A program made the position numbers and the translations under genes. From the IMG/VR virus record IMGVR_UViG_2648501400_000018: 32,660 nt of DNA. One strand, 5' to 3'. This DNA comes from a virus. Its lineage: Duplodnaviria; Heunggongvirae; Uroviricota; Caudoviricetes. Below the pieces are notes generated by a model. That model worked only from the letters and a program-made list of their open reading frames with translations. It was not told the origin of the DNA and made no database searches. This document shows, piece after piece, positions 1 to 32,660 of the stretch; within the stretch, counting starts at the first letter, position 1, and the number at the start of each line of letters is the position of its first letter.

Positions 1-19
1 TACGACCTCGTTTCATTAA

Positions 20-427
20 TCACTTCCGGGGTGATTTTACTGCTTCAGGTTCATCAATGATAGAGAATAATGGGAGCTGTCGGCGGGCGCTTTCAGAACG
101 CTGGATCTTTTTCACCACTTTGTAGATCCACTGCAAAGTCAGGTTGTACTTCTTCGCCAGTTCGCGGTAGTTGCGTCCATCACACTCCTGCCAGATTTTA
201 TAGTCCCGCGCCGATGTCATGAAGACCATGCCTTTGGGCAGGTAAATGGTTTGTCCGCCCCATGCCTGCATCATGTGATTAGCCACAGCGACGGCAATCT
301 GTTCAGCGATATCATCTTCCATTCCAACCATTTCTTTCAATGTGTTTGCGACGTGGTGCGCAAGGTCAGCAAAGATTTCTGGCTGTTGCGGTTCTTTCAT
401 CTTCCCCTCCCGACACGCGCCAGCCAT
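20..427 (-). CDS. mor: Mor/C-family late-transcription activator
   Basis: 135 aa ORF; small basic protein with C-terminal HTH-like region (NLTLQWIYKVVKKIQ); lies directly downstream of the gemA-like gene as in Mu. Confidence 0.55.
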   Translation of the reverse strand: MAGACREGKMKEPQQPEIFADLAHHVANTLKEMVGMEDDIAEQIAVAVANHMMQAWGGQTIYLPKGMVFMTSARDYKIWQECDGRNYRELAKKYNLTLQWIYKVVKKIQRSESARRQLPLFSIIDEPEAVKSPRK

Positions 428-447
428 TTTTTCAGTTGTTCAATCAC

Positions 448-801
448 CTAGCTGGCCTGCTGATTGTTAAGCCACTCCAGCCGGGCGACGCCTGTCTGGC
501 GTTGTACGAACTTATTTAACGCCGACAAACTGCCATCTCTGACCGTACCGCTGGAAGTCAGTTCCTGCCATAACGCGCGGATCATCGCAGACTGCTTATC
601 ATAGGAAGGAGGCTCTTTAGATGTGACTTTGAAGCCCTGTTTTTTCATCACAGCGAAAGCCTTAGCCAGTTGTGAGTCGCTCATTACCCGTAACGATTCA
701 CTGCCGCAGTGTGTTTTAAGTAATTGTCGATACGTAGCCTCATCCAGTCGCAGCTCTCGCCGGGCAACATGGATAACCCGCAATAATTGTGCTCTGTTCA
801 T
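448..801 (-). CDS. gemA: GemA-like regulatory protein (Mu gp16 family)
   Basis: 117 aa ORF beginning MNRAQLLRVIHVARRELRLDEATYRQLL, closely matching the remembered N-terminal pattern of Mu GemA; position immediately upstream of mor-like gene. Confidence 0.55.
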   Translation of the reverse strand: MNRAQLLRVIHVARRELRLDEATYRQLLKTHCGSESLRVMSDSQLAKAFAVMKKQGFKVTSKEPPSYDKQSAMIRALWQELTSSGTVRDGSLSALNKFVQRQTGVARLEWLNNQQAS

Positions 802-855
802 TCATTCCTCCGTGAGGCGGTTATGACAGGCACAACCGCTGGATAATCAATGTGG

Positions 856-1149
856 CTACACGTCACCACATTGGCAGATCCCAACCATCCTTACGGTTAA
901 TACCGATGGCTCATTTGCGGGAGATATGCAGCTTTTATCGAGGCAGTAATCTTTGCCACGAGATCGGACAACCGCTGAATCATTATTGACGCTGGTTATT
1001 TTCCCTGTTTTTGTCGTTATTCTGATGCGAGTGTTACGGGCGCTCATAGATACTTGCTGCCAGGCAAAACTCACTTTGTCGCCAATGCGAAACGGTACTT
1101 CTTTCTCGGCATATTTCCCGCAGGCCGGGCATTTAACAAACATCATCAT
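856..1149 (-). CDS. Hypothetical early protein with Cys-rich zinc-ribbon-like motifs
   Basis: 97 aa ORF; CPACG near N-terminus and CQCG at C-terminus; co-oriented in the early operon. Confidence 0.35.
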   Translation of the reverse strand: MMMFVKCPACGKYAEKEVPFRIGDKVSFAWQQVSMSARNTRIRITTKTGKITSVNNDSAVVRSRGKDYCLDKSCISPANEPSVLTVRMVGICQCGDV

Positions 1150-1411
1150 TTACTACCCCCAACCATTCAGCCAGTCGCGCCAGCTTTTTCGCTTTGCGAT
1201 AATCGATTAGCTTTTCCATACCGTTCTGCCGGAACTGTTCGATCATGATTTCCACATCAGCCATTTCATCCGCCAGCACAGCTTCGTCACAGAAGCCTGT
1301 CAAACCACGCGCGGCTGCGGCGCTGAGTTCGGCTGCTTCCTCGGCGAGCTTCGCCAGTTGTTTCTCCGGCCCCCACTTGCGTAAGGCTGCACGGTAGATA
1401 AGCGTTTTCAT
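1133..1411 (-). CDS. Putative MazG-like (all-alpha NTP pyrophosphohydrolase-like) early protein
   Basis: 92 aa ORF with acidic helical motifs EEAAELSAA and DEMADVEIMIEQF resembling the EExxE...ExxD metal-binding pattern of MazG-like domains. Weak, memory-based. Confidence 0.35.
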   Translation of the reverse strand: MKTLIYRAALRKWGPEKQLAKLAEEAAELSAAAARGLTGFCDEAVLADEMADVEIMIEQFRQNGMEKLIDYRKAKKLARLAEWLGVVNDDVC

Positions 1412-1602
1412 GCGCCTACCTCCGTTGCCGGGGTTAATTCCATAGTGGGAATAAAGGCGTTATAAGCCTGCTCGCAGTGCGGACAGAGCAAAATTAAATT
1501 TACGCACCACTCCTTATATTCATCAGTCTGCAATAAGCTTGCTTGTTGAAAATCCAGTTCAGTGACTTCTTTTTTGCAGTACACACATTTAATCGTCGCC
1601 AT
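1408..1602 (-). CDS. Small zinc-ribbon protein (two CxxC pairs)
   Basis: Start placed at internal ATG (MATIKCVYCKK...CPHCEQ) so it abuts rather than overlaps the upstream gene; CxxC...CxxC spacing typical of a zinc ribbon. Confidence 0.4.
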   Translation of the reverse strand: MATIKCVYCKKEVTELDFQQASLLQTDEYKEWCVNLILLCPHCEQAYNAFIPTMELTPATEVGA

Positions 1603-1603
1603 C

Positions 1604-2221
1604 TCACACCCCCGCAATATTCAGCACGACAGGCTGGTATTTATCGCTATCACCGACACGCTGATAAACCCGCACGTAACTTGTTGAGTTCACCACCTGC
1701 ACCGACTCGCCAATGGCCTCCATTGCCTTCAGCCAGCGTGGGTCGGTAATTTCATAGCGGCGCAGCGCCAGTACGCGCCCGGTGGAGATGTTGCCCTCTT
1801 TATCTTCTGCGAATGCTTTCTCCACGATGACCTTCAGCTCTGGCGTGGCCTGTGCCGTCCACTCATGCAGGCACTCATCAATCAAGTTACGGGCGGCTTG
1901 TAACCGTTCATCAAAGGCGATGTTTTCGGCAATCTGGCGCTGGATCTTGTAGCGACCATCAAATGAATGCAGGGTGATGTTGCCTTTCTTGCCTCCGGGG
2001 CGGGCATCATATTGTTCAACGGACAAATCAATAAACGCCTGTATATCGCCAAAACAGCGGTTTTTAAACTCAAGTAATTCAGCATTCATTTTCATTGCGT
2101 CGGCGACGATCTCCTTTACCAGCGCATCGCGTGCGCGGTCAATGGGCTTGATCATAGACTCGGGAACCAGACAACCTTTGGCGTCCTGCCAGTAACCTGC
2201 GGGGATAGTTTTTTCAGTCAT
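1604..2221 (-). CDS. Hypothetical early-region protein
   Basis: 205 aa ORF co-oriented with the transposition genes; no motif recognised. Confidence 0.4.
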   Translation of the reverse strand: MTEKTIPAGYWQDAKGCLVPESMIKPIDRARDALVKEIVADAMKMNAELLEFKNRCFGDIQAFIDLSVEQYDARPGGKKGNITLHSFDGRYKIQRQIAENIAFDERLQAARNLIDECLHEWTAQATPELKVIVEKAFAEDKEGNISTGRVLALRRYEITDPRWLKAMEAIGESVQVVNSTSYVRVYQRVGDSDKYQPVVLNIAGV

Positions 2222-2292
2222 AAAATAGTCTCCAGGGTGATTTCAGGGTGTGCGAAGCCTGCCGGGTTGACGGCATTTTTCTGCGACCTGAA

Positions 2293-2388
2293 TTAATTAA
2301 ATAAGGCTATGAATATAAAAATCAGTGTAGTTATAGCGCTGGCCCATAATACAAAACGGTCAGCCAGCGATATCTTGCGGTATTGCAT
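2293..2388 (-). CDS. Candidate small hydrophobic peptide (about 31 aa; up to 42 aa from upstream ATG near 2421), not in the ORF track
   Basis: Minus-strand reading of the AT-rich gap between the B-like gene and the next early gene gives MQYRKISLADRFVLWASAITTLIFIFIALFN; an AAGGA Shine-Dalgarno lies about 6 nt upstream of the internal ATG. Coordinates approximate. Confidence 0.3.
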   Translation of the reverse strand: MQYRKISLADRFVLWASAITTLIFIFIALFN

Positions 2389-2423
2389 CACGTCCTTTCC
2401 GGTTAATTTGTGAAATACCATTT

Positions 2424-3548
2424 TCACACTCCTTTAATCACATCCGCATTCACCACCGGCACGCCGATATCAGCGGCCAGATTCATTGCGGCGATAACCA
2501 GATTCCCCAGCGCCAGCGGATAAAGCAGACTGACGTCACCGCGTCGGGATGAATTACATAATCGGGCGCGGATAGCATCGGCGGTGCTATCATCCAGCAC
2601 CTCGGAAACACCTTTCCCGGTACGCTGAAATTTGAACGCCAGAAACGCTTCCAGATAGTTATCCAGCGGCAGCAGTTCGACGACCTCGCAGCGCTGTACC
2701 ACTTCGCGCACCTCCTGATTACGTTCAGAAAGTTTCAGCTTTAGCTCCGGCTGGCCAATCAACACCACCGACAGCAGTTTTTTAAAGCCGTCCTCCAGCT
2801 CAAAGAACCGCTTCAAATGCTTGAGCGTCGGCACCGGTAGCGAGTGCGCCTCTTCAATAACCAGACAATGTGAGAACCCGGCGCGGGCCGACTCTTTCAG
2901 CACCCGGTGCAACTGGCGGTAACGGGCCTCCTGCGAGCGTTTGACGTTCTCCAGCGGTGCGATGGTGTTGATGATGGCCTCGGCAATCGACGCCGCTTTC
3001 AGAGTTTTGCCTTTGGCGTCGTTGTCTTCCATCGCAATGATGTACGGTTCGATGAGGATAACTGGCGCGTTTTCACGGTTGATGCGATCAGCCAGGTCAC
3101 GGCGTAGCGTGGTTTTCCCTGCGCCGGATTCGCCAACTACGGCGATAAATCCGCCATGTCGCGCGGTCTGATACAGTGCTTCACGCACGTAGCGGATATC
3201 TGGCGTGGTGAACACGTCGTCCGCACTCTGCATAACCTCATCGGCGAACGGGTCGCGGAACAACCCAAAATGCTTCTTCGCCGCTGGATTTAATACCTGT
3301 TTTGCCAGTAACATATTTTCGTCCTCACTGGATGATGTACCGGTGCAGGCGGTGGCCGCCGTCTGCGCCTCCTTCAGTTCAATACCTTTTTCTGCAAAAA
3401 ATGTGCTGATGCGCTCCCGTAGTTCTTCTGTTTTCGGCCACAGGCCGTGATTAACCATCTGCGCGATAACCGCTGCGGAAACTCCGGTAGCCTGTGCTAC
3501 TGCTGCCTGAGTGATGCCACGCTGGCGCAACTGTTGTTTAATCTGCAT
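2424..3548 (-). CDS. MuB-like transposition ATPase (AAA+ with N-terminal HTH)
   Basis: 374 aa ORF; N-terminal HTH (ITQAAVAQATGVSAAVIAQMVN); Walker A GESGAGKT; sits immediately downstream of the transposase as B follows A in Mu. Confidence 0.7.
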   Translation of the reverse strand: MQIKQQLRQRGITQAAVAQATGVSAAVIAQMVNHGLWPKTEELRERISTFFAEKGIELKEAQTAATACTGTSSSEDENMLLAKQVLNPAAKKHFGLFRDPFADEVMQSADDVFTTPDIRYVREALYQTARHGGFIAVVGESGAGKTTLRRDLADRINRENAPVILIEPYIIAMEDNDAKGKTLKAASIAEAIINTIAPLENVKRSQEARYRQLHRVLKESARAGFSHCLVIEEAHSLPVPTLKHLKRFFELEDGFKKLLSVVLIGQPELKLKLSERNQEVREVVQRCEVVELLPLDNYLEAFLAFKFQRTGKGVSEVLDDSTADAIRARLCNSSRRGDVSLLYPLALGNLVIAAMNLAADIGVPVVNADVIKGV

Positions 3549-3557
3549 AACTCCCCC

Positions 3558-5312
3558 TTAACCGCCGACTACGTTCAGTTGCACTCGGGCGGTAAGCTGC
3601 TGCGCGGCGGCGTCCAGTTCTTCTTCCGCCACGCCTTCTGGCCAGCGTTTCACCAGTTCCTGATACAGTGCGACGTTCCATTCCGGCAACCGTGCTTTCA
3701 GCGCCTTCGCCGCCTCGACGTGAGTCAGACGCCGGGCTTCAACGCGTGGAGCGCGTACCGGGGAATCCTGACCACGACGCGGCAGGAACGCGGGCAGTTC
3801 GCTGTCGGTGATGGGTTTATACGGGTCAAGCCTGCCGCCGAACGGCAGCGCCTTCGCTTTACGCGCCGCAGCCGCGTCCGTCTCGTTATCTGTTCCGGTA
3901 ACAATCTGCTCAATCTGTTTAGCCGCAGTCTGCGCGGGTGTATCGGCGTGGCGCTTGTGATTCTGGCCCAGCACCGCCGCGCCTTCGGCAAAGCCGTATT
4001 CGTCCTTGCGGACTTCCTCCACCAGGTGAAAATACTCGTGGCCATCGTCACCGATGAGCACTACCTGCGCGGCATCGCTGCGCCACGGATTGCGGGTGAT
4101 CATCAGTTTTTCACCCACCATCACATCTGGCACGGTGGAGACGTCGTATTCCGTACCCTGAAACGACACGCGCAGCTTCGGCGTTATCTTGCGGCTTTCC
4201 GGCGCGGCAACAGCCAGTTCGCGGCAGACCTCCACCGATGGCGCTTTGATAAGCTGCTGCGCGGTGATGGTCATCCAGACGTTACTACGCGACTTGCCGT
4301 GGCGGGTGTGAATCGCGGTGGCGTTGAAGTGCTGCCGCCACAGGCGCGCTTTGGCGTTCAGTTCCTCCAGGCTGTGAACCGGCTGGAACTTCAGCCCCGG
4401 TTCAAAGCGGCGTTCGATAATGTCGCGCGCCTTTTCCACCTGCCCGGTGGCGCGGGCGTTGTGGGCTTTATGCGCCACCACGTCAATGCCCAGCGAACGA
4501 CAGAGGTTCTTCGTCATAGCGGCGGTGTTGGCCGAGCCGGGGTCGAGATACAACATATGCGGCACGCCGTGGAGCACATCCGCGCCGCCGCGCTCCTGCA
4601 TGGCATTGATGAGAACGGAACAGAGATTTTCGCCAGACTCCGCCCCCATCACGTATTCAACGTAGATCCAGCCGCTGGTATGGTCGGTCAGTTCATAGCT
4701 CCATACCCGGTCACTGGCGATACGTTGCAGGTTCTTCGGCTTGTTTTTGTAGAACGTCGCGCTGTCCATCACCTGTAACCCGCGCTGTCCGTTGCTGAGG
4801 TAGTACAGCGTGCAGAGCGAGGCGTCGATTTCCCAGACGTGATTGGGGTGCAGACTGGCAAGCTCCGTCACTGGCGCGGGCTGGCTGAGTTGATCCGGGT
4901 GCAGGCCGTAGCCACGCAGCGCCCGGATGATGGTGCTTTCTGACAATGGCACCCACTCGCCGCTTTCCTCATCCAGCCGCCCGGCGTCAATCTCGCCGTT
5001 GGCGCGTAACATCTCCACGGCATCAATGACGGAATACAGGCGCTTGCCGTTCTTACGGGTGGCTTCCGTCAGCGTAGCGGAAATCATCACCGCCTCATCG
5101 CGGGTCAGCGCGGTTTTTCCGGCGTCGGTGCGGCGCTTGCGTTTATCGGTCACGGCAACCTCCTTTATTCTGCGTAACAGCGTGGCGCGGGACAGGCCAA
5201 GTTCCGCGCAGGCGGCAGTGTAGATTGCGCCGCGTGCGCCATGCCCGGCCTGCCGTGCAGCCTGAGCAACAGCAACTAAGCGTTCGGTCATGACGGCGCT
5301 CATGGTCAGCAT
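3558..5312 (-). CDS. DDE transposase, MuA-like
   Basis: 584 aa ORF; N-terminal DNA-binding region; candidate DDE residues in HVWEIDAS, YLDPGSANTA and a downstream Glu (GQVEKA); followed by the B-like ATPase. Confidence 0.75.
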   Translation of the reverse strand: MLTMSAVMTERLVAVAQAARQAGHGARGAIYTAACAELGLSRATLLRRIKEVAVTDKRKRRTDAGKTALTRDEAVMISATLTEATRKNGKRLYSVIDAVEMLRANGEIDAGRLDEESGEWVPLSESTIIRALRGYGLHPDQLSQPAPVTELASLHPNHVWEIDASLCTLYYLSNGQRGLQVMDSATFYKNKPKNLQRIASDRVWSYELTDHTSGWIYVEYVMGAESGENLCSVLINAMQERGGADVLHGVPHMLYLDPGSANTAAMTKNLCRSLGIDVVAHKAHNARATGQVEKARDIIERRFEPGLKFQPVHSLEELNAKARLWRQHFNATAIHTRHGKSRSNVWMTITAQQLIKAPSVEVCRELAVAAPESRKITPKLRVSFQGTEYDVSTVPDVMVGEKLMITRNPWRSDAAQVVLIGDDGHEYFHLVEEVRKDEYGFAEGAAVLGQNHKRHADTPAQTAAKQIEQIVTGTDNETDAAAARKAKALPFGGRLDPYKPITDSELPAFLPRRGQDSPVRAPRVEARRLTHVEAAKALKARLPEWNVALYQELVKRWPEGVAEEELDAAAQQLTARVQLNVVGG

Positions 5313-5605
5313 CCTTCCGGTAGTTCGGGAACTAACATCCAGTGGGTGATCTGTTTTGCCGGGTACGTTTCACTGGTGCAGTGAAACTCGCCATCAATAT
5401 AGTTAGCGGTTTCCACGCCGTAGCCATCACAGACCAGCACAAGGTCATAGTCACCAGGCAGTTGTGCGTCAGTGGCTATCCACGGTGAGGCCAGCGCATC
5501 CTTAAAAACGACTCTCAGCAGTCGGCCACCGAGGATATCGGCGTTAAAGTGGTAACTCGGCTCCTGCGGAGCCTTAGCGAAATCAATAACTAATGTGCGG
5601 ATCAT
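5306..5605 (-). CDS. Hypothetical protein
   Basis: 99 aa ORF overlapping its neighbours by a few bases (operon-like packing); no motif recognised. Confidence 0.35.
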   Translation of the reverse strand: MIRTLVIDFAKAPQEPSYHFNADILGGRLLRVVFKDALASPWIATDAQLPGDYDLVLVCDGYGVETANYIDGEFHCTSETYPAKQITHWMLVPELPEGC

Positions 5606-6537
5606 GCGGCGTTCTCCTTATCGGTGGTCATCCAGTCCGGGCGTTCGATTTTAGGCGTGGGGTTTGTTACCCACTCCGGCGCGGCGTCACTGCGTGGTTC
5701 GACAGCAAGGCCAAACTCTTCACGCAGATAAACGGTGGCGCTGTCAATCTGGCATAACAGCCCGGTCATAAAGGCGTGAGGGTGCGTCTGAACCAGTGCC
5801 GAATGATGTTGATTCAGGACGGTAAAAGCTTCGTGGAGCTTGCCGCGAATAATGGCCTCGGCTTCGAAGGCAATAGCCATGACTTCCTTGCGCAACTGCT
5901 CGTCCTCCACATCCGGGGGCGGCGGCGCGATGCGGGATTTTTTGGCAAGCTGGGTGGAGAGGTTGTCGATTTTGCTGTTCTTGTCAGCCAGAACGCGGCG
6001 CTGGGCGTCGGCGTCCTCGCGAGCTTCACGCAGGGCGGCGCGGAGTTCGCGACTGGTCATACGGTCGATATCGTCGAGGGTTAGCCCGGCAACGGTGCCG
6101 CCTTCGGTCAGGGCAGTGAGTTCGTCGTCATCTTCTGCCATTAACTCGAATAGTTTGGTTTTACCCAAATGTGCCAGCGCTGGCATATTTGATTTCAGCG
6201 CTGGAGATAAATATTTGGTTGATGCCTGCATCATCCTTACTGACGTGCGATATGGTAAGCCCAGTTCCTTTTCAATAAGTTCGATAAACTCCCCATGCGG
6301 CTCATTCTCTTTCAGAATCACCAGGCGCTTACCCGCTTCCAGCATTGCCTCGGCGCTCTGCGACATATAAAACCGAGCCTCATGCACCACTCGGTCGCGC
6401 TCATACGGAAGGCCGTCGCCGAACTGCTGCATAATTTCGATGCGGTGTTCCGCCAGCGCGTTCAGGCTGACGTTCAGTTCAGTGTTCAGCGGTGCGTCCG
6501 GCACCAGTTCAACAGGTGGTGATTTTTGACGTGCCAT
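5602..6537 (-). CDS. Hypothetical early protein (acidic, helical)
   Basis: 311 aa ORF between the ner-like gene and the transposase; no secure family assignment. Confidence 0.4.
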   Translation of the reverse strand: MARQKSPPVELVPDAPLNTELNVSLNALAEHRIEIMQQFGDGLPYERDRVVHEARFYMSQSAEAMLEAGKRLVILKENEPHGEFIELIEKELGLPYRTSVRMMQASTKYLSPALKSNMPALAHLGKTKLFELMAEDDDELTALTEGGTVAGLTLDDIDRMTSRELRAALREAREDADAQRRVLADKNSKIDNLSTQLAKKSRIAPPPPDVEDEQLRKEVMAIAFEAEAIIRGKLHEAFTVLNQHHSALVQTHPHAFMTGLLCQIDSATVYLREEFGLAVEPRSDAAPEWVTNPTPKIERPDWMTTDKENAA

Positions 6538-6548
6538 TAACTTGCTCC

Positions 6549-6848
6549 TTAGCGACTGCCAGCCAGCAACCGCTGATTCATTTCATTCAGCCTGTCCTGA
6601 GCGAGTGTGACTTCCGTCGCGTGGGCGTGGGCGATTTGCAGCATCGCCATACTCATGGCGAAGCGCCCATTTTCCAGCCGTTGTACCAGTCCCTCTTCGA
6701 TCAGAGTGTCAGCGGCGCGGGTGATATTGGCCGGGGATTCATGCAACGCCGCCGCCAATTCGCCATTGGACAACCCAGTGAGCGAGTAGCCTTTCAGGGC
6801 TTTGAGTACGCGCAGGATACGTGCGCCGGAAGTAGAGGTGGGTTTCAT
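6549..6848 (-). CDS. Small winged-HTH DNA-binding protein
   Basis: 99 aa ORF; HTH-like segment GLSNGELAAALHESPANITRAADTLIEEGLVQRL. Confidence 0.45.
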   Translation of the reverse strand: MKPTSTSGARILRVLKALKGYSLTGLSNGELAAALHESPANITRAADTLIEEGLVQRLENGRFAMSMAMLQIAHAHATEVTLAQDRLNEMNQRLLAGSR

Positions 6849-7084
6849 GCATGCATCTCCAGTGGTTGGACATGGCGGCTGATGTAGTGGTCAGAACAGG
6901 TGATGTTGCCTGGATCGTCCGGGCCGTTCAGCCCGGCAAACTCATCAACCAGAAATACGCTATATGCGGATAATCCTCGCTGACGCGGAATGCGGCGAAT
7001 AAACGTGCAGTGGTGTGGAGTTGATTGGCCAAATGAGGGCGTAATCAGTACGCGCTGGCCGGGGGTTAAATCGGTAGGTTTCAT
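6845..7084 (-). CDS. Hypothetical protein
   Basis: 79 aa ORF packed between the ner-like gene and the HTH gene; no motif recognised. Confidence 0.3.
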   Translation of the reverse strand: MKPTDLTPGQRVLITPSFGQSTPHHCTFIRRIPRQRGLSAYSVFLVDEFAGLNGPDDPGNITCSDHYISRHVQPLEMHA

Positions 7085-7094
7085 TGCGCTCTCC

Positions 7095-7319
7095 TTAGTT
7101 AGGTTCGTGCAGGATGCCTGGCACGATCTCTTTTCCGATGGTGCGGGACAGTTCTTTCAGGATGCGGAATGTAAGACGTCCGCGCGGCAAGTCCTGTTTG
7201 CCCGCCCAACGATCAACAGCTTGCGTAACCGTCCGGGGTTCGTAGCCGGTACTGATGGCGAACTGGCGAAAGTTGCTGCCCTGCTCAATCAGCCGCGCGT
7301 GGATTTGGTGTTTGTTCAT
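7095..7319 (-). CDS. ner: Ner-like DNA-binding regulator (Ner/Nlp family)
   Basis: 74 aa ORF; size and pattern (FAISTGYEPRTVTQAVDRWAGK) resemble Mu Ner; first gene of the leftward early operon and divergent from the repressor-like gene. Confidence 0.55.
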   Translation of the reverse strand: MNKHQIHARLIEQGSNFRQFAISTGYEPRTVTQAVDRWAGKQDLPRGRLTFRILKELSRTIGKEIVPGILHEPN

Positions 7320-7400
7320 TTGTTCCCTCTGAGCTATTATGTACTCAATTGGGTTTATTGTACGTACTCAAACGGGCAAGTCAACGACTAATATGCACAA
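7320..7400. promoter_or_regulatory. Divergent promoter/operator region between ner-like and repressor-like genes with two direct repeats
   Basis: Imperfect direct repeats TATTATGTACTCAA (about 7335-7348) and TATTGTACGTACTCAA (about 7356-7371) sharing GTACTCAA, in the 81 bp gap between divergent regulators. Confidence 0.4.
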
Positions 7401-7811
7401 ATGAACATAAAAGAAAGGCTCAAAAAAATACTCGCTGACAAAGCGTTATCAATCACTGATGCTGCCGCGCAGTGCGATATCCCATATCGTTCTCTACAAA
7501 ACTATCTGCGTGGCGAGCGAGAACCAAATGCGGAGGCATTGATCTCAATAGGTACCCATTTGGGTATAAATATTGATTGGCTGCTCACCGGCAGAGGAGG
7601 AATGCATCTGTCTGAACATGCGGATGTTTTGACTGAGCAGCCGGAATACAGCCATGCCGATTTGAAGTTACTGGAATTTTTGAATCAGTTGGAACCGGAT
7701 ATACGAAAGGATTTATTACGCAGTGCTGAAGAAAAACAGCGAGTGGCCGCCCTAGAAAAAAGATTAGAGGAATTGGCTTTAGAACTCGAAAGCCTAAAAC
7801 GTTCGGCGTAA
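7401..7811 (+). CDS. XRE-family HTH regulator, putative prophage repressor
   Basis: 136 aa ORF; N-terminal HTH (ITDAAAQCDIPYRSLQNYLRGEREPNAEALISIGTHLGINIDWLLTG); C-terminal coiled-coil-like region; divergent from ner-like gene. Confidence 0.55.
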   Translation: MNIKERLKKILADKALSITDAAAQCDIPYRSLQNYLRGEREPNAEALISIGTHLGINIDWLLTGRGGMHLSEHADVLTEQPEYSHADLKLLEFLNQLEPDIRKDLLRSAEEKQRVAALEKRLEELALELESLKRSA

Positions 7812-7849
7812 AGTGTTCTCATTAAGAACAAAACATGAAGGACTATGTT

Positions 7850-8371
7850 ATGAAACACTTTTTCTTACCTTTGGGGGGTTGTGCGCTGTTGTTGTCGGGA
7901 TGTGGTGATGACGATGTTACGCAGCCATCTGCATCGACAACGTTTACTGTTGAAACCGATAGTCCGGTAGTGAAGCGCGAATTGCCCTTTATTCGCCAAC
8001 AGTGTCCAGGACTGGATAAATACGCGGCAAACTTTGATAAATTTAAGGTCTACGACGACACGATGCGTCCGGTGACAACGGTGGAGTTTCACGTCAAGAA
8101 TGAGAACAGCATACCAGGTAATTACACCGCCTCTGATCATACCTGTTTCCTTTTCATCTCCAACAATGCCCACGAAGTGAAGATTTCAAAATCGGCCTGC
8201 CAGTCAGTTTGCTTTGATAAAGCGGATGTGCCGGGTGGGGATTTGGTTGTGAAACTGGATAAAGAAAGAGTTCCTATGACTGCTGATAAGAAACCACCAC
8301 GCGAGGGGTGCCTGATGGTTTACTCGCCAGAGCCGGATGGGGATTACTGGACGTGTCCAAGACAAGATTAA
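7850..8371 (+). CDS. Lipoprotein (signal peptide with lipobox LSGC)
   Basis: Start moved to the second ATG (MKHFFLPLGGCALLLSGCG), which has AAGGA about 7 nt upstream; six further cysteines in the mature part; AT-rich relative to late genes. Confidence 0.6.
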   Translation: MKHFFLPLGGCALLLSGCGDDDVTQPSASTTFTVETDSPVVKRELPFIRQQCPGLDKYAANFDKFKVYDDTMRPVTTVEFHVKNENSIPGNYTASDHTCFLFISNNAHEVKISKSACQSVCFDKADVPGGDLVVKLDKERVPMTADKKPPREGCLMVYSPEPDGDYWTCPRQD

Positions 8372-8448
8372 ACATGTTGTAAACAAAACAAAAAAGCGTG
8401 CAGACAGCACGCATTTACTATCTAACTCTACTGAAGGTTTCAGATTCT

Positions 8449-9480
8449 ATGCCAGCAAATGAACCTGCAAATGCAATCGTTGTAAATCATGTGGTTATTC
8501 ACCTTTTAGATAAAGAGCCGCATGGGGTGACATCCTTACAGCTTAGCCCGGCAGAGAGTGGCGTCACCGCAGCATCACAACGCTTAATAGATGATATCTG
8601 TGGGAAATATGCAGGGCGAATGGGGAAAGGTTATGGCCATTTTGAAGATGACCCTGACAATTACCCGATGCAAACAATCGTATCAGACTATTTAGCTCAA
8701 GAGCATCCTGATGATTTTTACCGTAGCTCCTGTCGCATGATTCGTCATCTGGAATCTCGGATTCAAACAACACCACTCGCTACTGGTGGCTATGTTCTAT
8801 TCGCCCACATTACGATGAATCAACACGAGCATATTCTAGTTGCCATGTTAAGCCCCACGACGGGAACTGCGGTTAACGATGCCTTTGCTATCCAGGAAAG
8901 TGTCTACCTTGATATCGACAAGCTACGTGTGGCGGGGCGTATTGACATTACGTCCTGGCAATCAGGTGCCGAACGTTATATAAGTTTCCTGAAAGGGAGC
9001 AATGCTGTATCTGGTTACTTTAAGCAGTTCCTGGGCTGTAACGATGTTTTGATCGCCAAGCGTGAAACAGAGAAATTGCGGGATGCGTTGAAAGAGTTTG
9101 CGACTGAGCAAGGGCTTGACCCCGCACGTCGAGAGGCTTTTCTGCAAACGGCCCATGACCATTTGAAGCAACTGAGCAAAGATGGTGAGCCTGTAGATCT
9201 GACAACCTTTGTGAACGCAGTCTGGCCACAAGAACCAGAGCTGCTATCGACTAAGCTGGCCAACCAAGAACTGGAACTGTCGGATGGTTTTGTCCCAGAT
9301 GGACGCGTACTAAAAGGAATCATTTCCTTTAAAGGAAAGTCCAATCATTGGGAGCTAAAGTTTGATCGTGCTGGTCTTCAAGATGGTTCAATTGAGTATA
9401 ATCGTAATCAGGATGTAATCATTCTAAGGAATATTCCTGATAGCTTCAGAGAAGAGATACTGGATGAGGTTGAGGAGTGA
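8449..9480 (+). CDS. NdpA/YejK-like nucleoid-associated protein family homolog
   Basis: N-terminal VNHVVIHLL, central GRIDITSWQSGAERYISFLKG...FLG and C-terminal WELKFD...LRNIPDSFREEI match remembered motifs of E. coli YejK; start placed at internal ATG MPANEP by alignment. Confidence 0.6.
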   Translation: MPANEPANAIVVNHVVIHLLDKEPHGVTSLQLSPAESGVTAASQRLIDDICGKYAGRMGKGYGHFEDDPDNYPMQTIVSDYLAQEHPDDFYRSSCRMIRHLESRIQTTPLATGGYVLFAHITMNQHEHILVAMLSPTTGTAVNDAFAIQESVYLDIDKLRVAGRIDITSWQSGAERYISFLKGSNAVSGYFKQFLGCNDVLIAKRETEKLRDALKEFATEQGLDPARREAFLQTAHDHLKQLSKDGEPVDLTTFVNAVWPQEPELLSTKLANQELELSDGFVPDGRVLKGIISFKGKSNHWELKFDRAGLQDGSIEYNRNQDVIILRNIPDSFREEILDEVEE

Positions 9481-10685
9481 GTATCAGTTTTGAGCAACTG
9501 GTGGGATTGTACAGGCAGATTACTTTCGGTAACGATATGGCCGAAGGTACGCTGGTGCTTACCCCAGAATCCTGCGAGTTGCTCAACGCTTTGCTTGAGG
9601 ACACCGATACATATGGGATCTCTCTGGCACAAGGTGAAGTAGTGGCTGGCCAGCAGGTGTCGCTTTTTGTGAACGCACCAAAGACAAAGCTAGGTCTGCT
9701 ATGCCGTAATTTGGCGGCTTTGTTAAAGTCGCCAAAACACCAAAGCGAGGAACCTTCCCGCTACTACCTGATCGACAGCCAATTTTATAGTTCGGATGCG
9801 CCAACATCCGTAATTGAAAACTACCGCACTATCTTAACATTTCTGCGCCTGCTTAAAGAAAAGTCGGCATACTTTGATACCAGTGCATATGAATGCGTTT
9901 TTTTCCGTGCCGATGTATTTAAATTACCTATACGTTACAGTGCAGAAACCGTAGAAAATCTTGATAAAACGACACTCGATGAACTCATTCAGCAGTTTTC
10001 TGACGACACACACAAAGAGCAGAAACTCTCGCTTTTAATTGAAAGCATCCAGTTAATCGGCCAGGAAACGGAAAACAATAAAGTCTTTGAGTATGCACTG
10101 AAGAACATTGATAAATTAAAAGTTGAGTTCGATAAGGGTTATCGCCTCTTCACTTCTGGGTTCTCATACGAAAAGGTTCTGGATGAACTTAGAACCGCCA
10201 AAGTTGAAGAAATGGGACGTATCCATAAAGTCTTTTCAGATATCCAAAACCAGATACTGGGTATCCCAGTCGCAACCATTATCGTCGCGACACAAATCAA
10301 GAAAGCAAGTGGTGATGTCTATCAAACCATTATCAATAGAGCAGTTTTTTTAGGGGCCTTTGTTTTTGCTACGTTGGTTATGTTGACTTTGTTCAACCAG
10401 TTACAGACGTTAACTGCTATCAAAGAAGAACTTCGACATAAAAAGACTCAGGTTGATAAAAAATATGCATCAATAAAAAATGACATTGATAGTATCTTTT
10501 GCTCTGTACGTAAACGTCTTTGCCGTCAGGTTATTGCGTTCTGGTTTATTATTATGTTCCTTGTTGTCGCTATTATATCGACAGGATTAATTTACCTATA
10601 CTGCACATACCCTGAAACATGGAATATCTTGGTTACAAAAGTGATGTCATGGCGGCATCACTTGAGCAATAAGCCCACTCCTTAA
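9477..10685 (+). CDS. Membrane protein with two C-terminal transmembrane helices, translationally coupled to the NdpA-like gene
   Basis: GTG start overlaps the upstream stop (GTGA); about 270 aa soluble N-domain then AVFLGAFVFATLVMLTLF and VIAFWFIIMFLVVAIISTGLIYLY. Confidence 0.5.
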   Translation: MSISFEQLVGLYRQITFGNDMAEGTLVLTPESCELLNALLEDTDTYGISLAQGEVVAGQQVSLFVNAPKTKLGLLCRNLAALLKSPKHQSEEPSRYYLIDSQFYSSDAPTSVIENYRTILTFLRLLKEKSAYFDTSAYECVFFRADVFKLPIRYSAETVENLDKTTLDELIQQFSDDTHKEQKLSLLIESIQLIGQETENNKVFEYALKNIDKLKVEFDKGYRLFTSGFSYEKVLDELRTAKVEEMGRIHKVFSDIQNQILGIPVATIIVATQIKKASGDVYQTIINRAVFLGAFVFATLVMLTLFNQLQTLTAIKEELRHKKTQVDKKYASIKNDIDSIFCSVRKRLCRQVIAFWFIIMFLVVAIISTGLIYLYCTYPETWNILVTKVMSWRHHLSNKPTP

Positions 10686-10750
10686 ACCCCTTTAAAAGCC
10701 TTCCTGCCAGCCATCCCCCACACTGCCTTCATCACCCAATGGAGGCACTT

Positions 10751-11038
10751 ATGAAAAATCTTTTCCCGCGTTTATCCGGCTGGCTGTTTGCCGCAGTTGT
10801 TTTGTTTGTACAAATAGTCGCGATCTCTCCGCAACAGGTTCCGGTGGTGGGTTACAAATTAAGCCTGATCTCACTGGCGGCGGTGCTGGGCTACTGGCTT
10901 GATCGCAGCCTGTTTCCCTATGCGCGACCTAATCATTTTTATCTGACGGAAGGTGAGCAACTATTGTTTGCTGCGTCCATGCTGCGCCGAGCCGTGATTG
11001 TCGCTGCTGTGTGCCTGGCCGTAGCGATGGGGATGTGA
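10751..11038 (+). CDS. Putative holin (three hydrophobic segments)
   Basis: Start placed at ATG preceded by GGAGG; hydrophobic stretches WLFAAVVLFVQIVAI, LSLISLAAVLGYWL, AVIVAAVCLAVAMGM; immediately upstream of the endolysin. Confidence 0.4.
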   Translation: MKNLFPRLSGWLFAAVVLFVQIVAISPQQVPVVGYKLSLISLAAVLGYWLDRSLFPYARPNHFYLTEGEQLLFAASMLRRAVIVAAVCLAVAMGM

Positions 11039-11040
11039 CT

Positions 11041-11757
11041 ATGGGCTGGCCACAAATTACCTGGATTGTGTTGGTCTCGCTGTCGTTAGGGATAGAGATG
11101 ATGATGCACAGCAGGACGCGTAAGCACAATTTCTGGGGACACTTAGCCAGTGTATTAGTAGTCGCTGGTTTGCTCTGGTGCGGCGGCTTTTTCAGCCAGG
11201 CGCACGCCGCCGAACCGCCCACCGCCGCGAAACCTTACCGCGCCGAATTGGTGCGTAATGCCCGCGCGGTATGGGGGATGGATGCGCCTGTCGCCGATTT
11301 CGCCGGGCAGTTCCAGCAGGAATCCGGCTGGAATCCCGCCGCCCGTTCACCCGTTGGTGCGCAGGGGATGGCGCAGTTTATGCCCTCCACTGCCGACTGG
11401 ATCAGCAAACAATTCCCGGAACTACGTTCCCGCGAGCCGTTCAATCCGTCGTGGGCCATCCGCGCGCTGATGCAGTACGACCAGTGGCTGTGGCAGCGCG
11501 TGAGTGGGCGCGATAACTGCCAGCGGATGGCGTTCACCTTAAGCGCCTATAACGGCGGCTTAGGCTGGGTGAACCGCGATAAAAAACTGGCGACGCAGCG
11601 CGGATTAAATGCTGCCGTCTGGTTCGATGCGGTGGCGACGGTCAACGCCGGGCGCAGCGCCGCCAACTGGCGCGAAAACCGGGGTTATCCGCAACGCATC
11701 CTGTACCAGAACGCGCCGCGCTATCTGTCATGGGGAGGGGCTAACTGTGTTCGATAA
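11041..11757 (+). CDS. Lytic transglycosylase-type endolysin (SLT domain) with N-terminal signal or SAR-like segment
   Basis: SLT-like motifs QESGWNPAA and GAQGMAQFMPSTADW; N-terminal hydrophobic stretch LASVLVVAGLLWCGGFFSQAHA; ATG 3 nt after the holin stop. Confidence 0.7.
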   Translation: MGWPQITWIVLVSLSLGIEMMMHSRTRKHNFWGHLASVLVVAGLLWCGGFFSQAHAAEPPTAAKPYRAELVRNARAVWGMDAPVADFAGQFQQESGWNPAARSPVGAQGMAQFMPSTADWISKQFPELRSREPFNPSWAIRALMQYDQWLWQRVSGRDNCQRMAFTLSAYNGGLGWVNRDKKLATQRGLNAAVWFDAVATVNAGRSAANWRENRGYPQRILYQNAPRYLSWGGANCVR

Positions 11758-12340
11758 ACTCAAAACGGCGGGGTTAGCCGTCACGCTGATACTGCTATTC
11801 GTCGTGTTTGGCGGGTATTTCGCGTGGCTGCAAGGCCACAAACACGGCTACGAGAAGGCGCAGACTGAATGCCTGCGCCTGCAAAAACAGCAGGCCAAGG
11901 CCGGGCAACGGGCGTTGCAGGAGGAAATAAACCGCAGCCAGCAGCAGTTGATTCACATCCGGGAAAGCGAGCAGACCTATCTCACCCGGACAGAGGAACT
12001 CACTGCACGCAACGCCGAACTACAGAGGAAAATTAACGATGTTACGCAGCATTACGTTGACGAAAAAGGCAAGGCTCATCCTTTGGCCTGCGTGTTTACT
12101 CGCGGCTTCGTGCAGCAGTACAACGCCTCCCTCGGCGTGTCCGCCCCGGATGCTGCCGCCGCTACCCGCGACGCTGGCGCAGCCGCCGCAGCCGTTCAGG
12201 GCGCTGACGCCCGGTTACGCGCCTCCGGCGTCAGCCAGCGCGACATCCTCGCCAATCTCGCCGACAACGGCCAGCGCTGCCAGCAGTTAGCGCTCCAGGT
12301 GCGCGGCTTGCAGAACTATATCGCGGAGGTGTCGCGATGA
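11747..12340 (+). CDS. Rz-like inner-membrane spanin
   Basis: Start at in-frame GTG (VFDKLKTAGLAVTLILLFVVFGGYFAWL: N-terminal TM) followed by a Q/R/E-rich coiled-coil region; directly follows the endolysin. Confidence 0.55.
   Translation: MFDKLKTAGLAVTLILLFVVFGGYFAWLQGHKHGYEKAQTECLRLQKQQAKAGQRALQEEINRSQQQLIHIRESEQTYLTRTEELTARNAELQRKINDVTQHYVDEKGKAHPLACVFTRGFVQQYNASLGVSAPDAAAATRDAGAAAAAVQGADARLRASGVSQRDILANLADNGQRCQQLALQVRGLQNYIAEVSR
12039..12290 (+). CDS. Rz1-like outer-membrane lipoprotein spanin embedded in the +1 frame of the Rz-like gene
   Basis: 83 aa ORF wholly inside the Rz-like gene; signal peptide ending LLAASC then a proline-rich mature region, the classic embedded Rz1 architecture. 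Confidence 0.5.
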   Translation: MLRSITLTKKARLILWPACLLAASCSSTTPPSACPPRMLPPLPATLAQPPQPFRALTPGYAPPASASATSSPISPTTASAASS

Positions 12341-12651
12341 TGTTGCAGATTGACTTCTGGGAGGTGATCTCGATGGCGCTGTCGTTTTTGGGCGTGCTGG
12401 TCGCCGCGGGGAAGATGCTGCTGACCCAGATTGAGAAGCGCCTCAACGAACGCTTTGAGTCGCTGGAAGCGGCACGTAAGGAGTCGGAATCCGGCTGGTC
12501 ACGGCTGGAGCGCGAGTTCCTGGAGTTCCGCGCCGACATGCCGCTGAACTATGTGCGGCGCGAGGATTATATCCGGGGACAAACGGTTATCGAGGCCAAG
12601 CTGGACGCGCTGTATAACAAAATCGAACTGTCGCAAGGGGGTGGTAAATGA
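12337..12651 (+). CDS. Hypothetical membrane-anchored coiled-coil protein
   Basis: 104 aa ORF; N-terminal hydrophobic segment ISMALSFLGVLVAAG then charged helical region; ATGA overlap with upstream gene. Confidence 0.4.
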   Translation: MMLQIDFWEVISMALSFLGVLVAAGKMLLTQIEKRLNERFESLEAARKESESGWSRLEREFLEFRADMPLNYVRREDYIRGQTVIEAKLDALYNKIELSQGGGK

Positions 12652-12954
12652 TGGACAAAGTACGCCGTGAGTCGATGCGCTGGAATCTGATGCTGGCGCT
12701 GAACAAGGCGCGGCCCTATACCAGCAATGAGCGATTTTTGCTGGCGGTGATGCAGGCGATTTACCCGGACGCCACCGGCGCTGGAGTTGCGGCGTGAGCT
12801 GGACTATCTGGCTGACCGCCGGATGGTGGATCTGGTGAAGGAACCCTCCGGCACCTGGTTCGGTGATTTGACCCGTCTCGGCGTTGATGTGGTCGAGTAC
12901 ACCGTGGACTGCGGCCCCGGCATCGCCCGCCCGCAAAAGTACTGGAGTGAATGA
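12648..12954 (+). pseudogene. Small late gene apparently split by a +1 frame change near 12775-12797
   Basis: ATG at 12648/12651 opens a 49-codon frame ending TGA at 12795-12797; the next frame is open from 12751 to a TGA at 12952-12954, and together they fill the gap to the gp27-like gene. Confidence 0.35.
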
Positions 12955-12955
12955 T

Positions 12956-13501
12956 ATGGCCCGCCGCAGCACCATCGACAAACTGCCCGAAGAGGTCAGG
13001 CGCTGGCTGGAACGGGCGCTGACCAACAGTGGCTTCAGCGGTTATGCCGAACTGGAGGAACTGATGCGTGATAAGGGCTACCTCATCAGCCGCAGCGCCA
13101 TTCACCGTTACGGCCAGAAGATTGAACGCCGATTTACCGCTATTCGCGCGGCCACCGAAGCCGCGCGGATGCTGACCGAGGGTGCCGCTGACGATCAGGA
13201 TGCCCGTTCGGAGGCGGTGATTGCGCTGATCCAGACTGAACTGTTTGAGTCTATCGTCCAGTTGCAGGAAGCCGAAGATGGCAAGATTGACCCGCAGGAG
13301 CGTGTGGCACTGCTGTCGAAGGTGGCGAAGAACGTTGCCACGCTGTCACGCGCCAGCGTCAACCTGAAGAAGTTTCAGCAGGAAGTCCGGGCGAAAGCGG
13401 AAGCTGCCGCCAGCAACGCTGAGAAGATCGCCCGTAAAGGTGGTCTGTCTGCGGAGTCCGTGCAGGCGCTACGCCGCGAGATTCTGGGGATCGCCTCATG
13501 A
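12956..13501 (+). CDS. Mu gp27-like protein (putative small terminase / DNA-binding packaging protein)
   Basis: Internal ATG gives MARRSTIDKLPEEVRRWLERALTNSGFSGYAELEELMRDKGYLISRSAIHRYG, matching the remembered N-terminal pattern of Mu gp27; directly upstream of the large terminase. Confidence 0.6.
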   Translation: MARRSTIDKLPEEVRRWLERALTNSGFSGYAELEELMRDKGYLISRSAIHRYGQKIERRFTAIRAATEAARMLTEGAADDQDARSEAVIALIQTELFESIVQLQEAEDGKIDPQERVALLSKVAKNVATLSRASVNLKKFQQEVRAKAEAAASNAEKIARKGGLSAESVQALRREILGIAS

Positions 13502-15024
13502 CCGGGTTAGCGCCAGTTCTCCAGGATACCTCCGGGCTTGATGCGCCGGTGGCGCTGATGCCCTACCAGCAACGCTGGGTGGCGGATGACTCCCCGCTGA
13601 AGGTCATCGAGAAAAGCCGACGCACCGGCATCACCTGGGCAGAGGCGTCTGATAACGTCCTGACCGCCGCCTCATCCGCCGCCGCTGGTGGTATGAACGT
13701 CTATTACATCGCCTACAACCAGGATATGACCATTGAATATATTCAGGCGTGTGCAATGTGGGCGCGGGTGTTCAACTATGCAGCCAGCGAGATAGAGGAA
13801 GGATTCTGGGACGATGAAGATGATGAGAAGCACATCAAGACGTACACTATTCGGTTCCCGGAATCTGGCTTTCGTGTGGTGGCATTATCCAGCCGCCCGT
13901 CTAACCTGCGTGGCCGTCAGGGGATCATCGTTGTGGATGAAGCCGCATTCCATGAGCAGTTACGCGAGCTGCTGAAAGCGGCGCTGGCGATGCTGATCTG
14001 GGGCGGCAAGGTGCGGGTGATCTCCACGCATGATGGCGACGATAACCCCTTTAACGAACTGATTAACGATATCCGCGCCGGGCGTCGGGCGGGCAGTATT
14101 CATCGGATAACGTTTCGTGAAGCCATCGCTGAAGGATTGTATCGCCGTGTCTGCCTGCGCACCGGGCGTGAATGGACACCGGAAGGTGAAAGCGACTGGA
14201 TGGCATCGGTGTACCGCTTCTACGGCGACGGGGCCAGCGAGGAACTGGACTGCGTGCCTGCACATTCCGGCGGCGCATGGTTATCCCGCGCGTTGATTGA
14301 GTCGCGCATGTCACCGGACACGCCGGTACTGCGTTTTACCTGTCCGCCCGGTTACGAGCTGAAACCTGACCATATCCGTGAATCAGAAACAAATGACTGG
14401 CTGACGACCCATCTGCTGCCATTGCTGGAGGCTCTGCCTGCAGAGGCTACCTCTTATGTTGGTCGTGACTTTGGTCGTAGTGGTGATTTATCTATCGACG
14501 TGCCGCTGATCCAGTTGAAGAACCTTGTGCGCCGGGTGCCGTTTATTCTGGAGCTGCGGAACGTACCTTTTAAACAGCAAGAGCAAATCACCTGGTATCT
14601 GCTGGACAGACTGCCCCGTCTGATGGGGGCCGCCTTTGATGCGCGTGGCAACGGTGCGTATCTGGCGGAGTACGCTATGCAACGGTATGGAGCAAGTCGG
14701 GTGCAGCAGGTGATGTTAAGCGAAGGCTGGTATCGGGATCATATGCCGCCGGTTAAAGCGGAGCTGGAAGATGGCACGCTGGATGCATTGCCCAGAGATG
14801 AAGATACGCTCAACGATCTGCGGGCTGTTCAGGTGATTAACGGCGTGCCGCGCATCCCCGATACCCGCAGCAAAGCTAAAGCCGACGGTGGTCAGCGTCA
14901 CGGTGAAGCAGCGATAGGAACGGCACTGGCATATTACGCCAGCCGCGAACTGAATAAAGGCCCGGTGACGGTGAACTCCCGCCGCCGTCGCCAGTCCGCC
15001 CGATTACTGGAGAACTATAACTGA
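13498..15024 (+). CDS. Terminase large subunit (Mu gp28-like)
   Basis: 508 aa ORF; position between gp27-like and portal genes; ATPase-like N-terminal and acidic nuclease-like C-terminal regions; ATGA overlap with the upstream gene. Confidence 0.7.
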   Translation: MTGLAPVLQDTSGLDAPVALMPYQQRWVADDSPLKVIEKSRRTGITWAEASDNVLTAASSAAAGGMNVYYIAYNQDMTIEYIQACAMWARVFNYAASEIEEGFWDDEDDEKHIKTYTIRFPESGFRVVALSSRPSNLRGRQGIIVVDEAAFHEQLRELLKAALAMLIWGGKVRVISTHDGDDNPFNELINDIRAGRRAGSIHRITFREAIAEGLYRRVCLRTGREWTPEGESDWMASVYRFYGDGASEELDCVPAHSGGAWLSRALIESRMSPDTPVLRFTCPPGYELKPDHIRESETNDWLTTHLLPLLEALPAEATSYVGRDFGRSGDLSIDVPLIQLKNLVRRVPFILELRNVPFKQQEQITWYLLDRLPRLMGAAFDARGNGAYLAEYAMQRYGASRVQQVMLSEGWYRDHMPPVKAELEDGTLDALPRDEDTLNDLRAVQVINGVPRIPDTRSKAKADGGQRHGEAAIGTALAYYASRELNKGPVTVNSRRRRQSARLLENYN

Positions 15025-16499
15025 TGCCACGCGGAATTTACGTTACCCCTACCGAGTTTGTTTCATTCAGCGAGCCGACCAAAAATCTGTCAGAGCAAAT
15101 CGCCGTTCGTTCGCGCTCCATTGATTTCTACGGGCTGGGAATGTACCTGCCCAATCCCGATCCCATTCTTAAAGCGCAGGGGCGCGATATCAAAATCTAC
15201 CGCGAACTGCGTAGCGATCCCTTAGTTGGCGGCTGTATTCGTCGACGCAAGGCAGCGGTCAAGGCGCTGGAGAACGGCGTCGAACGTGGCAATGCCACGG
15301 CGCGGGTGTTTCGCTTTGTGCGTGATCTGTTTGATGATTTGGATATTTCACGCATTACGGGCGAGATGACCGACTCTGTTCTCTACGGCTATCAGCCATG
15401 TGAACTGATGTGGACACGCGGCGGTAAATCCTGGGCGGTGTCTGATGTGGTGGGTAAGCCTCCGGAGTGGTTCCAGTTCGATATGGAAAACCGCCTGCGC
15501 TTTCGTGCTCGCAATGCCGGGCTGGAGGGCGAGCTGACGCCGCCGTATAAGTTCCTGTTGCCGCGTCAGGATGCGACCTACGATAACCCGTATGGCTTCC
15601 CTGATTTGTCGATGTGCTTCTGGCCCGTCACCTTCAAAAAAGGCGGCATGAAGTTCTGGGTGCGCTTTGCCGAGAAGTACGGCTCGCCGTGGGTTGTTGG
15701 CAAGCATCCGCGCGGTACGTCGCAGGGCGAGATTAACCAGTTACTGGATTCGCTGGAGGCGATGATTGAGGACGCCGTGGCCGCTATCCCGGACGATTCT
15801 TCTGTAGACATCAAAGAGGCGGCAGGTAAAGCCGACAGCAGCGATATCTACCAGAACCTGATCACCCTGTCGCGCGGTGAGATTTCTATTGCGCTGCTGG
15901 GGCAGAATCAGACCACTGAAGCCAGCGCCAACAAAGCCTCGGCGCAGGCCGGGCTGGAGGTGACTGATGATATCCGTGACGGTGATGCATCCATTGTAAC
16001 CAGCGCGTTTAACCAGCTTATCCGCTGGATTGTGGAACTGAACTTCGGTGCGGTGGACTGCCCTGTGTTCCGTATGTGGGAGCAGAAAACGGTTGATGAG
16101 GTGCAGGCCGGACGCGACCAGAAACTGTCGCAGTCAGGCGTCAAGTTCACCCCGCAATACTGGAAGCGCGAGTATCAGTTACAGGATGGCGATATCGACG
16201 AAACCCCGGCACCTGCATCGTTGGCGTTCGCTGAGGCGGTAGCCGCAGACGTGGCTGCGCAGGAGCTGCTGGACGCGGCGCTGGATGAACTGATGACCAG
16301 CGGCAAGCTGGACGATACGCTGACGCCGGTGCTGGCTCCCTTGTTTGCGCGGGTACAAAACGGCGTCGCGCCAGCGGTGTTGATGGGCGAACTGGCGGAG
16401 CTGTACCCGCAGATGAACACCGACGACCTTACAGAACGGCTGGCGCGTGTGTTGTTTGTGGCGAATATCTGGGGGCGGCTCAATGAGCGTCACGAGTAG
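15024..16499 (+). CDS. Portal protein (Mu gp29-like)
   Basis: 491 aa ORF following the large terminase; size and synteny typical of Mu-like portal proteins. Confidence 0.7.
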   Translation: MPRGIYVTPTEFVSFSEPTKNLSEQIAVRSRSIDFYGLGMYLPNPDPILKAQGRDIKIYRELRSDPLVGGCIRRRKAAVKALENGVERGNATARVFRFVRDLFDDLDISRITGEMTDSVLYGYQPCELMWTRGGKSWAVSDVVGKPPEWFQFDMENRLRFRARNAGLEGELTPPYKFLLPRQDATYDNPYGFPDLSMCFWPVTFKKGGMKFWVRFAEKYGSPWVVGKHPRGTSQGEINQLLDSLEAMIEDAVAAIPDDSSVDIKEAAGKADSSDIYQNLITLSRGEISIALLGQNQTTEASANKASAQAGLEVTDDIRDGDASIVTSAFNQLIRWIVELNFGAVDCPVFRMWEQKTVDEVQAGRDQKLSQSGVKFTPQYWKREYQLQDGDIDETPAPASLAFAEAVAADVAAQELLDAALDELMTSGKLDDTLTPVLAPLFARVQNGVAPAVLMGELAELYPQMNTDDLTERLARVLFVANIWGRLNERHE

Positions 16500-17304
16500 T
16501 GAGTTAGCCTATTGCCTGAGTCTGCCGCCAAAGCGGGCCATCGGCTATCTGGAGTCCAAAGGCTATACCCTGTCGTGGGACTGGGAGGAGGTCTGGCAGG
16601 AAGCTCACGCCCACGCTTTTACCGTCGCGAAGGTGACAAAGCTGGATATACTGGAAGATATCCGCCGCGCGCTGGAGCGGTCACTGGCGGAGGGCAAAAC
16701 CGGCGCGTGGTTTCGTAAGGAACTGGAGCCGGTGTTGAAAGAGAAAGGCTGGTGAGGCGAGAAAGAAATCACCGACCCGGACACCGGGGAAGTGACCATC
16801 ATCCAGCAAGGCAGTTCCTGGCGACTTGATACCATCTACCGCACCAATATGACGGTGGTTTACAGTGCCGGGCGCTGGGCCGAGCAGATGGAAAACGTCG
16901 ACGATCGTCCATATGGGATGTACTGTGCCATTTGCGACAACCGCACCCGTCAACCCCACCTCCTGCTGCATCAGATGGTCATGCGTCTTGATGATCCATT
17001 CTGGCAGTCATTCTACCCGCCTAACGGCTGGGGGTGCCGCTGTACAGTGATAGCAATGACTGAGGCGGATGTCCGCCGCCGCAGGCTGAAAATCACGGCC
17101 TCCGGCGATGCGCTGGGGGAAACGATGAAACTGATATCGATGCAAACCGGAGAATTGCAACCGGTGGCCACCTTTACTATTGGCAATACGATTATCACCC
17201 CAGATGCGGGCTGGTCATACGCGCCGGGCGCGGCGTACCGCCCGGACTTAGCCAAATACCAGGGCGTGCTCGCGCCGCTGGCGCAACAGGAGCTGGCACC
17301 ATGA
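16483..17304 (+). pseudogene. Head morphogenesis protein F-like (Mu gp30 / SPP1 gp7 family) interrupted by an in-frame TGA at 16753-16755
   Basis: ORFs 16447-16755 and 16792-17304 are in the same frame, separated by one TGA (…KEKGW*GEKEITDPDTGE…) with 12 open codons between; the downstream part carries the Phage_Mu_F-like motif DNRTRQPH...DDPFW...PPNGWGCRCT. Confidence 0.5.
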
Positions 17305-17837
17305 TGGAGATTAAGCTGGAGGATAATGCGTTACAGCACGCGCTGAAGAGCCTGGAGATCGGCTGCAAAGATTTAACCCCGGCGATGCACAAGATTGCCG
17401 GATCGTTACAGACGGAAACGGCAGAAACCTTCGAGGCTGAAGGTCGCCCAGCATGGGTGCCATCGCTTGCGGCGAAGAAACGCGGTGGCCCGACGCTGCG
17501 CGATACCGGTGCGCTGGCACGTTCGGTGACCACAGAGTACGACGCGCAGCACGCGGTAGTGGGATCTAATCTGGCTTATGCCGCCATTCACCAGCTCGGC
17601 GGCGAGGTGAAGCGCAAGGATCGGAAGGTGTACTTTAAGAAGGACGAAAATGGCCGCGTTGGTCGGTTTGTGAAAAAGAAAGACAGCGACACCGAGCGAA
17701 CCGCTGCCGACCATACCGCCACCTATCCGGCACGTCCGTTTTTGCCTGTGGATAGCGACGGCAACCTGACCACCCGCGCAAAACGGGTGGTGCTGGCGAC
17801 GATTCTGCGCCATCTTGAATCAGCGGCCCGTAGATAA
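17301..17837 (+). CDS. Virion morphogenesis protein (Mu G-like)
   Basis: 178 aa ORF; ATGA overlap with the F-like gene; motif RDTGALARSV...VGSNLAYAAIHQLGG typical of the phage virion-morphogenesis family. Confidence 0.6.
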   Translation: MMEIKLEDNALQHALKSLEIGCKDLTPAMHKIAGSLQTETAETFEAEGRPAWVPSLAAKKRGGPTLRDTGALARSVTTEYDAQHAVVGSNLAYAAIHQLGGEVKRKDRKVYFKKDENGRVGRFVKKKDSDTERTAADHTATYPARPFLPVDSDGNLTTRAKRVVLATILRHLESAARR

Positions 17838-17850
17838 GCCGTTTCTCCGC

Positions 17851-17868
17851 GCCGGGCGAATGCCCGGC
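17851..17868 (+). terminator. GC-rich hairpin downstream of the G-like gene (possible terminator/attenuator; no U-tract)
   Basis: GCCGGGC-GAAT-GCCCGGC, 7 bp stem, about 14 nt after the stop; not followed by a T-run, so intrinsic-terminator status is doubtful. Confidence 0.25.
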
Positions 17869-17879
17869 TTCACCGCCCA

Positions 17880-18010
17880 ACCTGCTTTATAAAGATTTAT
17901 AAAGCCCTTTATGCCCCGCTTTTCCCTCTCTCTCCCGGCGCGATGATTAAAGCGCTTTAAAAGCGATTTTCGCCCGTTTTTATAAAGCTATTCCCTGACG
18001 TACTACGGAG
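17880..18010 (+). promoter_or_regulatory. Candidate late promoter region upstream of the I-like gene with repeated TTATAAAG motifs and a 14 bp palindrome
   Basis: 178 bp non-coding gap inside the late operon; TTATAAAG at about 17887, 17897 and 17980; perfect palindrome TTAAAGCGCTTTAA at about 17947-17960. Confidence 0.35.
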
Positions 18011-18015
18011 GGAAT

Positions 18016-19107
18016 ATGCCCGCACCTATTCATATCTTTAAATCCGGCACGCATACCGCGATGAACGGTACGCAGATGCCGTTCACAGCGGCGGAGCTGG
18101 CCGCCTGTGCAGCCGCTTATGATCCGGCAGTGCATGAAGCGCCGCTGGTTATCGGTCATCCGACGCATGACGCCCCGGCTTACGGCTGGGTAAAGTCGTT
18201 AACCGCCTCGCAGGATGATTTGCAGGCCGAGCCTGACCAGGTTGATCCGGCCTTTGCCGAACTGGTCGGAGCCGGACGTTACAAGAAAATCTCCGCCTCG
18301 TTCTATCTGCCGGACTCCCCTAATAACCCAAAGCCCGGCGCGTTGTATCTGCGTCACGTGGGTTTTCTCGGTGCGCAGCCGCCTGCCGTGAAAGGACTGA
18401 AAGCGGTGGAGTTCAGCGAGCAGGAGGAAGGCGTGGTTGAGTTCGCCGACTGGGGACTGGCAACCAGCGCCGGAATGTTTGCCCGCCTGCGCGATTTCCT
18501 GATCAGCAAGTTCAGCCTCGACGAGGCCGACAGCGTTTTGCCGTCCTGGCAAATCGATGCGCTACGCGATGAGGCGCAGCGTGATGACCCGAAACCCGAT
18601 CCGGCTTTCAGTGAGCCAAAACCTGAACCAAAGGAGAAATCCGTGACTGAAGAAGAAATTAAGGCGATGCGCGAAGAGAATGCCCGCCTGAAAGCCGACG
18701 CCGCTGACCGCGCGAAGGCTGACGTAAAACGCCGTGCCGACGAGCTGCACGCCACCAACGTCTCCTTTGCCGAGGAGCTGGTGACCGGCGGCAAGCTGAC
18801 GCCTGCGGCTAAAGGCGTGGTTGTCGCGCTGCTGGATGAAGTAAGCAAAGGCGATGCGCCGGTGGAGTTCGCCGAGGGCGATGTGAAGAAACCACTGGCG
18901 ATGGCCTTTAAAGAACTATTGACAGGCGCTGCGCCGGTGCTGGATTTCAGCGAAGTTGCCAGCAAAGACCGCGCCAACCGCGACGTCGTGCGCACCGTCG
19001 ATTTTGCCGACGCCGACCCGGAGCAACTGGCGGTGCATAACAAGGCCGTAACGCTGGCGAAGGCCGAAGGCATCAGTTACGAAGCCGCCGTTAAACGCTG
19101 CTTATAA
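18016..19107 (+). CDS. Mu I-like prohead protease/scaffold protein
   Basis: 363 aa ORF; N-terminal PLVIGHPTHDAPAYGWV region and charged K/E/A-rich coiled-coil-like C-terminal half, as in Mu I (protease with in-frame scaffold). Confidence 0.6.
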   Translation: MPAPIHIFKSGTHTAMNGTQMPFTAAELAACAAAYDPAVHEAPLVIGHPTHDAPAYGWVKSLTASQDDLQAEPDQVDPAFAELVGAGRYKKISASFYLPDSPNNPKPGALYLRHVGFLGAQPPAVKGLKAVEFSEQEEGVVEFADWGLATSAGMFARLRDFLISKFSLDEADSVLPSWQIDALRDEAQRDDPKPDPAFSEPKPEPKEKSVTEEEIKAMREENARLKADAADRAKADVKRRADELHATNVSFAEELVTGGKLTPAAKGVVVALLDEVSKGDAPVEFAEGDVKKPLAMAFKELLTGAAPVLDFSEVASKDRANRDVVRTVDFADADPEQLAVHNKAVTLAKAEGISYEAAVKRCL

Positions 19108-19118
19108 AGGAGAAAAGA

Positions 19119-19370
19119 ATGGCAAATCATTTACAGGGTAAACGCGTCGTTAACCCTATCCTGACCACCGTTGCGCGTGGCTATAAAAACGCGGCGTTTA
19201 TCGGGGAGAAGATTTTCCCGGTGGTGGAGATGGATAAAGAAGGCGCAACGGTGCCGACGTTCGGCAACGGCGTGTTTGCCGTCTATGAGACGAAACGCGC
19301 CGTGGGTGCTGACAGTAACGTCATGATCCGTGAGAAAACCGGTAAAGCTGGACGCAGTGACATATATTGA
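19119..19370 (+). pseudogene. Short ORF of uncertain identity joined out of frame to the sheath gene (possible 5' remnant of the major capsid gene, or an aberrant sheath N-terminus)
   Basis: 83 aa ORF in the position where Mu-like phages carry the major head gene T; terminates inside the start of the sheath reading frame (overlap 19330-19370). Confidence 0.3.
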
Positions 19371-20100
19371 TGCCCCCATCGGCACCACGTTCAGCCAGGT
19401 GCTTGCAGGTCGTGGCGCATCCGGGACGATCAATTTTAACACCAGCTCCGAACGCGCCCGTCTGTGCTATCCGCATGTCAAGGTGTACGACGCCGCCTCC
19501 GACAGCGAACGGCTGGAGCCGCTCTCGTCGCGCGCCGCTGGCCTGCGTGCCAAAGTGGACCTGGATAACGGTTTCTGGTGGAGCAACTCCAACCAGGAAA
19601 TCCTCGGCATTACTGGTGTGGAACGTTCGCTGTCGGCGATGATTGATGACCCGCAAAGCGAGGTGAACCAACTGAACGAAAACGGCATCACCACCGTTTT
19701 CAACAGTTACGGCACTGGGATGCGACTGTGGGGCAACCGTACCGCCGCCTGGCCAACCGTGACCCATATGCGCAACTTTGAAAATGTGCGGCGTACCGGG
19801 GATGTGATTAACGAGTCGATCCGTTATTTCAGTCAGCAGTATATGGATATGCCGATTAACCAGGCGTTGATTGATGCGCTGACCGAGTCAGTGAATGCCT
19901 ACGGGCGCAAACTGATTGGCGACGGCGCGCTGCTCGGTTTTGAATGCTGGTATGACCCGGCGCGTAACGAACAGACCGAGCTGGCCGCTGGCCATCTGTT
20001 GCTGAGTTACAAATATACGCCGCCTCCGCCGCTGGAACGGCTGACGTTTGAGACGGAAATCACTTCGGAATATCTGGTTAATCTGGAAGGTAAACGCTGA
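19330..20100 (+). CDS. Tail sheath protein, P2 FI-like C-terminal portion (N-terminal region missing or frameshifted)
   Basis: AAGLRAKVDLDNGFWW, LNENGITTVFNSYGTGMRLWGNRT and YKYTPPPPLERLTFETEITSEYLVNL match the remembered C-terminal two-thirds of P2 FI; reading frame opens only at 19330. Confidence 0.6.
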   Translation: MRKPVKLDAVTYIDAPIGTTFSQVLAGRGASGTINFNTSSERARLCYPHVKVYDAASDSERLEPLSSRAAGLRAKVDLDNGFWWSNSNQEILGITGVERSLSAMIDDPQSEVNQLNENGITTVFNSYGTGMRLWGNRTAAWPTVTHMRNFENVRRTGDVINESIRYFSQQYMDMPINQALIDALTESVNAYGRKLIGDGALLGFECWYDPARNEQTELAAGHLLLSYKYTPPPPLERLTFETEITSEYLVNLEGKR

Positions 20101-20624
20101 TGGGCGGAAAAATTGAAGTTAACCGTATTACCAACGCCAATATCTATATCAACGGTAATAACCTGCTGGGCCGCGCGGAGGAGATTAAGCTGCCGGATAT
20201 CAGCATGATTATGCAGGAGCATAAGGCGCTGGGGATGGTCGGTAAAATCGAATTGCCTGCCGGGTTCGATAAGCTGGAGGGCGAGATTAAGTGGAACTCG
20301 TTTTATCGCGAAGTGATGCGTCATGCGGCCAATCCGTATAAGTCGCTGGCGTTGCAGTGCCGCTCCAGCATCGACCGCTATAACTCGACGGGCCGTATCG
20401 ATGAAATCCCGCTGGTGACGCACCTGACCATTATGTTCAAGAAGAATCCGATGGGGACGTTTAAGCAGCACGAAAACCCGGATTTTTCCAGTGCCTTTAG
20501 CTGCACCTATATCAAACAGGTGGTGGACGGCGAGACGCTGCTGGAGCTGGATTATCTGGCGAATATCTTCAAAGTGAATGGTGTGGATCAGTTGAGTACC
20601 TATCGCGCCAATATTGGCGGTTAA
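20100..20624 (+). CDS. Tail tube protein (P2 FII-like)
   Basis: 174 aa ORF directly after the sheath (ATGA-type overlap); pattern NANIYINGNNLLGRAEEIKLP...LLELDYLANIFKVNGVD resembles the P2-type tube family. Confidence 0.6.
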   Translation: MGGKIEVNRITNANIYINGNNLLGRAEEIKLPDISMIMQEHKALGMVGKIELPAGFDKLEGEIKWNSFYREVMRHAANPYKSLALQCRSSIDRYNSTGRIDEIPLVTHLTIMFKKNPMGTFKQHENPDFSSAFSCTYIKQVVDGETLLELDYLANIFKVNGVDQLSTYRANIGG

Positions 20625-20672
20625 CCGCTCATTAAAGCTGTTTAATACTGTTTGTGTAGTCCCTCCTCAATA

Positions 20673-20698
20673 CTGTCCTCATCATTTGATGAGGACAG
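20673..20698 (+). promoter_or_regulatory. Perfect 12 bp-stem hairpin covering the ribosome-binding site of the tail chaperone gene
   Basis: CTGTCCTCATCA-TT-TGATGAGGACAG in the tube-chaperone gap; the GAGGA inside the 3' arm is the only Shine-Dalgarno-like sequence upstream of the ATG at 20704. Confidence 0.4.
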
Positions 20699-20703
20699 CT
20701 ACC

Positions 20704-21027
20704 ATGAAAGACACTTTCGAACTGCAATACCCTTTCACCGCGCCCTCCGGGCAGCACATCGACGAACTGCAACTGACCCGCCTGAAGGTGAAGGATATGC
20801 GCGCTGCGCGCCGTATCAGCGACAAACCGGAGGACTGGGATGAACCGCTGCTGGCGGCGATGACCGGGCTGGTGCCGGAAGATTTAGCTGAAATGGATCT
20901 GGCGGATTACCAGGCATTGCAGAAACGATTTCAAAACATGCTTGGGCTGGGCGGCGAATCCGCAGCAACTGTGGCAGGCGATGGCACTGCTGGCGCGGTG
21001 GTTTCGGTTTCAGCCGGGGGAAATTGA
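20704..21027 (+). CDS. Tail assembly chaperone (P2 gpE-like)
   Basis: 107 aa ORF between tube and tape-measure genes; low-complexity G/A/S-rich C-terminus; overlapped by an out-of-frame extension ORF. Confidence 0.55.
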   Translation: MKDTFELQYPFTAPSGQHIDELQLTRLKVKDMRAARRISDKPEDWDEPLLAAMTGLVPEDLAEMDLADYQALQKRFQNMLGLGGESAATVAGDGTAGAVVSVSAGGN

Positions 21028-21103
21028 CGGGCTGGCGGTGGATGATTTTGAGCGCTGGCTGGATGAGGCCAGCGCGCAGATTAAGCGTGAGAGCGGAAGC
21101 TGA
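20888..21103 (+). CDS. Out-of-frame extension of the tail chaperone (E'-like), reachable only by translational frameshift
   Basis: The +1 frame is open from about 20888 to a TGA at about 21101-21103 and reads protein-like sequence (NPQQLWQAMALLARWFRFQPGEIDGLAVDDFERWLDEASAQIKRESGS); slip site not identified. Confidence 0.4.
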   Translation: MKWIWRITRHCRNDFKTCLGWAANPQQLWQAMALLARWFRFQPGEIDGLAVDDFERWLDEASAQIKRESGS

Positions 21104-21341
21104 TATGGCTGATAGCGGTAAACAACACGGTGAGTGCAACCAGAACGGGTTCCAGTACCAGCGCCACCAGTAACGCCGCCAGTGAGCCGAAGAAAACCCC
21201 GCCGCAGACAAACAACAGAATAACAAACCCGTCGTTGCTTGCTGTTAATCCGTAACTTGCCATCAGGTAAAGAATGGTTAACCAGGCAACGGCAGCGCAG
21301 GTAAAACGAAGCGCATCAAACACCATCGTTATTTTGTTCAT
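21081..21341 (-). CDS. Small membrane protein encoded antisense to the tail operon
   Basis: 86 aa ORF with 2-3 hydrophobic helices (AAVAWLTILYLMASYGL; FVILLFVCGGVFFGSLAALLVALVL) filling an otherwise non-coding gap; AGAGGGAA Shine-Dalgarno-like sequence upstream of its ATG. Confidence 0.5.
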   Translation of the reverse strand: MNKITMVFDALRFTCAAVAWLTILYLMASYGLTASNDGFVILLFVCGGVFFGSLAALLVALVLEPVLVALTVLFTAISHISFRSHA

Positions 21342-21382
21342 ACCGTTCCCTCTTCTTTGTCTCTTTTACGGGAGTGTAAAAC

Positions 21383-24070
21383 GTGGCTGCTGAATTTTCA
21401 ATCGGTGTGGTGATTAAAGGGATGATGGCGGGTTCGCTGTTGTCGGCTATTGGCGGAACGCAAAAAACCTTAAAAGGGCTGGAATCCACCACCGCACGCC
21501 TGAAAAAGCAACATGCAGATATGACGCAGGAACTGGCGCGTAATACCAATGGCAGCACCGAAGCCACGGCGCGACTAAACCGCGAGTTACAGAGTGTGGG
21601 CAGGACGCTGGAGAACCTGAAACTGCGGCACGATAACTTAGCTAACGCTGCCAGCCGGAGCGCTGCGCTGCGCTCCCAGCGCATGGAACTTTACGGACGC
21701 GGTCTGGAGACGATGGCGCAGGCAAAGGTAGTGTCGTCCCCCGTTGTTGCCTCGGTAAAACAGTATGCCGCCTTTGAGTCCGGGCTGCGTGATATCGCCG
21801 TGACGGGGGATCTGGACAGTAAGCAGGAGGCAGCAATTGGCAATGCCATTCGTCAGGCGGCAGGTCAGGTTAACCAGATGCAGGAGACGTTGCTTGGCGG
21901 CGTGAATCAACTGGTGGCTGATGGCATGAATCCAGAGAAAGCGGCAAATATGATTGGCCTGCTGGGTAAAACAGCCACCGCCACCGGCGCTGATATGACC
22001 GACCTGGCGAAAATGACCTATGCCTTCAGCGACGCGCTAAAAATCGGCGATGGCAAGGAGATGGAAGAGGCCTTTGCGCTGGCCGCTGCGGGTGCCAAAA
22101 CCGGCTCTTTTGAGCTGAAAGATATGGCAAAAGCGTTGCCGACGCTGGCAAAAAGTTTTGCCGCCAAAGGTATTACTGGCCCGGAGGCGATCAAGGAAAT
22201 TATTGCTTCACTGGAGCTGGGAAAAGGTGCAGGTTCGGCGGAGGAAGCCGTCACCAACATGACCAACTGGATGGGGGCGATGACGCGCGGTGACACTATC
22301 AAGAAATATGAAAAAGCGGGCGTGAAATATGATGCCTCCATGCAGGATTATGTTGCCAAGGGGTATTCGCAGTACGAAGCCTCGCTGATGATTGCCAATG
22401 AGTTTATTGACGGGAAAGGTGCGGCCTTTAAAAAGCAATGGGAGGCTGCGGGGGCAAAAGGCGACGGTGAAGCACAGCAAAAATTGATGGAATCCTTTGG
22501 TCTGTCAGAAATCTTTACCGATATCCAGACCGTCAACCATTTGCTGTCAATGCGTCAGAACTGGAGTCAGTACCAGACTAAAAAAACACAGATGGCGACC
22601 CCGGAAGCGCAAAAGACGCTGGATACCGACTTCGCAAAACAGGGCGATACGCTGGAGGCTCGTTGGCGAAAATCACAGGTTGCGCTGAATGAAGTGGCGT
22701 TGAGTATCGGCAGTTCGTTGTGCCCGGCGCTGATATCGCTGATGGATACCGTGGTGCCGTGGCTTGATGCGCTGGGGAAATGGGCAGCGGCGAACCCGGA
22801 AATTATCGCCGGGATCGGGAAAGCGGCGGCGGGATTTTTTGTTATTAAAAGTTCGATGATTGGCACCCAGATTGTGGCCAACTATTTATTTTCCACCTGG
22901 GCGGGCGGCGCAAAGGCGATTGCATTACTGGCTGCAAAAGGTACGCAGTTAAAAGCTGCCTTTTCCGTTGGTGGTAAACTGGCAGGCATCACTAAGTTGT
23001 TCGGCTCACTGGCGCGTGGCGCGTTGTCACTGGGTAAAATACTCGGTGGCGGACTCCTGCGCGGTCTGATGATGGCAGGACGCGCGGTGTTGTTTTTGGG
23101 CCGGGCGCTGATGATGAATCCCATCGGTCTGATCATCACCGGCATCGCCGTGGCCGCGTATCTGATTTACCGCTACTGGGGGCCGATTTCCGCTTTCTTT
23201 AAGCGGCTGTGGGCGCAGGTCACGGTAGCGTTTCGTGGGGCGTGGAGCGGCATCAAAGGTATCTGGAGTGGTGTGTCGGGCTGGTTCTCTGGTATCTGGG
23301 CGCAAATCAAAACCGCGTTCAGCGGCGGGATTGGCGGCGTGGCAAAGCTGATTACCAACTGGTCGCCGCTGGGCCTGTTCTATAAAGCCTTTGCCGGGGT
23401 GATGAAATACTTCGGTATTGATATGCCGAAAAACTTTACCGATTTTGGCGGCAATCTGATTAACGGTCTGGTGAACGGTATCGGCAATGCGCTGACTGCC
23501 GCGAAAGAGACGGTCGTTAACTTTGGTAACTCGATTTCAGGCTGGTTTAAGGAGACGCTGGGGATTCATTCCCCCAGCCAGGTGTTTGCCGGGTTCGGCG
23601 ACAATATCGCGCAAGGGGCCGCTATCGGTATCAACCGCACCGCCCCGGATGCGATTTCCGCCAGCCAGCAGATGGCACAGGCATTGATTCCACCCGCACC
23701 GGGTATCGTTGTTCCGGGCATTGCGGTGTCGGCCATTCCCCGACAGTCAGACGTTATGTTACATGGTGCTATGGGTGCGGCGCTGTCACAACCAAAACCA
23801 TTGCCGCCGATAACCCCCGGTGTCGCAGTCCCTGCTGTTCCTGAACTGCCGAAAAGTACCGCGCCAGCCGCCAAAGGCCGCAATGCCAGTGCGCACGTAC
23901 CGGGGCAGTCGTCCGGGGTGAATGTCACCTTCGCGCCGCAAATCACTATCAAAGGCGCAGCCTCAACGACCGAAGGTGAAATCACCTCGGCGCTGAAACT
24001 GAGCCTGCACGAACTGGAGAAGATGATGGAGCGGATTATGGCGCGTCGTGAACGCCGGGAGTATGCGTAA
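21383..24070 (+). CDS. Tail tape measure protein
   Basis: 895 aa ORF downstream of the chaperone/frameshift pair; long helical A/K/Q-rich regions and G/W-rich hydrophobic repeats (GIWSGVSGWFSGIWAQIKTAFSGG) typical of tape measure proteins. Confidence 0.75.
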   Translation: MAAEFSIGVVIKGMMAGSLLSAIGGTQKTLKGLESTTARLKKQHADMTQELARNTNGSTEATARLNRELQSVGRTLENLKLRHDNLANAASRSAALRSQRMELYGRGLETMAQAKVVSSPVVASVKQYAAFESGLRDIAVTGDLDSKQEAAIGNAIRQAAGQVNQMQETLLGGVNQLVADGMNPEKAANMIGLLGKTATATGADMTDLAKMTYAFSDALKIGDGKEMEEAFALAAAGAKTGSFELKDMAKALPTLAKSFAAKGITGPEAIKEIIASLELGKGAGSAEEAVTNMTNWMGAMTRGDTIKKYEKAGVKYDASMQDYVAKGYSQYEASLMIANEFIDGKGAAFKKQWEAAGAKGDGEAQQKLMESFGLSEIFTDIQTVNHLLSMRQNWSQYQTKKTQMATPEAQKTLDTDFAKQGDTLEARWRKSQVALNEVALSIGSSLCPALISLMDTVVPWLDALGKWAAANPEIIAGIGKAAAGFFVIKSSMIGTQIVANYLFSTWAGGAKAIALLAAKGTQLKAAFSVGGKLAGITKLFGSLARGALSLGKILGGGLLRGLMMAGRAVLFLGRALMMNPIGLIITGIAVAAYLIYRYWGPISAFFKRLWAQVTVAFRGAWSGIKGIWSGVSGWFSGIWAQIKTAFSGGIGGVAKLITNWSPLGLFYKAFAGVMKYFGIDMPKNFTDFGGNLINGLVNGIGNALTAAKETVVNFGNSISGWFKETLGIHSPSQVFAGFGDNIAQGAAIGINRTAPDAISASQQMAQALIPPAPGIVVPGIAVSAIPRQSDVMLHGAMGAALSQPKPLPPITPGVAVPAVPELPKSTAPAAKGRNASAHVPGQSSGVNVTFAPQITIKGAASTTEGEITSALKLSLHELEKMMERIMARRERREYA

Positions 24071-24976
24071 TGTTTGCCGTACTGGGGGATATTGAGTTTG
24101 AGGTGGTGACCTACTGGGACGGCTTTGATGCGTCGTTTGGCATGGATTACGCCGAGCACGCACGCATCGAAGGCAAACCGGGGTTGCAGTTTATCGGCGA
24201 AAAGCTGGATGAAGTCAGCATCAGTCTGGTGTTCCATGACCACTATTGCCAGCCGGATGTTGAACTGGCGCGGCTGCGTGGCGCATCAGGCGCTGGCGCT
24301 GGTGTTCGGCAACGGGGACTATCGCGGCTGGTTTGTGGTAACCGATATTCGGGCGACCAGCCAGCAGACCGATGGCCTCGGTAATGTGCAGGCGTTAAGT
24401 GCAGAGCTGTCGCTGAAGGAGTACATCGGCGATCCGAAAAATCCCCTGACGCCACCGGCTGTGTCCGGGGACGATCCGAATATCGATTCGTGGTCTGACG
24501 ATGCCGACGACAGTTTTTCCGGCAGCGATATGTTCGACGGCCTAAGCGATATTACCGACGGGCTGGATGCGGCATCGGACGCGCTGGATGCCGCAGAGCA
24601 GGCGTTCGATGAGGCAGTGTCGTGGGCGGAAGATGTGGTGGAGCAAGTTGAAGATGCGATTGATGACGTACTTTCACCGCTGGAGGACGTTCTCAATGAG
24701 GTGTTATCACCACTCGATGAGGTGATGCAGGCGCTGGAGGGTATCATGGGCGGCGGCGTACTGACCGATGCTCTCGGCGAGGTCGGGCAAGTCGCCTCGC
24801 AGATTTACGATGAAATCAGCAGTACGTTGACCGGGCTTGACGGTATCACCCCCGACAACTTTGCCGATCTGTTCTCGCAGGCACTGGACGTGGTGCGCAA
24901 CGGTCAGTCATTGATGGAAGCGTGTTCTCCCGCCGTTAGCAGGCTGGCGGCGGCAATCATTACCAGGAGCGTGTGA
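24070..24976 (+). pseudogene. Tail protein gpU-like / Mu DNA-circulation (N)-like gene with a +1 frame change near 24277-24290
   Basis: Frame A (24070-24384) has a gpU-like N-terminus up to ...DVELARLR; frame B (24125-24976) continues the family pattern from ...HQALALVFGNGDYRGWFVVTDI and carries an acidic C-terminal region. Confidence 0.5.
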
Positions 24977-25194
24977 TGGGCGGCTGGATTGAACATATCA
25001 CCACCGAGGGCGAGCGCTGGGATAATCTGGCGTTCCTCTATTACGGCGATCCAATGGGCTATGAGCGCATCATTGTCGCTAACCCCCATATTGCGATCAC
25101 GCCGACACTGGCCTCCGGGCTGCGGTTGCGTATTCCGGTGATCGGCCCGATGCAGGTGCATAACGTTGATGAGGTGCCGCCGTGGCTCAGGTAA
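24973..25194 (+). CDS. Tail protein X-like (LysM-like small tail protein)
   Basis: 73 aa ORF; pattern GERWDNLAFLYYGDPMGYERIIVANPHIAITPTLASGLRLRIP resembles P2 gpX. Confidence 0.6.
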   Translation: MMGGWIEHITTEGERWDNLAFLYYGDPMGYERIIVANPHIAITPTLASGLRLRIPVIGPMQVHNVDEVPPWLR

Positions 25195-26282
25195 ATGCCG
25201 TTATCACCCCCGTTTTCACCCTGTTTTACGGGCAGAAAGATATCACTCACGATATTGCTCCTTTTGTCCTGAGCGTGACGTATACCGACAGTCTCAAGAG
25301 CGAATCGGATGAAATCGACGTGCAGGTGGAAGACACCGCCGGGCGCTGGCGCGAGGCGTGGTATCCGGGCAAAGGCGATATGCTGATGCTGAAGTTGGGC
25401 TATCAGGGCGAAGCGTTGCTGGACTGTGGAGCGTTCTCCATCGATGAGATTGAGCTGGGCGCACCGCCGGATACGGTATCCATTCGCGGCGTGGCGACGT
25501 CGGTCAACAGCGCTCTGCGTACCGCCTCCAGCGAGGGCTACGAAGAGACGACGCTGGATGCGATTGCCAGCCGTATCGCGCAGAAGCATGGTCTGAAGCT
25601 GGTCGGTCAGATAGAGCCGATTACCATTGACCGGGTGACGCAATACGCGGAAACCGACGTCGGTTTTCTGAAGCGGCTGGCGGGTGAGTATGGTTATGCG
25701 CTGAAAGTCACCACTGGCGAGCTGGTGTTTTCCCATCTGGCTACACTGCGAAGTAACGCGCCGGTGACGACGCTGACGCCGCAGGATGTAGCGCGCTGGT
25801 CGCTGCGCGATACCATCAACCGCATCTATAAGGATGCAAAGGTGGCGCATCAGAAGAGTAAAGAGAAGACGCTGGTGACGTACCACGCCGACGGCCCGCC
25901 GACCACGGAGACGCGTGGTAAATCGACCAGCGCCGATACGCTCAAGGTCAATGCACGGGCGGCGGATCAGGGGACGGCGCAGGTGAAAGCCGAGGCGGCG
26001 CTGGATGACCATAACGAGTATCAGCAGACCGGTTCGCTCTCGATGATGGGCAACACGCAGCTTATCGCCGGGAACAAAATCACTCTCGACGGGTTCGGCG
26101 TGCTCTCCGGGGAGTGGCTGATCACCAGCGCCCGTCACTCGTTTGACCGTTCATCGGGCTACAGCACCGAAATTGAGGTCGGACGTGGCCCGAAAACGGC
26201 CTCCGGCGGCGGGAAGAAGAAAAAACCGGATACGCTGACCGTCTATCACCCGGACGGCCCACCCACCCAGGAGAAAAAATGA
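25182..26282 (+). CDS. Baseplate hub / late control D-like tail protein
   Basis: 366 aa ORF immediately upstream of the gpV-like spike gene; size and synteny as P2 gpD / Mu P-like proteins. Confidence 0.55.
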   Translation: MAQVNAVITPVFTLFYGQKDITHDIAPFVLSVTYTDSLKSESDEIDVQVEDTAGRWREAWYPGKGDMLMLKLGYQGEALLDCGAFSIDEIELGAPPDTVSIRGVATSVNSALRTASSEGYEETTLDAIASRIAQKHGLKLVGQIEPITIDRVTQYAETDVGFLKRLAGEYGYALKVTTGELVFSHLATLRSNAPVTTLTPQDVARWSLRDTINRIYKDAKVAHQKSKEKTLVTYHADGPPTTETRGKSTSADTLKVNARAADQGTAQVKAEAALDDHNEYQQTGSLSMMGNTQLIAGNKITLDGFGVLSGEWLITSARHSFDRSSGYSTEIEVGRGPKTASGGGKKKKPDTLTVYHPDGPPTQEKK

Positions 26283-26770
26283 AAGGCGTCACCCGACAGA
26301 CCGGGATTATCAGCGATATCGACGAGGTGAAGGTGTGCGTGCGCGTCACCCTGCCGGAATGCGACGATCTGCGCACCAACTGGCTCCCCATCCTGCAACG
26401 CAATACGCAGGACAATAAGGACTACTGGCTGCCGGATATCGGCGAGCAGGTGGAGGTGCTGCTGGATGATAACGGCGAGGATGGCGTGGTGCTGGGGGCG
26501 GTCTATTCGTCGGTGGATACGCCACCGGTGACGGACAAAGACAAGCGCTATGTGCGGTTCTCCGATAAGGCCGCGATTGAGTACGACCGCAAACAGCACC
26601 AGTTGACCATTAATGGCGGCATTGAAAAAATCGTGATTGAGGTGAAAACCAGCGTCAGCATCACCGCGCCGCAGGTGGTCATCACGGGTAATGTCCGCGT
26701 CACCGGCAATATCAGTGCGTCAGGCTCTATCATCGACGCTGGCGGCAATACCAACCATCACTCTCATTAA
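26279..26770 (+). CDS. Baseplate assembly protein V-like (spike)
   Basis: 163 aa ORF; N-terminal pattern GIISDIDEVKVCVRVTL...WLPDIGEQVEVLL...VVLGAVYSS resembles the P2 gpV N-terminal domain. Confidence 0.65.
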   Translation: MKGVTRQTGIISDIDEVKVCVRVTLPECDDLRTNWLPILQRNTQDNKDYWLPDIGEQVEVLLDDNGEDGVVLGAVYSSVDTPPVTDKDKRYVRFSDKAAIEYDRKQHQLTINGGIEKIVIEVKTSVSITAPQVVITGNVRVTGNISASGSIIDAGGNTNHHSH

Positions 26771-26816
26771 AGCGGTTTAATATCGCCACTTTAGCAACGG
26801 GGGCGACAATGCCCCC

Positions 26817-27176
26817 ATGAGCACACAATCCCATCCTTTAAATCTGCACTGGCAACCGGCCCTGAAACGCGACGGCGAGTACGTCTGTGGGCTGGAGGAT
26901 ATCAGCCAGGCCGTTCACATCATTCTGCGCACGCCGCGCGGTAGCGATCCCCATCGCCCCTTTTTCGGTAGCGACCTGTGGCGCTATATCGACTGGCCTG
27001 CTGAACGGGCGATTCCCCATGTGGTGCGTGAGTCGGTGGAGGCTATCCGCCACTGGGAGCCGCACTGCAAATTTCTCAAAGTGGTGCCGGAACTGGACGG
27101 CGAACATCTCACGCTGCGCATCCAGTGGCGCGCCGCCGATGGCGTTATTAATGAAACGGAGGTGGTATGGCGTTAG
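26817..27176 (+). CDS. Baseplate protein W-like (gp25-like wedge protein)
   Basis: 119 aa ORF; pattern LEDISQAVHIILRTPRGSDPHRPFFGSDL...EAIRHWEP resembles P2 gpW. Confidence 0.65.
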   Translation: MSTQSHPLNLHWQPALKRDGEYVCGLEDISQAVHIILRTPRGSDPHRPFFGSDLWRYIDWPAERAIPHVVRESVEAIRHWEPHCKFLKVVPELDGEHLTLRIQWRAADGVINETEVVWR

Positions 27177-28282
27177 CTGAACCCGATTTTATCGACCGCG
27201 ACCCGGCGCAAATCACCAGTGAGATGATTGCGCAGTATGAAGCGGTGAGCGGTAAAACGCTCTATCCGGCGCAGGCGGAGCGGCTGCTGATTGATGTTAT
27301 TGCCTATCGTGAAAATCTGCTGCGCATCGGCATTCAGGAGGCGGCAAAGCAGAATCTGGTGGCGTTTTCCCGTGCGCCAATGCTCGATTACCTCGGCGAA
27401 CTGGTGGGCGTGAAGCGCCTGCCTGCGCAGGCGGCACAGACCACGTTGCGGTTTTCCGTTGCCAGCGCGCAAAAGCGCAATGTGCTGATCCCGGAGGGCA
27501 CCCGCGCCAGCGCGGCCAACAGCGTGATGTTTGCCACCGATGACGATGTGCTGCTGCCAGCCGGAAGTCTGAGCGTCGATGTCACGGCCACATGTACCAC
27601 CGCTGGCGTTGTGGGTAATGGCTGGCAACCGGCGCAGATTAGCGCACTGGTGGACAGCGTGGCAGGTGTCGATTTGCAGGTGACGAACATTACCGCGTCC
27701 GGCGGCGGCTGCGCCGATGAAAGCGACGACGCCCTGCGCGAGCGTATCCGGCTGGCTCCTGAAAGTTTCAGTAACGCGGGGAGTTATGGCGCATACCGCT
27801 TTCATGCGCTGTCAGTCAGCCAGGCGATTATCGACGTGGCCATCCTCGGCCCGGATGAGGGGCTGGATGAAGGTTGCGTGGAGATTTACCCGCTGACGCA
27901 GGACGGTCTGCCGGGCGATGAGTTGCTGGCACAGGTGGTGCAGGATGTCAGTAAAGAGAAGAAACGCCCGTTGACCGATAAGGTAAGCGCGAAGAAACCA
28001 CTGCGCGTGGCATATCAGATTAACGCGCAACTCACGCTATTCACTAAAGCCGATCAGGACTCGACGCTGCTGGCCGCGCGTAAGGCCATCGCCGACTGGA
28101 CGGCAGAGCGCGAGCGCCATCTGGGGCGGGATATCGTCCCCAATCAAATCATCAAAGTGTTGCAGGTGGCGGGTGTCTATGACGTGGCGCTGGAAACACC
28201 TGCCAAACGAGTGCTCGCGGCACATGAGTGGGCGCAGTGTACCTCGATTGATGTGACCATCGCCGGGGTGAGCGATGGATAA
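27167..28282 (+). CDS. Baseplate protein J-like
   Basis: 371 aa ORF after the W-like gene with overlapping start; size and synteny of P2 gpJ. Confidence 0.65.
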   Translation: MALAEPDFIDRDPAQITSEMIAQYEAVSGKTLYPAQAERLLIDVIAYRENLLRIGIQEAAKQNLVAFSRAPMLDYLGELVGVKRLPAQAAQTTLRFSVASAQKRNVLIPEGTRASAANSVMFATDDDVLLPAGSLSVDVTATCTTAGVVGNGWQPAQISALVDSVAGVDLQVTNITASGGGCADESDDALRERIRLAPESFSNAGSYGAYRFHALSVSQAIIDVAILGPDEGLDEGCVEIYPLTQDGLPGDELLAQVVQDVSKEKKRPLTDKVSAKKPLRVAYQINAQLTLFTKADQDSTLLAARKAIADWTAERERHLGRDIVPNQIIKVLQVAGVYDVALETPAKRVLAAHEWAQCTSIDVTIAGVSDG

Positions 28283-28985
28283 GTTACCGCTTCAACCGCC
28301 GCTCGCCGGGGATGAACGCTTTACCCGGCTGGCAAATCTTGCCGCTGAACGCTTCGCACAACTCGATCTGACCGCGCTTCTGATTTATCTGGTGGATGCC
28401 ACGGCGCTGCCGTCGCTGGCAGAACAGTTCCACGTTCAGGGGCTGGAAGGCTGGCTGTTTGCCCGCGATGAGCGACAAAAGCGCGATCTGATCAAGCAGG
28501 CCATTGAGCTGCACCGCTATCGCGGTACGCCGTGGGCAGTGCGTCAGGTACTGAAGATTCTGGCGTTGGACGGCGATATCAGCGAGTGGTTTGAGTATGG
28601 CGGTAAGCCGTACTTTTTCCGCATGGATGTCACGCTTGAGACGCGCGGGCTGACTGAGGATGAATTTAACGCGCTGATTGTGCTGATCCATGAGTACAAG
28701 AACGTCCGCTCAAAGCTGGAGATGCTGACTATCTGGCTGATTAACCAGAGCCAGATCCCGGTTATCGCCAGTGCTGTTCAGGGCGGCGAGATTGCTACCG
28801 TTCTGCCGTGGATTGCGGAGAGCGTGAGTCAGTCGTCTGCGGTTTATCTGGCGACGGAGTGTTTGAGTGCAGAGGTGGTAACGGTGTTGCCTCCGCTGCA
28901 TGGCAATGTTGAGCAGACCAGCGTTATGAGTGTTGGAGCGGGCTGCTGGAGTATTGAGTTTGTCACTGTTTACCCGGAGGAGTAA
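28275..28985 (+). CDS. Tail protein I-like (baseplate)
   Basis: 236 aa ORF between the J-like gene and the tail fibre gene, overlapping both, as P2 gpI. Confidence 0.6.
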   Translation: MDKLPLQPPLAGDERFTRLANLAAERFAQLDLTALLIYLVDATALPSLAEQFHVQGLEGWLFARDERQKRDLIKQAIELHRYRGTPWAVRQVLKILALDGDISEWFEYGGKPYFFRMDVTLETRGLTEDEFNALIVLIHEYKNVRSKLEMLTIWLINQSQIPVIASAVQGGEIATVLPWIAESVSQSSAVYLATECLSAEVVTVLPPLHGNVEQTSVMSVGAGCWSIEFVTVYPEE

Positions 28986-30685
28986 TGGCGAGTGAATTTT
29001 TTACCATTTTAACCGCCGCTGGCCGCGCGAAGATTGCTGCGGCGCTGGCGGAACAAAAGCAGATAGTGCTGCAAACAATGGTCGTTGGCGACGGCGGCGG
29101 GCAGTATGCCGAACCGAAAGAGAGCCAGACAAAGGTGGTGCGTGAAGTCTGGCGCGGGTCACTGAATACGCTGAAAATCGCCCCGGAAAACCCGGCGTGG
29201 GTGATTGCCGAGGCGGTACTGCCGGAAGCGAAAGGCGGCTGGTATATCCGCGAGGTGGGATTGCTGGATATGGACGGCGTGCTGATTGCCATCGGCAAGT
29301 TCCCGGAAACCTATAAGCCGAAGCTGCCTGCCGGGGCCAGTAAGCAAATTGTGATCCGCGCTGTGATGGAAGTGACGAACGCGGCGGCGGTAACGCTGAT
29401 GGTTGATCCGTCGCTGGTGATGGCAACGGTAGATTATGTGGACTCCAGTATTGAAGAGCACGAAAGATCACATAATCACCCGGACGCAACGCTGACGCAG
29501 AAAGGCTTTACGCAGCTTAACAGCTCCACCAATAGCACGCTGGAAACGCAGGCAGCAACGCCGAAGGCGGTGAAGGCGGCGATGGATAAGGCGAATGAGG
29601 CACTGGAAAAAGCTGGGGCTGATAAAGCGCATAAACATCCGTGGGCCGATATTACCGGGGTGCCGGATGGGACAACGGCGCAGAAAGGGGTTGTGAAGCT
29701 TAATAGCTCAACGAACAGTACCAGTACGACGGAGGCTGCGACACCGAGTGCGGTTAAGGCGGCATATGACCTGGCGAATGGTAAGGCGGCGGGGAGCCAT
29801 AAACATGCCTGGGGCGATATTACCGGGGTACCGGATGGCACTACGGCGCAAAAAGGGATCGTAAAGCTCAACAGCGCGACGAACAGCACCAGTACTACCG
29901 AAGCGGCCACGCCCGGCGCAGTGAAGGCGGCGTATGACCTGGCGAACGGGAAAGCGGCTTCCAGCCATACTCACGCATGGAGTCAGATTACCGGCGTACC
30001 GGATGCAACTACAGCGCAAAAAGGGGTTGTGAAGCTTAATAGCGCGACGAACAGTACCAGTACGACTGAAGCCGCAACGCCGAGCGCGGTTAAGGCGGCG
30101 TATGACAAGGCGAATACAGCAATCTCCAGTTTTGCTCTTTTCACGTCGAATGGGACGTTTACGGTGCCAGTCGGGGTAACGAAAGTGATGGTGGAAATGA
30201 TTGGAGGTGGAGGTGGTGGCGGCGGCGGTGGTGTGGGTGGTGGTGAGCGAATTGGTTATCCGACAGCAGGTAAACCATCACTTTTTGTTCAAGGGATTGT
30301 TGCTGTGAACTCTGGACAAAATGTAACCGTCACAGTCGGCGGAGGCGGTGTTGGGGGATCATCAAAAGTAGATACTGGTGGTGGTTCGATGACCGGGAGT
30401 AATGGGTACGCCGGAGGAAACTCAATTTTCTTAACGCTCACTTCTGTTGGTGGTAGCGGCGGCGGCGGTGCATTGCCAGATTCTGGTCCTGGCAACGCAT
30501 TAAATGAGCCAGGTTCTGATTCAACGCATGGCTATGGCGGGGGGACTAAGTATAACTCGCAGAAAAATGCCGTAGGTTATGGTTCGAGTGGTGCGGCTGG
30601 TACCTCTAAAGGCGTCAGAACTGTTGAAGGGGACTCTACAGCAGGTGGCAATGGTGCTTCAGGTTTTGTCAGAATATGGTGGTAA
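28985..30685 (+). CDS. Tail fibre protein (P2 gpH-like N-terminus, internal tandem repeats, glycine-rich low-GC C-terminal domain)
   Basis: N-terminus (FFTILTAAGRAKIAAALA...VVGDGGG...VWRGSLN...WYIREVGLLDMDGVLIAIGKFPETYKP) matches the conserved gpH anchor domain; about four repeats of AQKG[VI]VKLNS[AS]TNSTSTTEAATP.AVKAAYD; poly-Gly C-terminus. Confidence 0.75.
   Translation: MASEFFTILTAAGRAKIAAALAEQKQIVLQTMVVGDGGGQYAEPKESQTKVVREVWRGSLNTLKIAPENPAWVIAEAVLPEAKGGWYIREVGLLDMDGVLIAIGKFPETYKPKLPAGASKQIVIRAVMEVTNAAAVTLMVDPSLVMATVDYVDSSIEEHERSHNHPDATLTQKGFTQLNSSTNSTLETQAATPKAVKAAMDKANEALEKAGADKAHKHPWADITGVPDGTTAQKGVVKLNSSTNSTSTTEAATPSAVKAAYDLANGKAAGSHKHAWGDITGVPDGTTAQKGIVKLNSATNSTSTTEAATPGAVKAAYDLANGKAASSHTHAWSQITGVPDATTAQKGVVKLNSATNSTSTTEAATPSAVKAAYDKANTAISSFALFTSNGTFTVPVGVTKVMVEMIGGGGGGGGGGVGGGERIGYPTAGKPSLFVQGIVAVNSGQNVTVTVGGGGVGGSSKVDTGGGSMTGSNGYAGGNSIFLTLTSVGGSGGGGALPDSGPGNALNEPGSDSTHGYGGGTKYNSQKNAVGYGSSGAAGTSKGVRTVEGDSTAGGNGASGFVRIWW
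29477..30118 (+). repeat. Tandem coding repeats (about 168-183 bp period, about 3.7 copies) inside the tail fibre gene
   Basis: Repeat units start at about residues 171, 232, 288 and 344 of the fibre protein; nucleotide-level near-identity is visible between units. Confidence 0.6.
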
Positions 30686-30688
30686 CAC

Positions 30689-31291
30689 ATGAAATATGCG
30701 TATTTTGAACCCTCATCAATGAAGGTTTTAGACTGGCTGGATACCGAACAATTATCCTTTGTTTTGCCTGACAGTGTTGTTTCGGTAACTGATGAGCAAT
30801 GGTGTTATCGTGATCGTGAATGCTGGGTCAATATTTCAACCACAGAAATCATCACAACACCTCCACCCGGTGATTTTTATCGGCTTGATGGTGATAAGTG
30901 GGTGTATGACGCAACCAGCTATACTGCTGCGCTAGACGGTGCTAAGTCACTAGTTGTTAAGGCAATCAAGGCGCTACGCGATGAAGTCACTGCCGATTAT
31001 ATCATTATCGGCGACTATCACTTTCACAGCGATGCCAGCAGTCGTATCCAGCAAATGTCACTCACCAGGATGGGGCAAACGAAGCAAATCCCCAAAGGCT
31101 TAATGTGGCAGACCAAAAACCTCGGACTTCTCGAGCTAACCAATGAAATCGCGGCGCAGTTTGAGTCCATTACAATGGATCACGATATGCGCCTCTTTGC
31201 CAATGCCCAGCGACATATTGCCGCCGTTGAGGCGCTGGAAGATATCCTGGCAGTTCAGGAGTATGACTACTCTACGGGGTGGCAACCATGA
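30689..31291 (+). CDS. Hypothetical protein downstream of tail fibre (possible fibre assembly/accessory protein)
   Basis: 200 aa ORF starting 4 nt after the fibre stop; AT-rich like the fibre C-terminus; no motif recognised. Confidence 0.3.
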   Translation: MKYAYFEPSSMKVLDWLDTEQLSFVLPDSVVSVTDEQWCYRDRECWVNISTTEIITTPPPGDFYRLDGDKWVYDATSYTAALDGAKSLVVKAIKALRDEVTADYIIIGDYHFHSDASSRIQQMSLTRMGQTKQIPKGLMWQTKNLGLLELTNEIAAQFESITMDHDMRLFANAQRHIAAVEALEDILAVQEYDYSTGWQP

Positions 31292-31740
31292 GGCCGGTGT
31301 ATCTGGCGTTCTATAAAGGGCGAGCCGATCATCATGGGTTCGCACGTCTTTCCGACTGGCTGACGCGGCTGGTGACGCGGGGTGAGTATTCTCACTGCGA
31401 GCTGGCTGTTGACCAGGGTAACGGCGAGTTTCTTTGTTATTCGTCGTCGGTGCGTGACAAGGGGGTGCGCTGTAAGCAAATGCCGCTGCCACTCGATAAA
31501 TGGGATCTTATCGCGCTAAATGCGCTACCAACCAGTGTGGAGCAGTTCTTCCGTCGAAACGACGCCATGAAATATGACTGGCTGGGGGCTGTGGGATTCG
31601 TTGTTTTTAATCGTGGACGGGAGAACAAATATTTCTGTAGCGAGTTTTGCGCAGATTTTCTTGGACTGGTCGATAGCTGGCGTTATTCACCCAATATGCT
31701 CCACGCGCTGGCCAGCAGTATTCAGACTATGAAGTTATAA
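31288..31740 (+). CDS. Hypothetical protein (Cys/His-containing, possibly enzymatic)
   Basis: Start placed at internal ATG giving an ATGA overlap with the upstream gene; motifs YSHCELAV and KYFCSEFCADF; function unknown. Confidence 0.3.
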   Translation: MRPVYLAFYKGRADHHGFARLSDWLTRLVTRGEYSHCELAVDQGNGEFLCYSSSVRDKGVRCKQMPLPLDKWDLIALNALPTSVEQFFRRNDAMKYDWLGAVGFVVFNRGRENKYFCSEFCADFLGLVDSWRYSPNMLHALASSIQTMKL

Positions 31741-31886
31741 GGGAAACAGCGACCAGAGTCAGGCGGTCACCTGACTCTGACCAGCTAACCCGCAGGAAGT
31801 GTCTGCGAGCCGCCCAGGGCTGCCACTGATGGCCATCAGTCCAATAAGCCTAACAGTTTTTCACATACTGAAAAAGGTTTGCAGAA

Positions 31887-32660
31887 ATGAAAACATTACC
31901 CATTATTCCGTGGCCCGGCGGTAAGCGTCGTCTGGCCAAAAAGTTATTACCGTTATTTCCTGAGCACCAGTGTTATGTAGAGCCATTCTGCGGCGGTGCA
32001 GCCTTGTATTTCATGAAGGAGCCGGTTGAAGCTGAAGTCCTGAACGATATCAACGGCGAACTGGTGAATCTGTACCGTGTGGTTAAAAATCATCTTGAAG
32101 AGTTTGTGCGCCAGTTCAAGTGGGCGTTGAGCAGCAGGCAGATTTTTGAATGGTCGAAAATGACCATCCCGGAGACGCTAACTGATATTCAGCGTGCAGC
32201 GCGGTTTTATTATCTCCAGAAGCAATCATTCGGAGGGAAAGTGGAATCACAGACGTATGGAACGGCGACCACTTCTGCACCACGGCTTAATCTGCTAAGG
32301 CTGGAAGAGGAGTTGAGCGCCGCCCATTTGCGGCTATCACGCACGTTTGTAGAACATTTACCGTGGCGTACCTGCATTGAGAAGTATGATCGCCCGCACA
32401 CACTGTTCTATTGCGATCCCCCGTATTGGGGAACGGAGGGCTACGGTGTTGAATTTGGACTGGAGCAGTACACCCAACTTGCAGAGTTGGCCAGAACGAT
32501 AAAAGGCAGGATGTTGATCAGTGTGAACGATATCCCGGAGATGCGTGAAACCTTTGCGGACTTGTCGATTGATACGGTAGATATTCGCTATACGTTGAGC
32601 GGTGGGCCTAATGCTAATCGCTCGAAAGTCAGCCGTGAGCTGGTCATTCGTAACTGGTAA
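31887..32660 (+). CDS. Dam-family (D12-class) N6-adenine DNA methyltransferase
   Basis: N-terminal SAM-binding pattern PGGKRRL...CYVEPFCGGAALYF; catalytic DPPY in LFYCDPPYWG; C-terminal RMLISVND; arrangement parallels E. coli Dam. Confidence 0.75.
   Translation: MKTLPIIPWPGGKRRLAKKLLPLFPEHQCYVEPFCGGAALYFMKEPVEAEVLNDINGELVNLYRVVKNHLEEFVRQFKWALSSRQIFEWSKMTIPETLTDIQRAARFYYLQKQSFGGKVESQTYGTATTSAPRLNLLRLEEELSAAHLRLSRTFVEHLPWRTCIEKYDRPHTLFYCDPPYWGTEGYGVEFGLEQYTQLAELARTIKGRMLISVNDIPEMRETFADLSIDTVDIRYTLSGGPNANRSKVSRELVIRNW

Follow-up and report, generated by a model that had tools for sequence, protein, structure and literature searches.

The adenine modification that phage Mu owes to its Mom protein is of the acetamido/carbamoyl type (methylcarbamoylation/acetamidation). 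Mom itself belongs to the acyltransferase superfamily (PMC3299994), and Mu-like phages in which a methylase stands in for mom have been described before (B3; FluMu, Pnm1, Hia5). Mu-like prophages of Haemophilus and Neisseria carry in the mom slot the enzymes Hia5, Hin1523 and Nma1821, which were shown to methylate adenines (m6A) almost regardless of sequence (Drozdz et al., 2011; PMC3299994). In the Pseudomonas Mu-like phage B3, Mom is replaced by ORF48 (PMC3299994). This protein, named “Dam modification methylase”, comes with a Com homologue, ORF47 (Braid et al., 2004, as cited in PMC3299994), and as of 2011 its activity was described as “yet to be demonstrated” (PMC3299994).

The locus described here closes a 32,660-nt stretch of viral DNA (hereafter the window), which has the gene content expected of an E. 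coli Mu-like transposable prophage. Besides the features listed below, the window encodes DUF3164, a holin, an SLT lysozyme, an Rz-like spanin, Mu Gp27, the large terminase, and a P2/Mu-type baseplate and tail-fibre module, and genomes carrying the identical methyltransferase display a Mu-type right end and three different insertion sites.

23..427, minus strand: Mor/C-family activator gene (PF08765 Mor, 1.7e-39, 134.5 bits)
451-801, minus strand: GemA gene, adjoining the Mor gene
2427-3548, minus strand: AAA+ helper ATPase (AAA_22)
3561-5312, minus strand: rve-type DDE transposase
31279..31740, plus strand: phrog_1128 gene (153 aa), a marker of the slot that also precedes com-mom in prophage A35 and com-methyltransferase in phage SuMu
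31741..31886, plus strand: intergenic control region in common with the A35 com-mom prophage, homologous up to the base before the methyltransferase ATG
31754..31779, plus strand: 10-bp stem with a 6-nt loop, predicted by folding, right after the stop of the upstream gene and with no U-tract
31826..31839, no strand: perfect 14-bp palindrome CTGATGGCCATCAG, the only perfect copy in the window
31857..31877, plus strand: T5 run (31857-31861), weak -10 candidates CACATA/CATACT (31862-31869) and SD-like AAGG (31874-31877), read from the sequence
31887..32660, plus strand: CDS of an orphan alpha-class (D12/Dam-fold) N6-adenine DNA methyltransferase, recognized by its ORF, family matches, conserved motifs and Dam fold

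With a probability of roughly 0.7, we read this last gene as a stand-alone methyltransferase of the B3-ORF48 type, swapped in for com-mom, which would serve the late self-methylation of phage DNA against restriction.

The swap became visible when the last 2 kb of the window were compared with complete E. coli genomes by megablast, as in two E. coli prophages the homology to the window stopped at ~31890. In the A35 prophage, the gene order is tail protein I, tail fibre, DUF4376, a hypothetical protein, a Com-family regulator, a Mom-family protein and then the host gene grxA, and local BLASTN placed the end of the A35/window homology at the base just before the methyltransferase ATG. The two elements are 85.4% identical over the last 1,024 bp and 91.5% identical over 5 kb of tail genes farther upstream, and the segment 31741-31886 is nearly identical in A35 up to ...GGTTTGCAGAA, where the window continues with the methyltransferase ATG and A35 with the com leader. 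The right terminus is again common to both, and GC content is 49.7% for the methyltransferase cassette, 55.0% for the window and 45.5% for com-mom. With the homology broken off precisely at this start codon, the sequence comparison describes a clean cassette swap, methyltransferase versus com-mom, behind a common mom-type control region. The locus is a clean natural instance of modules exchanged at mom: two sister E. coli prophages have the control region and the right end in common but carry chemically unrelated modification cassettes, the junction lying precisely at the start codon. In Haemophilus phage SuMu, the order matches that of the window (tail fibre, assembly, phrog_1128, Com, D12-superfamily methyltransferase). 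The initial annotation had placed the gene where Mu carries mom, and this is borne out by the sister prophage, with com and mom in the exact slot, and by the matching order in SuMu.

Compared with Mu com-mom, the window gene therefore occupies the same slot, is literally allelic to it in a sister E. coli prophage, lies behind a common control region as the last late gene before the right end, and has the same presumed purpose of shielding phage DNA from restriction. It differs from Mom in fold and chemistry, which are unrelated (the window enzyme being a predicted Rossmann-fold AdoMet methyltransferase), and in the absence of a Com gate.

The methyltransferase ORF runs on the plus strand from the ATG at 31887 to the TAA at 32658-32660, the final three bases of the window, and encodes 257 aa. 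Its product matches PF02086 (D12-class N6-adenine DNA methyltransferase) over profile positions 1-251 of 253 (E = 1.5e-28, 100.7 bits, cutoff 22 bits) and phrog_56 “DNA methyltransferase” (4.7e-97), barely passes TIGR00571, the NCBI model for the Dam subfamily (116.5 bits vs. a cutoff of 114.85), and fails NF008152, the EcoDam equivalog model (70.9 bits vs. a cutoff of 441). Family matches were to D12 methyltransferase models only, with no homology to Mom-like acyltransferases in the protein. Motif I (P33-F-C-G-G-A-A, residues 33-39, of the FxGxG type, F34-C-G-G37) and the catalytic motif IV (D177-P-P-Y180) are both invariant in family alignments, and the alpha-class order is present, i.e., motif I, then the hairpin region (~113-134), then DPPY; we infer that the enzyme is catalytically intact. 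Foldseek searches with an AlphaFold model (pTM 0.71, mean pLDDT 71.8) returned EcoDam, DpnM and T4 Dam as top matches (E = 3.5e-16; TM ~0.7 to EcoDam and DpnM), and by sequence the nearest solved structures are DpnM and EcoDam (~60 bits). Fold and motifs together (PF02086, TIGR00571, Foldseek) thus agree with the Dam-family assignment of the initial annotation, which had named the FCGGAA and DPPY motifs found here. Fold, motif order and catalytic motifs are those of EcoDam, T4 Dam and DpnM, and the enzyme is an orphan like Dam, but identity to these proteins is ~22-27% and the GATC-contact residues K9, L122, R124 and P134 of EcoDam are not conserved. Given these replaced residues and the failure of NF008152, the label “Dam” should be read as one of fold and family, and not of GATC specificity.

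Within this family, the subfamily of the window enzyme is very large and closely conserved: 7810 of 8000 scored candidates reached E<=1e-5, and the best matches among these 8000, from Beta- and Gammaproteobacteria, were 72-77% identical. Relatives in phages, at 61-72% identity, include Shewanella MuM16-1 p50 (near the right end), Burkholderia phiE125 gp27 and phi1026b gp26, and Vibrio VP882 Dam, among others, and B3 ORF48 is 66% identical over its full length. As to which METHYLTRANSFERASE, these matches place the window enzyme with B3 ORF48, in a lineage that is distinct from both Mom and the Hia5 group and is the third to occupy the mom slot. Like the window enzyme, B3 ORF48 combines the D12 domain with the hairpin motif of the subfamily and takes the place of Mom in a transposable Mu-like phage. 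In B3, however, a Com gene precedes and overlaps the methyltransferase gene, which lies inside the tail cluster before the tape-measure gene, whereas the window has no Com and its methyltransferase is terminal, adjoining the right end.

Two other candidate relationships were rejected. For the Hia5/Hin1523 subfamily, pairwise similarity between the window enzyme and SuMu_53 was undetectable (E = 0.39), SuMu_53 being a stand-in that scores barely above threshold with the D12 model (23.2 vs. 22) and whose Hia5-type nature is presumed on the grounds of size, DPPY position, coupling to Com and host family (the SuMu paper is silent thereon), and the 1000 proteins most closely related to Hia5 do not include B3 ORF48 (PMC3299994). 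The window enzyme does resemble Hia5, Hin1523 and Nma1821 as an orphan of the D12 superfamily with FxGxG and DPPY motifs, in the mom slot at a Mu-like right end, but the Hia5 group forms another subfamily, Com-coupled and with a highly divergent target-recognition region, and it is for that group that non-specificity was demonstrated (PMC3299994). M.EcoGII (E. coli O104:H4) is likewise a prophage-encoded orphan adenine methyltransferase of E. coli, non-specific and silent in the lysogen, but it is a beta-class enzyme of another motif order and family (PMC7544214), and the window enzyme is alpha-class.

To place the gene among its relatives, we surveyed 80 related loci from species-representative genomes, many of them in betaproteobacterial hosts. 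A Com zinc-finger ORF (IRCGxCxRKLA...IKCPRCxTLN) lies directly upstream of the methyltransferase in 26 of these 80 loci, none of the 26 being in Enterobacterales. Thus, the same subfamily is often preceded by Com, but in the window the mom slot is occupied and Com is absent: no Com-like ORF was found upstream of the methyltransferase, and the translational gate of the sister phage is consequently missing here. Gene position varies as well. In ~15 Enterobacterales loci the methyltransferase is central, between the transposase and head modules, and these loci belong to the window's own phage lineage (TerL, portal and gp27 71-88% identical, TnpA 48-82%); in ~9 other loci it follows the baseplate and fibre genes, as in the window, and in two loci tail-sheath genes lie downstream of it. 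The central position in these ~15 sibling phages indicates that the methyltransferase is not intrinsically tied to the mom slot, and the cassette is, on this comparative evidence, one that moves around.

What the enzyme recognizes would depend on the following region:

methyltransferase residues ~113-134: putative DNA-reading hairpin FGGKVESQTYGTATTSAPRLN, located by alignments

In EcoDam, the contact of R124 with Gua4 is the first and most critical one, and the mutant R124A no longer discriminates at the fourth base pair; Y119 intercalates, N120 hydrogen-bonds a base, the third pair is read by L122 and P134, and contacts to the first come from K9 and Y138 (PMC4417163). HMMER, MAFFT and HHalign agree, within a hairpin alignment of low confidence, in pairing R124 with E120, L122 with K118, N120 with G116, Y119 with F115 and K9 with P8, and P134 falls opposite S130 (MAFFT) or T123 (HHalign) depending on the method. 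The E120 column varies between E, D, S and N across the subfamily, the window hairpin is perhaps ~7 residues shorter than that of EcoDam (HHalign), and among the EcoDam contacts tested only the pairing of Y119 with F115 keeps an aromatic character. The GATC-reading residues K9, L122, R124 and P134 are thus not conserved in the window enzyme, as far as this low-confidence alignment can be trusted, and across homologues of 65-77% identity the subfamily strongly conserves a motif of its own (F-G-G-K-V-x-x-Q-T-F/Y-G-T-A-T-T-S-x-P-R-L-N). The replacement of the contact residues in hairpin and N-terminus by a different, subfamily-conserved motif makes an EcoDam-like reading of GATC improbable, and the enzyme probably does not read DNA as EcoDam does. 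The AlphaFold model adds nothing on recognition, since precisely the DNA-reading parts (residues 1-8 and 113-134) have pLDDT <50.

These residues bear directly on the reading that the enzyme is a true GATC-specific Dam, which would top up GATC methylation on fast-replicating phage DNA instead of acting as a broad anti-restriction device, and whose uses could be protection from MboI/DpnII-type restriction or MutH nicking, or the tuning of Dam-sensitive phage promoters. We consider this unlikely. The TIGR00571 cutoff is passed, every closest solved structure is a GATC enzyme, database names are Dam or DpnIIA, and GATC could be recognized through another set of contacts, given the low-confidence hairpin alignment and the pLDDT <50 there. 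Betaproteobacteria are generally not known to have a host Dam, and in the many subfamily hosts from that class a GATC enzyme would add something new. Against this, the critical R124 aligns to a variable acidic/polar column, K9, L122 and P134 being replaced too, and the EcoDam equivalog model fails badly; a GATC enzyme would also bring little gain in a Dam-positive E. coli and make an odd replacement for mom, and the fact that a third of the loci have Com-type gating points to a product that does more harm than a GATC methylase would.

The same gating is among the arguments for a relaxed or nearly non-specific adenine methyltransferase, which would do the job of Mom and Hia5/Hin1523 and, with much of the adenine in the DNA methylated, block many restriction enzymes at once. 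Such an enzyme would fit the slot in which Mom and the Hia5-type enzymes are found, the Com coupling in 26 of 80 loci and in B3 (Com gating being associated with a harmful product in the case of Mom) and the missing GATC-reading residues. It is nevertheless decidedly unlikely in our view, as similarity to the presumed Hia5-type SuMu_53 is undetectable and B3 ORF48 is reported outside the Hia5 family, the hairpin (FGGKVxxQTFGTATTSxPRLN) is so strongly conserved that it looks more like a defined than a degenerate recognition element, and Com-less copies are widespread in Enterobacterales.

It is tempting to speculate more broadly that the B3-ORF48-type subfamily represents a third, independently recruited mom-analogue of new or strongly relaxed adenine specificity, which reads its target with its own hairpin and whose harmful product is Com-gated in a third of its carriers, although we regard this as unlikely. 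What can be described is a large, conserved, phage-borne subfamily with a predicted Dam fold, in which the GATC-reading residues of EcoDam appear to be missing and which is often Com-coupled. Should its specificity be new or relaxed, this would matter for phage-host restriction biology and possibly yield a methylation-footprinting tool: this family, widespread in hundreds of species-level genomes, would then act broadly against restriction and might join Hia5 and M.EcoGII as an enzyme for footprinting.

The literature and the DNA itself were also searched for clues to the target. The literature searched yielded neither an experimental specificity nor activity or expression data for any close relative, VP882 Dam and phiE125 gp27 included. 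The prophage Dams of the O111 STEC methylome were set aside as belonging to other GATC families, of lambdoid phages. A TGGCCA target was at first an attractive lead, as TGGCCA forms the centre of the upstream palindrome and the Photorhabdus methylome contains a TGGCC(m6A) motif without an assigned enzyme. REBASE predicts TGGCCA for a group of alpha-methyltransferases represented by F116p11 (Chania paper), a prediction that does not transfer to the window enzyme because F116p11 is only 29% identical to it. The lead was dropped on this ground and since TGGCCA is not enriched in the window (18 observed vs. 11.8±3.7 expected) and the palindrome occurs equally in the com-mom sister. GATC is under-represented (94 observed vs. 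124.9±9.9 expected), but motif counts are uninformative as a clue to specificity, and the low GATC count says nothing about the methyltransferase.

Upstream of the gene, the control region held in common with A35 begins with the stem at 31754-31779, which is unusually stable (deltaG -20.6 kcal/mol, z = -3.62, with 0 of 200 shuffles folding as well) and recurs in A35 with one mismatch; it is possibly an insulator, a terminator-like element or an RNA-stability element between the tail-fibre operon and the mom-slot unit. The palindrome CTGATGGCCATCAG is identical in the A35 com-mom prophage and, in a partial alignment, falls where Mu has a TTAT-N6-ATAA element upstream of com, the site at which the late activator C binds Pmom. 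The palindrome is a candidate for the operator to which the phage's own late activator, of the Mor/C type, would bind. A wider palindrome regulon of this activator was considered and rejected, relaxed searches of the window being noisy and giving no convincing second sites. The T-run and -10 region aligns with Mu GTTTTTTAAGATAGTG upstream of com, the SD-like AAGG lies 9 nt before the methyltransferase ATG, and the translation start is unstructured (RNA 31860-31930, z = +0.85, with no sequestering structure). No sigma-70-like promoter was detected between 31500 and 32660. Altogether, 31741-31886 may be regarded as a mom-type, activator-dependent late promoter with its leader, and the Mor/C-family protein of the window as the likely trans-acting activator of late promoters, including that of the methyltransferase.

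Under the preferred reading of late self-methylation, events could run as follows. During lytic growth, the Mor/C-family activator would switch on the weak upstream promoter, and the resulting mRNA would be translated without a Com gate, as com is absent and the start region unstructured. As in other members of its family, the enzyme would flip out adenines and transfer the methyl group of AdoMet by means of its FxGxG and DPPY motifs. Replicating phage DNA would thereby be methylated before packaging, and progeny, judging by gene position and precedent, might resist adenine-methylation-sensitive restriction in the next host, a job that Mom does by different chemistry.

Placement behind a late promoter favours such an anti-restriction role over an epigenetic one in the lysogen. 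The epigenetic reading would make the gene a lysogenic-conversion “moron”, one that the prophage would express, that would methylate the host's DNA and thereby change the host's gene expression; orphan methyltransferases can indeed be regulators, and in the ~15 sibling phages with a central gene it lies near the immunity and early genes. The gene of the window, however, comes last among the late genes and follows a control region that is mom-type and sigma-70-poor, and prophage methyltransferases have been reported as silent. An E. coli methylome study lists prophage Dam-like orphan methyltransferases without assigned specificity and found some methyltransferases silent under the growth conditions tested, and in Photorhabdus the solitary prophage methyltransferases, including the D12-class plu3449, were expressed at <0.001-fold of gyrB. 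The late, activator-type control region and this reported silence of Dam-like prophage orphans in lysogens make an epigenetic regulator very unlikely.

Finally, the downstream side of the gene was delimited with three genomes that carry the identical methyltransferase. In these, the phage DNA remains identical over the ~85 nt that follow the stop codon and terminates in ...ATTTATCGCGCGCGGCTTTA, beyond which lie three unrelated host flanks (an ABC transporter; a truncated CitMHS beside nagE; DUF1097 near the all genes), and this terminus aligns with the Mu right end ...TTTTCGTGCGCCGCTTCA. By these alignments, the methyltransferase is the last gene before a Mu-type attR, at the distal end of the late region as initially claimed, and a downstream nuclease cannot fit, as the phage ends ~85 nt after the stop and the host flanks vary. 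The survey is in line with this. After removal of 6 duplicate Methylophaga copies, 74 of the 80 loci were retained, 70 of which had a callable downstream ORF, and these 70 nearest neighbours included no recurrent Pfam family and no restriction endonuclease. They were mostly unrelated host genes (DNA pol III alpha, aminotransferase, YaeQ, semialdehyde dehydrogenase), the pattern expected of a terminal gene in a randomly inserting element. Within the window, no restriction-endonuclease-like ORF was found among the ORFs screened, and nuclease and defence-system models matched nothing among the window ORFs without a Pfam assignment. The initial annotation's claim that the window has no nuclease partner for the enzyme thus holds for the ORFs screened, and none was found at the 70 related loci either, with no room for one downstream of the window gene. 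That the gene is the methylase half of a restriction-modification system whose nuclease would lie beyond the window or in the prophage's left part is hardly credible: the best PADLOC model for the enzyme is labelled “Type II methyltransferase” and the left end of the prophage lies beyond the window, but the phage end, the nuclease-free neighbours and unassigned ORFs, and an alternative occupant of the slot, com-mom, that is itself a nuclease-free system all speak against it.

The window methyltransferase is a routinely annotated protein, found in identical form on 218 contigs under the name “DNA adenine methylase [Escherichia coli]”, with near-identical copies in Salmonella enterica and E. albertii.

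The methyltransferase cassette (window 31887-32660) has a GC content of 49.7%, below the 55.0% of the prophage, and the com-mom cassette that holds the same terminal late-gene position (the mom slot) in the sister prophage of E. coli A35 is lower still (45.5%), which is consistent with an import of both modules. Across the whole window, GATC is rarer than expected (94 sites vs. 124.9±9.9 in shuffles), and 4 of the 18 TGGCCA sites fall within the last 1 kb.

Directly upstream of the mom slot, the window shares one conserved gene with E. coli A35 and the Haemophilus phage SuMu:

31279-31740, plus strand, phrog_1128 ORF of 153 aa, labelled "enoyl-CoA hydratase/carnithine racemase-like"

This enoyl-CoA hydratase label looks doubtful, since the 153-aa product has no Pfam match and carries YSHCE and FCSEFC motifs. 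The com gene of the sister prophage also calls for some caution in its annotation:

L001:6854-7111 (E. coli A35, NZ_CP028740.1), RefSeq "Com family" CDS of 85 aa

The first ~20 codons of this CDS are promoter/leader DNA common to the window and the zinc finger starts at MHVRCTQC, the annotated start being probably too far upstream.

Beyond E. coli, the same methyltransferase subfamily is present at 68–70% identity in a related Mu-like prophage of Photorhabdus species (surveyed loci L047, L051, L052 and L054). In P. luminescens TT01, plu3449 (771 bp) is a solitary D12-class prophage methyltransferase gene without assigned specificity, and a TGGCC(m6A) motif without assigned enzyme is fully methylated (PMC6092372). 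Within the single genome of Methylophaga thiooxydans DMS010, a near-identical com and methyltransferase pair recurs on at least seven contigs (L070, L072, L074, L076, L079, L080, L085). This points either to a transposable phage present in multiple copies or to contig ends at which the assembly collapsed repeats.

In ~15 sibling Enterobacterales phages, the methyltransferase gene instead occupies roughly the central region which, between the early and late modules of the window, holds the following:

8398-10685, plus strand, homologue of the 37-kD nucleoid-associated protein NA37 (250 bits), then, 3' of it, a phrog_5023 protein (402 aa, function unknown)

Finally, comparison of the right arm with that of the A35 sister prophage revealed a single non-conserved segment, the C-terminal part of the tail fibre:

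28985-30685, plus strand, tail-fibre ORF of 566 aa

The encoded protein comprises three to four tandem repeats (unit approximately ...DITGVPDGTTAQKGVVKLNSxTNSTSTTEAATPSAVKAAYDLANGKA...) followed by this glycine-rich C-terminal part, and the ORF aligned to itself at the DNA level yields matches that are 75–86% identical.
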